Part shown: piece after piece, positions 1 through 27,295 of the stretch | How the letters are laid out: the number at the start of each line of letters is the position of its first letter | How positions within the stretch are numbered: position 1 is the stretch's first letter | Virus genome (UHGV): UHGV-0068847 | DNA from: a virus | DNA: 27,295 nucleotides | Direction: 5' to 3' (one strand) | Position numbers and translations under genes: made by a program | The notes under the pieces: model-generated | What the model was told of the DNA's origin: nothing | The model's input: only the letters and a program-made list of their open reading frames with translations | Database searches by the model: none

Positions 1-1143
1 TTACCCCGTTTTTACCCCAACAACGACCCAGTCTTTCCCTCGATCGTCGTTATACTTATCCGTCATTTTTCTGGACTTGTGCCCCAGCAGTTTCTGAGTA
101 TCCAGACCCTGTTCACGATACAGTCGCTCCGATAAAGAACGCTGTTCATGGAAAGTTGGGGGCGTACCGTTTTTCCACTCTAGGCCGCTTTTGTCTCTGG
201 CTTTTTTAAAAGTGGATGTCAGGCAGCTGCTCGACACTCGATCACCTCTATTGGCCTGGGATGTGGTGTGCCTGAAATGGACAAGATATTTACTGACAAC
301 CGCATCCCGACATTTTGAAATAACATCCCTGAGAGTGAGGCCCAGCACCTCGCATCTAAGATCTAACGGAATAGCCAGACGAGAACCTGTTTTTTCCTGC
401 TCGATATGGAGCATGTCATCCCATACATCGGTGAATTTCATATTGCATATATCACCAAGACGCTGACCAGTGATTAGGGCTAATAACATGCCACACTGAA
501 GATAAGGCTGCTGCTGTTCCGCCGTCTTATAAATAACACTCCATTCATCAAAGGAAAGACGCTGCCTTGTTATTCTATTTCTCGGTTGCTTAGTGGCTTG
601 CGCCGGATTGTATCCGGGGGCAACGTGTCCGGCATGTTGCGCCTCTTTAAAAACATCGATGAGCACCATTCTAACTACCTGAGCCATGCGATTGTGGCCT
701 TCGGCTTTAATGGCATCAGTTATTTCTGCAATATCGAGAGCTGAAATATCCTTTAGATGCTGCAGGCCGCAGTGTTCTCTGAATAAACGGACAGGCTTAC
801 CTTTTTGAAGAAAGGAGTTTGGTTTAAGCTCGTTATTTTTAAGCCTTTCCTCCTGAATGCCTATGTATTTATCGAGCCACTCAGTAACCGTAATATCAGT
901 GCGCCTGCCTTTCATCCGTGCCAGGCGATCATTCACGCTCAAGATCTGCCTAGTTCGCTGTTCAGCTATGATTATGTTAGCTTCTGTGGCGACTTGTTTA
1001 GCCTCGGATTCATCGGTTCCAAGGCTGTGAAAACGACCTGAAATAGGATGTTTATATTGCCAATATACCTTACCGGTGCGCTTATCCAATTTGCAGTACA
1101 GGTTAGGGATTGGTATTTTGTGAGTGCGTGGTCTAGCAGCCAT
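1..1143 (-). CDS. int: Tyrosine recombinase, lambdoid prophage integrase (380 aa from the ATG at 1143; TAA stop at 1-3)
   Basis: The track ORF 1-1149 begins TTG-CTG-ATG, so the ATG at 1143 is preferred. Tyrosine-recombinase catalytic segments are visible (ITGQRLGD, HEQRSLSERLY, LLGHKSRKMTDKYND). It overlaps the upstream xis-like ORF by 11 nt, as in lambda. Confidence 0.9.
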   Translation of the reverse strand: MAARPRTHKIPIPNLYCKLDKRTGKVYWQYKHPISGRFHSLGTDESEAKQVATEANIIIAEQRTRQILSVNDRLARMKGRRTDITVTEWLDKYIGIQEERLKNNELKPNSFLQKGKPVRLFREHCGLQHLKDISALDIAEITDAIKAEGHNRMAQVVRMVLIDVFKEAQHAGHVAPGYNPAQATKQPRNRITRQRLSFDEWSVIYKTAEQQQPYLQCGMLLALITGQRLGDICNMKFTDVWDDMLHIEQEKTGSRLAIPLDLRCEVLGLTLRDVISKCRDAVVSKYLVHFRHTTSQANRGDRVSSSCLTSTFKKARDKSGLEWKNGTPPTFHEQRSLSERLYREQGLDTQKLLGHKSRKMTDKYNDDRGKDWVVVGVKTG

Positions 1144-1369
1144 CAGCAATTATCCGTTGTAATCTTGGGCTGGCCGAAGTCGGAATTTTCGGTTCTGCAA
1201 GCATTCCTACAAATCGGGCATTACGATCAACCATCCAGCAGCGACCAACCTTAATTGCTGGAGGAGCCATCATTTTTCCCTTTGCATATTTTTTCAATAT
1301 GCGTTCACTTGGTGCTTGCTCTCCAAATTCCTCTTTTGCCCAGTCAAGTAAAGGGATCATTCGCGACAT
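1133..1369 (-). CDS. xis: Excisionase-like small DNA-binding protein (78 aa)
   Basis: Lies within track ORF 1133-1396. The internal ATG at 1369 is preceded by GGAGAAAATA. It sits immediately upstream of and overlaps int. It is small and basic, with a PPAIKVGRCWMV segment like lambda-type Xis. Confidence 0.72.
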   Translation of the reverse strand: MSRMIPLLDWAKEEFGEQAPSERILKKYAKGKMMAPPAIKVGRCWMVDRNARFVGMLAEPKIPTSASPRLQRIIADGC

Positions 1370-1410
1370 TATTTTCTCCATACAACCCGGCTGCACCCGG
1401 GCTTACAAAA

Positions 1411-1713
1411 TTATAATTTACTGCTGGTTGGCATAAGTGGGACAGCATAGAGCGGACCAGGCGCAACATCGTGATGACGCCATCGGATATCGCAGGTTCT
1501 TTCCTCGTTCGGCGATGACCATGCCACGACGTCAGCCACAGGCTCAGCATCAAACGCCGCAATAGCCCCATCAATCACCTTCACAGCATCAGCCATTGCG
1601 TAGCCGAGATTACCGCCGTCGCTTTGTGCTACTGCTTTGCTGAGTATTTCGTGTATCTGGTGCAGGCGATCGAGTGATACAGGACCGTGCGCCGGGTGGT
1701 TGTTAGTTGTCAT
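1411..1713 (-). CDS. Hypothetical early-left protein (100 aa)
   Basis: Clean ORF. An AAGGA Shine-Dalgarno (SD) lies 7 nt upstream inside the end of the preceding gene. Same strand and tight spacing with the operon. No domain recognised. Confidence 0.7.
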   Translation of the reverse strand: MTTNNHPAHGPVSLDRLHQIHEILSKAVAQSDGGNLGYAMADAVKVIDGAIAAFDAEPVADVVAWSSPNEERTCDIRWRHHDVAPGPLYAVPLMPTSSKL

Positions 1714-1716
1714 GGG

Positions 1717-2193
1717 TTAGTCCTTCACAAAGATAATCCAGTGGGTTTTGTCGTTCTTCCCGGTACGCTGACCAATTGCAGGTTTCACATCTGTAAGAGC
1801 CAGAATCTGGCTAACTGGGATTTGTGTTTCGTTCCATTTGAAAATAAGCACGCCGCGTGGCCACAGCACCCGAAACGCTTCTTTGAAACCGGCGCGCAAA
1901 TCAGAACGCCACGTTTTTTTGTTCAATCGCCCGTACTTTTTACCCATCCAGGCAGACTGGCCCACGCGTTCCAGGTGCGGCGGGTCAAACACCACAACCG
2001 GAAAAGAAGAATCAGCGAACGGCAATGAACGAAAGTCGGCAATCAGGTCTGGACTGATAACCAGGCGGCGACCGTCGCACAGTTCGTGCTCTTCGGCGCG
2101 GATATCAGTGAACACGGCGCGGGTGTCCTGCTTGTTGAACCAGAACATGCGGGAGCCACAACACACATCCAAAATTATTTGCTCTGCCATCAT
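1717..2193 (-). CDS. Small SAM-dependent methyltransferase with a DPPH motif (N6A/N4C-type DNA MTase-like, 158 aa)
   Basis: Motif I-like LDVCCGSRMFWF, followed by motif IV VVFDPPH. The ATG at 2193 forms an ATGA overlap with the upstream stop and is preceded by AAGGGGGA. No obvious target-recognition domain (TRD). Confidence 0.8.
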   Translation of the reverse strand: MMAEQIILDVCCGSRMFWFNKQDTRAVFTDIRAEEHELCDGRRLVISPDLIADFRSLPFADSSFPVVVFDPPHLERVGQSAWMGKKYGRLNKKTWRSDLRAGFKEAFRVLWPRGVLIFKWNETQIPVSQILALTDVKPAIGQRTGKNDKTHWIIFVKD

Positions 2194-2660
2194 TCCCCCT
2201 TCACGCCAATGCCAGCGGCGCGGATTGCGTCGGCACATTCTTCCAGTGCAAAGTTATATTTATCAGAAACTAGCCCGTAACCTTTCGGGTACGGCGTCGG
2301 CAGCGTCACGGTCCGCGCCACCAGTTCTGCTATGCGCTTCTCTGCAATTTCCAGCTCATCCAGCAGCGCCAGCACAGTGGCAGGGTTAGCGGCGGCGATG
2401 AATTCTGCGTTGCGTTTGGCTGTCTCATCCCAAGCCATGTGGTAATCGTGATCCAACTCTTCGTGAATGCACGCTGCTGTGGAATTGGTCATGTCGAGCA
2501 ATGACTCGCTACCGACGTAAACCGCGTATGAGTGGTATCCAGACGCTCTGTCTTCACCCTCGCCGTATTCACCGTCAGTTTCGACAACATCGGACCACCA
2601 TTCGCCCTGGGTGGCTTTCTCTGCTGTTTGGCGCAGCGCCTGTTTGTTGAGTGCTGTCAT
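2190..2660 (-). CDS. Ead/Ea22-like early protein (156 aa)
   Basis: Central acidic region plus the ANPATVLALLDELEIAEKRIAEL coiled segment typical of the Ea22-like family (recalled). ATGA overlap with the upstream gene. Confidence 0.65.
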   Translation of the reverse strand: MTALNKQALRQTAEKATQGEWWSDVVETDGEYGEGEDRASGYHSYAVYVGSESLLDMTNSTAACIHEELDHDYHMAWDETAKRNAEFIAAANPATVLALLDELEIAEKRIAELVARTVTLPTPYPKGYGLVSDKYNFALEECADAIRAAGIGVKGE

Positions 2661-3733
2661 TGGGCTGCCTCCATTGCGAATGTCCCTGCTGTGATAGCCA
2701 TTGCAAGCCTTTGTGCTGCAGCTTTCTGTGCCGGAACGCTGGCAATTACCGTGGCTCTTTCTTTGCTGGCATCAGCACAAACACCATCCCATGAAGAGAT
2801 AAGGAAGAAGTCTTCCAGCTCGGTCATTGTGGCTTTTGTTACCAGTTCTTCGATCATCTGCACGATGATATGCGCAGGGCGACGCCTCAGTAGTTCCTGG
2901 ACTGCATAGCCAAACGCATTGATCATCACCGCATGGAATTGGATGTAATCTCGCTTGTATTCAGCTGGTGATACACCGTGTCGGATACCATCAATAGCCG
3001 TCAGCTTCAGCCACGCTTCCCAAAGGTCATAAATATCGCCAGTAGACAGCGCATCGTCCCCGTTACCCGCGAATTTAGCAGTTGCATCACCAACGGCCTT
3101 AAAACTAATCCAGAGGTCACTTTTTGCCGGAACCACGCTGTGTTCAAAATCGGTGATCTCGGAGAACACTGAGTGAGTGGAGAGGAATGACACCATTGTC
3201 TGGGCAACCTGATCCCTGCCGTTATAAGCCATATTTATTGCTGCAGAAGGCTTAGATACGTTGTTATTGATATCAGAGAAAAATTGCTGGCGTGTCTTCA
3301 GTGGTAGTTGCAGAGTCATCATCAAAGGTACAAACAGGGGTGTATCGTATTCTCTGCAGAACATGGTTATACCTGCACCACGATGTTGCCCATCAAAAAG
3401 TTTAATTTCTGCGTCCATTGGGAACCGAACAACGCCTACGTTTGTATTGCCGAACTCTTCAAACTCCACATGTGAAGCACAGTTACCAACCAGTGGTGGG
3501 ATGATGAAAGGCTCCTTATTTTCAGCAGCTGCCACTAGGTATTCGTAAAAATTTTTTACGCGTGATTTATTGAGTTCACGCTGAGAACGCTCAAGCGTGT
3601 GTCCGTAATTATCAGATGCCAGTACGCGGGATAGGGTTCGTCCTGGAACGTTCATCAAAAGAATAAGCGTATCCCCCTGCAAGCCGCGAGAGGCAGGGAA
3701 CTCGAAGTAATACTCCATACTCGATTTGCTCAT
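2657..3733 (-). CDS. DGQHR-domain protein (DndB-like, ParB/Srx-fold), 358 aa
   Basis: Literal FDGQHRGAG motif, preceded by ERSQRELNKSRVKNFYEYL and PFIIPPLV, and followed by FSDINNNVSKPS. This arrangement matches the DGQHR/DndB family. ATGA overlaps at both ends. Confidence 0.85.
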   Translation of the reverse strand: MSKSSMEYYFEFPASRGLQGDTLILLMNVPGRTLSRVLASDNYGHTLERSQRELNKSRVKNFYEYLVAAAENKEPFIIPPLVGNCASHVEFEEFGNTNVGVVRFPMDAEIKLFDGQHRGAGITMFCREYDTPLFVPLMMTLQLPLKTRQQFFSDINNNVSKPSAAINMAYNGRDQVAQTMVSFLSTHSVFSEITDFEHSVVPAKSDLWISFKAVGDATAKFAGNGDDALSTGDIYDLWEAWLKLTAIDGIRHGVSPAEYKRDYIQFHAVMINAFGYAVQELLRRRPAHIIVQMIEELVTKATMTELEDFFLISSWDGVCADASKERATVIASVPAQKAAAQRLAMAITAGTFAMEAAQ

Positions 3734-3984
3734 AGCGCGCTTCCCTGTCTGGCTCTATTCAATAGCTGGTTAAACATCATGGTTAGGCTGTTACTACACC
3801 CAAACGGCATATCGTTAACACGGTATGTTGGAATGCCCTTGCGAACACCAGACTTCACGATCCGGCCTGTGCCATAGAGTTGCGATAATGCTCCGGCGAC
3901 CGCTGGCGTAGTTTTGTTCATACCTTTGGCGATTTCACCGCTGGTGGTATTCGGATGAGCCTGGAGATATTCAAATACGGTCAT
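3730..3984 (-). CDS. Small winged-helix DNA-binding protein (84 aa)
   Basis: The N-terminal FEYLQAHPNTTSGEIAKGMNKTTPAVAGALSQLYGTGRIVK has an HTH plus wing pattern (MarR/wHTH-like). ATGA coupled on both sides. Confidence 0.7.
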   Translation of the reverse strand: MTVFEYLQAHPNTTSGEIAKGMNKTTPAVAGALSQLYGTGRIVKSGVRKGIPTYRVNDMPFGCSNSLTMMFNQLLNRARQGSAL

Positions 3985-4148
3985 GGCGTTTTACCTTTAC
4001 GTTCCTGTTCCAGTTGCACCAGAGACTCTTTTAATGCTGCGAACGTAGTGTCCAGTCTGGTGGCGACTTCGCGCATAAGCGGTGCATGCTTTGGTGGCAA
4101 TTCAGCAACGGAGGCAAAAGCCTCCGCTACGAGTTCTTTTACCTTCAT
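3981..4148 (-). CDS. Hypothetical 55-aa protein (below the track cut-off)
   Basis: Hand translation gives MKVKELVAEAFASVAELPPKHAPLMREVATRLDTTFAALKESLVQLEQERKGKTP. It exactly fills the gap between two genes, with ATGA overlaps at both ends. Confidence 0.5.
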   Translation of the reverse strand: MKVKELVAEAFASVAELPPKHAPLMREVATRLDTTFAALKESLVQLEQERKGKTP

Positions 4149-4684
4149 GCGGCACATTGGCGCTGCTCCATCAACTCATTAAAGCGATTTATGAACATGC
4201 CGTATGACTGGCCTGGACGAACTGGGTTGATGATGAATAGGTCCGTCGGGACAACGCCATTGAGGCATGGCCACACGGAACCTTCGTCAATTTCAAAATC
4301 GCGGCGTTCGCTGGCGAGCATCACCAGATCGGCATATTTCACGGTTGGGTGTTGCTCCATAGGAAGGCCAAATTTCTGGCGAATAGCAGCGTCTACGCGA
4401 GCTTCGATCACCTGGTAATCCGGTAACAGGCGCTTAAGCGGTGAGGGGATATCCTGCAGGTATGCTTCGGCGGCATCATGAAGCAGTGCTTCTAATGCAA
4501 ACTCCTGCGGAACGAGATGGCTGGTTAAAACGCTATGCTGGCCGACGCTGTAAAACTCAGGAAGATGCCCAGCAAAGCGGCAGATATGAGACAACGCGGT
4601 AGCGATATCTTCGATCACGATATCGTCCTGTTGGATATCGAGGTAATTAAAATGTTTGCCGGATAATGTCTGAATGTAGCTCAT
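4145..4684 (-). CDS. yfdR: HD-domain phosphohydrolase, YfdR-like 5'-deoxynucleotidase (179 aa)
   Basis: H...HD...D pattern (LSHICRFAGH, ALLHDAAEAY, DLVMLASERRD). The ATG at 4684 is preceded by GGAGAAAACC. Size and motifs match the recalled CPS-53 YfdR. Confidence 0.82.
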   Translation of the reverse strand: MSYIQTLSGKHFNYLDIQQDDIVIEDIATALSHICRFAGHLPEFYSVGQHSVLTSHLVPQEFALEALLHDAAEAYLQDIPSPLKRLLPDYQVIEARVDAAIRQKFGLPMEQHPTVKYADLVMLASERRDFEIDEGSVWPCLNGVVPTDLFIINPVRPGQSYGMFINRFNELMEQRQCAA

Positions 4685-4776
4685 GGTTTTCTCCATATTG
4701 GCGCGCTGCACCGCGCAGATTTTGGTTGCACGAATCCCTCGCCGGTTGGCGATAATTAATGGAATTACGCTTCAAT

Positions 4777-4800
4777 AAATCCCCGCGGCGCCGGGGATTT
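4777..4800 (-). terminator. Stem-loop between the yfdQ-like and yfdR-like genes (possible intra-operon terminator or processing site)
   Basis: Perfect 9-bp stem AAATCCCCG/CGGGGATTT with a 6-nt loop. On the minus strand it is followed by TTTATTGAAG, which is only moderately U-rich. Confidence 0.45.
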
Positions 4801-4812
4801 AATGCAGAGCAA

Positions 4813-5640
4813 TTAGGCTTTAAAGTTACCGATGAAAGTTTCCACTGATTCACCGTCGAACTTGCTGATCAGCAAATCGCGGAATTCGTTGGCGATCTCT
4901 TCTTCCTGGGCTTCAAGTTGGATGATGCGCAGAACAAAGCAGGGTTCATCGCTGGTCAGCAGGCTGTTACGCAAGCTAAAGCGGCGTTCGCCCAGACCTT
5001 CATACGGCACACATTTGAACTCGAATGCCACAGGCATTACGTCTTTGCTGCTTGCTTCAACGCTTTGCATCAGGGATTTTTTACCAGCGAAATCACTAGT
5101 TTCATGGTCCTGCTGGGTTGCTTGTTGAATGGTGATACGACGCACTGCCTGAGCCGCCTGGGAAATCTGCATCGTATTACCATCGGCATCAAACGCCAGC
5201 AGGTAATCACTCCAGTCTTCCAGCCATTCAGCAATTTGCTTTTGCTTCAGACGTTGACCATCGATCTGCAGTAACGCGCGGAACGGGGCGGTTTTCTTCA
5301 GGGTGATTGAAGCAACGTTATCGGCGTGACCGGGATTATCCAGGGTGCCGATGTTGAACACTGAACGGGCGGTCATATTGTCAGCGTCAATGAAGCAACG
5401 AGCTGGCTCACTGTCGCTGGCGTAACCTTTAGAATAACGTGCGAAGTCGTCAATACTGGTTGTGGTCATTGCGCCACGAAAGCGGAAACGCTCCAGAGAA
5501 AAGCGCTCAAGGCTTTCAACGCCAGTACCATCTGGCAGCAATGCGGTCGGGCAAGCCAGGCCATGAATATCATTCAGGTGATAACCTGAAAGAACCAGGT
5601 CTTTGACCTGCTTGAAGGTACCGCTGTCTAACTGAGACAT
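4813..5640 (-). CDS. yfdQ: YfdQ-like DUF2303 family protein (275 aa)
   Basis: Long clean ORF with an AGGA SD 6 nt upstream. Family assignment is from recall of the CPS-53 yfdP-yfdQ-yfdR order and size (about 274 aa). Confidence 0.8.
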   Translation of the reverse strand: MSQLDSGTFKQVKDLVLSGYHLNDIHGLACPTALLPDGTGVESLERFSLERFRFRGAMTTTSIDDFARYSKGYASDSEPARCFIDADNMTARSVFNIGTLDNPGHADNVASITLKKTAPFRALLQIDGQRLKQKQIAEWLEDWSDYLLAFDADGNTMQISQAAQAVRRITIQQATQQDHETSDFAGKKSLMQSVEASSKDVMPVAFEFKCVPYEGLGERRFSLRNSLLTSDEPCFVLRIIQLEAQEEEIANEFRDLLISKFDGESVETFIGNFKA

Positions 5641-5696
5641 AAAAATTCCTTATTAACTGATGATCAAAGTGGTATCAGTGAGTTTGTTGTTGCGGA

Positions 5697-6068
5697 TCAC
5701 TGTGCCGCTTTAAGCTTTCCATCCACCGCGCCAGTGATCCCGAACAGCTGACCCTGATCTTCCTGCAGGATGGTTAGCTTCCCGCCTTTGTTGACCCACA
5801 TCGGGGTTTCGGTTGTGTCCTCTTCGGAGGCTTTACCACGCGGTGTCGGGGTGCTGTAGTTCAGCTTGTGCTTGATCTTCACGCGCTTCTCTTCAACGGA
5901 ATTACCCATACGCTCAAAATCAAATGTGAGGACTACTTTGCCTTTGTTGCCGTTGTTCAGAACGCCAAGCGCGGTAGTATTAAGTGCTGCCGCGATTTTG
6001 TTCATGAACACGCCGGCATCCAGTTCGCCAAGAAAATCTGGCACTACGGTCATGCGGTCATTACTCAT
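5697..6068 (-). CDS. Hypothetical early protein, positionally YfdP-like (123 aa)
   Basis: Clean ORF with a GAGGG SD 7 nt upstream. First sizeable gene of the leftward operon. The family name rests only on synteny recall. Confidence 0.7.
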   Translation of the reverse strand: MSNDRMTVVPDFLGELDAGVFMNKIAAALNTTALGVLNNGNKGKVVLTFDFERMGNSVEEKRVKIKHKLNYSTPTPRGKASEEDTTETPMWVNKGGKLTILQEDQGQLFGITGAVDGKLKAAQ

Positions 6069-6298
6069 GGTTTTACCCTCGTTAAGGCGGCTGCAACCGC
6101 CGAACTTTCTCCATACACAACAGAGAAGGGCACCTGCATTGGTCGGCGGCTTGCAGAGACCGCTTTCTTTTTGCCCGGGTGGATTGGGTTATGAGCCCGT
6201 CGCCCGGTGATGCCCTTTTCTGTTGTGCCTTGAAAAAGGCTGGCGGTTACCGGACAAGTGGGAAAACACCGGGCCGCCAGAATAGTGGTACAAGGCAT
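6065..6298 (-). CDS. Questionable 77-aa basic ORF in the pL leader
   Basis: Strong SD (GGTGAGGATAACAAATG) and an ATGA overlap with the next gene. However, the region is GC-rich and hairpin-dense, several frames are open on both strands, and the amino-acid composition is odd. Confidence 0.35.
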   Translation of the reverse strand: MPCTTILAARCFPTCPVTASLFQGTTEKGITGRRAHNPIHPGKKKAVSASRRPMQVPFSVVYGESSAVAAALTRVKP

Positions 6299-6343
6299 TT
6301 GTTATCCTCACCAAACGTACCAATGATTACGTTTGATGATTTA

Positions 6344-6372
6344 AATGTACCTTTAGTTACCTTTGCGGTCAA
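6344..6372 (-). promoter_or_regulatory. Candidate pL promoter
   Basis: On the minus strand: TTGACC (6372-6367), 17-nt spacer, TACATT (6349-6344). The spacer and -10 are overlapped by operator box A. Confidence 0.55.
6346..6365. promoter_or_regulatory. Operator box A (TGTACCTTTAGTTACCTTTG)
   Basis: One of three near-identical 20-mers, 19/20 identical to box C. Overlaps the pL -10 and spacer. Confidence 0.6.
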
Positions 6373-6380
6373 GCGAGTAA

Positions 6381-6400
6381 TGTACTTTATGTTACCTTTG
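6381..6400. promoter_or_regulatory. Operator box B (TGTACTTTATGTTACCTTTG)
   Basis: 18/20 identical to box C. Lies just upstream of the pL -35. Confidence 0.55.
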
Positions 6401-6407
6401 GGAATGT

Positions 6408-6432
6408 AAAAAAGCCGAGGCTATGCTCGGCT
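6408..6432 (-). terminator. Intrinsic terminator downstream of the repressor gene
   Basis: 7-bp stem AGCCGAG/CTCGGCT with a 6-nt loop. On the minus strand it is followed by TTTTTT (plus-strand A-run 6408-6413). Lies 17 nt past the cI stop. Confidence 0.7.
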
Positions 6433-6448
6433 CTTAATTTTGAAGGGA

Positions 6449-7108
6449 TTAAATGTTTTGAGTGATTTGTACAACTTTTCCGACAATGCGACAGTTACCA
6501 TCAATTTGGATTGGCTTAAATAACGGATTCAGTGGCATTAGGTATGAGTAGGGGCTATCCCAAACTAATTTTTTAACCGTTGCTTCTGATGTCCCATCCA
6601 ATATAGCAACGACTATTTTCCCATATAGATCATCAAGCTGCCCATAATGGGGCTCGACTATAACAATAGAACCTTCTGGTATAGATGGAAGTCCTTGCGG
6701 GTTAGTCATCGACTCACCGCGGACTACTAACCCAAACGCTTCATCCGATACATTTGCAGTTGTTTGAGTCCAGGAAATCACGTCTGTAAGTCTTGAGCAG
6801 GCATAGCTATCCGTCCATAAACCGGCTTGAACTGCCGATATGATCGGTACAGCTACAGGGGGTTTCAAAAAAGGCACGACGCGCGTGTCGTCAATGGCCT
6901 CATCACCGCTTCCATAGAGTATCCACTCTGGTGTTGTTGATAGAGCCTGAGCCAACTGGTGAAGGTTCTCACCATCAGGCTTTGTCGTGCCGTTTTCCCA
7001 TTTTGTAACCGATACACGGCTTACACCAAGCTTTTTAGCCAGTGCTAATTGGGTTATATCCAGCTGGATTCGTCTGGATCTGATGCGGTCTTTCATCTCT
7101 GTTTTCAT
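6449..7108 (-). CDS. cI: cI-type prophage repressor (XRE HTH plus S24 LexA-like autopeptidase), 219 aa
   Basis: N-terminal HTH (LTQLALAKKLGVSRVSVTKWENG), an Ala-Gly cleavage site (VQAGLW), the catalytic Ser in RGESM and the Lys in ATVKKL. Divergent from the cro-like gene. Confidence 0.92.
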   Translation of the reverse strand: MKTEMKDRIRSRRIQLDITQLALAKKLGVSRVSVTKWENGTTKPDGENLHQLAQALSTTPEWILYGSGDEAIDDTRVVPFLKPPVAVPIISAVQAGLWTDSYACSRLTDVISWTQTTANVSDEAFGLVVRGESMTNPQGLPSIPEGSIVIVEPHYGQLDDLYGKIVVAILDGTSEATVKKLVWDSPYSYLMPLNPLFKPIQIDGNCRIVGKVVQITQNI

Positions 7109-7127
7109 GTAACCAATGTTACACCCT

Positions 7128-7156
7128 TTGCTTGTAACTGTTGTTTGCTATTTAAT
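7128..7156 (+). promoter_or_regulatory. Candidate pR promoter
   Basis: TTGCTT (7128-7133), 17-nt spacer, TTTAAT (7151-7156). The predicted start falls inside operator box C, and GGAGG lies 5 nt upstream of the cro ATG. Confidence 0.55.
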
Positions 7157-7175
7157 GTACCTTTTGTTACCTTTG
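7156..7175. promoter_or_regulatory. Operator box C (TGTACCTTTTGTTACCTTTG)
   Basis: Third copy of the 20-mer. It abuts and overlaps the pR -10 and +1. A degenerate related sequence (GTTACACCCTTTG / GTAACCAATGTTAC) lies at 7109-7140. Confidence 0.6.
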
Positions 7176-7200
7176 GTTCATTCATCACACCGGAGGAACT

Positions 7201-7404
7201 ATGTATAAGTCCGAAGTCGTAAAGCATTTTGGCGGTATCTCTAAAACCGCTGTTGCTTTGAATATCTCACACCCTGCCGTATGTCGTTGGGGAAAGGTCA
7301 TCCCTGAGAAGCAAGCCTTCGTAATAGAGAGAATTACTAATGGGAAACTTAAGTATGACGCATCCCTATATCACAAGGTTACAGGCGTATCTGCTAACCA
7401 GTAA
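7201..7404 (+). CDS. cro: Cro-like repressor (YdaS/DUF1019-type HTH), 67 aa
   Basis: Small HTH protein (GISKTAVALNISHPAVCRWGK). It is the first gene of the rightward operon, divergent from cI, with a strong GGAGG SD. Confidence 0.85.
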   Translation: MYKSEVVKHFGGISKTAVALNISHPAVCRWGKVIPEKQAFVIERITNGKLKYDASLYHKVTGVSANQ

Positions 7405-7426
7405 CCACAGGAAAAAGGAGTAAGCC

Positions 7427-7978
7427 GTGGGTAACGAACCTATTTGGAAAGTCGAACGTCAGCCAGCCTGGCTGGTAGCGGCGATAAAAAAAACGATCAC
7501 CGATCTACCTGGTGGTTATGCCGAGGCGGCGGAATGGTTGGGCGTGACAGAGAACGCATTGTTTAACCGCCTTCGTGTTGACGGCGACCAGATCTTCCCA
7601 CTGGGCTGGGCAATGGTTTTACAACGTGCTGGTGGTTCAACTCATATCGCTGATGCCGTTGCGCGCCATTCTCAGGGCGTATTTGTACCACTGGCAGATG
7701 TTGATGATCTGGATAACGCCGATATAAATCAGCGCCTGATGGAGTCCATCGAATGGATAGGCCGTCATTCGAATTTTGTACGTAAAGCCACGGCTGATGG
7801 GGTAATTGACGCAGATGAGCGTGGTCAGATTGAGGAAAACAGCTATCAGGTTATCGCTAAGTTCCAGGAGCACGTAACGCTTCTGTATCGAGTTTTTTGT
7901 GTCGCTGAAAAGAGTGACGCCCGCGAGTGTGCAGCTCCGGGCGCCTTGGCGAACAACTCTTCGAGTATGGAGAAATAA
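7427..7978 (+). CDS. CII-like regulatory protein (YmfL/CP76-like), 183 aa
   Basis: GTG start with an AAGGAG SD 6 nt upstream. Occupies the position directly after cro. The family name comes from recalled e14 synteny (cohE-croE-ymfL-ymfM-oweE). Confidence 0.65.
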   Translation: MGNEPIWKVERQPAWLVAAIKKTITDLPGGYAEAAEWLGVTENALFNRLRVDGDQIFPLGWAMVLQRAGGSTHIADAVARHSQGVFVPLADVDDLDNADINQRLMESIEWIGRHSNFVRKATADGVIDADERGQIEENSYQVIAKFQEHVTLLYRVFCVAEKSDARECAAPGALANNSSSMEK

Positions 7979-7983
7979 TCCGC

Positions 7984-8310
7984 ATGAGCAGTTTAACGGC
8001 TTTTGACCGTCTACCGCAACTCAGGATGATCCCGGTTTCGGGTACTCCGTTGTTTCGGTATGAACGCAGATTATCAAACCGCTGGGTTCCGTGTAACCAC
8101 AGTAGGGCGGTTTCAATTGTGGGGGTCTACAACCGGAGGGCAAAACGCCTGTGCGCGAACTTAATCGAAGGTTCAAAGACAACCGCGGAGTGCCAGTCCG
8201 TGTTATCCGCTGGGAGCCAGAAACACAGCGCGTTATCTATCTGCGTGATGGCTACCCGCACGAATGCTTCAGCCCACTTGAGCATTTCAGGCAAAAGTTC
8301 AGGGAGATAA
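7984..8310 (+). CDS. Hypothetical 108-aa protein, positional analogue of e14 YmfM
   Basis: ATG at 7984 with GGAG 11 nt upstream. Same strand as the operon. The R/S/C-rich composition is odd, and a protein-like antisense ORF (8127-8327) competes with it. Confidence 0.4.
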   Translation: MSSLTAFDRLPQLRMIPVSGTPLFRYERRLSNRWVPCNHSRAVSIVGVYNRRAKRLCANLIEGSKTTAECQSVLSAGSQKHSALSICVMATRTNASAHLSISGKSSGR

Positions 8311-8319
8311 CGGACGATC

Positions 8320-9186
8320 ATGAGCACTAAATTAACCGGCTACGTATGGGATGGTTGCGCAGCGTCGGGCATGAAGTTGTCTAGTGTCGCGATCATGGCT
8401 CGCCTTGCTGATTTCAGCAGCGATGAAGGTGTGTGCTGGCCGTCCATTGAAACTATTGCTCGCCAGCTTGGCGCAGGGCCGAGCACTATCAGAACGGCAA
8501 TCGCAAAGCTTGAAAAAGATGGCTGGCTCACGCGCACACAGCGCCGTAATGGTAACCGTAATGCTTCGAACGTGTACCGCCTGAATGTGGCGAAACTTCA
8601 GGCTGCCGCATTTTCTCAACTGTCAGATTCTGACACGTCAAAATCTGACGCATCAAAATTTGACGCCTCAAAAACTGACCCGTCGAAATCTGGCAAAAAC
8701 GGCGGTTTTGACCCGTCAGAATCTGGCGGGGATCCGTCAGTAAAATCAACACAAGATCCACAAGTAACTTCAAAACCCTCTTGTCCGGTTGCGGCGCAAC
8801 CCGACCCTGAGATTGTGATTACTGATCAGGCCAGACAGGTTTTGTCTTACCTGAACCAGACAACTGGTTCACGCTATCAGGTATGCAGCACGTCGCTGGA
8901 GAACATTCGTGCCCGTCTGCGGGAACGGTTCACTGTTGATGATCTGTGCCTTGTGGTGGATTACAAAAACGCTGATTGGCGTGATAGCGAGCAGGCTCAA
9001 TATCTCCGTCCGGCAACTCTGTTTATTCCAAAAAACTTCCCTGGTTACCTGCAAAGCGCGACCAAATGGTCTGCCGCTGGGCGACCTGAGCGCGTTAACG
9101 GTAAATGGACGGCTAACTCAGCCAGCCGCGCAAGCTTCCAAAATGTTGACTACTCACTTCCAGAACATTCGGGGTTCCGCTCATGA
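8320..9186 (+). CDS. Replication initiator, O-like (N-terminal wHTH plus conserved phage C-terminal domain), 288 aa
   Basis: N-terminal HTH segment (CWPSIETIARQLGAGPSTIRTAIAKLEKDGWL). The central low-complexity linker is encoded by iterons. The C-terminal YLNQTTGSRY...LRPATLF resembles the phage replication protein C-terminal domain. Confidence 0.85.
   Translation: MSTKLTGYVWDGCAASGMKLSSVAIMARLADFSSDEGVCWPSIETIARQLGAGPSTIRTAIAKLEKDGWLTRTQRRNGNRNASNVYRLNVAKLQAAAFSQLSDSDTSKSDASKFDASKTDPSKSGKNGGFDPSESGGDPSVKSTQDPQVTSKPSCPVAAQPDPEIVITDQARQVLSYLNQTTGSRYQVCSTSLENIRARLRERFTVDDLCLVVDYKNADWRDSEQAQYLRPATLFIPKNFPGYLQSATKWSAAGRPERVNGKWTANSASRASFQNVDYSLPEHSGFRS
8622..8727. repeat. Origin iterons inside the O-like gene
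   Basis: Five tandem 15-bp units starting at 8622, 8637, 8652, 8667 and 8682, consensus GTCAAAATCTGAC (each a GTCA-n5-TGAC palindrome). Further copies lie at about 8704 and 8715. A more AT-rich stretch follows at 8740-8775. Confidence 0.8.
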
Positions 9187-10064
9187 TGCCAAATAAATAT
9201 TGCCAGTCGCTGGCAGAACTGCGCAGTAAACCAGCTCACGAATTGAAAGAAGTTGGCGATCAGTGGCGAACACCGGATCTGCTGTTTTGGGGGATCAACG
9301 CGCTATTTGGTCCATTAGTTCTGGATTTGTTTGCTGACGACGACAACGCGAAATGCCCGGCATGGTACACCGCCGAAGATAACGCGCTGACCCAGGACTG
9401 GTCTGAACGTCTGGCAGAACTGGGTGGCGCAGGTTATGGCAACCCACCGTATAGCCGTTCGCAGTACCACGAGAAACAGGCGATCACTGGTATGACGCAC
9501 ATCATGAAGTACGCAGCAGCCCAGTGCGAGAAGGGCGGTCGCTATGTATTCCTGATAAAAGCCGCGCCAAGTGAAACGTGGTGGCCGGAAGATGCCGATC
9601 ACATTGTATTCATTCGCGGGCGCATTGGGTTCGATCTGCCAGTGTGGTTTGTACCTGCTGACGAAAAACAGAAGCCCACCAGCGCGTTTTTTGCCGGTGC
9701 CATAGCTGTATTCGATAAGTCATGGCGTGGTGAGCGGTTCAGCTATATCAACCGCACAGAACTGGAGGCAAAAGGTCGGGCATTTATGGCGCTGGCTCAA
9801 TTCGCTGTTGGCAAAGAGCCGACAATTGCAATGCGAGCACCCCAGGAGCCAGTCATACCATCGGAAACTGAGTCACGTATCTGGCCTCTCGAGGTTGGTC
9901 TGGTGTTTAACCAGGTGGAAGGCGTTGACGTATTGAGTGAGGCTCAGCAGAACAAGCTGAAAGCCAACATCAATCAACTCTGGCTGGAACGAACGGCCAC
10001 CAGCGAAATTATCACAATTGCGCGTGGTCTTGTCGGCAGCATGCAGGGGGTAACCCATGCGTGA
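9183..10064 (+). CDS. Phage Dam-type N6-adenine DNA methyltransferase with a C-terminal extension (293 aa)
   Basis: WRTPDLLF, LDLFADDDN and GNPPYS (NPPY motif IV) match the phage Dam family. ATGA overlap with the O-like stop. About 90 extra C-terminal residues have no recognisable function. Confidence 0.85.
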   Translation: MMPNKYCQSLAELRSKPAHELKEVGDQWRTPDLLFWGINALFGPLVLDLFADDDNAKCPAWYTAEDNALTQDWSERLAELGGAGYGNPPYSRSQYHEKQAITGMTHIMKYAAAQCEKGGRYVFLIKAAPSETWWPEDADHIVFIRGRIGFDLPVWFVPADEKQKPTSAFFAGAIAVFDKSWRGERFSYINRTELEAKGRAFMALAQFAVGKEPTIAMRAPQEPVIPSETESRIWPLEVGLVFNQVEGVDVLSEAQQNKLKANINQLWLERTATSEIITIARGLVGSMQGVTHA

Positions 10065-11946
10065 GATTATCGTTGATAACTTTGCTGGTGGCGGTGGCGC
10101 ATCAACGGGTATTGAACTGGCGATCGGACGCAGCGTGGATATTGCGATCAACCACGACGAAAACGCCATTGCGATGCACAAGACGAATCACCCGGAAACA
10201 CTGCATTACTGCGAATCCGTATTTGACGTGGATCCGGTAGCCGCCACCGGAGGTAATCCTGTCGGCCTGGCATGGTTTAGCCCGGACTGCCGACACTTCT
10301 CGAAGGCAAAAGGCGCCAAGCCTGTGAAAAAAGAGATACGCGGTCTGGCCTGGATTGTTCTGCGTTGGGCACTGGCAAAGCGACCGCGCGTGATGATGCT
10401 GGAGAACGTGGAAGAGTTCAAAACGTGGGGACCGCTATTACCAGCTGAGCCACAAAATCCCAATCTGGTGGGGGATGATTTGGCTGCATTTGTTGGCCCA
10501 GTTATACCGCCTTATGATGCGCAGCGTCCGGATCCGGCACGAGCTGGTGAAACATTTGAGGCATTTGTCGGCATGCTATCCACTGGTATTCCTGCTGATC
10601 ACCCGGCACTGGCTGAGGTTTGTGAGTTTCTGTCTATCGAAAGAGGTAGCGAGCAGGCGCAAAAGCTGGTGGATGGGCTTGGATATGATGTTGATTATCG
10701 CGAACTACGCGCGTGTGATTACGGCGCGCCGACGATCCGCAAACGCTTCTTCATGGTTATGCGCTGCGATGGCTGCCCAATCCAGTGGCCTGCAGTTACC
10801 CATGGGGATCCTAAGTCTCTGGAGGTGCAGAGCGGCAGGCTGATGCCATGGCGTACCGCTGCGGAATGTATCGACTGGAATGTTCCGGCCCTGTCCATCT
10901 TCGACCGCAAAAAAACGCTGGCGGAGAACACGCTGAAGCGGATCGCGCGCGGCATACAGCGCTTTGTTATCGAAAGTGCGTCGCCGTTTATCGTGAAGTG
11001 CAATCACACCAGCACCAAAACGAGTTACGACTGTTTCCGTGGTCAGAAGCTGGACGAGCCTTTGCAAACTATTACTAAAACCCACGGTTACGCGTTAGCT
11101 GTTCCACACCTGACAAAATTCCGCACTGGGGCAACCGGGCAGCCCGTTACCGAACCTGTCCCGACGGTAACCGCTGGCACGTCAAAACGCCCGGGTGGGA
11201 ATGGGCATGCACTCGGGATTGTTGAGGCTGCACTGACGCCATTCCTGGCGGGTAATGGTGGTAGTGAATACCAGGCTAAACCGCGCCCGCTGGATAAACC
11301 TGCTCATACCATTATGAAGCAATCCCGCGCCTGTCTTGTTGCGCCAGTGATAGCCCGCCAGTTTGGGGCCAGCGTCGGCCACCGGGCAGACGAACCGAGC
11401 GCCACAATTACAGCTGGTGGTGGAGGTAAATCACAATTGGTGGGCGCGTTTCTGGCTAAACACTACGGCGGTAACTATACGGGACCGGGTGTCAGTATGG
11501 ATGAACCCGCACACTCAGTGACCACTGTCGATCATCATGCGGTTGTTGCCTCTCATTTGGTGAAACTGCGTGGAACATGCCGCGACGGGCAACGTCTTGA
11601 TGTGCCCATGCCAACAATCACCTCTGGTGGCCAACACGTGGGTGAGGTACGCACATTTCTCGAGACGTATTGCGGGGAAAGTGACGATGAATGGCTGGTA
11701 ACGATCGATGGGGTTAAATACCAGATCGTTGATATCGGAATGCGCATGTTGCAGCCGCATGAACTCTACAAAGCGCAGGGCTTCCCGGATGGATACGTTA
11801 TTGATCAGGACTACCGTGGAAATCGCTATGCAAAAGATAAGCAGGTAGCCCGCTGTGGTAATGCGGTACCACCACCATTCGCCAGGGCGCTGGTGGAGGC
11901 AAATCTTCCGGAACTGTGTGCAGTGCAACATCAGGAGGTGGCATGA
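10057..11946 (+). CDS. DNA cytosine-5 methyltransferase, unusually long (629 aa)
   Basis: Motif I DNFAGGGGAS, motif IV SPDCRHFS, motif VI ENV, motif VIII DYGAPTIRKRFF, motif IX QGFPDGY and motif X GNAVPPPFARAL. A variable region of about 320 aa lies between motifs VIII and IX. Confidence 0.92.
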   Translation: MREIIVDNFAGGGGASTGIELAIGRSVDIAINHDENAIAMHKTNHPETLHYCESVFDVDPVAATGGNPVGLAWFSPDCRHFSKAKGAKPVKKEIRGLAWIVLRWALAKRPRVMMLENVEEFKTWGPLLPAEPQNPNLVGDDLAAFVGPVIPPYDAQRPDPARAGETFEAFVGMLSTGIPADHPALAEVCEFLSIERGSEQAQKLVDGLGYDVDYRELRACDYGAPTIRKRFFMVMRCDGCPIQWPAVTHGDPKSLEVQSGRLMPWRTAAECIDWNVPALSIFDRKKTLAENTLKRIARGIQRFVIESASPFIVKCNHTSTKTSYDCFRGQKLDEPLQTITKTHGYALAVPHLTKFRTGATGQPVTEPVPTVTAGTSKRPGGNGHALGIVEAALTPFLAGNGGSEYQAKPRPLDKPAHTIMKQSRACLVAPVIARQFGASVGHRADEPSATITAGGGGKSQLVGAFLAKHYGGNYTGPGVSMDEPAHSVTTVDHHAVVASHLVKLRGTCRDGQRLDVPMPTITSGGQHVGEVRTFLETYCGESDDEWLVTIDGVKYQIVDIGMRMLQPHELYKAQGFPDGYVIDQDYRGNRYAKDKQVARCGNAVPPPFARALVEANLPELCAVQHQEVA

Positions 11947-12329
11947 AACTTGTGCTCCCGTTCCCTCCGAGCGTGAACACCTACTGGCGCGCCCCTAACA
12001 AGGGGCCGCTGGCCGGTCGTCACCTCATTAGCGCTGATGGCCGTAAATACCAGAGCGCTGCCTGCGTGGCGATCATTGAGCAATTACGACGTCTCCCGAA
12101 GCCATCGACTGAACTGGCAGCGGTAGAAATCACTCTGTACCCGCCGGATGCGCGCCGCCGGGATATCGATAATTACAACAAAGCCCTGTTTGACGCGCTG
12201 ACGCATGCGGGTGTCTGGGAAGACGACAGCCAGATTAAGCGCATGCTGGTGGAATGGGGACCCGTAGTGCCGAAAGGTCGGGTAGAGATAACGATCAGCA
12301 GATATGAACCGGCGGGTGCAGCCGCCTGA
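11943..12329 (+). CDS. rusA: Holliday-junction resolvase RusA (128 aa)
   Basis: LPFPPSVNTYWR, RRRDIDNYNKALFDALT and WEDDSQI match the RusA signature. The ATG at 11943 forms an ATGA overlap with the MTase stop. Confidence 0.92.
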   Translation: MKLVLPFPPSVNTYWRAPNKGPLAGRHLISADGRKYQSAACVAIIEQLRRLPKPSTELAAVEITLYPPDARRRDIDNYNKALFDALTHAGVWEDDSQIKRMLVEWGPVVPKGRVEITISRYEPAGAAA

Positions 12330-12342
12330 TATGGAGAAAAGT

Positions 12343-13029
12343 ATGAGCCAGTTAATCGTGAATGGTGTAGTAACAATGTCCAGCCGTGATATTGCGGATC
12401 TGGTTCAGAGTAAACACAGTGACGTGAAACGCTCGGCTGAGCGTCTTGTTGCTGCGGGAATTTTAACCGCGCCGTTGGCGCAGTTCGATTTTGAGCATAA
12501 CGGCAATGTTTACCAGGAGTATCGTTTTAACAAACGCGACTCTCTGGTGATTGTTGCCAGACTGTCACCAGAATTTACCGCTGCGGTTGTTGATCGGTGG
12601 CAGGAACTGGAAGAAGGGCAGAGTGTCAGTGTTCCCCGCTCATTGCCGGAAGCGCTTCGCCTGGCTGCTGATTTAGCCGAGCAGAAAGAGCAACTGACCA
12701 TCCAGCTGGCAGCTGCGGCGCCAAAAGTGGAGTTTGTTGATCGTTATTGCTCTGCAAAAGGCTCCATGTCATTCCGGCAGGTAGCCAAATTGCTCAACGC
12801 AAAAGAAACTGAGTTCCGCCTGTTCCTTATTGAACGCAATATCCTGTATCGCCTCGGCGGCACACTTACCCCTATGGCGCAGCACATTTCCGCAGGAAGA
12901 TTTGAAGTTAAGACGGGAACATCGAACACATCCAATCACGCATTTAGCCAGACGCGTTTCACTGCCAAGGGAGTACGCTGGATTGGTGGTTTGTGGGCTG
13001 AACATATTGCAGGGGGGCAGGCGGCGTGA
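12343..13029 (+). CDS. Rha-family / KilAC-domain antirepressor-like regulator (228 aa)
   Basis: N-terminal VTMSSRDIADLVQSKHSDVKR (pRha-like) and C-terminal FVDRY...FRQVAKLL...ILYRLGG (KilAC-like). The ATG at 12343 is preceded by GGAG. Confidence 0.82.
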   Translation: MSQLIVNGVVTMSSRDIADLVQSKHSDVKRSAERLVAAGILTAPLAQFDFEHNGNVYQEYRFNKRDSLVIVARLSPEFTAAVVDRWQELEEGQSVSVPRSLPEALRLAADLAEQKEQLTIQLAAAAPKVEFVDRYCSAKGSMSFRQVAKLLNAKETEFRLFLIERNILYRLGGTLTPMAQHISAGRFEVKTGTSNTSNHAFSQTRFTAKGVRWIGGLWAEHIAGGQAA

Positions 13030-14021
13030 GGGCTTTGTTAACTCCTGAAGTAGCCCATCGTATGGGGATTGTGTTGTTTCGTCCCGGCGCGGAACTGATG
13101 CACCTCTTCATGCGTGGTCGCGTTCTGCTCGAACCTGAACCAGAAGAAATGGCGTCATTCAGTACCGGGGCTGTTCCGGCAGCCATTCAGCCGCTGGCTG
13201 ATGATCCGGTAATGCGGCAGGTCTTCGGGAATGAGCGGGTTATTCAGCGTGCCGGTGGGCTTCCTTCCCTTGAGCAGTGGCTGAGTTCTCGGTTTGAATG
13301 CCAGTGGCCACATTCATCGTGGCACGACAAGAACTTCACAACAATGCGGCACCCACCAGGAAGCATTCGCCTGTGCTGGCATTGCGATCACACTTTGTCG
13401 GGGCAGCATACCGAACAGCTTGCAGGTATAGCGGCAGGAAACCTGGTATCCTGGATTCTGGAAGTCATTCGGCGTGATTCTGGTTTTCCCGAGTCGCATA
13501 TCCTGACGCTTCCGGAACTGTGCTGGTGGATGGTCAGAAACGACCTGGCTGATGTTATTCCGGAAAGCGTTGCGCACAAAGGGCTGCGCCTCCCGGATGA
13601 GAACATCCGCTCTGTCATGAGGGAAAGCGACATTGTGCCTTCAGCGTCTGCAACCAGCCTCGTGCAGGAGAAGGCGAAGAAGATCCTCACGCTCTCTGTT
13701 GATCCGGAGTCTCCAGAATCTTTCATGCTCAGGCCAAAGCGACGCCGCTGGATAAATGAGACGTACACCCGCTGGGTTAAAACACAACCCTGTGAGTGTT
13801 GCCGACGGCCAGCAGATGATCCGCACCATATCGTAGGGCACGGTATGGGTGGTACAGCAACAAAAGCCCATGACCTCTTCGTGATCCCTCTGTGCAGAGA
13901 GTGCCACGACGAGTTACACGCCGATGTACCAGCATTCGAGCAGAAGCATGGTACGCAGCTTGAGCTGCTACTGCGTTTTATGGATCGGGCGCTGGCGATC
14001 GGCGTAATTGCGAAAGCTTAA
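13026..14021 (+). CDS. DUF968-family protein with a C-terminal HNH-like Zn-finger motif (331 aa)
   Basis: CECCRRPADDPHHIVGHG...PLCRECHDELH forms a Cys4 plus HH/H pattern. The GTG start forms a GTGA overlap with the upstream stop; the alternative ATG is at 13062. Position upstream of Q resembles recalled Qin YdfU. Confidence 0.8.
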   Translation: MRALLTPEVAHRMGIVLFRPGAELMHLFMRGRVLLEPEPEEMASFSTGAVPAAIQPLADDPVMRQVFGNERVIQRAGGLPSLEQWLSSRFECQWPHSSWHDKNFTTMRHPPGSIRLCWHCDHTLSGQHTEQLAGIAAGNLVSWILEVIRRDSGFPESHILTLPELCWWMVRNDLADVIPESVAHKGLRLPDENIRSVMRESDIVPSASATSLVQEKAKKILTLSVDPESPESFMLRPKRRRWINETYTRWVKTQPCECCRRPADDPHHIVGHGMGGTATKAHDLFVIPLCRECHDELHADVPAFEQKHGTQLELLLRFMDRALAIGVIAKA

Positions 14022-14042
14022 GTGTATGGAGCGCAAAGAAGC

Positions 14043-14732
14043 ATGAATCAACAAGACCTGAATTTTGTAAGAATAGAATTGCGCCGCGCGCTACCTGACC
14101 TCTCTGGGGGAACAAAAGGGCAGCTTGAGGCTTTCAGTGAACACCCACCAGCAGACAAAAATGCCACCCCGCGCCGTGGAATTCATCTCGTCGAACTCGA
14201 AGGAGAGAAGGGGCCACGCTTTGTTAACTCGCTTTCCGCGCCACTGTATGTGCTGGAAACACGCAGCCGCCGCAGGCCAATGCCGCCGATAAAAGATGCG
14301 GAATTTGAGTCCGCGCCGTGGCGTAGGGCAGTGTCCGCGCTTAGTGGATACCAGCAGGCCTGGTTGCGGTACTGCTACGGTTTTGACCTTAGCTATAAGC
14401 ACCAGGTGATGATGTGTGAATACGTCTGGAAAACTTATCAGAAATGCCTGGGTGAAAACTCGCTTCAGGAGCGTGTAGTAAAGAAACTGATAGGTCTGGT
14501 ATGGCTGGCAGGGCAGGAAATTGCCGCAAACAGAAATAATGAAACCTATAAAGACTATGCTGGTGCAGCGTTGGCCCGCATGGTTAGCGTTGACCGTTCG
14601 ACATGGTTGCGTGTCTATTCATGGCACTGGGCTGGGTTAAAGGCCGCTTTTACCCAGCTTGATGAATCTGCGTTGGCAATGGCTCTTGAATACTATGAGG
14701 AAGAAGAAGCCCTCAAAGTGGCAGAAATGTGA
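14043..14732 (+). CDS. Late antiterminator Q-like protein (229 aa)
   Basis: Last gene before the pR'/tR'-like elements and the lysis cassette. ATG at 14043 with GGAG upstream; the alternative GTG is at 14022. Family assignment rests on position and size rather than a clear motif. Confidence 0.65.
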   Translation: MNQQDLNFVRIELRRALPDLSGGTKGQLEAFSEHPPADKNATPRRGIHLVELEGEKGPRFVNSLSAPLYVLETRSRRRPMPPIKDAEFESAPWRRAVSALSGYQQAWLRYCYGFDLSYKHQVMMCEYVWKTYQKCLGENSLQERVVKKLIGLVWLAGQEIAANRNNETYKDYAGAALARMVSVDRSTWLRVYSWHWAGLKAAFTQLDESALAMALEYYEEEEALKVAEM

Positions 14733-14762
14733 AGTAAATTTCACTATCTCCTTCAAACGCGC

Positions 14763-14791
14763 TTGCAAAATGCAACAAAATAAGCCATATT
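14763..14791 (+). promoter_or_regulatory. Candidate late promoter pR'
   Basis: TTGCAA (14763-14768), 17-nt spacer, CATATT (14786-14791). Lies 30 nt after the Q stop and upstream of a strong terminator. Confidence 0.3.
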
Positions 14792-14825
14792 TTAAGCATA
14801 TTTGATATGTTGCCAAAATTTTATA

Positions 14826-14853
14826 AACCCGCCGATGAGCGGGTTTTATTATT
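14826..14853 (+). terminator. Intrinsic terminator (tR'-like, presumed Q target)
   Basis: AAACCCGC-CGATGA-GCGGGTTT stem-loop followed by TATTATTGTT. Confidence 0.65.
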
Positions 14854-14948
14854 GTTGTTGGATGAAACTGAGGGGAAAGGTTAAAATTTGCCCTTCACCC
14901 GCCGGGTGATGTGCACATGAGTGCTATAAACTCCACATGGAGAGCATC

Positions 14949-15242
14949 ATGGTTAATTTAGATAGTCACCATTTTCATACCCTACGTTTTATTCATTCTT
15001 GTTATTTGTCTAATGAAGGTATGAATACTTTTGTGCAATTGTTATTCGTATCCAATCATCAGGATCCTGACGGCACATACCATGGGGTATTTCCAGATAC
15101 CAAGGTTGGTATAAGTATGACTGAATACCTATACCAAAAAACTTGCTCATCATCAGAGAAGGCTAAGTCATTAAAACCAACCTGGTTGCATTGGCGACAA
15201 CAGGAAGCTCTGGAGCTAAAACGAAATCCCTTTGATATTTAA
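14949..15242 (+). CDS. Moron-encoded hypothetical protein (97 aa; 101 aa if translated from 14937)
   Basis: Low-GC ORF between Q and the holin. GGAGAG lies 4 nt upstream of the ATG at 14949, with an extended -10-like TGCTATAAA at 14922-14930. The gene has its own strong terminator. Confidence 0.6.
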   Translation: MVNLDSHHFHTLRFIHSCYLSNEGMNTFVQLLFVSNHQDPDGTYHGVFPDTKVGISMTEYLYQKTCSSSEKAKSLKPTWLHWRQQEALELKRNPFDI

Positions 15243-15257
15243 ATTTGAGATTTACCA

Positions 15258-15287
15258 GCCCTGGCATTCGCCGGGGCTTTTTTATTT
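15258..15287 (+). terminator. Intrinsic terminator of the moron
   Basis: GCCCTGGC-ATTC-GCCGGGGC (8-bp stem with one G-U pair) followed by TTTTTTATTT. Confidence 0.8.
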
Positions 15288-15391
15288 CAGGCTCACGGGA
15301 ATCATCCACGATACATATTGTTGATAAATCCAGCCCGTGAAGCCTGACCCTTTCATCACACAGCGCCATCCGAATAATCGGAGGTAGGGCT

Positions 15392-15670
15392 ATGACCAGA
15401 ATGAGCACCATTTACAGCAGACTTTCATATGGATCAGGAACCACGCTTGCCGGCTGCGGTGTATCAGCGAAGGCATATGCCGAAACAGCTAAAACAGCAA
15501 AAGAGGTGTCCTGGATGTTGGCCGACAGAATTGCAGGGTTAAGCCTGAGCGACTGGGCAATTATTGTCGGTATCGCATGCACAGTTATCACTTGTGCAGT
15601 GAACTGGTATTTCCGCTGGAAAGAACGGGAGGATCGGCGCAATGGCTATGCCACCAAAGCTGAAGAATAA
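15392..15670 (+). CDS. Class II holin, probable pinholin with a dual-start motif (92 aa)
   Basis: MTRM dual-start motif (Met1-Thr-Arg-Met4). A weakly hydrophobic G/A/S-rich first TM segment and a strong second TM segment (WAIIVGIACTVITCAVNWYF) are followed by a charged tail. Strong GGAGG SD. Overlaps the endolysin start. Confidence 0.8.
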   Translation: MTRMSTIYSRLSYGSGTTLAGCGVSAKAYAETAKTAKEVSWMLADRIAGLSLSDWAIIVGIACTVITCAVNWYFRWKEREDRRNGYATKAEE

Positions 15671-16190
15671 ACTGAGCGCAGCGGTCGTTGGTTTGATTCT
15701 TGCGGGGGCTTCCGCGCCCGTGATTCTCGATCAGTTTCTGGATGAGAAAGAGGGTAACAGCCTGACAGCATATCGCGACGGCGGCGGAATCTGGACTATT
15801 TGCCGTGGCGCCACGATGGTTGATGGTAAGCCAGTAGTTCAGGGCATGAAGCTGTCTGCTGAGAAATGCGCCAAGGTGAACGCCATAGAACGCGACAAGG
15901 CGCTGGCGTGGGTTGAGCGAAATATCAAAGTACCACTGACCGAACCACAGAAAGCGGGTATTGCGTCATTTTGTCCTTACAACATCGGCCCCGGAAAATG
16001 TTTCCCTTCTACGTTCTATAAGCGCATTAACGCTGGTGACCGTAAAGGCGCCTGTGAAGCGATCCGCTGGTGGATTAAAGACGGCGGCCGCGACTGTCGT
16101 CTGACCAAAGGCCAGAAAAATGGGTGCTATGGGCAGGTCGAGCGGCGCGATCAAGAAAGTGCGCTGACGTGCTGGGGGATTGACCGGTGA
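15642..16190 (+). CDS. SAR endolysin (GH24 T4-lysozyme-like), 182 aa
   Basis: Catalytic E-x8-D-x5-T triad ([16 protein letters not shown]). The N-terminal G/A-rich signal-anchor-release segment is [19 protein letters not shown]. Confidence 0.92.
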
Positions 16191-16651
16191 GTCGACTAAC
16201 AAACATCATCATTACTGTGATCATCTGCATAATCTTATCTCTAGGCTGGGCCGTTAACCACTACCGCGACAACGCGATCACCTACAAAGACCAACGCAAC
16301 AAAGCAACTGAAAAGCTCAGCCTAGCTAACGTTACTATCACCGACATGCAAACCCGCCAGCGCGATGTCGCTGCACTGGATGCCAAATATACGAAGGAGT
16401 TAGCTGATGCGAAAAACACCATTAGCGGTCTACGTGGCGATGTTGAGTCTGGGCGCAAGCAGCTGCGCGTTGCAGCCGCCTGCAATAAAGTGCGTCAAAC
16501 CACCGACACCGCCAGCATGGATGATGCAACCGGCCCCAGACTTACTGACACCGCTCAACGGGATTATTTCACTCTCAGAGAGCGAATAGAAACTGTCACC
16601 AAGCAACTTGCCGGATTACAAGAATATGTCAGTGCGCAGAATTTAAAATGA
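16187..16651 (+). CDS. Rz: i-spanin Rz (154 aa)
   Basis: N-terminal TM segment and coiled-coil body. The C-terminal [10 protein letters not shown] motif resembles lambda Rz. GTGA overlap with the endolysin stop. Confidence 0.9.
16407..16589 (+). CDS. Rz1: o-spanin Rz1, embedded in the +1 frame of Rz (60 aa)
   Basis: Lipobox-like LGASSC. The segment [27 protein letters not shown] is near-identical in pattern to lambda Rz1. GAAGGAG SD 7 nt upstream. Confidence 0.88.
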
Positions 16652-16711
16652 CTTGTCACCTATTTCGCTGTCTGATTAGTTATTCAATATTAGTTGGCAT
16701 AGCGTTAGTAA

Positions 16712-16957
16712 TTAACTGCAATGGCTATGACTGCAATTAATTATGGCATCAGCTTTGCTTGATGAGGATGATGGATATTTTTCGGATAAGAATTTCTGTA
16801 TGTCTTCAACAGCTTCGATGCTGACTCTAATATTTGTATGGCCATTGTTTTTTAAATAATTAACTGCTTCATCTATAAGGTTGTTTTCTGATAGAAATTT
16901 GATAACAATGGCAAAGTTATCAACGCCGGTTTCGGTTAAAAGTTCACAGTTAGGCAT
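16712..16957 (-). CDS. Hypothetical 81-aa acidic protein (third gene of the small triplet)
   Basis: AT-rich ORF with a CTGGAG SD inside the end of the preceding gene and only a 5-nt gap. No plus-strand ORF competes. No domain recognised. Confidence 0.6.
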   Translation of the reverse strand: MPNCELLTETGVDNFAIVIKFLSENNLIDEAVNYLKNNGHTNIRVSIEAVEDIQKFLSEKYPSSSSSKADAIINCSHSHCS

Positions 16958-16962
16958 GGTTG

Positions 16963-17211
16963 TTACTCCAGTGATGTAAATGAGATTTTATTTTGGATTG
17001 TTTTTTTATCAGCGTGGGTGATATGTTTGTATGATTTTTGAGGTTGCCTAAACACAAAAGTTGTATTCAAAGTAATCGAGCTAATTAGGGTGGGCCGCTG
17101 GTTTGGTAAGGTCAGGGGATTAACTCTTATTCTATTACCTTTCTGCGTTGCCATAACCATGGGCAGACCCATCGTAATGGTAGTTTTTGAATAGGCCGCT
17201 AATGAATTCAT
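16963..17211 (-). CDS. Hypothetical 82-aa protein (second gene of the triplet)
   Basis: The ATG at 17211 forms an ATGA overlap with the upstream stop. T/S/N-rich sequence that looks beta-rich. No domain recognised. Confidence 0.55.
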   Translation of the reverse strand: MNSLAAYSKTTITMGLPMVMATQKGNRIRVNPLTLPNQRPTLISSITLNTTFVFRQPQKSYKHITHADKKTIQNKISFTSLE

Positions 17212-17396
17212 GGCGCATGGTTTTGGGAGGCGATTTGCAAGCAGGCATCTCGGACTTGTATCGCAAGACGAAGCCCTTCCTGAAATCTTGCTGATGCGTT
17301 GGGATCGTTTGCTGAATTTAGATAGACATTAAAAAGCTGCATGATGGTAACGCTATATGCTTGCTTAATAGCATTTTCAGTAATTGTTTCGTCCAT
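17208..17396 (-). CDS. Hypothetical 62-aa helical protein (first gene of the triplet; track ORF extends to 17456)
   Basis: The internal ATG at 17396 is preceded by GAGGAG 7 nt upstream. The remaining 5' part of the track ORF lacks an SD. Confidence 0.55.
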   Translation of the reverse strand: MDETITENAIKQAYSVTIMQLFNVYLNSANDPNASARFQEGLRLAIQVRDACLQIASQNHAP

Positions 17397-17482
17397 CGAG
17401 AATCTCCTCGGTAGCATAGATGACAGGTTTACTTCCGTCTTACCATAGGTCATCAATGGGATTACTTTAATAGGAAAGAAGC

Positions 17483-17605
17483 ATGAGCAAGCCGGACTGG
17501 GAGGTCATCGGGGCGGCGTACTGTGCCGGAGTGATGGCCCTCCGTGAAATTACATCGCAGCACGACATTAGTGAAGGGACAATGCAGAACCATACTAACT
17601 ACTGA
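17483..17605 (+). pseudogene. 40-codon fragment resembling the N-terminal HTH of a phage small-terminase or DNA-binding protein
   Basis: Hand translation gives MSKPDWEVIGAAYCAGVMALREITSQHDISEGTMQNHTNY*. The pattern (MSKPDW..I...Y..G..SLREI...H.IS.G) is typical of such N-termini and ends prematurely. Confidence 0.45.
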
Positions 17606-17635
17606 GTGAGTGAAACAGACAATATCATCGGTAAG

Positions 17636-17767
17636 GATGATGGCAATAGCCCCCGACTTACTGACGCCGCTAAACGGGATTATTTCACCCTCAGAGAGCG
17701 AATCAGCACCATCACCGGGCAAGTGAGTTACTTACAGGATTACATCAGGCAGCAATGTTTGAAGTGA
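17636..17767 (+). pseudogene. Duplicate 3' end of an Rz gene, with an embedded Rz1 3' end
   Basis: Translates to [43 protein letters not shown]. The +1 frame gives [17 protein letters not shown]... About 65 nt are highly similar to 16521-16586. There is no 5' part. Confidence 0.8.
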
Positions 17768-17801
17768 ATGGCCGCTAGACTTAGCCAGCCATTTTAAAGA
17801 G

Positions 17802-18227
17802 TTAACCAACGGTTAATGTGGAAAGCAAATGCGAAGTTTCCCCAGAGCAGTTAACAGTGGTTTCGTTGTAAGGGAATTCACCCGTATACTCGCTATTTGC
17901 AGGGGGAGTCATTTTGTTAATCAATGCAGCTTCTGCGCGCACCCGATCATCTTTTCCAGTAATAGTAGCGACGGAATAGCAGAGAGTCTCACCGACCATT
18001 AAATGTTCATTCCAGTCACCCAGCCTGTCGTGCGTGGCCACACGGGATCGGACGTTCGATGATTCGCCGATATAAATCAACTTACGAATTTCGAGTGTTG
18101 TCTTGGAGCCATTAGTAACAGCTTTGCATGCGTATACGCAGTAGATTCCTGACTGATCTGGAACGCCACTCTTATTGGCTTCACGCCAATACCCATCAAA
18201 TTGCAGATTAATTGTTTTACCAGTCAT
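17802..18227 (-). CDS. Stand-alone GIY-YIG nuclease-domain protein (141 aa)
   Basis: SGIYCVY...LIYIGESSNVRSRVATH, then RAEAALINKMTPPANSEY, supplying the GIY, YIG, Arg, Glu and Asn elements in canonical order. AGGAG SD 8 nt upstream. No extra DNA-binding domain. Confidence 0.8.
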   Translation of the reverse strand: MTGKTINLQFDGYWREANKSGVPDQSGIYCVYACKAVTNGSKTTLEIRKLIYIGESSNVRSRVATHDRLGDWNEHLMVGETLCYSVATITGKDDRVRAEAALINKMTPPANSEYTGEFPYNETTVNCSGETSHLLSTLTVG

Positions 18228-18647
18228 TTATAGCTTCTCCTAATTACGCCAACAATAGCGCAATAGGGAAGTGGGGAGATAAATCCAAGTTACAATGAGC
18301 AATCAGTATTTCAATGACTTATGTCATGATTTTCTTATTAATTATAGAAAATATGGGGTTTTTCCATGATGACTGCCATCGTGATAGCAGGTCGCTCAGC
18401 CATTGAACGGTAGGTTGTTTGTTACACAGGCTGCCATTACAGAGGCATTCACTGAGCGCCTGAGATAATGCACAATAACTCCCCCTGTACTGAAGGAAAT
18501 GTGGAAGAGAAAAATTCCATAGGGAGCAGACTAATCTGTAGGGATTGTCTCGATATCATTAGCGCGGTCATCCGGAAAGAATGGTTGATATGTACTGATT
18601 AGTCAAAATCATGCAGAATAGTCACAGTATAAATATGCGAGGCTATC

Positions 18648-19151
18648 ATGAATTATATTTACCAATTAGTGATCTCTGTAGTAGCGGGTGGACTTGGTGC
18701 ATGGATTGCAATGTTATTTGCTTTAAAACGTTTTTATAGTGAAAAGTGGTGGGAGAAGAGAGCAGGGGCCCTTATTGAATTAACTAATGCAATTTATCAG
18801 GTAAAGGTTCTACAAGATTATTATTCTGATTTGAAAGAGTATCAACGATTAGGTCCAGATGAATATCCAAACTTTATCAAATTGAGTGCTGAGAAACTTA
18901 GTAAATTACAAATCTCAGCTGCTGAGGCAAAAGATTTAATAGTAAAATATAGCAATATCGGCCCCTTGCTGGTTACTGAATCAGTATCAAAACTTCTAAC
19001 TGATTATTTGAAACGAGAAGATAAGGTTGACTATGAAGTTAATTTTCAGGGGTTAGATACAGATGATGCTGAAGAACATCTCTTATCGTTGACAAATAAA
19101 CTTCTGGAAGATTTAGTTAAAGAATCAAAAAGCGTTCTTAAAGCAAAGTAA
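18648..19151 (+). CDS. Single-pass membrane protein with a helical/coiled C-terminal domain (167 aa)
   Basis: N-terminal TM helix YQLVISVVAGGLGAWIAMLFAL followed by K/E/L-rich helical sequence. Very low GC. GAGG lies 5 nt upstream of the ATG. No family recognised. Confidence 0.75.
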   Translation: MNYIYQLVISVVAGGLGAWIAMLFALKRFYSEKWWEKRAGALIELTNAIYQVKVLQDYYSDLKEYQRLGPDEYPNFIKLSAEKLSKLQISAAEAKDLIVKYSNIGPLLVTESVSKLLTDYLKREDKVDYEVNFQGLDTDDAEEHLLSLTNKLLEDLVKESKSVLKAK

Positions 19152-19168
19152 TCTAGAAGAAAACCTAA

Positions 19169-19197
19169 GGGCACTAAATGTGATGTGCCCATTTAAT
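19169..19197 (+). terminator. Weak stem-loop after the membrane-protein gene
   Basis: GGGCAC-10 nt-GTGCCC followed by ATTTAATT. Confidence 0.4.
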
Positions 19198-19279
19198 TGT
19201 GCATACGCTAAGAGAATCATTATAGGGATAGCTTATAAATCGAATTGTGAAATTGATATTTATTATCGTTTGCGGGTCC

Positions 19280-19480
19280 TTTCCAGCGATCCGCTCCGTT
19301 ACGGGGCGGCGACCGCGCAGATTCTCGCTATTTATGAAAATTTTCAGGCATTTGCCGTTTCCGTTCTTCTTCTCGCTAATTCATTGTTTTAACTGTAAAC
19401 ACCCCCTGAAAAGAAAGGAAATGATAAGCCTTAAAAACGGCTAAATAGCCAGAGGGCGTTTCCTTTCTCTGTTTTTGTGC
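19280..19480 (+). other. Lambda-type cos site (cosN cohesive-end sequence at 19304-19315; cosB R3, R2 and R1 terminase boxes)
   Basis: CGTTACG|GGGCGGCGACCG differs by one base from recalled lambda GGGCGGCGACCT, and TCGCTATTTATGAAAATTTTC follows. R3 CGTTTCCGTTCTTCTTC is at 19356-19372, R2 CTGAAAAGAAAGGAAATG at 19406-19423, and R1 CGTTTCCTTTCTCTGTTTTTG at 19457-19477. All lie directly upstream of nu1. Confidence 0.88.
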
Positions 19481-19492
19481 ATGGAGTGAGCT

Positions 19493-20038
19493 ATGGAGGT
19501 CAACAAAAAGCGTCTTTCTGAAATATTTGGGGTCAGCGTGCGAACCATTCAGAACTGGCAGGATCAGGGAATGCCTGTAGCACGTGGCGGCGGAAAAGGT
19601 AATGAGGTCCTCTATGAATCTTCCGCGGCTATTGAATGGTATTCCGCACGCGACGCGGCGATTGAGAATGAGAAATTACGGAAGGAGGTGGAAGACCTTC
19701 GTCTTGCATCGGAATCCGACCTTCAGCCTGGTACGATTGACTATGAGCGTCATCGCCTCACCCGGGCACAGGCTGACGCCCAGGAACTAAAAAATGCAAA
19801 AGATTCCGCTGAGGTGGTGGAAACCGCATTCTGCACGTTCGTGCTGTCGCGGATGGCCGGAGAAGTAGCCAGCATTCTTGATGGAGTTGCTCTGTCTGTT
19901 CAGCGGCGCTTCCCGGAGCTGGAAAACCGACATATTGATTTCCTCAAGAAGGACATCATTAAAGCCATGAACAAAGCAGCTGCGCTGGATGAAATAATAC
20001 CGGGGTTGCTGAGTGAATATATCGAACAGTCAGGTTAA
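19493..20038 (+). CDS. nu1: Terminase small subunit Nu1 (181 aa)
   Basis: MEVNKKRLSEIFGVSVRTIQNWQDQGMPV...SEYIEQSG is near-identical to recalled lambda Nu1 along its full length. Confidence 0.97.
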   Translation: MEVNKKRLSEIFGVSVRTIQNWQDQGMPVARGGGKGNEVLYESSAAIEWYSARDAAIENEKLRKEVEDLRLASESDLQPGTIDYERHRLTRAQADAQELKNAKDSAEVVETAFCTFVLSRMAGEVASILDGVALSVQRRFPELENRHIDFLKKDIIKAMNKAAALDEIIPGLLSEYIEQSG

Positions 20039-21935
20039 GGGGCTGCAGCACTCTGCGCGCGCGGGTCTACTTTCGCTGTACCGACCTGAGCCGCAAACGG
20101 CGGTTGAATGGGCAGACGATAATTACTATCTCCCCAAAGAGTCGGCCTACCAGGAAGGGCGCTGGGAAACATTGCCATTTCAGCGCGCGATCATGAATGC
20201 GATGGGTAACGACTACATTCGTGAAGTTAACGTTGTTAAGTCTGCCCGTGTTGGCTATTCAAAAATGTTGCTGGGTGTTTATGCGTATTTTATACAGCAC
20301 AAGCAGCGAAATTCCCTTATCTGGCTGCCCACGGATGGTGACGCCGAAAACTTCATGAAGTCGCATGTTGAACCCACGATCCGTGATATTCCGTCACTTC
20401 TGGCGCTGGCCCCCTGGTATGGCAAAAAGCACCGGGACAATACGCTCAGTATGAAACGCTTCTCCAACGGTCGCGGGTTCTGGTGTCTGGGGGGTAAGGC
20501 GGCGAAAAACTATCGCGAAAAGTCAGTGGATGTTGCCGGCTATGACGAACTCGCTGCTTTTGATGAGGATATTGAGAAAGAGGGTTCCCCGACGTTTCTG
20601 GGTGATAAACGTATTGAGGGCTCTGTCTGGCCTAAATCTATTCGTGGCTCAACGCCAAAAACAAAGGGGACCTGCCAGATTGAGCGTGCTGCCAGCGAGT
20701 CCGGGCATTTCATGCGCTTTCATGTTGCCTGTCCGCACTGTGGTGAAGAGCAGTACCTTAAGTTCGGCGACAAAGAAACCCCGTTCGGGTTCAAATGGAC
20801 ACCGGGCGAACCCTCCAGCGTCTTTTACCTGTGTGAACATAATGCCTGCGTCATTAAGCAGCAGGAGCTGGATTTCACTGAAGCTCGTTACATCTGCGAC
20901 ACCACCGGGATCTGGACGCGCGATGGTTTATCCTGGTTTTCATCAACAGGCACAGAAATCGACCCGCCGGACAGCGTGACGTTTCACATCTGGACGGCAT
21001 ACAGCCCATTTACCACCTGGGTACAGATCGTCAAAGACTGGCTAAAAACGAAAGGGGATACCGGAAAGCGTAAAACCTTCGTGAACACTACGCTGGGCGA
21101 AACATGGGAGCCTAAAATTGGTGAACGGCCTGACGCGGAGCTCATGGCCGAACGCAAAGAGTTTTTCGGGGCATCCGTACCGGATCGTGTTGCTTATCTG
21201 ACAGCCGGGATTGACTCCCAGCTGGATCGATATGAAATGCGCGTCTGGGGATGGGGACCCGGAGAGGAAAGCTGGCTGATTGACCGGCAAATCATTATGG
21301 GCCGTCATGATGATGAAGCGACCCTCGTCAGGGTGGACGAGGCGATTAACAAAACCTACTCCCGAAAGAATGGCGTGGAAATGTCGGTATCCCGTATCTG
21401 CTGGGATATCGGCGGTATTGACCCGACCATTGTCTACAATCGCTCAAAAAAGCATGGCCTGTTTCGCGTGATCCCGATTAAAGGGGCTTCCGTTTACGGT
21501 AAGCCCGTCGCGAATATGCCGCGTAAACGCAACAAGAACGGCGTTTATCTGACGGAAGTGGGGACTGATACCGCAAAGGAGCAGATTTATAACCGCTTCA
21601 CACTTCAGCCGGAAGGGAGTGAACCTCTTGCCGGAGCCGTGCATTTTCCCAATAACCCCGAAATTTACGATCTGGCTGAGGCTCAGCAACTGACTGCTGA
21701 GGAGCAGGTTGAAAAATGGGTGGACGGGCGTAAGAAAATCGTCTGGGACAGCAAAAAGCGACGAAATGAAGCGCTGGACTGCTTCGTTTATGCGCTGGCG
21801 GCCCTGCGGATCAGTATTTCGCGATGGCAACTGAATCTTGATTCACTGCTCGCGAGCCTGCAGGAGGAAGAGGGGAGCCGGACCAATAACAAAACCCTGG
21901 CTGATTATGCCCGGGCATTATCTGGAGATGAATAA
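20013..21935 (+). CDS. A: Terminase large subunit A (640 aa)
   Basis: Collinear with lambda gpA (MNISNSQV...ARALSG). Overlaps the nu1 3' end as in lambda. Confidence 0.98.
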
Positions 21936-22141
21936 TGGCGACACAGACTGATCTGGATGCCGCCCGCGCTGCGTTGCATGACCTCATGATGGGAAAGCGG
22001 GTGGCAACGGTGCAGAAAGACGGCCGGCGGGTTGAGTTCACTGCGACTTCAGTCAGTGACCTGAAGAAATACATTGCCGAACTTGAGTCACAGGTTGGCA
22101 CCACTCCACGACGCCGGGGACCGGCAGGATTTTACGCATGA
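21935..22141 (+). CDS. W: Head-tail joining protein W (68 aa)
   Basis: [44 protein letters not shown] matches lambda gpW. Confidence 0.95.
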
Positions 22142-23730
22142 AAACACCTGCTTTGTTAGGACCGGACGGTAAAACCGCTCTGCGGGATTATGCCGGATAT
22201 CATGGCGGTGCTGGTGGCTTTGGCGGTCAGCTCCGCGCCTGGAACCCACCGAGTGAAAGCGCAGATGCTGCGTTATTGCCTAATTTTTCCCGTGGTAACG
22301 CGCGCGCTGACGATCTGGTCCGCAATAACGGCTATGCGGCAAACGCGGTACAGCTCCACCAGGATCACATTGTCGGGTCGTTTTTCCGACTCAGTTATCG
22401 GCCCAGCTGGCGTTTTCTGGGCATTGGGGAGGAAGAGGCCCGGGCGTTCTCCCGTGAAGTTGAGGCGGCCTGGAAAGAATTTGCGGAGGACGATTGCTGC
22501 TGCATTGATGCGGAACGTAAGCGTACATTCACCATGATGATCCGTGAAGGTGTTTCCATGCATGCGTTTAACGGTGAGTTATGTGCACAGGCCACCTGGG
22601 ACAGTGATTCCACGCGTCTTTTCCGCACACAGTTCAAAATGGTGAGCCCAAAACGCATCAGCAACCCCAATAACGCCGGAGACACGCGAAACTGTCGGGC
22701 AGGTGTCAGAACAAATGACAGTGGCGCCGCGCTGGGATATTACGTCAGCGAGGATGGCTATCCGGGGTGGATGGCGCAGAAGTGGACCTATATTCCGCGT
22801 GAACTGCCCGGCGGGCGGCCTTCCTTTATCCACGTATTTGAACCCCTGGAAGATGGGCAGACACGCGGTGCCAACGTGTTTTACAGCGTCATGGAGCAAA
22901 TGAAAATGCTCGATACGCTGCAGAATACGCAGCTCCAGAGCGCGATTGTCAAGGCGATGTATGCCGCCACGATTGAAAGTGAGCTGGATACGCAAACCGC
23001 GATGGACTTTATTCTTGGCTCAGACAGTAAAGAGCAGCAAAGCAAGATGACCGGCTGGCTGGGGGAGATGGCCTCGTACTATACCGCGGCGCCGGTTCGT
23101 CTCGGCGGCGCGAAGGTGCCGCATCTGATGCCGGGCGACTCCCTGAATCTTCAGTCAGCGCAGGATACTGATAACGGCTATTCGACGTTTGAACAATCAT
23201 TGCTGCGCTACATTGCTGCAGGGCTGGGTGTGTCATATGAGCAACTCTCTCGCAACTATTCGCAGATGAGTTATTCCACCGCCCGCGCCAGTGCTAACGA
23301 GTCCTGGGCGTACTTTATGGGGCGTCGCAAATTTGTTGCCTCCCGCCAGGCCTGTCAGATGTTTTTATGCTGGCTGGAAGAGGCCATTGTTCGCCGGGTA
23401 GTGACATTACCGTCTAAAGCCCGGTTCAGTTTTCAGGAGGCGAGAAGCGCCTGGGGAAATGCTGACTGGATCGGCTCCGGGCGAATGGCCATTGACGGAC
23501 TGAAGGAGGTGCAGGAGGCCGTCATGCTCATTGAGGCGGGGCTGAGCACCTATGAGAAGGAATGCGCCAAACGCGGGGAAGACTATCAGGAAATCTTTGC
23601 CCAGCAGGTTCGTGAAACGATGGAGCGCCGCGCTGCGGGACTTAAACCGCCAGCGTGGGCGGCTTCGGCCTTTGAGTCTGGACTGAAAAAATCGAATGAG
23701 GAGGGGACCGATGACGCCAGAGCTGCGTAA
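22138..23730 (+). CDS. B: Portal protein B (530 aa)
   Basis: Collinear with lambda gpB (LLGPDG...YAGYHGG...FESGL). ATGA overlap with W. Confidence 0.98.
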
Positions 23731-25048
23731 TCTCCCGCACATTGCCAGTATGGCTTTCAATGAGCCGCTTTTACTTGAACCCGCCTATGCGCGGGTTTTC
23801 TTTTGCGCGCTCGCTGGCCAGTTAGGTATCACCCGTCTGACCGACACCGTGTCGGGCGTTACGCTTGGCGCAGAGCAGATGGCTGAACCGCTGGCACTCT
23901 TTGGTGATGATGAGGAAATGGGGCCAAAGCCGGCGCGAAGCTACCAGATCACTGATGGTATCGCAGTGCTGCCTGTTTCCGGGACGCTGGTCAGTAAAAC
24001 CCGCTCACTCCAGCCGTATTCGGGGATGACGGGGTACAACGGCATCATCGCGCGCCTCCAGCAGGCCATCAGTGACCCGGGTGTAGACGGCATTCTTCTG
24101 GATATGGATACGCCAGGTGGAATGGTGGCGGGTGCCTTTGACTGTGCGGACATCATCGCCCGCATGCGGGATATCAAACCCATATGGGCGTTAGCCAACG
24201 ATATGAACTGCAGCGCTGGCCAGCTGATTGCCAGTGCGGCATCGCGTCGGCTTGTGACGCAGACGGCCAGAACTGGATCCATCGGGGTCATGATGGCCCA
24301 CAGCAATTACGGCGCCGCCCTTAAAACCAGCGGCGTTGAGGTCACGTTGATTTACAGCGGCGATCACAAGGTGGACGGGAACCCCTACGAGAAATTACCC
24401 AAAGAGGTACGTGCAGATTTTCAGGCGCGTATCGACGCTACCCGGCAGATGTTCGCTGAAAAGGTGGCGGGTTATACCGGCATGTCGGTTCAGGCCGTTC
24501 TTGATACTGAAGCCGCTGTGTTTTCAGGCCAGGAATCAGTAGACAACGGCCTGGCGGAGCAGCTGGTCAACAACATGGATGCGCTGAACGTTATGCGCGA
24601 TGCAATTAACAAACGAACGATGATTTCCCGAGGAGGAAGCATGAAAGGTACTACTGCATCCGCAGATACCACTCAACCAGCAGCATCTGCTGACCAGACC
24701 GTGACCACCGTTGACGTGCCTGCTGCGGTCGTTACTGACCCTGCAGCGGGTGCAACTGTTGATATCAGCAGCCAGCTGGCAGCGGCGGTCGCAGCCGAAA
24801 ACGGTCGCATTATGGGGATCCTGAACTGTGAAGAGGCGAAAGGGCGTGAATCACAGGCGCGCGCGCTGGCGGAAACGCCAGGGATGACGGTGGAAAGTGC
24901 CCAGCGCATCCTTGCCGCGGCTCCTCAGAGTGCCCAGGCGCGTACGGATACCGCGCTGGATCGTCTGATGGAAACCGCACCCGGCACCGTAACGGCAGGT
25001 AGCGCTTCTGCCGAAGCGGGTGACGATTTGTTAAATACGCCTGTTTAA
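23711..25048 (+). CDS. C: Head maturation protease / scaffold C (S49 ClpP-like), 445 aa
   Basis: [24 protein letters not shown] matches the lambda gpC N-terminus. The ATG at 23711 is preceded by GAGGAGGGG; the track ORF starts 15 nt earlier. Confidence 0.95.
   Translation: MTPELRNLPHIASMAFNEPLLLEPAYARVFFCALAGQLGITRLTDTVSGVTLGAEQMAEPLALFGDDEEMGPKPARSYQITDGIAVLPVSGTLVSKTRSLQPYSGMTGYNGIIARLQQAISDPGVDGILLDMDTPGGMVAGAFDCADIIARMRDIKPIWALANDMNCSAGQLIASAASRRLVTQTARTGSIGVMMAHSNYGAALKTSGVEVTLIYSGDHKVDGNPYEKLPKEVRADFQARIDATRQMFAEKVAGYTGMSVQAVLDTEAAVFSGQESVDNGLAEQLVNNMDALNVMRDAINKRTMISRGGSMKGTTASADTTQPAASADQTVTTVDVPAAVVTDPAAGATVDISSQLAAAVAAENGRIMGILNCEEAKGRESQARALAETPGMTVESAQRILAAAPQSAQARTDTALDRLMETAPGTVTAGSASAEAGDDLLNTPV
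24641..25048 (+). CDS. nu3: Nested scaffold protein Nu3 (in-frame internal start of C), 135 aa
   Basis: In-frame ATG at 24641 preceded by AGGAGGAAGC. This corresponds to the lambda nu3 arrangement and size (about 131 aa). Confidence 0.75.
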   Translation: MKGTTASADTTQPAASADQTVTTVDVPAAVVTDPAAGATVDISSQLAAAVAAENGRIMGILNCEEAKGRESQARALAETPGMTVESAQRILAAAPQSAQARTDTALDRLMETAPGTVTAGSASAEAGDDLLNTPV

Positions 25049-25057
25049 GAGGTCAAT

Positions 25058-25390
25058 ATGTCTAACACTGAACAATTTACGCACAATCAGCCCCTCGGGA
25101 ACAGTGATCCGGCGCATACCGGTTTTGCACCTGGTGAACTGACGAAAGCAGTACCGGCGATGACGCCTCTGATGCTGGATGCCACTTCCGGCAAGCTGAC
25201 CGTCTGGGATGGCCAGCATGCTGGGGCTGCCTGTGGCGTTCTGGCGGTGTCTGCCGACCAGAGCAGCACTGAGCTGGCATTCTATAAGTCCGGCTCTTTC
25301 CGTATTGAAGATGTGCTCTGGCCGGATGCGGTGACGGATGAACACATCAAACGCAACGCATTCGCAGGTACAGCCATCAGTATCGTCTGA
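25058..25390 (+). CDS. D: Head decoration protein D (110 aa)
   Basis: [11 protein letters not shown]...[10 protein letters not shown] matches lambda gpD. Confidence 0.97.
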
Positions 25391-25421
25391 CATCCGACTT
25401 AATACTAACCATCATCCACAG

Positions 25422-25445
25422 AAGCCGCCATCGCGGCTTTTTTTA
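25422..25445 (+). terminator. Stem-loop with T-run between D and E (attenuator or terminator)
   Basis: AAGCCGC-CATC-GCGGCTT followed by TTTTTT. Confidence 0.55.
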
Positions 25446-25457
25446 CAGGAAACATCT

Positions 25458-26483
25458 ATGTCAATTTACACAACGGCCCAACTGCTGGCGGTCAATGAGA
25501 AGAAATTCAAGTTCGATCCGCTTTTCCTGCGTATCTTCTTCCGTGAAAGCTACCCTTTCAGCACTGAGAAGGTGTATCTGTCGCAAATTCCGGGCATGGT
25601 CAACATGGCGCTGTACGTCTCGCCTGTTATTTCCGGCAAGGTTATCCGCTCCCGCGGCGGCGCAACGTCAGAGTTTACGCCGGGTTACGTCAAGCCCAAG
25701 CACGAGGTAAACCCGCAGATGACGCTGCGCCGCCTGCCGGATGAAGACCCGCAAAATCTGGCTGACCCGGCCTACCGCCGCCGTCGCATTATCCTGCAGA
25801 ACATGAAGGATGAAGAACTGGCGATTGCTCAGGTGGAAGAGAAACAGGCTGTGGCTGCTGTTCTCAACGGTAAATACACCATGACCGGCGAAGCGTTTGA
25901 ACCGGTTGAGGTGGATATGGGACGCAGTGCCGGAAACAACATCATCCAGGCAGGTGCTGCGGCATGGAGCACCCGCGACAAAGAAACCTATGATCCCACT
26001 GACGATATTGAAACCTATGCGCTGAACGCCAGCGGCGTGGTCAATATTATCGTCTTTGATCCGAAGGGCTGGGCGTTGTTCCGTTCATTCAAAGCGGTAA
26101 AAGAGAAGCTCGACACCCGTCGCGGTTCTAACTCTGAACTGGAAACGGCGCTGAAGGATCTGGGTGAAGCGGTCTCCTATAAGGGAATGTATGGCGATGT
26201 GGCCATTGTCGTTTACTCCGGGCAATACATTGAAGACGACACCAAAAAGAACTACCTGCCGGATTTGAGCATGGTGCTGGGTAATACCCAGGCGCGCGGT
26301 TTGCGCACCTACGGCTGCATTCAGGATGTTGATGCCCAGCGTGAAGGCATTAACGCTTCCACGCGTTATCCGAAAAACTGGGTACAGACAGGCGATCCGG
26401 CGCGTGAGTTCACCATGATCCAGTCTGCACCACTGATGCTGCTGGCTGACCCGGATGCGTTCGTGTCTGTCAAACTCGCCTGA
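25458..26483 (+). CDS. E: Major capsid protein E (341 aa)
   Basis: MSIYTTAQLLAVNEKKFKFDPLFLRIFFRESYPF...FVSVKLA is collinear with lambda gpE. The track ORF's 40 extra N-terminal codons span the D stop and the terminator and are rejected. Confidence 0.98.
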   Translation: MSIYTTAQLLAVNEKKFKFDPLFLRIFFRESYPFSTEKVYLSQIPGMVNMALYVSPVISGKVIRSRGGATSEFTPGYVKPKHEVNPQMTLRRLPDEDPQNLADPAYRRRRIILQNMKDEELAIAQVEEKQAVAAVLNGKYTMTGEAFEPVEVDMGRSAGNNIIQAGAAAWSTRDKETYDPTDDIETYALNASGVVNIIVFDPKGWALFRSFKAVKEKLDTRRGSNSELETALKDLGEAVSYKGMYGDVAIVVYSGQYIEDDTKKNYLPDLSMVLGNTQARGLRTYGCIQDVDAQREGINASTRYPKNWVQTGDPAREFTMIQSAPLMLLADPDAFVSVKLA

Positions 26484-26528
26484 TGTCCATTCTGTGGCCC
26501 TGCGGGGCCCTGTTCCGGAGTTGTTCTT

Positions 26529-26933
26529 ATGACAGAAAAAGAAAAGTTGATTGCGCGGCTTAATGAGCTTGGCGCGCAGCTTGGTCGGGAAGTGAATACC
26601 AGTGGCACCATTCAGGAGCTCTCTATGCGCATTGCAGAGCTGGAGGAAGAACTGAATGACGGCACTGATACCGATAGTGTTGAAAATGGTGGCGTAAGTG
26701 ATGGTAGTGCATCCACCGGCGCCGCAGAACCCGTGCCGCCAGTGGATACTGTGTTAAGCGGCAGAACAGATAGCGCGCTGATGGCCGTCGAAACGCTGGC
26801 CACGCTGCACATTGAGGCGCTGCACGCGACCCGCGATGAACGGGTATCTATTGTGGAAGCGGGGACCGTGATCCGCGTGACACAAGCGGATGCGGACAGC
26901 CTGGTTGCACTCGGACTGGTCCGCGAGTACTAG
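26529..26933 (+). CDS. FI: DNA-packaging protein FI (134 aa)
   Basis: N-terminal KEKLIARLNELGAQLGREV and C-terminal LHIEALHATRDE match lambda gpFI. The central region is variable. Confidence 0.9.
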   Translation: MTEKEKLIARLNELGAQLGREVNTSGTIQELSMRIAELEEELNDGTDTDSVENGGVSDGSASTGAAEPVPPVDTVLSGRTDSALMAVETLATLHIEALHATRDERVSIVEAGTVIRVTQADADSLVALGLVREY

Positions 26934-26944
26934 CAGGGGGCTGT

Positions 26945-27295
26945 GTGGCTGATTTCGATAACCTTTTTGATGCTGCAATAACACAGGCCGATGACACTAT
27001 TCGGCAGGTTATGGGGACTTCTGCAACGGTAACGTCCGGCGCGATTTCTGGCGTCACGTTGAGTGGTGTTTTCGATGATCCGGAAAATATCGGTTACGCC
27101 ACACCCGGCATCCGTGTCGAGGGGACCAGCCCGTCGTTGTTTGTGAAATCAGCAACGATTGGGCAGCTGGCGCGGCTGGACACGCTGGATATTAACGGAA
27201 AACCTTTCTGGGTTGATCGTATTGGTCCTGATGACTGTGGCTCCTGCCATATCTGGCTTGGTACGGGTTCTCCTCCCGCAGCGACCCGGCGCCGT
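26945..27295 (+). CDS. FII: Head-tail joining protein FII (117 codons; the stop codon lies beyond the window)
   Basis: Not in the ORF track. A GTG start at 26945 gives (M)ADFDNLFDAAITQADDTIRQVMGTSATVTSG...WLGTGSPPAATRRR, collinear with lambda gpFII. Confidence 0.9.
   Translation, partial: MADFDNLFDAAITQADDTIRQVMGTSATVTSGAISGVTLSGVFDDPENIGYATPGIRVEGTSPSLFVKSATIGQLARLDTLDINGKPFWVDRIGPDDCGSCHIWLGTGSPPAATRRR

Follow-up and report, generated by a model that had tools for sequence, protein, structure and literature searches.

How is a long early-left operon expressed in a lambdoid phage that has no N? Such N-less prophages are common in E. coli, Shigella, Salmonella, Citrobacter and Klebsiella. 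Stx2c- and some Stx2a-converting phages belong to this group, as do ST64B and the serotype-converting phages SfV, SfII and SfIV. The related phage LLS has been published as lacking N, with a guess at 'a put-like mechanism' (PMC12315714). Here we analysed a 27,295-nt stretch of virus genome UHGV-0068847 (hereinafter the window), which is the immunity region of an ST64B/SfV/LLS-type lambdoid prophage whose host is probably Citrobacter freundii. For the leader between pL and the first early-left gene, a first-pass annotation had offered two readings: a small basic regulator encoded by a 77-aa ORF, and a cis-acting RNA comparable in concept to the HK022 put sites. We find in this leader a structured RNA, which provides a concrete, testable object for the expression of N-less early-left operons.

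Organization of the pL leader

The early-left ORFs of the window, YfdP-, YfdQ/DUF2303-, YfdR- and DndB-like ones among others, include no N gene (Pfam, PHROGs). No boxA was found either, in line with the absence of a visible nut site that had been noted: with up to three mismatches, boxA TGCTCTTTAACAA matches the window 7 times against 8.1 expected, and never in the leader. The gap between cro and the cII-like gene is 22 nt (ORF list).

A promoter scan found a sigma-70-like pL promoter, and the transcript is predicted to begin near 6337. Operator-like repeats at 6345-6361 and 6380-6396 overlap the predicted promoter. The operator consensus GGTAACNNNNGGTACAT is matched at pL with 0 and 1 mismatches, and is matched also in the cI-cro interval. 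The perfect 8-bp inverted repeat reported at the 5' end of the transcript is present in the sequence and overlaps a degenerate third operator copy (6315-6331, three mismatches to the consensus). It is common only to relatives of the same immunity (for example L036) and is thus immunity-type specific. This repeat lies outside the conserved element described below and is probably operator-like; it could serve as an RNA hairpin, as a third, degenerate operator-like site, or as both.

The 281-nt leader RNA folds with a free energy of −111.9 kcal/mol (z = −5.73), a value reached by 0 of 200 shuffles, so the leader is structured, as had been proposed. It is not unusually GC-rich: its GC content is 52.7% against 51.0% for the window, at the 52nd percentile of same-size windows. 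The individual stems listed in the first-pass annotation can all be read in the sequence. Specifically, these are the compound stem CTGGCGG...CCGCCAG at 6280-6240, the abutting GCCTT/AAGGC mini-hairpin at 6240-6227, the hairpin GGCGGTTGCAGCCGCC at 6101-6086 and, inside the pL operon, the hairpin at 4800-4777, which is also seen in the fold. The dominant structure, which had not been described, is a long-range 20-bp helix that pairs 6228-6209 with 6134-6115 and closes a three-way junction. Read from its 5' end, the pL transcript would carry the inverted repeat, a terminator-like hairpin with U5, the three-way-junction RNA (~130 nt) and a small hairpin before the Shine-Dalgarno sequence (Table 1).

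Table 1. Features of the early-left region of the window
Feature	Positions	Strand	Basis
Predicted pL promoter, sigma-70-like	6344..6372	-	TTGACC-17 nt-TACATT, promoter scan
Perfect 8-bp inverted repeat CAAACGTA-n8-TACGTTTG	6312..6335	-	Sequence and fold; 5' end of pL transcript
77-aa basic ORF, judged spurious	6065..6298	-	ORF list; homologue comparison
Intrinsic-terminator-like module	6233..6280	-	Compound GC hairpin 6280-6240 and U5 at 6237-6233; sequence and fold
Three-way-junction RNA (element B)	6105..6234	- (pL sense)	Covariance model, pair counts, RNAalifold, alignments
14-nt stretch CGGGCUCAUAACCC	6186..6199	-	Identical to the E. coli initiator tRNA-fMet (metY) anticodon stem-loop, positions 28-41
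Small hairpin GGCGG-UUGCAG-CCGCC	6086..6101	-	Fold; relatives' variants
First early-left gene, YfdP/Sb37-like	5697..6068	-	ORF list; PHROG 204; homologous annotated genes in ST64B, SfV and phiNP
Terminator-like hairpin between yfdQ-like and yfdR-like genes	4777..4800	-	Sequence and fold; conserved

A conserved RNA with a three-way junction

The three-way-junction RNA, designated element B (hereinafter the element), is 105-132 nt long among homologues and about 130 nt long in the window. The closing helix P1 is 95.7% paired. P2 pairs 6207-6203 with 6179-6175 and continues through an invariant internal loop to the apical hairpin GGG-CUCAUAA-CCC at 6198-6186. P3 occupies 6174-6136 and is variable in length. 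Only two A residues are unpaired at the junction. The tail GGAGAA (6112-6107) is invariant and can pair with the U-tract.

Homologous leaders conserve the pairing through compensatory changes. Specifically, 95.6% of cells are paired, compared with 41-55% in controls in which the partners were slid; ten pairs change on both sides, and the observed covariation score is reached by 0 of 500 shuffles. RNAalifold supports the same structure and, in 56-62 of 64 sequences, lengthens P1 through pairs between the U-tract and GGAGAA. The covariance model matches the window once (104.1 bits, E 1e-25), with no second copy in the right operon, and the antisense strand scores 40 bits. An opposite-strand reading is ruled out by the abundant G-U pairs and by a covariance score at least 50 bits lower than that of the pL sense. 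Conservation is higher in unpaired columns than in paired ones. From the alignments, P1, P2 and P3 vary by compensatory change around one arm that stays invariant across Enterobacterales, a pattern that reads as the signature of a surface binding a conserved host machine.

A search of Rfam 15 gave no match in the window at the gathering score and none over the element even at E <= 10, and nothing covered the element in five relatives; weak AgrB, mir-1179 and snoRNA hits were noise. A mutual-information scan for additional tertiary or pseudoknot pairs, including partners for the loop positions that vary, returned only the known helices and alignment-shift artefacts. Kissing of the P3 loop with the 3' hairpin loop (CUGCAA/UUGCAG) fits the window but was rejected because variants do not show it consistently. 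Ribozyme readings (hammerhead, HDV-like, hatchet) are unlikely: Rfam gave no such match, no more than two A residues are left unpaired at the junction, and the conserved positions belong to an arm and not to a junction core. The element is a conserved, covarying, non-coding RNA family that is uncatalogued.

The same comparison decides the fate of the 77-aa ORF. The reading frame exists as described, with a good GAGGA Shine-Dalgarno sequence, an ATG, an ATGA overlap with the next gene and a basic stretch in its product. Its homologues do not behave as a gene: an in-frame TGA interrupts 10 of 64 unique sequences, the start codon is missing in near-identical relatives, P3 indels (4-nt, 25-nt and others) shift the frame, and codon-position entropy (0.33/0.30/0.21) has no third-position excess. 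The product matches no family in Pfam or PHROGs, and the covariation of the helices is incompatible with coding constraint. A genuine small regulator is hardly credible; the ORF arises incidentally, where a structured RNA happens to lack stops, and 'hypothetical proteins' should no longer be called across the element. The competing proposal of a cis-acting RNA stood in so far as a covarying, widespread structured RNA fills most of the ORF; antitermination, its other half, we only infer.

Distribution and genomic setting of the element

The element is present in 2520 of 5426 complete E. coli genomes (46%) and absent from K-12. It was also found in more than 120 IMG/VR contigs, in 69 phage records and at 28 loci in species-representative genomes, 26 of them labelled as Enterobacterales genera and two with other labels. 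A literature search on the core sequence and on yfdP leader RNAs returned nothing relevant, and the element is not described in the papers found. A search with YfdQ homologues, in which all matches listed had at least 84% identity, reached no divergent elements.

In 129 of 157 loci, a same-strand gene for an S24 repressor ends 100-1900 nt upstream of the element. The first gene downstream is YfdP-like (117), RdgC-like (18) or YfdR-like (10), and this variety indicates a function generic to the operon. In every case, at least ~40 nt separate the element from the first early-left gene downstream. Its spacing to the start codon is ~40 nt for YfdP-like and RdgC-like genes and 115-152 nt for the YfdR type. 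On the upstream side, two loci (L090 and L146) have the element ~25 nt past the predicted pL start with no terminator between, and SfV-type phages have ORFs and further terminators between pL and the element. The boxA/nut-type phage TL-2011c lacks the element although it carries the yfdP-yfdQ cluster. A canonical boxA is found upstream in 19 of 152 element-bearing loci, so complementarity with nut-type systems is not strict.

A predicted terminator precedes the element

Because U5 (6237-6233) comes after it, the compound stem looks like an intrinsic terminator. Specifically, a GC-rich hairpin is followed directly by a U-tract at 6280-6233 in the predicted fold, and a simple terminator scan missed this module because its stem is compound. 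The module directly adjoins the conserved element. A T-run directly abuts the element at its 5' side in 145 of 148 homologous loci, and the hairpin stems ahead of these T-runs are of at least five unrelated kinds; by this sequence pattern and the modelled fold, the compound stem is a terminator outside the conserved element. The position of the element downstream of it implies that element RNA exists only on read-through transcripts. Within the terminator/element junction we found no promoter with a convincing −10 box.

In relatives such as SfV, ST64B and Flotzy, the terminator that directly precedes the element is also the end of an RNA module with sub-threshold matches to the Rfam families STnc100 and RprA. 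These matches lie upstream of the element and not within it, and the window has neither. A second conserved RNA, 'module A', is found at the true pL 5' end in 80 of 148 element-bearing loci and is absent from the window. It is uncatalogued too, and as a candidate put analogue it is as good as the element or better.

Comparison with HK022 put

HK022 put acts in cis and brings about factor-independent terminator read-through that depends on the zinc-binding domain of the RNA polymerase β' subunit. The comparison with putL and putR suggested by the first-pass annotation gave no similarity on direct reading, and the put consensus (CGAACGG ... TCAGGATGA..GGCAATG core) matches the window nowhere, even when three mismatches are allowed. 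Searching with putL by blastn retrieved 24 phage records, mainly HK022, HK75, O276, HK639 and phiEt88, together with three weak Gordonia matches; among the records listed, no put-bearing phage is also element-bearing. By sequence comparison, the element is not a put homologue.

HK022 put and the HK639 putL-like RNA nevertheless resemble the element in being cis-encoded structured RNAs in an early-operon leader of lambdoid phages without N, and put and the element both precede early genes and their terminators or, for the element, terminator-like hairpins. In two relatives, L090 and L146, the element also begins ~25 nt downstream of the predicted pL start, like putL. In architecture they differ: put consists of two tandem stem-loops of ~70 nt (PMC9378689), whereas the element is a 105-132-nt three-way junction with a 20-bp closing helix. 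Moreover, the element is usually preceded by a terminator and, unlike HK022 put, has no second copy in the right operon of the window. The analogy therefore holds only as an idea, without likeness in sequence or architecture and with the window element behind a terminator instead of at the 5' end.

Possible functions of the element

Antitermination would be needed because these phages lack N and a terminator-like hairpin is conserved within the operon. The element would act in cis on its own elongation complex, as HK022 put does, without homology to it; RNA polymerase would then resist downstream terminator-like hairpins and polarity along the long early-left operon, and the element would fill the role of the missing N. 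A candidate target for any antitermination is the hairpin between the yfdQ-like and yfdR-like genes, whose stem shows covariation in comparison with SfV and mEp460; this same hairpin comes only 12 nt after the element in loci of the L011 type. In favour of this function, the element is a non-coding structured RNA that is widespread, has a variable first gene and has a terminator-like hairpin downstream. Against it, the element directly follows a strong intrinsic terminator in 145 of 148 loci, the window among them, and a terminator so placed is one that it cannot suppress; it is placed before the conserved yfdQ-yfdR hairpin, yet behind a terminator in the window. Antitermination also leaves unexplained the precise U-tract junction, the ~25-bp helix, the tip resembling tRNA-fMet and the close spacing to the start codon. 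A cis-acting, put-like antiterminator, argued by analogy, is thus the leading but tentative assignment. If either the element or module A has this activity, RNA-only antitermination would be common and not a peculiarity of HK022.

A second reading is a leader that controls RNA processing and translation on read-through transcripts only, an analogy-based alternative that we regard as almost as likely and likewise tentative. The λ N-leader RNase III hairpin and sib/tI are large helices of lambdoid transcripts that immediately precede the first pL gene or use a terminator as their base, and they share with the element a full helix that forms only on read-through RNA. The U-tract and the invariant GGAGAA would extend P1 under the terminator hairpin to ~25 bp and make it an RNase III-type substrate; the predicted duplex (20 bp of P1 plus a 4-5 bp extension) reaches the near-continuous ~20 bp or more expected of such substrates. 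Cutting at this site would free the mRNA from the sRNA or leader that lies upstream of it, and formation of P1 would stop its pyrimidine-rich 3' strand from masking the first-gene Shine-Dalgarno sequence. Consistent with this, P1 joins a purine-rich to a pyrimidine-rich strand over 20 bp, RNAalifold pairs the U-tract with GGAGAA independently, the T-run adjoins the element despite unrelated terminator stems, the ~40-nt spacing precedes two unrelated first genes, YfdP-like and RdgC-like, and the upstream modules of relatives are sRNA-like (STnc100-like, RprA-like). In both the window and the SfV version, the P1 3' strand does pair with the Shine-Dalgarno sequence once its 5' strand is removed, but statistically this pairing does not stand out (z = −2.0 and −1.0), and pyrimidine tracts in general can pair with a Shine-Dalgarno sequence. 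Furthermore, changes in the U-tract:GGAGAA pairing are one-sided, none being compensatory, and YfdR-type first genes lie at the longer spacing of 115-152 nt. The λ N-leader hairpin and sib/tI have no homology to the element, and RNase III sites do not need an invariant side arm; the P2 arm and its loops, the most conserved part, would be left unexplained.

That arm is the starting point of an unlikely alternative, in which it mimics the initiator-tRNA anticodon arm for a host factor: the 30S P site with IF3, MetRS, or a VapC-type anticodon nuclease for which it would be a decoy. At the 30S P site/IF3, a mimic would mean recruitment or blockade of ribosomes at the first cistron. As a sequence match, the hairpin copies a specific anticodon stem-loop, with all 14 nt identical to metY, including three G-C pairs and the CUCAUAA loop. 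It is invariant in every homologue except at loop positions 6-7, even when the search pattern left the hairpin free. In addition, P2 measured from the junction is about as long as the anticodon-plus-D stack, and the earliest phage transcript already contains the element. However, the positions equivalent to tRNA 37-38 vary (AA, UC, UA) in ~30% of unique variants, and a purine at position 37 is, to our knowledge, retained in genuine tRNAs. The anticodon stem is represented by three of its five pairs only, no tRNA or tRNA-like gene is called in the window by ARAGORN, and the 14-mer was spotted post hoc among many possible comparisons. The E. coli thrS operator is an mRNA-leader hairpin near the Shine-Dalgarno sequence that mimics a tRNA anticodon arm; the element similarly has a 5' leader hairpin near a Shine-Dalgarno sequence copying 14 nt of tRNA-fMet, and differs from thrS-type mimics in its variable positions 37-38 and in belonging to a phage early operon, not a synthetase gene. 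That the arm is a functional mimic engaging the 30S P site/IF3, or a VapC-type toxin as an anti-abortive-infection decoy, is decidedly improbable. If true, it would be a phage RNA of a kind not described before, in nearly half of sequenced E. coli, and a functional look-alike would represent a new type of phage-host interaction. More improbable still is a nut-like site for a phage RNA-binding protein, with hairpins of (U/G)(U/G)GCAG loop as boxB analogues. Like λ-type nut with N, the element lies in the pL leader with a small conserved-loop hairpin near a pyrimidine-rich stretch, and some variants carry a boxA-like stretch, TGCTCTTC, in the 3' strand of P1. Unlike nut, this stretch is base-paired and unconserved (GCCCTT in the window, GTTCTT in the SfV type), boxA in the window is not above chance, no N-like or arginine-rich conserved protein is encoded near pL, and the loop sequences differ (UUGCAG, UGGCAG, CUGCCA, UGUCUG).

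The hairpins themselves, whose stems covary, recur at several sites within the operon: many variants have one in P3, and others stand immediately 3' of the element and ahead of yfdR. In the window, the small hairpin 3' of the element ends 5 nt upstream of the first-gene Shine-Dalgarno sequence GAGGG (6080-6076). Among relatives its stem is variable and its (U/G)(U/G)GCAG loop recurrent, and the same loop motif also precedes the yfdR Shine-Dalgarno sequence.

Structure of the leader RNA

The 281-nt leader between the predicted pL start and the first early-left gene is structured, with a fold of −111.9 kcal/mol versus −84.1 ± 4.9 in shuffles (z = −5.7). The first-pass annotation had flagged this region for its GC-rich hairpins and for a 77-aa ORF. 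The hairpins, all of them, and the ORF are found where it placed them (sequence reading, ORF list and folds), while the leader is not unusually GC-rich (52.7% versus 51.0% for the window; 52nd percentile). The dominant leader structure, which the annotation did not see, is a long-range helix between 6228-6209 and 6134-6115. The annotation had thus picked out a real and interesting region, if in part for the wrong reasons.

Homologous leaders were drawn from phage records, IMG/VR and species-representative genomes. Alignment of 64 unique sequences supports a three-way-junction RNA (element B) with three helices, P1, P2 and P3. Specifically, P1 has 20 bp; P2 has 5 bp, an asymmetric internal loop and an apical hairpin GGG-CUCAUAA-CCC; and P3 ranges from 4 bp with a hexaloop up to ~40 nt, the window version being ~40 nt. 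Standard pairs occupy 95.6% of cells, versus 41–55% with the 3' partners slid by 1–3 columns. Ten pairs change on both sides (113 cells), and the observed covariation score was reached by none of 500 column shuffles. Compensatory sets include GGGCA/TGCCC, GAGCA/TGCTC and GAACA/TGTTC; CACAAC/GTTGTG and CAAAAC/GTTTTG; ACAGAG/CTCTGT and ACACAC/GTGTGT; and, in P2, CCGGG/CCCGG, CCGGA/TCCGG and CCAGG/CCTGG. RNAalifold independently finds P1 and the apical hairpin, lengthens P1 by pairing the terminator U-tract with an invariant GGAGAA, and draws the inner helices otherwise. We prefer our P2 on the strength of pair 32:56, which shows two-sided changes in 22 sequences.

The functional strand is the pL-sense strand, as indicated by frequent G-U pairs and by the scores of a covariance model of the element (95–122 bits sense versus 27–48 bits antisense). 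The model finds exactly one copy in the window (104 bits). Unpaired columns vary less than paired ones (0.17 versus 0.29 bits). Element B is a non-coding, structured RNA with an invariant arm.

At its tip, P2 carries a 14-nt stretch, CGGGCUCAUAACCC, that matches the initiator tRNA-fMet anticodon stem-loop of E. coli at every position; the match takes in its three G-C pairs together with the CAU anticodon. The tip hairpin is invariant in all homologues, including those for which the search pattern left it unspecified; the loop positions corresponding to tRNA 37–38 vary (AA, UC, UA). ARAGORN finds no tRNA. We take the resemblance as a real observation; that the arm works as a tRNA-fMet mimic is unlikely.

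The 77-aa ORF

The annotation had considered that the ORF encodes a small basic regulator, and had proposed covariation analysis of homologous leaders as a check. RNA pairing is conserved by compensatory changes, with no codon-type pattern. Specifically, 10 of the 64 unique sequences have an in-frame stop within the conserved core (GGGCGAC to GGGTGAC), the start codon is missing from near-identical relatives, and indels of 4, 25 and other lengths that are not multiples of three interrupt the frame in the middle of the ORF. Column entropies by codon position are 0.33, 0.30 and 0.21, so that the third position varies least, the reverse of a coding pattern. The ORF matches no family in Pfam or PHROGs. 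It is an artefact, and a genuine protein is extremely improbable. In public annotations of mEp460, cdtI and Flotzy, 'hypothetical protein' CDSs lie over the element on either strand; these are probably annotation artefacts as well.

Genomic context

Within the window lies a lambdoid immunity region. The pL start that the annotation had put at about 6337 agrees with a predicted σ70-like promoter set amid GGTAACNNNNGGTACAT repeats, which are also present in the cI-cro interval. The perfect 8-bp repeat at the 5' end of the transcript exists, and it overlaps a three-mismatch copy of the operator consensus; it may be a third (OL3-type) operator site as much as an RNA hairpin. The compound stem is likewise present. 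It looks like an intrinsic terminator because a U5 tract (6237-6233) directly follows it.

Features of the immunity region, the leftward operon and related loci. Positions are those of the window unless a fetched related locus (L number) is named.
Feature	Position	Strand	Remarks
CII-like gene	7427-7978	+	22 nt beyond Cro-like gene
P22-Cro-like gene	7201-7404	+	
cI-like S24/HTH repressor gene	6449-7108	minus	
Operator-like GGTAACNNNNGGTACAT copies	6315-6331, 6345-6361, 6380-6396, 7107-7123, 7155-7171		both sides of cI; 6345-6361 perfect match to consensus; 6315-6331 most degenerate (3 mismatches), 30 bp from the perfect copy
Predicted pL promoter, TTGACC-17-TACATT	6372-6344		σ70-like
8-bp inverted repeat	6335-6312		
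77-aa ORF	6298-6065	minus	artefact
Compound stem	6280-6240		terminator-like
Element B	6234-6105	minus	P2 tip at 6199-6186
YfdP/Sb37-like gene	5697-6068		leftward operon
YfdQ/DUF2303 gene	4813-5640		leftward operon
yfdQ-yfdR hairpin	4777-4800	minus	
YfdR-like 5'-deoxynucleotidase gene	4145-4711		leftward operon
DndB-like gene (358 aa)	2657-3733	minus	early-left operon; PF14072, E 5e-47
(U/G)(U/G)GCAG-loop hairpins	6086-6101, ~4712-4727		also P3 of many homologues; L loci before rdgC-like and yfdR genes
sRNA-like pL-leader modules	L007 2287-2502 (SfV), L003 2197-2315 (ST64B), L001 2132-2268 (Flotzy)		
Module A examples	L003 ~2620-2690 (minus), L007 ~1650-1715, L131		
CDSs annotated across element	L008 2421-2564, L010 2370-2825 (minus); L001 1984-2178		probable artefacts

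In 145 of 148 loci, P1 is directly preceded by a T-run with a GC hairpin before it, and these hairpins are of at least five unrelated kinds; in two of the other three (L090 and L146), the element begins ~25 nt past the predicted pL start. The element can form only where transcription has passed the leader terminator. In 129 of 157 loci, an S24 repressor gene on the same strand has its end 100–1900 nt upstream. The first downstream gene is YfdP-like in 117 loci, RdgC-like (305 aa) in 18 and YfdR-like in 10, and sequence similarity among loci stops right behind GGAGAAAC(U/C)AAC. The element is therefore a feature of the operon head, whichever gene follows.

The YfdR-like gene of the window is followed in the leftward operon by small ORFs and the DndB-like gene, whose family is linked to DNA-sulfur modification. 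The yfdQ-yfdR interval contains a terminator-like hairpin, AAAUCCCCGG-CGCC-GCGGGGAUUU followed by AUUG, which is kept with a covarying stem in SfV, mEp460, ST64B, Flotzy and phiNP; in one subfamily, this hairpin lies 12 nt 3' of the element. The nearest phage records to the window are Phi06_2987, LLS, Flotzy, Eeyore, phiNP and ST64B, and its YfdQ protein shares 100% identity with one from Citrobacter freundii.

Distribution of the element

A 55-nt core is ~91% identical in 69 phage records, including SfV, SfII, SfIV, mEp460, cdtI, 2H10, ST64B, LLS, fifteen Stx2c-converting phages and some Stx2a-converting phages. The element is present in at least 120 IMG/VR contigs and in 2520 of 5426 complete E. 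coli genomes, at up to four places per genome, where it is never annotated as RNA. A scan of species-representative genomes with a deliberately loose pattern returned 28 true loci and 24 chance matches, none of the latter accepted by the covariance model. Twenty-six of the 28 are labelled as Enterobacterales genera (among them Escherichia, Shigella, Citrobacter, Enterobacter, Klebsiella, Kosakonia, Phytobacter, Leclercia, Atlantibacter, Mixta and Erwinia), and two as Chryseobacterium sp. and a Geobacteraceae MAG. No Rfam family matches the element, and no copy of the core sequence turned up in the papers searched. The element represents a very widespread family of structured RNAs, so far uncatalogued, whose tip strikingly resembles initiator tRNA.

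The element is absent from the CPS-53 remnant of E. coli K-12, which may be why it escaped study. That remnant has lost cI, pL and the element 5' of yfdP (L183 5248-5604), and K-12 is therefore uninformative on the element. Its yfdP is preceded by a repeat-rich remnant with GATTTTGACGGGTCAGA repeats.

Possible modes of action

The window has no boxA above chance and no N-like ORF, in agreement with the annotation, and the element stands in front of the early-left genes in phages without N. One carrier, LLS, was published as lacking N, its authors only guessing at a put-like mechanism (PMC12315714). Exclusivity between the element and boxA/nut is not strict, as a canonical boxA lies further upstream in 19 of 152 element-bearing loci. 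The boxA-bearing Stx2a phage TL-2011c has its yfdP-yfdQ cluster deep in the pL operon and no element. That the element is a nut-like protein site is highly improbable. Our first-ranked reading, held tentatively, is that the RNA would act in cis on the elongation complex, put-like in function. Such action would account for a conservation that is invariant and host-machine-like, for the element's independence from the gene that follows, for the lack of N, nut and put in the window, and for the conserved terminator-like hairpins downstream. The put-like RNA proposed in the annotation is a reasonable functional hypothesis about a conserved, covarying RNA, but a family relationship with put is absent. 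Direct reading against HK022 putL and putR, a comparison the annotation had suggested, finds no put consensus in the window. put consists of two tandem stem-loops of ~70 nt (PMC9378689), whereas the element is a three-way junction, and among the matches listed on both sides the put-bearing phages (HK022, HK75, O276, HK639, phiEt88, CobraSix and others) are absent from element-bearing records. On these grounds the element falls outside the put family.

Close behind, and also no better than possible, is a role as a leader for processing and translation that is confined to read-through transcripts. Pairing of the U-tract with GGAGAA would extend P1 to ~25 bp under the terminator hairpin and give a substrate of the RNase III type, comparable to sib/tI or the λ N leader, and P1, once formed, would keep its own pyrimidine strand off the Shine-Dalgarno sequence. 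Such a leader accounts for the precise terminator junction and the element-to-start-codon spacing, but leaves the invariant arm unexplained. The case that the element must be an antiterminator is weakened by a second conserved RNA of ~65 nt, module A (ACAGCGAACAGGCAGGACGCCCACGAAGTAGCCGCC....GGCRTATGAAG.....GATGATTCG), because module A holds the true putL-like position, 10–20 nt past pL promoters of several immunity types. It is present in 80 of 148 element-bearing loci and absent from the window. One hairpin covaries richly and the closing helix covaries too. Module A matches nothing in Rfam and is very common, occurring in at least 120 IMG/VR contigs, mostly without the element, and without it in 40 of 45 newly fetched loci. 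Module A may itself be a put-like or 5'-leader RNA.

In TL-2011c, an N/nut-type phage, a hairpin GTCGTACGGCGCGAC just 5' of the canonical boxA (L185 ~3285-3335) is nearly identical to put stem I (GTCGAACGGCGCGAC in HK639, phiEt88 and CobraSix).

Downstream of element B, a small hairpin with a variable stem and a (U/G)(U/G)GCAG loop precedes the Shine-Dalgarno sequence. The same loop occurs in P3 of many variants and ahead of the yfdR Shine-Dalgarno sequence, and several early-left genes have such a hairpin a few nt ahead of their Shine-Dalgarno sequences.

Early termination in the late pR' leader is known to yield sRNAs. In SfV, ST64B and Flotzy, the RNA ending at the element-adjoining terminator is a sub-threshold Rfam match to the sRNA families STnc100 (E 1e-5) and RprA (3' half, E 0.017), which suggests that pL transcripts ending early give rise to sRNAs in these relatives.

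What the first reader, a model, noticed from the sequence alone, without database searches (positions are those of the whole stretch)
11050..11661. C5-cytosine methyltransferase with six tandem TRD-like repeats (possible multispecific enzyme)
Between motif VIII (DYGAPTIRKRFF) and motif IX (QGFPDGY), the 629-aa MTase has about 320 aa, versus about 80-150 in monospecific enzymes. In that region I can read six copies of one module:
- LDEPLQTITKTHGYALAV
- VTEPVPTVTAGTS...ALGIV
- LDKPAHTIMKQSRACLVAPV
- ADEPSATITAGGGGKSQLVGAFL
- MDEPAHSVTTVDHHAVVASHLV
- LDVPMPTITSGGQHVGEVRTFL
The [LM]DEP-x2-T-[IV]-T core resembles the conserved Thr-hydrophobic (T-L/T-V) core motif of C5-MTase target-recognition domains. 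Tandem TRDs are the hallmark of the multispecific Bacillus phage enzymes (SPR, phi3T). A six-TRD enterobacterial enzyme would protect against many restriction systems at once.
Basis: partly seen in the sequence, partly recalled or inferred. Interest (0 to 1): 0.55.

Follow-up and report, generated by a model that had tools for sequence, protein, structure and literature searches.

The report
Prophage cytosine methylase with tandem recognition-like modules
A Citrobacter prophage gene encodes a DNA cytosine methylase whose middle third is six diverged copies of a ~35-residue unit resembling the DNA-target-reading core of such enzymes; tested relatives block many different restriction enzymes, so it is probably a broad anti-restriction methylase and an ordinary member of a large family.

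Summary
ORF 10057-11946 encodes a 629-aa C5-cytosine methyltransferase with all catalytic motifs. Residues 332-543 contain six copies of a ~35-aa module. A module profile built only from distant homologs scores each copy at 23-39 bits, against at most 7 bits in 1000 shuffles.

The array is not peculiar to this enzyme. Among the 150 best representatives of this phage/prophage family, module counts run from 0 to 12, median about 6. Seven module types occur in a conserved order. Close relatives differ by clean whole-module insertions and deletions.

The module layout, P-x-x-T-[IV]-T, then a Gly-rich turn, then a hydrophobic strand, matches the tandem target-recognition domains (TRDs) of Bacillus phage multispecific enzymes. 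SPR has three specificities and three such cores. Profile-level homology to those TRDs is not significant.

Published restriction-protection assays on family members report "relaxed specificity". The Paracoccus prophage enzymes partially protect AGCT, GGCC, CCWGG, CCGG, GCGC and ACGT sites, but not CGCG, GATC, CTAG or CATG. Aeromonas phage ARM81mr_p29 is 47% identical to this protein over its full length.

Two AlphaFold runs left the array unmodelled. Broad specificity is therefore likely, but one module per target remains unproven. This is a new member of a known family.

The parts
10057..11946 (+). Complete gene for the 629-aa orphan C5-cytosine DNA methyltransferase (stop codon included)
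   Evidence: ORF list and translation. Pfam PF00145. PHROG 116 and 23072. 98-100% identical proteins are named DNA cytosine methyltransferase in Citrobacter species. The Foldseek match of the confident part of the model is to C5-MTases: 3g7u, DNMT1, M.HhaI and M.HaeIII.
10057..10764 (+). N-terminal catalytic half, aa 1-236. It contains motif I FAGGGG (aa 9-14), motif IV S-P-D-C (aa 75-78, catalytic Cys78), motif VI E-N-V (aa 116-118) and motif VIII DYGAPTIRKRFF (aa 221-232). A lineage-specific insertion lies at about aa 128-205.
   Evidence: These columns are invariant in family alignments. The AF2 model has pLDDT mostly above 85 here. The insertion is visible in alignment A4 and is shared with ARM81mr_p29.
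10765..11049 (+). Conserved linker after motif VIII (aa 237-331), ending in the PFIVK strand that leads into the array
   Evidence: Conserved columns W244, P245, H249, D273, S280, I281, F282, R295, G299, P310 and F311. Modelled with moderate confidence up to about aa 310.
11050..11142 (+). Module 1 (type E), aa 332-362: LDEPLQTITKTHGYALAVPHLTKFRTGATGQ
   Evidence: Independent module HMM 28.7 bits. Type-E HMM 51.3 bits.
11143..11286 (+). Module 2 (type G, with a long KRPGG loop), aa 363-410: PVTEPVPTVTAGTSKRPGGNGHALGIVEAALTPF...
   Evidence: Independent module HMM 23.3 bits. Type-G HMM 47.0 bits.
11287..11379 (+). Module 3 (type B), aa 411-441: PLDKPAHTIMKQSRACLVAPVIARQFGASV. This module is cleanly absent from close homologs P0063 and P0031.
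   Evidence: Independent module HMM 24.8 bits. Type-B HMM 27.0 bits. Whole-module deletion seen in the alignment of close homologs.
11380..11493 (+). Module 4 (type C), aa 442-479: ADEPSATITAGGGGKSQLVGAFLAKHYGGNYTG
   Evidence: Independent module HMM 35.9 bits. Type-C HMM 48.3 bits. Close homologs carry an extra module inserted after ...KSQL.
11494..11595 (+). Module 5 (type A), aa 480-513: SMDEPAHSVTTVDHHAVVASHLVKLRGTCRDGQ. This is the module most like the last TRD core (DEPAFTVNTIDRHG) of the Bacillus phage enzymes.
   Evidence: Independent module HMM 38.8 bits. BLASTP of aa 482-505 against H2 and rho11s aa 417-440 gives 46% identity, pairwise E 0.01.
11596..11694 (+). Module 6 (type D), aa 514-546: LDVPMPTITSGGQHVGEVRTFLETYCG. 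This is the most conserved module type of the family.
   Evidence: Independent module HMM 26.0 bits. P517, T520, H527, E530, V531, F534 and L535 are invariant in family alignments.
11695..11742 (+). Remnant of the terminal type-F module (aa 547-562, LVTIDGVKYQIVDIGM). Its EPLHTVTTKDRFG core is deleted.
   Evidence: 16-residue gap against EBCADF homologs. Type-F HMM matches only its C-terminal half, 19.5 bits. The same deletion is present in all eight close homologs aligned.
11743..11943 (+). C-terminal catalytic part, aa 563-629: motif IX RMLQPHELYKAQGFPDGY and motif X GNAVPPP (aa 601-607)
   Evidence: PDB sequence matches to DNMT1 and MET1 motifs IX-X. Invariant columns R563, M564, E569, G601, N602 and V604. 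pLDDT about 90.
9183..10064 (+). Upstream phage Dam-type N6-adenine methyltransferase gene. Its last 8 nt overlap the start of the C5-MTase gene (ATGCGTGA).
   Evidence: Pfam PF05869, E 1.2e-43. Overlap read directly from the sequence.

Best explanation
The gene encodes an orphan C5-cytosine DNA methyltransferase. It sits in the early/replication region of a lambdoid Citrobacter prophage and is probably expressed with the adjacent Dam-type adenine methylase during lytic growth.

It belongs to a very large phage/prophage family. In that family the variable region between motifs VIII and IX is not one target-recognition domain (TRD). It is a tandem array of ~35-aa modules. Each module has a P-x-x-T-[IV]-T core, a type-specific Gly-rich loop, and a hydrophobic strand.

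Proposed mechanism (inferred): one catalytic domain uses the modules alternately as TRD cores, as in the Bacillus phage multispecific enzymes. The enzyme would then methylate several different short motifs and blunt many restriction systems at once.

What is shown: the gene, the catalytic motifs, the six modules, their family-wide modular gain and loss, and full-length homology to enzymes reported to have relaxed, many-site specificity.

What is inferred: that this particular protein is active, that it is multi-site, and that each module (or module type) supplies one specificity.
For: 1. All C5-MTase motifs are intact and the catalytic fold is predicted with confidence.

2. There are six significant modules.

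3. Seven module types have type-specific conserved loops: D = TITAGGxHxGEVRAFL, F = TVTTKDRFGLV, A = TVTTxDHxALV, C = GTVxAGGxKxA, and G with a KRPGG loop. They occur in a collinear order, E(G)B(B)C(C)A(A)DF.

4. Proteins that are 75-96% identical differ by exact in-register whole-module insertions and deletions. So modules are autonomous units and not parts of one compact fold.

5. The core/turn/strand layout and the 30-48 aa spacing are the same as in SPR (3 cores; 'triple sequence specificity' in the title cited), rho11s and H2 (4 cores) and SPbeta (2 cores). The only local BLAST and HMM hits to those enzymes fall exactly on their TRD cores.

6. Experiments on family members. The Paracoccus aminophilus prophage enzymes JCM7686_0772 and _2655 partially protect against AluI, BsuRI, EcoRII, HpaII, MspI, Hin6I, TaiI, PvuII, XhoI, NciI and others. 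They give no protection against Bsh1236I (CGCG), GATC, CTAG, CATG or CCATGG cutters (PMC3925955 text and Additional file 8). GCGC protected but CGCG not, and AGCT protected with no CC in it, argues for a set of discrete motifs and against a dinucleotide rule.

7. PMC5537653 states that these ~700-aa enzymes and ARM81mr_p29 have relaxed specificity. ARM81mr_p29 is 46.7% identical to this protein over its full length and has modules BCADF. Pyei1_p05 is about 69% identical to the tested Paracoccus enzymes (PMC6536676), is 37.5% identical to this protein, and has about 8 modules.
Against: - No methylome or assay exists for this protein or for any relative above 47% identity.
- The published assays show only partial protection, and their authors call it 'relaxed' specificity, not multispecificity. 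They also summarise it as modification of a cytosine in CC.
- I could not retrieve the tested Paracoccus proteins themselves. The link runs through a 69%-identical proxy.
- The original ARM81 paper could not be read.
- Module profiles do not significantly match the Bacillus TRDs or any PDB sequence.
- AF2 gave no structure for the array in two runs with different alignments.
- The conserved order of module types is also what a single ordered superstructure would show.
- This clade has lost the core of the terminal F module, which sits where the single TRD core of ordinary enzymes sits.
Confidence: 0.5

Rival explanations
1. The enzyme has low specificity, not multiple specificities. The module array acts as one flexible, repetitive DNA-binding region, for example hairpins that wrap or slide on DNA. 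It gives the catalytic domain loose sequence preference, such as a C in CC and some other contexts. No module corresponds to a particular target.
For: The experimenters describe family members as having 'relaxed substrate specificity', with only partial protection at every protected site. Module types occur in a fixed order, as expected for an ordered assembly. The P and T of every module are almost invariant, which suggests a common structural or backbone-contact role. No significant profile match to proven TRDs was found.
Against: The protection pattern is motif-discrete. GCGC, AGCT, ACGT, GGCC and CCGG are protected, while CGCG, GATC, CTAG and CATG are not. The type-specific loops after T-[IV]-T are strongly conserved across phyla, for example between Bacillus phi105 and Citrobacter. 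That is what fixed recognition surfaces would show. Whole modules come and go between near-identical proteins.
Confidence: 0.3
2. The enzyme is effectively monospecific. Only one module is the working TRD core, most plausibly the invariant type-D module next to motif IX. The other modules are pseudo-domains, spacers or evolutionary debris.
For: Type D is by far the most conserved module, with invariant P517, T520, H527, E530, V531, F534 and L535. It ends almost every array together with F; 198 of 272 arrays end in DF. From my memory, not checked here: inactive 'pseudo-domains' are described in the Bacillus phage enzymes.
Against: Tested family members protect many unrelated sites. The other module types are also conserved across phyla and maintained in thousands of proteins, which is unlikely for inert spacers.
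Confidence: 0.12
3. The protein is inactive as a DNA methylase in this clade, or has another substrate. It has lost the core of the terminal module that occupies the canonical TRD position, and it carries S-P-D-C in place of the usual P-C-Q at motif IV.
For: 16-residue deletion of the F core. One family member, Phi2LM21_p23, showed no activity in E. coli.
Against: S-P-D-C is invariant across the family, including the clades with demonstrated activity. The F-less form is conserved in many Citrobacter, Salmonella, Klebsiella, Enterobacter and E. coli prophages, some in clusters of more than 1000 member sequences, and 27 of 272 diverse arrays end in AD. All catalytic residues are intact.
Confidence: 0.05

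Closest known systems
Phage and prophage m5C methyltransferases with 'relaxed substrate specificity': Aeromonas phage phiARM81mr ARM81mr_p29, and Paracoccus aminophilus prophage JCM7686_0772 and JCM7686_2655 (Dziewit et al. 2014, PMC3925955; Decewicz et al. 2017, PMC5537653)
   Same: Full-length homology: 46.7% identity to ARM81mr_p29 over 100% of the query, and 37.5% to Pyei1_p05, a 69% relative of the Paracoccus enzymes. The S-P-D-C motif IV is shared. The same module array is present (BCADF in ARM81mr_p29, about 8 modules in Pyei1_p05). The catalytic-domain insertion is shared with ARM81mr_p29. Both genes sit next to the phage replication genes.
   Different: The module set differs: E-G-B-C-A-D here, with the terminal F core deleted. 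The host clade differs (Enterobacterales). No activity data exist for this protein. The published work does not describe the module array.
Multispecific C5-MTases of Bacillus phages (M.SPRI, M.Rho11sI, M.H2I, M.SPBetaI, M.Phi3TI)
   Same: They are phage orphan C5-MTases. The variable region between motifs VIII and IX contains several tandem units. Each unit has one (P)-T-[LIV]-T/S core, a Gly-containing turn and a hydrophobic strand, spaced 30-48 aa apart. The best local similarity of module 5 is to their last TRD core, DEPAFTVNTIDRHG. Tandem TRDs giving multiple recognition sequences is the accepted model for these enzymes (PMC8936443; PMC12707154).
   Different: The catalytic domains belong to different subfamilies (SPCQ against SPDC; BLASTP finds only short fragments). 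The Bacillus enzymes have 2-4 units, against 6 here and up to 12 in the family. Module profiles do not match their TRDs significantly. Their multispecificity was proven by deletion analysis; here it is inferred.
Monospecific C5-MTases (M.HaeIII, M.HhaI; PDB 1dct, 1hmy)
   Same: Same catalytic fold and motifs. They carry a single TRD core of the same kind just before motif IX. Examples are NEPAFTVQAS in M.HaeIII (my recalled sequence) and WDKPSPTITT in a monospecific enzyme printed in PMC11954522.
   Different: They have one core and a compact TRD of 80-150 aa. This protein has about 330 aa with six cores, and the core at the canonical last position is deleted.

Membership tests
C5-cytosine DNA methyltransferase (Pfam PF00145) | Conserved motifs I (FxGxG), IV (catalytic Cys), VI (ENV), VIII (RxR), IX and X (GN.V) in the canonical order | tested here: met
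   PF00145 at E 3.4e-20, 73 bits against a cut-off of 22. F9-G14, C78, E116-V118, R228/R230, R563-E569 and G601-V604 are invariant in family alignments. One variant: motif IV reads S-P-D-C instead of P-C-Q.
C5-cytosine DNA methyltransferase (Pfam PF00145) | Class I methyltransferase fold of the catalytic domain | tested here: met
   AF2 pLDDT is mostly above 85 for aa 1-300 and 560-620. Foldseek hits to 3g7u, DNMT1, MET1, M.HhaI and M.HaeIII at E 1e-9 to 1e-6.
Phage 'relaxed-specificity' m5C MTases (ARM81mr_p29 / JCM7686_0772 type) | Full-length sequence homology to the characterised members | tested here: met
   46.7% identity over 638 columns to ARM81mr_p29. 37.5% identity (E 5e-136) to Pyei1_p05, which the literature gives as about 69% identical to JCM7686_0772 and _2655. 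The JCM7686 proteins themselves were not retrieved.
Phage 'relaxed-specificity' m5C MTases (ARM81mr_p29 / JCM7686_0772 type) | Long variable region made of tandem P-x-x-T-[IV]-T modules | tested here: met
   Six modules here, five in ARM81mr_p29 and about eight in Pyei1_p05. The 150 best family representatives have 0-12.
Phage 'relaxed-specificity' m5C MTases (ARM81mr_p29 / JCM7686_0772 type) | Partial protection of DNA against many unrelated m5C-sensitive restriction enzymes | not testable with these tools
   Shown only for homologs (PMC3925955 Additional file 8; PMC5537653).
Multispecific C5-MTases of the Bacillus phage type (SPR, phi3T, rho11s, H2, SPbeta) | Several non-overlapping TRD units in tandem between motifs VIII and IX, each with one T-[LIV] core | tested here: met
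   Six cores spaced 32-48 aa apart, against 3, 4, 4 and 2 cores spaced 30-48 aa in SPR, rho11s, H2 and SPbeta.
Multispecific C5-MTases of the Bacillus phage type (SPR, phi3T, rho11s, H2, SPbeta) | Sequence homology of the units to the characterised TRDs | tested here: inconclusive
   The general module HMM gives negative scores. Type-B and type-F HMMs land on SPTLTTMGGGH and EPAFTVNTIDRHGV at rank 0-3 of 1000 shuffles. BLASTP of module 5 against the H2/rho11s last TRD gives 46% identity over 24 aa, pairwise E 0.01. The hits are positionally right but statistically weak.
Multispecific C5-MTases of the Bacillus phage type (SPR, phi3T, rho11s, H2, SPbeta) | Same catalytic-domain subfamily | tested here: not met
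   BLASTP finds only short fragments (E 0.01 or worse) between this protein and SPR, rho11s, H2 or SPbeta. Motif IV differs (SPDC against SPCQ).
Multispecific C5-MTases of the Bacillus phage type (SPR, phi3T, rho11s, H2, SPbeta) | Each unit is necessary and sufficient for one distinct target sequence | not testable with these tools
   This needs methylome mapping of module deletion and swap variants.

The most novel reading that the evidence does not exclude
This family, with thousands of phage and prophage genes across Proteobacteria, Firmicutes and Actinobacteria, is a second and much larger lineage of truly multispecific C5-methyltransferases. Each ~35-aa module would be a minimal, self-contained TRD. 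Arrays of up to 12 would be built and edited by in-register module gain and loss, so a phage's protective methylation repertoire evolves cassette by cassette. The natural variants around this gene, with 5, 6, 7 and 8 modules at 75-96% identity, would then be a ready-made series linking module to motif.
Probability: 0.35. Interest if true: 0.75.

Novelty: new member of a known kind. Interest (0 to 1): 0.55.

Why it matters
If the modules are individual TRDs, this family would extend tandem-TRD multispecificity well beyond its current textbook examples. A 2025 review still cites only Bacillus phages for it. It would become a widespread phage anti-restriction strategy with far larger arrays.

It would also supply a natural code linking short peptide modules to DNA motifs. 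That would be useful for predicting phage and plasmid escape from restriction, and for engineering programmable 5mC writers.

Practically, such prophage enzymes are largely missed by standard PacBio methylomes and are probably silent in lysogens. Their effect on horizontal transfer into strains carrying restriction or 5mC-dependent Type IV systems is therefore likely under-counted.

If the enzymes are simply sloppy, the gene is an ordinary member of a family that has already been described.

Tried and rejected
- Module profile (130 diverse modules, alignment A1) against all PDB chain sequences. Only a chance xylanase hit at E 6.8, so no sequence link to a solved TRD.
- AlphaFold2 of the window protein with 138 diverse homologs, and of the commonest architecture (P0329, EBCADF) with 94 architecture-matched homologs. 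In both, the catalytic domain is confident but the whole array has pLDDT below 50 and almost no secondary structure. Neither a beta-solenoid nor independent TRD folds can be asserted.
- DNA-level repeats: none found by Tandem Repeats Finder or by seed extension. I rejected recent duplication or slippage as the origin.
- General module HMM against the SPR, rho11s, H2 and SPbeta enzymes: not significant.
- Single-linkage clustering of modules merged everything. I replaced it with Louvain communities.
- The first hhalign test used overlapping module windows, so the adjacent-pair scores are trivial. Only non-adjacent pairs were used.
- Papers not held: Trautner 1996, Dziewit & Radlinska 2016 and Sethmann 1999.
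- Literature searches for a description of tandem or multiple TRDs in this family, or of multispecific enzymes outside Bacillus phages, found none.
- I considered the idea that six TRDs is an enterobacterial oddity and rejected it. It is the family norm.
Full report
**Observation**

The window carries a lambdoid prophage. The ORF at 10057-11946 (+) is intact and encodes 629 aa. It matches Pfam PF00145, the C-5 cytosine DNA methylase family (E 3.4e-20), and PHROG DNA-methyltransferase families. Proteins 98-100% identical to it are annotated as DNA cytosine methyltransferase in Citrobacter freundii, C. werkmanii and C. youngae, so the host is a Citrobacter.

All catalytic motifs are present and fall in invariant columns of family alignments:
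- Motif I: FAGGGG, aa 9-14.
- Motif IV: S-P-D-C, aa 75-78. This is a family-wide variant of P-C-Q.
- Motif VI: ENV, aa 116-118.
- Motif VIII: DYGAPTIRKRFF, aa 221-232.
- Motif IX: RMLQPHELYKAQGFP, from aa 563.
- Motif X: GNAVPPP, aa 601-607.

**Are the six copies real?**

I collected modules from distant homologs and built a module HMM that excluded this protein and all relatives of 75% identity or more. The HMM finds exactly six domains in the protein, at aa 332-362, 363-411, 411-441, 442-480, 480-510 and 514-543. They score 23-39 bits each. The maximum over 1000 shuffles of the region is 7.0 bits. Profile-profile comparison of non-adjacent modules gives E-values from 1e-8 to 6e-4.

There is no repeat at the DNA level, so the copies are old and diverged. 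The unit has three parts:
- a core, [LMV]-[DT]-[EKV]-P-x-x-[TS]-[IV]-[TM];
- a loop of 4-12 residues, often Gly-rich;
- a hydrophobic strand (ALAVPHL, LVAPVIA, LVGAFLA, VVASHLV, VRTFL) ending in a K/R-x-x-G turn.

**The family**

An exhaustive HMMER search of 1.84 billion cluster representatives gives 2433 proteins at E 1e-30 or better. The 150 best (E below 1e-119, 43-78% identical) carry 0-12 modules, median about 6, with a median spacing of 35 aa. Phage records with a homolog include the following:
- Escherichia phages Flotzy and Eeyore;
- Klebsiella phages;
- Citrobacter phage phiNP;
- Pectobacterium phage ZF40;
- Aeromonas phages LPM4 and phiARM81mr;
- Bacillus phage phi105 (458 aa, three modules);
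- Vibrio, Pseudomonas, Burkholderia and Ralstonia phages;
- more than 170 Gordonia and Mycobacterium phages.

Six modules is therefore normal for this family, not a special property of this enzyme.

**Module types and their evolution**

Community clustering of 1832 modules gives seven types, each with a characteristic conserved loop. Examples are D (P.PTITAGG.H.GEVRAFL.KYYG), F (EPLHTVTTKDRFGLVT), A (TVTT.DH.ALVTSHL.KLRGT), C (KPLGTV.AGG.K.ALV.AFLAKHYGG) and G (long KRPGG loop).

The types occur in a nearly fixed order, E(G)(E)B(B)C(C)A(A)(A)DF. This protein reads E-G-B-C-A-D. After D comes only the C-terminal half of an F module. A 16-residue deletion removes the F core, GQxxxEPLHTVTTK. That core sits where the single TRD core of ordinary C5-MTases sits, immediately before motif IX.

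Proteins 75-96% identical to this one differ by clean, in-register whole-module insertions and deletions. P0063 and P0031 lack module 3. P0037 and P0041 have one extra module after module 4's core. P0057 and P0118 have a further one. Modules are thus autonomous, exchangeable units. That argues against a single compact TRD fold.

**Comparison with proven multi-TRD enzymes**

I fetched the SPR, rho11s, H2 and SPbeta methyltransferase genes. Their variable regions contain 3, 4, 4 and 2 cores respectively. The cores are of the type (S)PT[LI]TT, SHTLSA or EPAFTVNT. Each is followed by a Gly-containing turn and a hydrophobic strand (KIAV, GVAVG), with spacings of 30-48 aa. SPR is the enzyme with 'triple sequence specificity' (title cited) and has three cores. 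The accepted model is tandem TRDs giving multiple recognition sequences (PMC8936443; PMC12707154).

The anatomy here is the same, with spacings of 32-48 aa. Statistical homology is weak:
- The general module HMM does not match those enzymes.
- Type-B and type-F HMMs land exactly on SPTLTTMGGGH and EPAFTVNTIDRHGV, at rank 0-3 of 1000 shuffles.
- The best BLASTP segment between this protein and H2 or rho11s is module 5 (aa 482-505) against their last TRD core: 46% identity over 24 aa, pairwise E 0.01.
- The catalytic domains belong to different subfamilies.

The protein therefore works like those enzymes by anatomy. It is not a member of their lineage.

**Structure**

Two AlphaFold2 runs were made. 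The first used this protein with 138 homologs. The second used the commonest architecture, EBCADF, with 94 architecture-matched homologs. Both give a confident catalytic domain that matches solved C5-MTases. Both give pLDDT below 50 and essentially no secondary structure across the whole array.

A regular solenoid backed by this much alignment would usually be predicted, so the result leans weakly towards flexible units that order only on DNA.

**Experimental literature**

The decisive context is published. Dziewit et al. 2014 (PMC3925955) expressed two Paracoccus aminophilus prophage m5C MTases, JCM7686_0772 and JCM7686_2655. They found 'relaxed substrate specificity'. Their Additional file 8 lists the results.

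| Outcome | Enzymes (sites) |
|---|---|
| Partial protection | AluI (AGCT), BsuRI (GGCC), EcoRII (CCWGG), Bme1390I (CCNGG), NciI, HpaII and MspI (CCGG), Hin6I (GCGC), PauI, TaiI (ACGT), PvuII, XhoI, BglI, CaiI, EcoO109I, HpyF10VI |
| Complete cleavage | Bsh1236I (CGCG), Bsp143I (GATC), FspBI (CTAG), Hin1II (CATG), NcoI (CCATGG), BspLI (GGNNCC), MluI, HinfI and others |

Decewicz et al. 2017 (PMC5537653) say these roughly 700-aa proteins are widespread in phages. They also say ARM81mr_p29 and ARM81ld_p31 of the Aeromonas ARM81 phages have relaxed specificity too.

ARM81mr_p29 is exactly the phage hit H32. It is 46.7% identical to this protein over its full length, has modules B-C-A-D-F, and shares the same catalytic-domain insertion. 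Pyei1_p05 is about 69% identical to the tested Paracoccus enzymes (PMC6536676). It is 37.5% identical to this protein and has about eight modules.

None of these papers describes the module array. A 2025 review still attributes multi-TRD enzymes only to Bacillus phages.

**Interpretation**

The protection pattern is not explained by a dinucleotide rule. GCGC is protected and CGCG is not. AGCT is protected although it contains no CC. That fits a set of discrete motifs better than general sloppiness, and the number of distinct protected site classes is of the same order as the number of modules in the tested enzymes' close relative.

Three cautions apply. Protection was partial everywhere. The authors call it relaxed specificity. 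Nothing has been measured for this protein.

I put about 0.5 on alternating use of the modules as TRD cores (true multispecificity). I put about 0.3 on a collectively flexible, low-specificity DNA-binding array, about 0.12 on a single working module with pseudo-domains, and about 0.05 on inactivity.

**Context and likely biology**

The gene lies between the replication gene (8320-9186) plus a Dam-type adenine methylase (9183-10064, PF05869) on one side and RusA and Ant/Rha genes on the other. Its ATG overlaps the Dam stop by 8 nt, which suggests co-expression of the two methylases from the early-right operon.

The inferred role is to methylate replicating phage DNA at many sites before packaging, so that progeny survive restriction in new hosts. 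DNA-level similarity to other phages is mosaic within the gene, which is consistent with recombination shuffling its parts.

**Verdict**

The protein is a new member of a known, experimentally flagged family of broad-specificity phage C5-MTases. The undescribed part is the family-wide tandem-module architecture, which turns 'relaxed specificity' into a directly testable multi-TRD hypothesis.

Noticed in passing
window 9183-10064 and 10057-10064: A phage Dam-type N6-adenine methyltransferase gene (PF05869, 293 aa) ends 8 nt inside the C5-MTase gene (ATGCGTGA overlap). The prophage therefore carries two orphan methylases that are probably translationally coupled, just downstream of the replication gene. 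The specificity of the adenine enzyme (GATC-like or non-specific) was not examined.
   Followed up: partly
window 10279-10290 (aa 75-78): Catalytic motif IV reads S-P-D-C-R-H-F-S, with an Asp between the Pro and the catalytic Cys, instead of the canonical P-C-Q-x-F-S. This is invariant across the whole family, including clades with demonstrated activity.
   Followed up: partly
window ~10438-10671 (aa ~128-205): An insertion of about 70 residues lies between motifs VI and VIII. It is split in two blocks (PAEPQNPNLVGDDLAAFVGPVIPPYDAQ and TGIPADHPALAEVCEFLSIERGSEQAQKLVDG). It is absent from most family members but shared with Aeromonas phage ARM81mr_p29. AF2 models part of it as helices. Function unknown.
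   Followed up: no
window 11683-11700 (aa ~543-548, ...GESDDEWL...): A 16-residue deletion removes the core of the terminal type-F module, the position of the canonical TRD core before motif IX. It is shared by all eight close enterobacterial homologs aligned. Of 272 diverse family arrays, 27 also end without F.
   Followed up: partly
window 10057-10436 versus 10437-11946: DNA similarity to known phages is mosaic within the gene. The first ~380 nt are 84-85% identical to Citrobacter phage phiNP and Escherichia phages Flotzy and Eeyore. Nucleotides 488-1386 or 634-1385 of the gene match other E. coli prophages at 78-87%. No record covers 80% or more of the gene, which suggests recombination breakpoints inside it.
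   Followed up: no
window 11916-12329: The listed RusA ORF starts at a GTG 31 nt inside the end of the methylase gene. The real start may be further downstream. Not checked.
   Followed up: no
L001 1477-2853 (Bacillus phage phi105 record KY197768.1): This record has an unannotated 458-aa homolog with only three modules (types A-D-F). The stretch SHLIKLRGTCRDGQ...PMPTITAGGLHVGEVRAFL is almost identical to the Citrobacter protein despite the phylum-level distance between hosts.
   Followed up: partly
L023 (CP059262.1, 'MAG: Exiguobacterium profundum'): A contig labelled as a Firmicute MAG carries a gene 70% identical to the Paracoccus phage Pyei1 methylase, among otherwise Rhodobacterales hits. 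This could be a binning or assembly mix-up or a recent transfer.
   Followed up: no

Follow-up and report, generated by a model that had tools for sequence, protein, structure and literature searches.

How does a temperate phage come to carry, between its lysis and packaging genes, a second and incomplete end of the i-spanin gene Rz beside the incomplete beginning of a small-terminase gene? The question is raised by the UHGV virus genome UHGV-0068847, a hybrid Citrobacter prophage, of which we analysed a 27,295-nt stretch, hereafter the window. A first-pass annotation had read this arrangement as an insertion scar, in which a three-gene cassette had entered through recombination inside Rz and the two Rz ends bound a mobile unit. 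We observed that both fragments are indeed real recombination scars, situated in a cargo hotspot between Rz and the packaging genes, but that they are not the duplicate left by insertion of a cassette, as the second Rz end is a different allele. The scar is real and at the same time a fairly ordinary product of phage mosaic evolution. The features on which the argument draws are as follows:

16187-16651, plus strand: Rz_A, the intact resident i-spanin gene (154 aa), last of the lysis cassette (Pfam Phage_lysis positions 1-124 of 126, E 1.4e-41; PHROG 13, E 2e-67)
16407-16589, plus strand: Rz1_A, the intact embedded o-spanin gene (60 aa, with lipobox Cys; Pfam Rz1 positions 1-41 of 41, E 1.1e-17)
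16519-16587, plus strand: first copy of the repeated Rz/Rz1 dual-coding core, 87% identical to 17635-17703
16712-16957, minus strand: cargo slot 1, gene 3, an 81-aa protein with no assigned function
16963-17211, minus strand: cargo slot 1, gene 2, an 82-aa ORF called as a gene only in some assemblies
17208-17396, minus strand: cargo slot 1, gene 1, a 62-aa protein (ATG at 17396, GAGGAG ahead of it)
17483-17605, plus strand: terS', an apparently dead N-terminal fragment (40 codons) of an HK639/Klebsiella-type small terminase
17578-17629, no strand: junction filler, about 50 nt between the ends of terS and Rz homology, source not matched
17610-17726, plus strand: 'Rz1_B, a co-embedded C-terminal o-spanin remnant
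17630-17767, plus strand: 'Rz_B, the apparently dead C-terminal ~45 codons of a foreign Rz allele
17767-17795, plus strand: hairpin and T-run (AATGGC...GCCATTTT) directly 3' of the 'Rz_B stop codon
17802-18227, minus strand: cargo slot 2, a stand-alone GIY-YIG nuclease-fold protein (141 aa)
18435-18475, plus strand: intergenic hairpin motif (~40 nt) conserved at module boundaries of many temperate phages
18648-19151, plus strand: cargo slot 2, a 167-aa protein (phrog_17948, E 6.7e-21)
19248-19315, plus strand: phi80-type cosQ with cosN, the 12-nt cohesive end (90% identity to the cosQ and sticky-end features of phi80)
19493-20038: Nu1, after cos

The window compared with itself contains a direct repeat (17605-17722 against 16489-16606, 75% identical), the core of which (17635-17703 against 16519-16587) reaches 87% over 69 nt with a BLAST E-value of 3e-17, so that the close match of about 65 nt to 16521-16586 remarked on at first pass holds at the nucleotide level. 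The 53-codon ORF at 17606-17767, which begins with GTG as called, is an Rz C-terminus: it matches Pfam Phage_lysis (PF03245) at positions 85-125 of 126 (E 1.6e-14) and the Rz-like spanin family PHROG 13 at positions 110-154 of 154, and its tblastn matches span Rz residues 109-151 only. Embedded with it is the end of Rz1, recognized by Pfam Rz1 (PF06085) at positions 20-41 of 41 (E 1.2e-5), with a score of 25.4 bits that falls short of the 27.9-bit cut-off since the N-terminal half is missing. These matches bear out the earlier identification of a second Rz C-terminus with a co-embedded Rz1 end at 17636-17767, the translation of which had been given exactly. The ORF has neither the N-terminal anchor nor the full periplasmic coiled-coil of a complete i-spanin (~150 aa), 'Rz_B being without a transmembrane domain; 'Rz1_B has neither signal peptide nor lipobox, and does not combine a lipobox Cys with a proline-rich mature part as an Rz1 o-spanin does.

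'Rz_B is a foreign allele and not a copy of the resident Rz. It shows 81% amino acid identity to Rz of Klebsiella phage ST147-VIM1phi7.2 (L018) as against 55% to Rz_A and 90% nucleotide identity to a Klebsiella phage Rz over 17648-17746, and outside the dual-coding core the alignment of the two copies in the window diverges. The hairpin that had been described at 17767-17795 is present (-11.5 kcal/mol, z = -2.4), and a homologous hairpin follows the intact Rz of the metagenomic phage L027. In the window it is common to 'Rz_B and the convergent GIY-YIG gene. As the same arrangement occurs in 11 loci of independent assemblies (L003, L006-L015; 97-99.98% identity), it is no assembly artefact.

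The fragment at 17483-17605, initially described as HTH or small-terminase-like, is the N-terminus of a small terminase: it matches phrog_1206 at positions 4-39 of 207 (E 1.2e-11), its tblastn matches show 66-71% identity over residues 1-35 to terS of HK639, SEN34 and Klebsiella phages, and it is 85% identical at the nucleotide level to the terS start in Klebsiella phage ST101-KPC2phi6.1. Homology to full-length terS stops at about 17577-17593 (codon 33-37) and the ORF ends at codon 40, leaving an N-terminal segment that, judged by its position, is presumably DNA-binding. The remainder of a small terminase (~200 aa in full, including the parts for oligomerisation and TerL binding, with terL coming next) is absent, and the working packaging genes, Nu1/gpA from 19493 on, are of another type. 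The filler at 17578-17629 had no match in any locus fetched. In Klebsiella phages the full-length terS genes that match the fragment sit downstream of the lysis genes, and an order of Rz, cargo and terS would therefore be normal for a phage that contributed the left-hand part (parent A below). Relatives that have no 'Rz carry a shorter terS' of another allele (13 codons, 76% identity), which may reflect either an independent truncation or a later replacement.

We then examined what lies to either side of the two fragments. 'Rz_B belongs to the right-hand block and not to the cassette on its left, since window positions 17635-18327 (Rz tail, hairpin and GIY-YIG gene) are colinear with L027/L028 as one block, 68% identical over 702 nt; there the same GIY-YIG homologue is convergent to a full-length 153-aa Rz. 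In Klebsiella variicola-type prophages (L020-L023) the homologue adjoins a decayed Rz tail and hairpin, in L024-26 the gene stands without an Rz remnant, and homologues lie in the lysis-to-terminase gap in all five enterobacterial contexts inspected. The first-pass view of the Rz 3' end as a portable junction was correct to the extent that this end travels with cargo, but the cargo concerned is the GIY-YIG block and not the cassette. The 141-aa protein itself is named GIY-YIG nuclease family in NCBI and has 207 homologues. Its match to Pfam GIY-YIG (E 0.0019) fails the cut-off, and the best PDB match of its predicted structure (pLDDT 94.5) is the N-terminal GIY-YIG domain of UvrC (probability 1.0, E 0.008); the weak Pfam match, the model and the PDB match together identify a GIY-YIG catalytic domain. 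Pfam, the model and the PDB comparison revealed no further domain in the 141 aa, and none recognisable as DNA-binding; the protein was not found in IMG/VR.

Further to the right, the motif at 18435-18475 is ~92% identical to phi80 44300-44338, directly 3' of rha, and is also found in mEp390, Klebsiella phages and ZF40, with two copies flanking a 185-aa gene in L002/L004. The 167-aa protein carries a putative hydrophobic N-terminal stretch, as read from its sequence, and had no Pfam, NCBIfam or PADLOC match giving a function. The variable region stops exactly at the phi80-type cosQ, its right-hand limit, and the start of the phi80 genome aligns to window position 19304. Rfam returned nothing relevant within 14500-20000, and a scan for consensus promoters and terminators gave results no better than shuffled sequence.

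The cassette to the left of the scar is independent of the second Rz end. It is present in L001, L002, L004 and L005, all of which are without that end; they have 15318-17523 in common with the window, at 99.4-100% identity in Rz_A and the cassette, 94% in the promoter region and 76% in terS', and in them a different module replaces the block 17524-19247. The near-identical block shared among relatives consists of Rz_A together with the cassette (16187-17396, 99.4-100%), with more diverged flanks, and in each of the 24 contigs read that encode the exact Rz_A protein the 81-aa gene comes next, the cassette being present in all of them. We looked for relatives that have only one Rz end and lack the cassette, and found none for this allele. 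The two Rz ends thus do not delimit a mobile unit as had been suggested. Within the cassette, the start of the 82-aa ORF overlaps the stop of the 62-aa gene (ATGA), and the latter is called in most related loci displayed; family searches gave no match for either, and no function could be assigned to the cassette genes from PADLOC, Pfam or NCBIfam. The 81-aa protein, which is 100% identical in the relatives without the second Rz end, falls into a single cluster at 90% identity among 5.8 billion proteins (Citrobacter braakii) and has ~15 remote homologues of roughly 80 aa each. With 0-3 changes among relatives the cassette is nearly invariant, which is too few for a coding test by substitution pattern. 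It was not found in isolated phages, GTDB species representatives or IMG/VR, nor did megablast locate it in 5,426 complete genomes of E. coli, a search that needs roughly at least 85% identity and in which the listed matches cover only the cos/Nu1 end of the query. The GC content is ~52-56% in the backbone, 33-42% in the cassette, ~50% in the terS'/'Rz island and 33% in the 167-aa gene; the cassette and the 167-aa gene thus have the base composition, deviant from that of the backbone, that is typical of morons.

Based on these observations we propose that the terS'/'Rz_B pair is probably the novel joint that arose when two lambdoid phages underwent one unequal, non-homologous crossover in their lysis-to-packaging interval. 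Parent A would have given the leftward part, comprising the intact Rz_A/Rz1_A, the AT-rich three-gene cassette and the first ~33 codons of an HK639-type terS. The right-hand part would have come from parent B, starting within its Rz at about codon 105 and including the Rz terminator hairpin, the convergent GIY-YIG gene and the 167-aa gene, and continuing through a phi80-type cos and Nu1 into the structural genes. The dead ends would then lie back to back in the seemingly illogical order of terS' before 'Rz, the joint comprising terS' from 17483 to ~17580 and 'Rz_B from ~17630 to 17767, with the scar separating two cargo slots. Because such a crossover would leave A further downstream than it enters B, the recombinant would keep one working copy of each essential gene and the cargo of both parents. 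We infer that a single event took place, that it had this direction and that both fragments are without function; more than one event, or a templated filler, is possible at 17578-17629. No parent A uniting Rz_A and the cassette with an intact terS turned up, the contigs listed among the 24 read carrying a terS remnant. Neither parent was recovered; L027, the nearest model of parent B, reaches no more than 68% identity and differs in its packaging genes. It also counts against the crossover that the mosaicism of lambda-like phages has been attributed mostly to relaxed homologous recombination, with illegitimate events being much rarer (De Paepe et al. 2014, PMC3945230). Nevertheless, the terS'/'Rz joint needs a non-homologous join, as homologous recombination in Rz would yield one chimeric Rz. 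If the joint had been inherited and not made here, one might expect a full-length Rz with ...SETDNIIGKDDGNSPRL at codons ~95-110 beside terS' in its native context.

Joints between terS' and 'Rz recur elsewhere. A joint of this kind with another breakpoint, linking terS codon 18 to Rz codon ~106, is present in L032-34, L035/36 (K. quasipneumoniae), L037 (K. oxytoca) and L039. The layout of L037 (full Rz, two genes, terS'/'Rz, a minus-strand gene and terS) is that of the window, and in L032 an intact terS of the same type lies beyond the joint, separated from it by a minus-strand gene. The strict pattern of the codon-18 joint was found at no locus in GTDB representatives and at two in IMG/VR. 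Furthermore, the 53-aa ORF of the window matches positions 18-63 of the 63-position PHROG profile phrog_2934, labelled 'unknown function' (E 1.9e-16), and the same Rz tail occurs in fifteen further clusters of short proteins (30-88 aa). In the window ORF and in at least six of these clusters the upstream part is a frame-shifted reading of the terS 5' end, which identifies those short ORFs as recombination scars. A "Rz1 lytic protein" located 3' of Rz in Klebsiella phages L016 and L018 was considered as a further duplication and dismissed, there being no nucleotide repeat of Rz.

Other origins for the scar have to be weighed against the crossover. That the cassette was gained by recombination in Rz, leaving the two Rz 3' ends as insertion flanks that define a mobile unit, accords with the position of the cassette between both ends by coordinates and with the 85-96% identity over 50-100 nt of the Rz/Rz1 core across phages, which is enough for homologous exchange. 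We consider it very unlikely, however, as such recombination would leave one chimeric Rz and neither a duplicate nor a terS fragment, as four relatives have the cassette without the second end, as the cassette is always linked to the intact Rz_A in one near-identical block, and as the second end represents another allele and is colinear with the GIY-YIG gene on its other side. Nor does the locus resemble a transposon or site-specific insertion with a target-site duplication: the repeat copies are different alleles (core 87%, overall 55% amino acid identity), one flank is a terS fragment, and family searches detected no recombinase gene within 16652-19247. A tandem duplication in one phage, from the Rz 3' end to the terS 5' end, with subsequent divergence of the copies and replacement of one cargo, predicts the order full Rz, X, terS'/'Rz, X, terS, which the observed order fits. 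Yet the tails of the ETVTKQL.GLQEYV type (L065, L126, L089) and of the TITGQVSYLQDYIR.QC type (L018, L076, L095) both belong to functional full-length alleles, the two Rz tails of the window fall in different allele groups with only 55% amino acid identity, the downstream packaging gene is Nu1 and not the terS type of the fragment, and the two cargos have nothing in common in the self-comparison of the window, making a duplication highly improbable.

Two further explanations assign a role to the block or to the scar itself. The GIY-YIG protein might be a free-standing homing-type endonuclease that cuts phages without the gene near the Rz end; repair would then copy the gene along with the Rz 3' end, one-sided non-homologous repair giving rise to orphan tails. 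The fold is confirmed by family match, model and PDB comparison, the gene is convergent to an Rz 3' end and within ~40-60 nt of it in three contexts (intact in L027, remnants in the window and L020-23), and the recurrence of homologues in the lysis-to-terminase gap of the five enterobacterial contexts also speaks for it. We regard this origin as unlikely in view of the short length of 141 aa with no recognisable DNA-binding domain, the wide spread of the family in sources of non-enterobacterial name (including Thermoguttaceae, Ruminococcaceae, Spirochaetaceae and Aeromonas), the occurrence of the gene without an Rz remnant in L024-26, and the orphan Rz tails with the codon-18 joint in L032, L035 and L037, which adjoin no GIY-YIG gene. 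Alternatively, the scar could have been kept as a useful homology adaptor, with terS' and 'Rz as crossover points at which the cargo slots are swapped independently by relaxed homologous recombination. In its favour, the codon-18 joint is common to L032, L035/L039 and L037 at 61-82% identity over ~200 nt, whereas the sequences flanking it, 300 nt on the upstream and 200 nt on the downstream side, are unrelated (~50%), and the Rz tails of different remnants differ mainly synonymously (10 synonymous and 3 non-synonymous differences in 21 codons, counted by eye, between the window and L032) while the terS' of L032 contains a stop codon, so that the tails look refreshed from functional alleles. 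The ability of phage Rad52-type recombinases to recombine short diverged homologies (PMC3945230) likewise counts for it. On the other hand, the loci are few, their pattern also fits an old scar hitch-hiking passively with ordinary exchange, and the full-plus-fragment arrangement is rare (0 of 120 IMG/VR loci with the exact core); we consider selective retention of the scar unlikely. As a broader conjecture, which we offer tentatively and hold to be rather unlikely, terS'/'Rz scars might be reusable homology adaptors that divide the lysis-to-packaging hotspot of enterobacterial prophages into cargo slots open to separate exchange, with the terS 5' end as left-hand landing pad and the dual-coded Rz/Rz1 core as right-hand one. 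Were this so, prophages could gain accessory and defence genes serially rather than by replacement.

With the unequal crossover as the probable origin, the scar would be an unusually legible record of a temperate phage gaining cargo without loss: such a crossover between two phages with accessory genes 3' of Rz stacks the two sets in one genome. The variable region in fact extends from the Rz stop codon to cosQ, limits that are useful for mining defence and counter-defence genes in prophages of Citrobacter, Klebsiella and Enterobacter. A correction of annotation also follows, as short 'lysis protein' ORFs and phrog_2934 match Rz tails and the remnants examined are without the N-terminal anchor of a working Rz. 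The locus is a feature of a known kind and reveals no new mechanism.

Among known systems, the orphan Rz C-terminal ORFs of databases (phrog_2934; 'lysis protein' and 'prophage endopeptidase' of Enterobacter and Klebsiella) share the tail of the window ORF, but they are annotated there as proteins whereas we read them as recombination scars; no account of terS'/'Rz scars emerged from full-text searches of the literature. Free-standing GIY-YIG homing endonucleases of phages include the T4 Seg proteins and I-TevI. The window protein is like them in its catalytic fold, its intergenic position in a phage and the flanking sequence that travels with the gene, but unlike them it has only 141 aa and no DNA-binding domain. 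The Rz-to-cos/terS region is a classic cargo slot, in which lambda carries bor. In phi80 this slot holds rha and further ORFs, and LT-II toxin genes have been described immediately 3' of a lysis gene (PMC3252337). The region of identity between lambda and Dlp12 spans R and Rz and, across cos, nu1 and A, which supports exchange (De Paepe et al. 2014, PMC3945230). The window resembles the products of such relaxed homologous recombination in that the block of Rz_A and cassette is near-identical and its flanks more diverged; that process gives one chimeric gene, however, whereas the terS'/'Rz joint unites unrelated sequences.

In the Hendrix/Juhala/Casjens model, lambdoid mosaicism arises by illegitimate recombination filtered by selection. 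The novel joints and morons of lambdoid phages are matched here by extra genes of deviant GC content between normally adjacent genes, with boundaries at or near gene ends. Unlike those joints, the present one lies inside two genes and both dead ends have been retained, so that the event can be read directly, and the cargo of the two parents has probably been stacked and not replaced.

The window is a lambdoid prophage of Citrobacter, with identical proteins carrying the source names C. braakii and C. freundii, and between its intact spanin gene Rz_A and cosQ lies about 2.6 kb of variable DNA, along which the GC profile is stepwise. The features of this late region are:

15392-15670, holin
15642-16190, lysozyme
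16187-16651, Rz_A, the intact i-spanin gene
16407-16589, Rz1_A, the o-spanin gene embedded in Rz_A
16712-17396, minus strand, cassette of three genes, that of the 81-aa protein at 16712-16957
17483-17605, terS', a small terminase fragment
17606-17767, 'Rz_B, a second Rz C-terminus
18648-19151, gene of the 167-aa protein
19248-19315, cosQ/cosN, phi80-type
19493-20038, Nu1, then gpA

Just 3' of the Q antiterminator gene, a weak Rfam match to Trp_leader (14758-14852, plus strand; 23.8 bits, gathering score 41, E 0.17) is probably chance, or else reflects terminator-like structure where the late transcript starts.

The first-pass annotation had reported a duplicated Rz/Rz1 3' end, a hairpin behind it and an orphan gene fragment ahead of it, all of which were borne out. 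Rz positions 16489-16606 recur as a direct repeat at 17605-17722 (75%), with a 69-nt core (16519-16587 versus 17635-17703) of 87% identity (E 3e-17). The second Rz end is a 53-codon ORF matching positions 85-125/126 of Pfam Phage_lysis (E 1.6e-14), with the C-terminal half of Rz1 in an overlapping frame (17610-17726), and the hairpin at 17767-17795 is more stable than shuffled sequence. The fragment, which ends in a stop at codon 40, represents the N-terminal part of an HK639/SEN34/Klebsiella-phage-type small terminase, as recovered by phrog_1206 (E 1.2e-11) and tblastn. An assembly artefact was ruled out, as 11 loci fetched from independent assemblies share the arrangement at 97-99.98% identity. 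The approximately 50 nt between the end of the terS homology and the start of the Rz homology (17578-17629) match none of the fetched loci and may have originated as filler DNA or as a variable stretch of Rz absent from the sample. The 63-position profile phrog_2934, labeled "unknown function", matches both the remnant at 17606-17767 and the C-terminal part of Rz_A, and thus was probably built from Rz C-terminal remnants rather than from a distinct protein.

Similarity between the two Rz tails falls off outside the dual-coding core, and full-length genes with each tail type occur in other phages. 'Rz_B shows 81% protein identity to the Rz of Klebsiella phage ST147-VIM1phi7.2, as against 55% to Rz_A, and 17648-17746 is 90% identical to that phage's Rz gene at the nucleotide level. 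Furthermore, the segment 17635-18327, comprising the Rz tail, the hairpin, the entire convergent 141-aa GIY-YIG gene and a further ~100 nt, is colinear as a single block (68%, 702 nt) with the metagenomic phage contigs L027 and L028, the former of which has an intact Rz of 153 aa and a homologous hairpin. In Klebsiella variicola-type prophages (L020-L023), with a different lysis cassette, a GIY-YIG homolog likewise lies beside a decayed Rz tail and hairpin. The Rz 3' end therefore arrived with the GIY-YIG block.

Exact look-ups of the 81-aa cassette protein returned two architectures, the first being that of the window. Loci of the second type (L001, L002, L004, L005) match the window over 15318-17523 and then again from cosQ (19248) onwards; the second Rz end is absent from these four loci, which carry instead a partly phi80-like module with genes of 185, 204 and 63/76 aa. 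Identity between the architectures is 95% in lysozyme, 99.4-100% across Rz_A and the cassette (16187-17396), 93-94% in the cassette promoter region and 76% in the first 41 nt of terS'. The 81-aa gene follows the exact Rz_A protein in all 24 contigs read, among which are three types of antiterminator and two of packaging. The unit recently moved among Citrobacter prophages is therefore Rz_A plus the cassette, and not, as first suggested, a cassette bounded by two Rz ends. The relatives lacking 'Rz keep a terS head of a different allele, shorter at ~13 codons; hence the cassette once lay immediately 5' of an intact terS, the normal position of a moron. In L001 and L005 (1-2366), the large terminase gene is shortened (215 aa) or absent, with a tyrosine integrase and two genes of the AlpA family immediately next, as if a further element had inserted into the packaging module or recombined with it.

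Accordingly, the notion of a cargo-insertion scar stands in part: the scar is real, marks cargo acquisition and has an Rz tail that travels with cargo, but that cargo is the right-hand GIY-YIG block. Acquisition by homologous recombination within Rz is contradicted by the non-homologous joint, since such an exchange would yield a single chimeric Rz. We propose an unequal crossover linking a site within the terS of one phage (A) to a site within the Rz of another (B), which would place the head of a downstream gene ahead of the tail of an upstream one. The product would run: A left arm, Rz_A, cargo A, terS'/'Rz_B, cargo B, and the packaging and structural genes of B, so that every essential gene is kept in a single working copy alongside the cargo of both parents. 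One such event would account for the presence and order of the two fragments, for an Rz allele of foreign type, for a terS' whose type does not match the working Nu1, and for GC content that changes in steps.

Comparable joints recur. A search with the 53-aa ORF, which appears biased towards proteins of similar length and is no census, recovered only short Rz-tail ORFs (30-88 aa) from Enterobacter, Klebsiella and Cronobacter; a frame-shifted terS head (LGGHRDGVPGRGDA...) opens at least six of these clusters, and other Rz remnants are fused to other partners, such as a tail-tube fragment in P0130. In several loci a GATG microhomology marks the direct fusion of terS codons 1-18 to Rz, which begins at about codon 106:

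L032, 4007-4153 (the joint likewise in L033 and L034)
L035/L036, K. quasipneumoniae, 3987-4156
L037, K. oxytoca, 4001-4192
L039, IMG/VR contig, 4707-4876

These loci share only the ~200-nt scar (61-82% identity) and are unrelated in the 300 nt before it and the 200 nt after it. L037 has the layout of the window (intact Rz, two genes, joint, minus-strand gene, terS), in L032 the joint is followed by a minus-strand gene and then by an intact same-type terS, and the start codon of terS in L035 and L037 is in frame with the Rz1 C-terminal frame. The codon-18 joint is widely spread in Klebsiella-group prophages. None of 120 sampled IMG/VR loci with the exact Rz/Rz1 core had two Rz places, so the full-plus-fragment layout is uncommon. 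Genes of the Acb2/Tad1-hairpin family, which counter defense by cyclic-nucleotide signaling, were seen near Rz remnants in this lysis-to-terminase hotspot of Klebsiella-type prophages (L020-L023, 5866-6150; L031, 4448-4726; L035/L036, 1135-1419).

A conserved hairpin motif of ~40 nt, CATTACAG(N)AGGCATTCACTGAG.GCCT, occurs at 18435-18475 and at lysis-to-cos module boundaries in phi80 (44300-44338, immediately 3' of rha), mEp390, several Klebsiella phages and Pectobacterium ZF40, as well as in an Elizabethkingia phage record. The 185-aa gene of L002/L004 sits between two copies (5353-5382 and 4683-4721), the L002 copy folding at -26 kcal/mol (z = -4.2). The motif may be a shared terminator doubling as a crossover point.

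Among the cargo proteins, the 81-aa protein falls in a single 90%-identity cluster but has ~15 remote homologs of roughly 80 aa, so it belongs to a real small family. A profile of this protein shows weak similarity, over 40 residues, to part of BREX BrxB (E 0.001-0.01; PDB 9zn5/9zll), and one family member matches Pfam BrxB; as a lead only, the protein could be a BrxB-like decoy or partner, or the similarity could be chance. The 141-aa protein is confidently predicted to adopt a GIY-YIG fold without a DNA-binding domain, and the sole match of the 167-aa protein is PHROG 17948.

Nothing suggests a function for the scar itself: 'Rz has no membrane anchor and 'Rz1 no lipobox, so neither product could reach the periplasm. 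Differences among the Rz tails of the remnants are mostly synonymous (10 synonymous and 3 non-synonymous over 21 codons between the window and L032, counted by eye), and in L032 the terS' portion has acquired a stop codon through decay. These two observations are the basis for reading the scars as an "adaptor" for recombination, which we consider unlikely. Repeated replacement of Rz tails from functional alleles via relaxed homologous recombination, a process demonstrated experimentally between lambda and Dlp12 across this same region (PMC3945230), fits the pattern. The scar is a clear case of a known process, that of the mosaic joints of lambdoid phages, and its recurrent form is modestly interesting.

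Follow-up and report, generated by a model that had tools for sequence, protein, structure and literature searches.

Lambdoid phages carry morons, in the sense of Hendrix and Juhala, in their late region. The bor gene of lambda, which sits between Rz and cos, is an example. Type II toxin–antitoxin systems and small defence cassettes are also made of small genes, placed next to one another with stops and starts that overlap or lie close together. BREX systems come into the story for a different reason. BrxB (DUF1788, PF08747) is an inactive-STAND protein of about 190 aa, encoded in type I BREX loci beside brxA and brxC. Its residue R82 is required for BrxC binding and for restriction (PMC13326643), and its helix-extension-helix (HEH) insert has been described (PMC12839542). 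OrbA, a small protein of the lytic vibriophage ICP1, inhibits BREX and binds BrxC (PMC11580459).

The locus we describe lies in 27,295 nucleotides of viral DNA, the genome UHGV-0068847, and "the window" refers to this whole stretch. Three minus-strand ORFs, which we call A, B and C, follow one another in a block just beyond the lysis genes (Table 1). A first-pass annotation, made from the letters alone, had taken them for a translationally coupled triplet whose products act stoichiometrically, as a toxin/antitoxin/adaptor set, a small exclusion complex or an anti-defence set. Our analysis points in another direction. The "triplet" is probably two unrelated single-gene morons, A and C, arranged head to tail and antisense to the late operon, with B as a by-product of the junction between them.

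As a description of the block, the annotation was accurate. All three ORFs are present at the positions it gave, along with their Shine–Dalgarno (SD) sequences, overlap and gap. Gene A has a strong SD, GAGGAG at 17409–17404, 7 nt 5′ of its ATG, and gene C has GGAG at 16969–16966, 8 nt 5′ of its ATG and inside the last codons of B, from which it is separated by 5 nt. The block is AT-rich, as had been said (GC 0.33–0.47 across 16600–17400 versus 0.50–0.56 in the lysis genes), and the plus strand offers no competing ORF above 40 aa. The proposed setting, a moron slot between lysis genes and cos, is also borne out: Rz, convergent with gene C, flanks the block on one side and the cos/Nu1 region on the other, the latter being of phi80 type, with 99% identity to phi80 from about 19303. 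The whole ORF pattern is unlikely to have come about by chance, because when the mononucleotides of the 831-nt block were shuffled, just 15 of 3000 shuffles had three ORFs of 60 aa or more on the same strand. The carrier is a Citrobacter lambdoid prophage, with the block in its Rz-to-cos slot, and the block is ordinary mosaic moron cargo.

Table 1. Features of the block and its surroundings, in window coordinates
Feature	Coordinates	Strand	Length	Basis or remark
Rz spanin gene, intact	16187..16651	+		Pfam Phage_lysis E=1.4e-41; phrog_13 E=2.2e-67
Rz1	16407-16589			embedded in Rz
ORF C	16957->16712	-	81 aa	ORF scan
Promoter-like site 5′ of C	16985..17012	-		CTGATA-16-TAAAAT, 9/12; inside B 3′ end
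ORF B	17211->16963	-	82 aa	ORF scan
Recombination breakpoint	17140..17150	.		homology to L001, L003, L004 ends at 17148
ORF A	17396->17208	-	62 aa	ORF scan
Candidate sigma-70 promoter for A	17442..17470	-		TTAAAG-17-TATGGT, 7/12
terS relic	17483..17605	+	first 40 codons	phrog_1206 terminase small subunit E=1.2e-11
Second-Rz relic	17606..17767	+	last ~50 codons	Pfam Phage_lysis positions 85-125/126, E=1.6e-14

The mosaic character of the region is plain from what lies around the block. Divergent from A is a relic of the small-terminase gene, terS, which travels with A and is fused to the relic of a second Rz gene. The 3′ end of Rz is found twice, as a direct repeat (16489–16606 versus 17605–17722, 75% identity). 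In four of the loci we compared (L023–L026), an intact 200-aa gene stands beside A where the window has the terS relic. Megablast and blastn searches with the block, run on complete genomes of E. coli and on the phages in GenBank, gave the Rz relic as the sole match, and an Rfam scan of 16400–19500 found nothing.

Gene A is a real gene, under purifying selection. An exhaustive HMMER search found homologues of 62–63 aa at 90, 59, 53 and 49% identity, and the family occurs mainly in Enterobacterales prophages. Compared with two relatives, L023 and L025, gene A has a dN/dS of 0.12–0.16 at a dS of 0.26–0.30; between L023 and L025 themselves, dN is 0 and dS is 0.16. A TTG at 17456 offers an alternative start that would give 82 aa. 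We favour the 62-aa start because substitutions cluster directly 5′ of the ATG at 17396 and spare the interior of the ORF. The product is predicted to be a soluble protein of 62 aa. In its close relatives (84–98% protein identity), gene A is a stand-alone unit beside the start of the small-terminase gene. One candidate likeness was to Rop, the 63-aa helical hairpin of ColE1. We rejected it: hhalign gave a probability of 1.5%, and no member of the A family matches Pfam Rop.

Gene C is a real gene as well, and belongs to a family of small solitary genes with a wide distribution. The same kind of exhaustive search found at least 13 homologues of 78–94 aa at 30–52% identity, which retain similarity at the protein level despite saturated synonymous sites. 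Gly39 and Ser46 are invariant in the family, and Leu27, Leu35 and Gln54 are kept in at least 90% of its members. A protein identical to C is present in 127 index blocks of the collection and in 57 contigs, and several homologues stand in non-phage contexts. An alignment-based AF2 model (pLDDT 77.7) shows three or four helices and lacks a sheet, with residues 28–60 forming a helix, an extended segment and another helix. A match of C to phrog_18434 (E=0.006) was put down to chance, since just 1 of the 14 family members makes it.

Neither gene is the orphan it might have been taken for. A word-indexed query with A, B and C together missed even identical entries, and it was the exhaustive HMMER search that brought out the families. 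Other searches were silent: no match for either A or C came from tblastn against phages, and scanning viral, genome and metagenome contigs with single-protein patterns for C found no relatives. The annotation could place none of the three ORFs in a known family and here we agree with it, for nothing rises above a curated threshold in Pfam, PHROGs, NCBIfam or PADLOC. Signal peptides and lipoboxes are absent from A and C.

A and C are set apart by the company they keep. In a tblastn table of the two over 34 loci, A occurs without C in 13 (L001–L004, L018–L026) and C without A in 12 (L005, L006, L012–L017, L031–L034). The two are found together only in L007–L011 and L027, all of them at least 98% identical to the window, and this block lineage comes from Citrobacter and Hafnia prophages. 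Judged by where their homologues occur, A and C are independent genes. Two neighbours that might have suggested otherwise proved unrelated. L014 has a 62-aa gene 5′ of its C homologue, but this gene is no homologue of A, and a 77-aa gene 3′ of A in L023 gave an hhalign probability of 0.2% as a homologue of C. Within the lineage, the same A-B-C-Rz-lysozyme-holin block adjoins differing packaging modules, and relatives that share the holin and lysozyme bear other cargo in the Rz-to-cos slot. The adjacency of A and C across these prophage backgrounds would fit selection for the pair, and would fit equally well the recent spread of one block.

The point at which the two genes were joined can be read from the relatives of A. 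Homology of the window to L001, L003 and L004 (92–94%) stops at 17148 in all three, and this breakpoint falls within ORF B. To its right is a conserved "A module"; to its left is a 0.5-kb segment unique to this block lineage. At the breakpoint the relatives carry AAAAAACCGCCCGAAGGCGG (alignment A1), where the window has other sequence. Here, about 60–75 nt 3′ of A, the relatives have a GC-rich hairpin, CCGCC-CGAA-GGCGG. Terminator scans pick it up on both strands of L004, and in L023 they report it on the late-gene strand. This hairpin would be the terminator of A in those relatives. A terminator scan of the window found none after A and none after C. We propose that recombination at about 17148 swapped the hairpin of A for a 0.5-kb AT-rich segment bearing gene C. 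The junction would have left one frame open, from the ATG in the stop context of A to just before C, and that frame is ORF B.

Seen from its own sequence, ORF B has little to call its own. Its ATG is embedded in the CC-ATG-A stop context of A, its codons 1–21 are the 3′ flank of A, and its counterpart in close relatives of A is a stub of 18–29 codons. The ATGA overlap stems from the conserved ...Ala-Pro-stop end of A and is found in those relatives too, ahead of the same short frame; the "ATGA coupling" is a by-product of that ending. The annotation had made frame conservation in homologous regions a touchstone. A and C stand up to it, as families of conserved length, and B does not, being a stub or frameshifted. 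Most likely, ORF B is an accidental frame across the A/C junction, either a non-functional by-product or at most very young. As an RNA, the B region folds no more stably than shuffles (z=-0.7).

Could B nevertheless be a real, very young chimeric gene, in which the stop-context ATG of A was coupled to an incoming frame and is translated by coupling to A? We consider this unlikely, and leave it some room because the A–C spacer is open in about 2% of shuffles and B is intact in every copy at least 98% identical except L027. To be exact, the 254-nt spacer is wholly open in one forward frame in 1.7–2.4% of shuffles, and 82 open codons in AT-rich DNA have a p of about 0.02; taken alone, the openness of B is only mildly unusual. 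In a codon-usage frame test, alternative frames lose score mainly through their stop codons. The ATGA overlap would permit reinitiation, L007–L011 carry 0–1 substitutions in B, and some pipelines call it a gene. Gene finders do so in 1 of 5 loci, however, and PGAP leaves B unannotated, giving A and C consecutive locus tags in Citrobacter braakii and in a Hafnia MAG. B also lacks an SD of its own, its GC1 is lower than its GC2, and its product would be very basic and of low complexity, rich in T/S/N/Q/K. In L027 a 1-nt insertion shifts the frame and leaves 43 aa, although this could be an assembly error because L027 is a short-read assembly. Against the window, L027 has several further changes in B and just two substitutions, both synonymous, in C, which is intact there. 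That frameshifted copy, P0007, is the sole homologue of B to come out of the exhaustive search. P0016 and P0020, long proteins with weak multi-stretch matches (E about 1e-4), were taken as spurious, and a pattern scan for B in viral contigs found no relatives. Much of this bears equally on a genuine three-gene operon with stoichiometric products, as the annotation had it. The tight packing on one strand, with its ATGA overlap and 5-nt gap, the survival of the block intact in several prophage backgrounds and the wholly open middle frame all suggest such an operon, but we regard it as very improbable. The A and C families meet only in one lineage of at least 98% identity, which does not suit a tightly coupled set of three proteins. 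Coupling by way of B founders on an ORF with no family, a frameshift in L027, a breakpoint inside it and no PGAP call. Nor was a toxin–antitoxin or defence signal found: PADLOC yields no families for A, B or C, and Pfam and NCBIfam nothing relevant. At the other extreme, all three ORFs might be non-functional and the block decaying recombination debris, like the terS and Rz relics. The region is full of gene relics and known domains are absent from all three ORFs, but the divergent families of conserved length to which A and C belong, and the purifying selection on A, make this a reading to which we give almost no credence.

Whether the block holds two morons or three genes, there is the matter of what C does, and on this we have a lead, though only that. 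C has a weak but reproducible similarity, at the level of sequence profiles, to the strand 2/HEH region of BrxB. On this basis C might mimic, as a protein of its own, the segment by which BrxB contacts the BrxC ATPase, and would then modulate or inhibit BREX-type defence. We hold this to be quite unlikely, and it is compatible with the two-moron account of the block. The C-family profile matches Acinetobacter BrxB in the PDB (9zll_E, E=0.016; 9zn5_A, E=0.006), and Pfam BrxB is the family matched by most C-family members (3 of 14; best E=0.0014, profile positions 3–63). Yet every sequence score is under the curated thresholds, with the best member, P0003, reaching 19.0 bits where the cut-off is 26.8, and C from the window itself does not match Pfam BrxB at E<=1. 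Aligned by hhalign with three BrxB sequences, residues 6–78 of C pair with BrxB 63–135 at a score of 33.7 (P about 3e-5, probability 69–75%), compared with a null maximum of 20 in 400 column shuffles and 11–13 for reversed sequences, but the P-value is lost once the roughly 25,000 examined families are corrected for. The aligned region holds the R82 needed for BrxC binding (PMC13326643), but R82 pairs with a non-conserved Asn in C. OrbA sets a precedent for small phage proteins that bind BrxC (PMC11580459); C, however, lies antisense, on the lysogen-type strand, where an early anti-defence gene would be unusual. No BREX genes were found in the flanks of the C-family loci examined, several of which are in non-phage contexts. 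Plasmid BrxB genes of Vibrio and Polaromonas, for their part, lie between DUF1819 and brxC, and an Acinetobacter plasmid BrxB is followed by an IS1006 transposase instead. It is a long shot, then, that C is a free-standing BrxB strand 2/HEH piece and its family of 78–94 aa proteins a set of decoys or modulators of STAND/AAA+-based immunity. If C were such a decoy, its role in this prophage would be to tune a host BREX system or to disarm it, for which we again see little likelihood.

Returning to the account we prefer, two morons brought together by recombination, how would they be expressed? Transcription of A and C in the lysogen would start at a promoter lying between the divergent terS relic and A. 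The candidate there falls below the scan threshold; its equivalent in L023, TTAAAA-17-TATATT (9/12), is reported by the scan. With the terminator of A lost, transcription would run on into C, which is perhaps also served by a weak promoter of its own. The site within the 3′ end of B could be that promoter. Promoter-like sites are no commoner than expected from shuffles, however, and for this reason we treat it as a mere consensus match. A and C would each be translated from their own SD, and each product may act alone, through binding to a partner protein. Neither A nor C contains an enzymatic motif.

There is a caution in this for anyone reading small ORFs in prophages. Recombination scars in the mosaic late region of prophages can give rise to close packing, an ATGA overlap and an SD within the preceding ORF, and such signals alone do not indicate a functional complex. 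It was comparative context that told two real genes apart from a junction ORF. We see in the block a clear example of moron fusion by terminator loss, and the analysis documents two uncharacterised families of small proteins, one (A) mainly of Enterobacterales prophages and the other (C) broader in its distribution. Should the BrxB similarity prove real and functional, C would be a candidate BREX modulator of a new class, and could serve to probe the BrxB–BrxC interaction, which is poorly understood.

How, finally, does the block compare with the systems with which we began? It shares with type II toxin–antitoxin and small defence cassettes the small adjacent genes and the overlapping or closely spaced stops and starts, but A, B and C have no conserved pairing and match no toxin, antitoxin or defence model in Pfam, PADLOC or NCBIfam. 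The part of BrxB to which C aligns comprises strand 2, the HEH insert and strand 3, and residues 28–60 of the C model resemble that insert (PMC12839542); a structural match to C was not found. At 81 aa C lacks the remaining alpha/beta core of BrxB, its gene does not lie in a BREX locus beside brxA and brxC, and its equivalent of R82 is not conserved. With OrbA the analogy is one of function only, a small phage protein possibly disturbing BrxC interactions, and we claim no sequence relationship. OrbA is the product of a lytic phage; C is antisense prophage cargo, and its family is found outside phages too. The closest likeness is to the late-region morons of lambdoid phages. Like them, A and C are small extras between conserved modules for lysis and packaging, opposite in strand to the late operon and atypical in base composition, in a block that is variably present among otherwise related prophages; in its relatives, A has a promoter-like site, an SD and a hairpin terminator. 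The products of A and C are unlike Bor or any other characterised moron product. And in this prophage two morons have probably merged into one apparent operon, after the first of them lost its terminator.

The three minus-strand ORFs that the first-pass annotation placed after Rz, here called A, B and C, are borne out by inspection of ORFs and signals, with a 5-nt gap between B and C. Its description of the block as AT-rich and free of competing plus-strand ORFs also held: GC drops to 0.33–0.47, against 0.50–0.56 in the lysis genes, and every plus-strand ORF across the stretch is of 40 aa or less. Three ORFs of 60 aa or longer on one strand appeared in 0.5% of shuffles. The annotation had read the three as a translationally coupled set whose products act stoichiometrically. 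Our comparisons show instead that A and C are both genuine genes, unrelated to each other, and that each has its own SD.

Features of the region from holin to cos, in window coordinates
Feature	Position	Strand	Remarks
Holin	15392-15670	+	neighbour
Lysozyme	15642-16190	+	neighbour
Rz with embedded Rz1	16187-16651	+	just before the A-B-C block
ORF C	16957->16712	-	81 aa; GGAG at 16969-16966 inside B's final codons
ORF B	17211->16963	-	82 aa; no SD; ATG supplied by A's terminal CC-ATG-A
ORF A	17396->17208	-	62 aa; GAGGAG at 17409-17404, 7 nt ahead of ATG
terS (small terminase) relic, 40 codons	17483-17605	+	phrog_1206; joined to Rz relic
Rz relic, last ~50 codons	17606-17767	+	Pfam Phage_lysis positions 85-125
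GIY-YIG-like gene	17802-18227	-	141-aa ORF; sub-threshold nuclease similarity
167-aa gene	18648-19151	+	phrog_17948
cos/Nu1 region	from about 19303		99% identical to phi80; large terminase gene next

Comparative sequence shows that A is a genuine, independent gene. Exhaustive search found homologues of 62–63 aa at 90, 59, 53 and 49% identity, colinear from Met1 to the C-terminal Pro, and profile search added members from Klebsiella, Enterobacter, Hafnia and Buttiauxella. Against two comparison loci, L023 and L025, A has a dN/dS of 0.12–0.16 at a dS of 0.26–0.30; between those two, dN is 0 and dS 0.16. In close copies, substitutions gather just ahead of the ATG at 17396, with few inside the ORF, so the 62-aa start is preferred over the TTG at 17456. 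In L023–L026, A diverges from an adjoining intact 200-aa small-terminase gene, with TTAAAA-17-TATATT ahead of it and a GC hairpin behind; in L001, L003 and L004 it sits beside the 40-codon terS relic that the window also has, and the hairpin AAAAAACCGCCCGAAGGCGG comes after A. A 58%-identical homologue in L018–L021 is solitary and antisense, between packaging genes and MazG/HNH genes. The 49%-identical homologue (63 aa, L022 4001–4192) has a non-phage, chromosomal context, where it lies downstream of an MFS transporter gene and shares 20 nt with the start of a Peptidase_M32 gene. Searches of Pfam, PHROG, NCBIfam, PADLOC and PDB sequences gave no match for A. The idea that A is Rop-like was rejected by comparison with Rop.

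C, by its conservation, is likewise a genuine, independent gene. Exhaustive search found 13 relatives (59–94 aa, about 30–55% identity), of which the full-length members (78–94 aa) share the pattern LTET.i..F..f.KFL.ennLiD.A...LK.KG...i.VS.ep..EiQ, a variable linker and ..vI.S.H. Synonymous sites are saturated between members and the protein is retained; the only two differences in C between the window and locus L027 are both synonymous. Homologues of C are solitary, with typically about 240–390 nt of non-coding DNA upstream. The 84-aa homologue in L012 (4001–4255) is inserted in antisense into a phage head-gene module, the lone gene of its strand amid head and connector genes; the family therefore recurs as phage cargo, at insertion points that differ widely. 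Chromosomal homologues adjoin a Ser/Thr kinase (L014, L015), others lie near a radical-SAM gene (L032, L033), and the family extends to MAGs of Thiobacillaceae and Rhodothermaceae. An AF2 model of C (15-sequence alignment, pLDDT 77.7) has helices at 12–24, 28–37 and 47–60, an extended segment at 38–46 and a disordered Ser/Cys/His tail.

ORF B is most probably an artefact of the junction. A functional B, which we consider unlikely, has one point in its favor: the A–C spacer is fully open in only about 2% of shuffles. Against it stands the end of the window's homology to three A-only relatives (92–94%), which falls at 17148 in all three, within B (codon 21–22) and exactly where those relatives bear the hairpin. 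Their B frame is a stub of 18–29 codons, its ATG kept solely because it belongs to A's conserved Ala-Pro-stop ending, and the remainder of B together with C (16652–17147) is confined to the lineage carrying the whole block. Even there, in L027, which at 98% identity has diverged furthest, a 1-nt insertion stops B at 43 aa and several other changes have accrued, with C intact; the middle frame of the proposed triplet is thus not conserved in homologous regions. Exhaustive search found no homologue of B: it matched P0007, a frameshifted copy of itself, and two long proteins (P0016, P0020), the latter weakly, over multiple stretches and treated as spurious. B lacks an SD. It is called by gene finders in one of five contexts, and the PGAP locus tags of C and A are consecutive. 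Its product is strongly basic and T/S/N/Q/K-rich, with GC1 < GC2, a composition that matches translation of an A-rich non-coding strand. Another junction ORF called as a gene occurs in the A region of L001 (10001–10390, Citrobacter cronae), where the loss of one nucleotide at A's penultimate codon joins A to 67 unrelated codons across the terminator hairpin, annotated as a 129-aa hypothetical protein.

Recombination, then, brought A and C side by side, removing A's terminator. By tblastn over all 34 comparison loci, A occurs without C in 13 and C without A in 12; they are together only in L007–L011 and L027, none of which falls below 98% identity to the window. The proposal of a conserved coupled operon therefore failed. 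That of a toxin–antitoxin or known defence system failed as well, PADLOC, Pfam and NCBIfam searches giving no relevant match for A, B or C. Joint retention is explained by recent spread of one block and does not count as evidence of long-term co-selection. Within this lineage, A-B-C-Rz-lysozyme-holin adjoins differing packaging modules (HK97-type TerL with HNH, or Nu1/GpA) and varied right-hand neighbors, so the whole set travels together as a single recombination module. Neither GenBank phages nor 5,426 complete E. coli genomes contain the A-B-C block. A contig of assembly GCA_052443195.1 (L009) matches it at 100% identity, and a Hafnia MAG has C annotated beside a 94%-identical A homologue. 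A word-indexed protein search with a concatenated A+B+C query missed identical A, B and C entries in the collection and wrongly suggested orphans, a status overturned by exhaustive HMMER search. A and C are uncharacterised moron genes, already deposited under the label 'hypothetical protein' in Citrobacter braakii and C. freundii, of the C. freundii complex.

Relic genes and a doubled Rz 3′ end (16489–16606 and 17605–17722, a 118-nt direct repeat at 75% identity) show the region to be pieced together from recombination scars. Should the two repeat copies recombine homologously, the A-B-C block could be lost. The terS relic codons pass straight into Rz end codons, with an Rz1-like C-terminal frame at 17610–17726; the fused relic also lies beside A in L001, L003 and L004, and L007–L011 share the terS relic only in its first part, up to about 17523. 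The GIY-YIG-like ORF (Pfam E=0.002, PADLOC PDC-S14 E=1.3e-4, NCBIfam Cho E=0.002; all sub-threshold) is a second antisense cargo gene of the same slot. The 167-aa protein has a hydrophobic N terminus and matches phrog_17948 (function unknown) at E=7e-21; its gene is AT-rich (GC about 0.33), immediately upstream of cos. Other prophages with the block carry a 183/204/63-aa gene set in place of these two genes. The phi80 match covers 198 nt (~19303–19500), the cos end and Nu1 start, and nothing else in the moron slot matches phi80.

Transcription would start in the interval between the terS relic and A, where the window has a weak site, TTAAAG-17-TATGGT (17470–17442, 7/12). In a lysogen the transcript would be antisense to the silent late operon and would now read through into C, which may also use a promoter-like site, CTGATA-16-TAAAAT, at 17012–16985. 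A scan of the window detected no terminator after C, so transcripts may continue antisense into Rz. Neither A nor C has a catalytic motif, signal peptide or membrane segment; each product would probably act by binding a partner.

The only functional lead for the block is the similarity of C to BrxB, a component of BREX defence. The C-family profile matches Acinetobacter BrxB in the PDB, in 9zll_E (E=0.016) and in the BrxC-BrxB chain 9zn5_A (E=0.006), and among Pfam families BrxB is hit by more C members than any other (best E=0.0014, profile positions 3–63 of 124). Against three aligned BrxB proteins from plasmids, hhalign pairs C residues 6–78 with BrxB 63–135 (score 33.7, probability 69–75%, P about 3e-5); reversed sequences scored 11–13, and 400 column shuffles never exceeded 20. 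BrxB has been described as an inactive NTPase of the STAND class in which strand 2 is followed by a helix-extension-helix insert (PMC12839542). Its R82, required for BrxB-BrxC contact and for restriction (PMC13326643), lies in the aligned region and pairs with a non-conserved Asn in C. The sequence scores are all under curated cut-offs, C falls outside BrxB on the membership test, and the hhalign P-value loses significance once the number of families screened is taken into account. Fold searches gave no BrxB match, and no BREX genes lie near any C homologue. The chances that C is truly a remote homologue of BrxB seem roughly even, and an actual BREX-related function seems improbable.

The main value of the analysis lies in the corrected interpretation of the triplet and in a testable, low-probability idea of a BrxB mimic. 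Outside every characterised family, the A-B-C block behaves like classic late-region moron cargo, in a position like that of its textbook analogue, the lambda bor slot.

Follow-up and report, generated by a model that had tools for sequence, protein, structure and literature searches.

A minimal GIY-YIG nuclease and a single-pass membrane protein as probably independent cargo in the Rz-cos slot of a lambdoid phage

Introduction

SNIPE (PD-lambda-1) is an anti-phage defence protein that combines a transmembrane (TM) segment, a DUF4041 domain and a GIY-YIG nuclease in one polypeptide (PMC13190303). CMoRE (PD-T4-3) is a single-gene GIY-YIG type IV restriction enzyme of E. coli (PDB 9u75; PMC12923530); its 248 aa include a C-terminal domain that senses modified cytosine, and an inhibitory loop. 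CapH and CapP are regulators of immune operons (bioRxiv 10.1101/2022.04.27.489752; PMC13228613), and CapP reacts to single-stranded DNA (ssDNA) arising from DNA damage (PMC13228613).

Two further points of comparison come from phages. Morons of the lambda bor type are single genes located downstream of Rz and antisense to the late operon. T4 endonuclease II (EndoII, DenA), the product of a lytic-phage gene directed against host DNA, works without an appended DNA-binding domain.

The window considered here is a 27,295-nucleotide stretch of viral DNA (UHGV virus genome UHGV-0068847). It contains a divergent gene pair, found as originally predicted: a 141-aa open reading frame (ORF) on the minus strand (17802..18227) and a 167-aa ORF on the plus strand (18648..19151), separated by a 420-bp spacer. 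The original prediction regarded the first as a stand-alone GIY-YIG nuclease and the second as a single-pass membrane protein, and proposed that together they form a two-gene abortive-infection or exclusion module or, as a fallback, that they are two independent morons. SNIPE is the nearest published analogue of the membrane-plus-nuclease idea. However, SNIPE is one polypeptide, whereas the TM protein and the nuclease of the window are encoded by separate genes that are found apart elsewhere.

The cargo slot and the mosaic block

The cargo sits between Rz (16187-16651) and the cos/Nu1 region, with a match to phi80 cos from about 19304 and Nu1 at 19493, in agreement with the predicted Rz-cos slot. 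The flanks match those of cargo-free phages, and different cargo occupies the same slot in related phages. When the region was compared at the nucleotide level with complete E. coli genomes and GenBank phages, the flanks alone (Rz, cos, Nu1) were matched. Both genes had been described as very low in GC (27-32%). This applies to the membrane-protein gene only, which has a GC content of 33.5% (28-38% in 60-nt lines); that of the nuclease gene is 45.5% (lines 40-55%), and that of the whole window is 51%. The two genes show two features of morons, namely insertion between otherwise adjacent backbone genes and a deviating GC content. The nuclease gene shares with bor the slot, the antisense orientation downstream of Rz and a GC content off that of the backbone, but the bor product is a lipoprotein and not a nuclease.

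The two genes lie within a 2.2-kb mosaic block (17147..19371, from blastn against L011, L015, and L016), which is 99.1% identical between phi80/lambda-type and HK97-type (HNH/Terminase_4/TerL) Citrobacter prophages. This block is the sole context that holds both genes, and it includes two gene remnants on the plus strand. The first remnant (17606..17767) encodes 53 aa from the 3' end of the Rz spanin gene and adjoins the 3' end of the nuclease gene. It shares 55% identity with the C-terminal 51 aa of the intact Rz (E 6e-19) and was also detected as a DNA repeat (D1); in L007, the Rz-remnant ORF matches the Pfam family Phage_lysis. Homologous Rz sequence adjoins the nuclease gene in the viral contig L183 and in L019, and the remnant and the nuclease upstream region are conserved with L183, L019, and L030. 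The Rz remnant is a recombination scar that moves along with the nuclease gene.

The second remnant (17483..17605) encodes 40 aa, of which 32 align at 78% identity with the N-termini of proteins of about 200 aa (E 2e-19) that are encoded in phage loci carrying the membrane-protein gene only. These loci list a 490-aa ORF (cluster C6) that is read as the large terminase, and the homologues of the remnant fall just beyond the mapped region. Elsewhere, the parent gene of the remnant would occupy the small-terminase position.

A bare GIY-YIG domain

The 141-aa protein contains the GIY-YIG motifs in the order that had been claimed: G27-I28-Y29, Y52-I53-G54, R62 (in RSRVATH), E99 (in RAEAAL), and N111 (in PPAN). 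In a family alignment of 24 diverse homologues, Y29, Y52, R62, H66, and N111 are invariant, and E99 is present in at least 90% of the sequences. The spacer between the GIY and YIG motifs had been put at about 22 aa, and 22 residues were counted between the two motif tyrosines; the structure model folds them into one long beta-hairpin, with strands at residues 27-39 and 42-56. The remaining spacings (10 from Y52 to R62, 37 from R62 to E99, and 12 from E99 to N111) are equal to those of UvrC.

The structure model and the fold comparison give the nuclease a GIY-YIG alpha/beta fold. The absence of any extra domain, also claimed earlier, stands: the model is a single globular domain, no further Pfam domain was found, and the homologues are 118-173 aa long among the matches listed. 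The Pfam family PF01541 scores 18.9 bits against the nuclease, which is below its gathering score of 22.6, and the assignment to the GIY-YIG nucleases is therefore based on motifs and fold. This sub-threshold score is a limit of sensitivity and does not contradict the fold; six homologues among the matches listed have a precomputed PF01541 match.

Which known nuclease is the closest? The best structural match is the N-terminal GIY-YIG domain of UvrC (PDB 1ycz/1yd3), followed by T4 EndoII (PDB 2wsh). UvrC is a multi-domain repair protein, whereas the nuclease has none of the other UvrC domains and, unlike UvrC, has the 22-residue hairpin inserted between the GIY and YIG motifs. The original prediction had argued that a bare domain needs a partner; this argument is weakened because EndoII, a chain of 134 residues in its solved structure, functions as a bare domain. 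A search of PDB sequences with the nuclease family profile returned no true relative, leaving the fold comparison as the only informative approach, and EndoII was not found by this profile at E values up to 1.

Profile searches for a subfamily placed the nuclease neither with the homing enzymes nor with UvrC/Cho. The UvrC/Cho excinucleases were rejected since Cho scores 17.4 bits against a cut-off of 367, with residues 51-111 alone matching. The GIY-YIG homing endonucleases (I-TevI, Seg, F-Tev) were rejected on the absence of a linker, zinc finger, NUMOD or HTH module. Membership of CMoRE/PD-T4-3 failed as well, as there is no PADLOC PD-T4-3 match, and the nuclease differs from CMoRE in having no sensor domain. 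As for SNIPE, the nuclease has no TM segment, no DUF4041 and no PADLOC PD-Lambda-1 match, and the membrane protein also lacks DUF4041. Among all PADLOC models, only a weak match of the nuclease to PDC-S14 was obtained (E 1.3e-4). Alignment, model, and structural matches nevertheless bear out its identity as a bare, catalytically complete GIY-YIG nuclease, and judging from the conserved residues and the modelled fold, the 141-aa gene in all likelihood encodes an active enzyme.

The membrane protein

The 167-aa protein has a single N-terminal hydrophobic helix (Kyte-Doolittle maximum 2.21 at residues 7-25), as expected of a single-pass membrane protein, and its predicted topology is N-out/C-in. 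[quoted passage not shown] The juxtamembrane motif LKRFYSEKWWEKR is invariant in the family alignment. The profile of phrog_17948, an unannotated PHROG, covers the protein over its full length (residues 3-166, E 6.7e-21) and is matched by 50 of 50 diverse relatives; the family comprises 1323 representative clusters. No Pfam or PADLOC family was found for the protein, even with the 50 diverse members, and one PADLOC match was rejected as spurious. Foldseek searches with the model were uninformative, as they matched nothing but generic helical bundles (best E 0.29).

Of the 84 loci that could be evaluated, 75 have large ORFs on both sides of the membrane-protein gene that run in its direction, and gene-cluster maps place the gene between lysis and terminase genes or within head modules. 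It is usually a co-directional accessory gene of the late operon. Its product may serve in superinfection exclusion or modulate events at the envelope or in lysis.

Independence of the two genes

Do the two genes form a unit, or are they neighbours by recombination? A co-occurrence census covered 188 loci, with flanks of 5-8 kb taken on each side. Both genes are present in 18 loci, all at least 99% identical; 84 loci have only the nuclease gene and 86 only the membrane-protein gene. A partner gene was sought in the flanks of the diverged loci and found in none of them (0/84 for the nuclease, 0/86 for the membrane protein). In these loci, co-occurrence across genomes, on which the proposed module depends, is absent outside one 99%-identical Citrobacter block. 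The fallback of two independent morons gains support from the census, from the difference in GC content and from the varying neighbours of the nuclease gene.

This variation is seen on the promoter side of the nuclease gene. The position is taken in Klebsiella by a divergent 166-aa ORF that is Ntn-hydrolase-like, in L183 by a phage metallopeptidase, and elsewhere by CapH/CapP regulators. The Klebsiella ORF was considered as a diverged membrane partner and rejected, as it has no similarity to the membrane protein.

The spacer had been interpreted as a shared control region, but it is composite, and each half is also conserved at loci from which the other gene is missing. The nuclease upstream region (18228..18440, minus strand) travels with the nuclease gene. 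It contains, on the minus strand, a GGAG (18240-18237), the conserved box TTGCGCTATTGTTGGCGTAA (18263-18244), the palindrome ATGACATAAGTCAT (18327-18314), and a perfect TATAAT (18346-18341). The region aligns with nuclease-only loci from Klebsiella, Pectobacterium, and the contig L183, with blastn similarity reaching positions 18264-18327 of the window. It may function as a promoter; a consensus scan for promoters and terminators yielded nothing above chance level.

On the other side, the near-palindromic 30-bp element AGAGGCATTCACTGAGCGCCTGAGATAATG (18441..18470) has a TGnGATAAT end that resembles an extended -10. In membrane-only loci, this element is found about 25-30 nt upstream of the ATG of the membrane-protein gene, where no matches are expected by chance. 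An extra stretch of about 165 bp (18481..18647) lies between the element and the start of the gene in the Citrobacter block; according to the alignment, it is missing from membrane-only loci. Rfam gave no match over positions 16000-20000, and the RNA folding of the spacer is nothing unusual (z = -1.05).

Since each gene occurs without the other elsewhere, they are best regarded as two separate cargo genes and not as a two-part system. It is very probable that they are independent and became neighbours through one Citrobacter-prophage mosaic block. They might conceivably cooperate functionally in Citrobacter specifically.

Distribution and neighbourhood of the nuclease

The nuclease family is sporadic but very widely distributed. 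A pattern scan of 185,579 species genomes found 74 loci, and the family is rare in phage collections (six IMG/VR loci and one isolated phage). Most members are chromosomal, in bacteria and archaea, and have no phage genes in their vicinity, and homologues keep 40-55% identity across phyla. The gene runs antisense to the late genes of lambdoid prophages in Citrobacter and Klebsiella; in L183 it is likewise antisense and directly follows Rz. In the Ralstonia P2-like phage RsoM1USA, the nuclease is gp19, encoded antisense between gpS and gpV.

In at least four distant genomes (loci L032, L056, L071, and L083), a nuclease homologue lies divergently beside capH-capP, a position that is usually taken by the regulated CBASS operon. 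Both regulators are full-length (CapP, E 1e-56 to 1e-63; CapH, E 1e-19 to 1e-25), and the intergenic gap is 114-138 bp. PADLOC detects capH/capP at six loci, and clustering finds an M78-type peptidase within 5 kb of the nuclease in 13 of the 74 genome loci; the association spans only about 8-18% of the loci. In the window itself, capH/capP are missing, and the nuclease gene has no HTH/M78 pair beside it.

Other defence genes occur near the nuclease in single loci: Drt2, a CBASS cyclase with a 2TM effector, a type III REase, PD-T7-4, DarG, HamB, AriA, or PtuA. Around 80% of the nuclease loci have heterogeneous neighbours with no defence signature, and the 142 upstream neighbours fall into 119 Pfam families. 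The defence-island argument is a qualitative one. Pfam matched none of the uncharacterised proteins encoded by the three-gene blocks of L043, L050, L076, and L080.

Possible roles of the nuclease

What might a bare nuclease do in these settings? The overall explanation that we favour, with moderate confidence, combines independent genes, an active nuclease, and a role in defence or interference. The last part, taken separately, is tentative, at somewhat less than an even chance. Two accessory genes, independent of each other, would have been brought side by side in one mosaic block. The nuclease gene moves on its own, accompanied by its upstream region and a leftover piece of Rz, and is inserted antisense to the late operon in temperate phages; in several distant genomes it faces the ssDNA-sensing CapH/CapP regulator pair. 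Because of this single-gene mobility, the antisense insertion, and the position opposite CapH/CapP, the most likely mode of action is that of an enzyme without a partner, probably oligomeric like EndoII. Its target would be DNA from rival phages or from other mobile elements, and self-damage might be limited through substrate preference or tight transcriptional control.

Alternatively, the nuclease could serve the lytic cycle of the phage itself, as EndoII does: after induction, host or competitor DNA (a satellite or a co-resident prophage) would be cut, and the lysogen would not be protected. This is unlikely. In all phage contexts seen, the nuclease gene lies antisense to the late operon, which puts it outside the late transcript. 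Most family members are chromosomal with no phage genes nearby, and control by CapH/CapP is known for host immune operons. EndoII has no sequence-level similarity to the nuclease and belongs to a lytic phage, whereas the nuclease gene is antisense cargo of temperate phages and mostly chromosomal.

A selfish, free-standing homing-type endonuclease, with the sole function of spreading its own gene into related phages, is a somewhat poorer fit and seems improbable. Neither the nuclease nor its similarly short homologues among the matches listed have a DNA-binding extension such as homing enzymes use to recognise long targets. The sites that the gene occupies are non-homologous (the Rz-terminase gap, the P2 gpS-gpV gap, beside recombinases, beside CapH/CapP), and the identity maintained across phyla is unlike that of rapidly decaying homing genes.

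There is even less to be said for a housekeeping enzyme of repair or structure-specific cleavage (UvrC/Cho- or Slx1/YhbQ-like), picked up by chance and with no conflict-related function. The UvrC N-terminal domain is the best structural match, there is a weak NCBIfam Cho match (E 0.002), and CapP is triggered by ssDNA from DNA damage (PMC13228613). However, the Cho score of about 17 bits is far from the cut-off, and the C-terminal domains of UvrC are absent. With only 74 loci in 185,579 species genomes, the family does not fit a core repair function, and it sits in prophages, beside recombinases, and near defence genes. A housekeeping origin of this kind is accordingly rated as distinctly improbable.

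The least probable reading joins membrane protein and nuclease in a single two-gene system of abortive infection or exclusion, in which the membrane protein senses infection or tethers the nuclease at the membrane, like a split SNIPE. In its favour, the two genes diverge from each other across 420 bp, they are co-inherited in two different Citrobacter prophage backbones, and SNIPE shows that membrane anchoring can render a GIY-YIG nuclease safe for use against phages (PMC13190303). Against it, diverged homologues never occur together in the loci covered, and the shared block counts as one event because it is one segment of 99.1% identity with gene remnants in it. GC content and spacer halves set the genes apart, the nuclease lacks the SNIPE signatures DUF4041 and PD-Lambda-1, and the membrane-protein gene normally lies in the late operon.

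The favoured reading, a nuclease that acts by itself in defence or interference, can be taken one step further. The family of about 140 aa might represent an undescribed single-protein nuclease directed against phages or mobile elements, among the smallest, with no sensor domain, gated by CapP/CapH in some genomes and carried as a lysogen-protecting antisense moron. This is possible, though rather doubtful.

Implications

As there is no membrane-sensor-plus-nuclease system, the locus does not reveal a new kind of system, and once the pair is given up, the remaining value of the finding is modest. The region illustrates clearly how genes without any relation to one another are assembled in the lambdoid cargo slot when recombination passes through Rz fragments. 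In addition, it draws attention to an uncharacterised and very widely dispersed family of minimal GIY-YIG nucleases. Its position opposite CapH/CapP, its proximity to defence genes, and its occurrence in antisense moron slots of two phage lineages make this family a reasonable candidate for plaque assays. If the nuclease does act in defence, the puzzle would be how a 141-aa enzyme without a sensor domain discriminates between self and non-self DNA.

A single-domain GIY-YIG nuclease

The original prediction described two divergent ORFs separated by 420 bp, and both are present: a 141-aa nuclease gene on the minus strand (window 17802-18227) and a gene for a 167-aa single-pass membrane protein on the plus strand (18648-19151). 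It was also right to call the former a GIY-YIG nuclease, on motifs and on fold. The catalytic elements that it listed, G27-I28-Y29, Y52-I53-G54, R62 (in RSRVATH), E99 (in RAEAAL) and N111 (in PPAN), are conserved across an alignment of 24 homologues of 45-66% identity, in which Y29, Y52, R62, H66 and N111 are invariant and E99 is kept in at least 90%. Within RSRVATH, R62 is the conserved arginine and R60 is not. In P0015, a Serratia marcescens homologue in alignment A1, the near-invariant catalytic E99 is replaced by Lys, and this copy may be inactive.

Since the Pfam GIY-YIG match is below threshold (E 0.0019; 18.9 bits versus 22.6), the fold was tested. An AlphaFold2 model built on the family alignment has a pLDDT of 95.1, and its top Foldseek match is the UvrC GIY-YIG domain (probability 1.0). 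In the model, the 22 residues separating the motif tyrosines make one long beta-hairpin, and extra strands at both termini lengthen the sheet. There is no second domain, as predicted; the best 120 homologues are 118-173 aa long. From its motifs and modelled fold, the protein is very probably an active enzyme. It adds a new member to a known superfamily; its subfamily is uncharacterised and already has the NCBI label 'GIY-YIG nuclease family protein'.

Does such a bare domain need a partner, as had been argued? T4 EndoII, a close structural match of similar size, works without a separate DNA-binding domain, and the argument is therefore not compelling.

Two genes, one slot

The nuclease and membrane genes had been read as a plausible two-gene abortive-infection or exclusion module. 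When contigs were traced for identical copies of each protein, which occur in Citrobacter freundii and C. braakii assemblies, each gene was always adjoined by the other at the same spacing. The identical pair lies in two prophage backbones, one with a lambda-type Nu1/gpA terminase and the other with HNH/Terminase_4/TerL. However, the DNA common to both is one 2.2-kb block (window 17147-19371, 99.1% identity) that includes gene remnants, so this co-occurrence represents a single event.

Diverged relatives do not keep the association. In Klebsiella prophages, a 63%-identical nuclease is antisense in the same lysis-to-terminase gap, and its divergent neighbour is an unrelated Ntn-hydrolase-like ORF. 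In the viral contig L183 (L-numbers denote compared loci), a 66%-identical nuclease directly follows an intact Rz and neighbours a 'putative phage metallopeptidase'. Further loci for the nuclease family from species-representative genomes (74) and viral contigs (6), and for the membrane family from viral contigs (80), brought the set to 188, and each locus was searched with all members of both family alignments. Both genes were found in 18, all of them the near-identical Citrobacter block; 84 had the nuclease only and 86 the membrane gene only. The original prediction had proposed co-occurrence outside this phage as its test, and these loci contain none among diverged relatives.

Nor is the spacer (18228-18647) supported as a shared control region; its parts are conserved with single-gene loci. 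Nuclease-only loci conserve the portion nearest the nuclease gene, with a TTGCGCTAnTGTTGGCGTAA box immediately ahead of the ribosome-binding site, and a 30-bp palindromic element (18441-18470) corresponds to the sequence that membrane-only loci have 25-30 nt ahead of the membrane gene. Of the 27-32% GC attributed to both genes, only a low value for the membrane gene stands (33.5%); the nuclease gene has 45.5%. Thus, from locus counts and spacer composition, the genes are separate cargo and in all likelihood independent. The module is not supported; the fallback of two independent morons is.

The palindromic element, a near-palindrome of ACAGGCATTCACTGAGTGCCTGTGATAATG type, is found again at boundaries of cargo genes in several enterobacterial prophages. 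In L023, L105, L106 and L108, a copy precedes the membrane gene by about 25-30 nt; others are at L030 7770-7790, L011/L014/L016 4304-4324, L015 3333-3353, L107 2770-2790 and L111 5936-5956. In Pectobacterium, it is also found upstream of the nuclease gene at a locus without the membrane gene. One end reads TGnGATAAT, resembling an extended -10. The element may act as promoter or operator, or may mark a recombination boundary.

The Rz-to-cos slot and its exchange

The window is a lambdoid prophage, and the pair lies in the Rz-to-cos slot where it had been placed. Lysozyme (15642-16190) is followed by Rz with an embedded Rz1-like ORF (16187-16651), the cargo stretch (16712-19151), a 99%-identical match to phi80 starting from its cohesive end at about 19304, Nu1 (19493-20038) and the large terminase (20013-21935). 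Between Rz and the gene remnants are three small minus-strand ORFs of 81, 82 and 82 aa (16712-17456; 34-44% GC). They match no informative family, the best being a weak phrog_18434 match to the first. The second is annotated in only some assemblies, and the third is 62 aa in database calls.

Two back-to-back remnants (17483-17767) record earlier recombination in this slot: a 40-aa N-terminal remnant (78% identity over 32 aa), whose parent gene elsewhere appears to head the terminase cluster in the small-terminase position, and then a 53-aa C-terminal remnant of Rz, directly 3' of the nuclease gene (55% identity to intact Rz, E 6e-19). In L183 and Klebsiella, the nuclease is likewise flanked by homologous Rz sequence. 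The mobile unit, as read from these sequences, thus comprises a 3' piece of Rz, the nuclease gene in antisense and 100-250 bp of its upstream DNA, apparently exchanged through recombination within Rz.

The 99%-identical block shared with L011, L015 and L016 (window side 19152-19371) extends about 70 bp beyond the phi80 cohesive-end start at about 19304. This overrun is also present in prophages with an HK97-type HNH/Terminase_4/TerL packaging module, which suggests that a lambda/phi80-type phage was the source of the block and of the piece of cos region within it. In one Citrobacter assembly (L014 8711-11738), an integrase, three AlpA-family genes and a 324-aa ORF fill the large-terminase position after Terminase_4; this looks like a satellite or island integrated within the prophage packaging module.

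The membrane protein

The membrane protein (phrog_17948) has a single hydrophobic helix at residues ~4-26, followed immediately by an invariant LKRFYSEKWWEKR motif; a helical structure is predicted for the remainder. A basic cluster follows the hydrophobic helix and, by the positive-inside rule, suggests a cytoplasmic C-terminal domain. Its family comprises 1323 representative clusters (372 at E 1e-10 or better); no family in Pfam or PADLOC covers it, and its PHROGs entry is unannotated. The structural model shows a generic helical bundle, for which Foldseek gave no informative match.

Close relatives lie between lysis and terminase genes, and distant ones between portal or MuF-type genes and genes read as scaffold and capsid. 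Of 84 evaluable loci, 75 have both large flanking ORFs on the membrane gene's strand; the gene behaves like an accessory member of the late operon. Guesses at its role are superinfection exclusion and modulation of envelope or lysis events. In Enterobacter prophages, the membrane protein is 60% identical and the nuclease is absent. There (L023-L028 and L118), the gene that begins 63 bp downstream of the membrane gene, on its strand, invariably encodes a 485-aa protein (L023: 5567-7024) whose N-terminus resembles family-2 glycosyltransferases (MftF-like, E 1.3e-7). These could be a separate conserved pair.

Genomic neighbours and possible role of the nuclease family

The nuclease family is rare (74 loci in a pattern scan of 185,579 species genomes) and occurs, at 35-60% identity, in most phyla of bacteria and, among archaea, in Thermoplasmata. 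Its neighbours are mostly heterogeneous, 142 upstream neighbours falling into 119 Pfam families. One arrangement recurs: by clustering, 13 loci have XRE-type HTH and M78 peptidase genes divergently upstream, six of these pairs being capH/capP by PADLOC. Four were checked in detail (L032, Terriglobia; L056, Latescibacterota; L071, Rhodospirillaceae; L083, Arenicellales), with full-length CapP at E 1e-56 to 1e-63 and CapH at E 1e-19 to 1e-25. The next large downstream ORF is on the opposite strand in three of the four, and in these three the nuclease is the sole gene in the regulated position. Four HTH-cluster genes, not necessarily those of the checked loci, end 114-138 bp from the nuclease start. 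CapH/CapP has been described as an ssDNA-triggered switch for immune operons (bioRxiv 10.1101/2022.04.27.489752; PMC13228613).

Single loci have nearby defence genes: Drt2, a CBASS cyclase with 2TM effector, a type III restriction enzyme, PD-T7-4, DarG, and HamB-, AriA- or PtuA-like genes. A large serine recombinase adjoins the nuclease gene in five Firmicutes loci. Among isolated phages, only the P2-like Ralstonia phage RsoM1USA has one: gp19, a nuclease homologue antisense between tail genes gpS and gpV. In Pectobacterium sp. PL152 (L030 7286-11864), a chromosomal island carries the homologue, flanked by genes for a 130-aa HNH-type protein and a 433-aa reverse transcriptase; the latter is probably the Drt2 match of the pooled downstream-neighbour scan (E 3.7e-206). 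A second arrangement recurs upstream of the nuclease gene in L043, L050, L076 and L080, where an M78-type peptidase and then proteins of ~110-150 and ~200-275 aa are all divergent from it; a Pfam search of the latter two gave no match. The mad3 and mad8 models match five and four upstream neighbours, respectively, in a scan pooled over loci. In the Klebsiella prophages L019-L022 (~4262-6150), one flank of the homologue is a 166-188-aa ORF starting MTTVAWDG, with weak proteasome-beta/HslV (Ntn-hydrolase) similarity, and the other is an Acb2/Tad1-hairpin gene, of an anti-CBASS/anti-Thoeris sponge family. Counter-defence and possible defence genes therefore share this slot.

Three features of the family would suit a nuclease deployed when mobile elements compete: its antisense orientation in temperate phages of two lineages, its place opposite CapH/CapP and the defence genes scattered around it. 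A defence function is possible, and is proposed here tentatively. Acting alone, the enzyme would most simply shield the lysogen against other phages; self-DNA could be spared if the enzyme preferred modified, single-stranded or replicating-phage DNA, or if it were tightly repressed until infection. CMoRE/PD-T4-3 and SNIPE are precedents for anti-phage GIY-YIG nucleases, but these have sensor or anchor domains, whereas this nuclease has neither and matches neither the PD-T4-3 nor the SNIPE model in PADLOC. The association with CapH/CapP and with moron slots makes the nuclease family a testable defence candidate.
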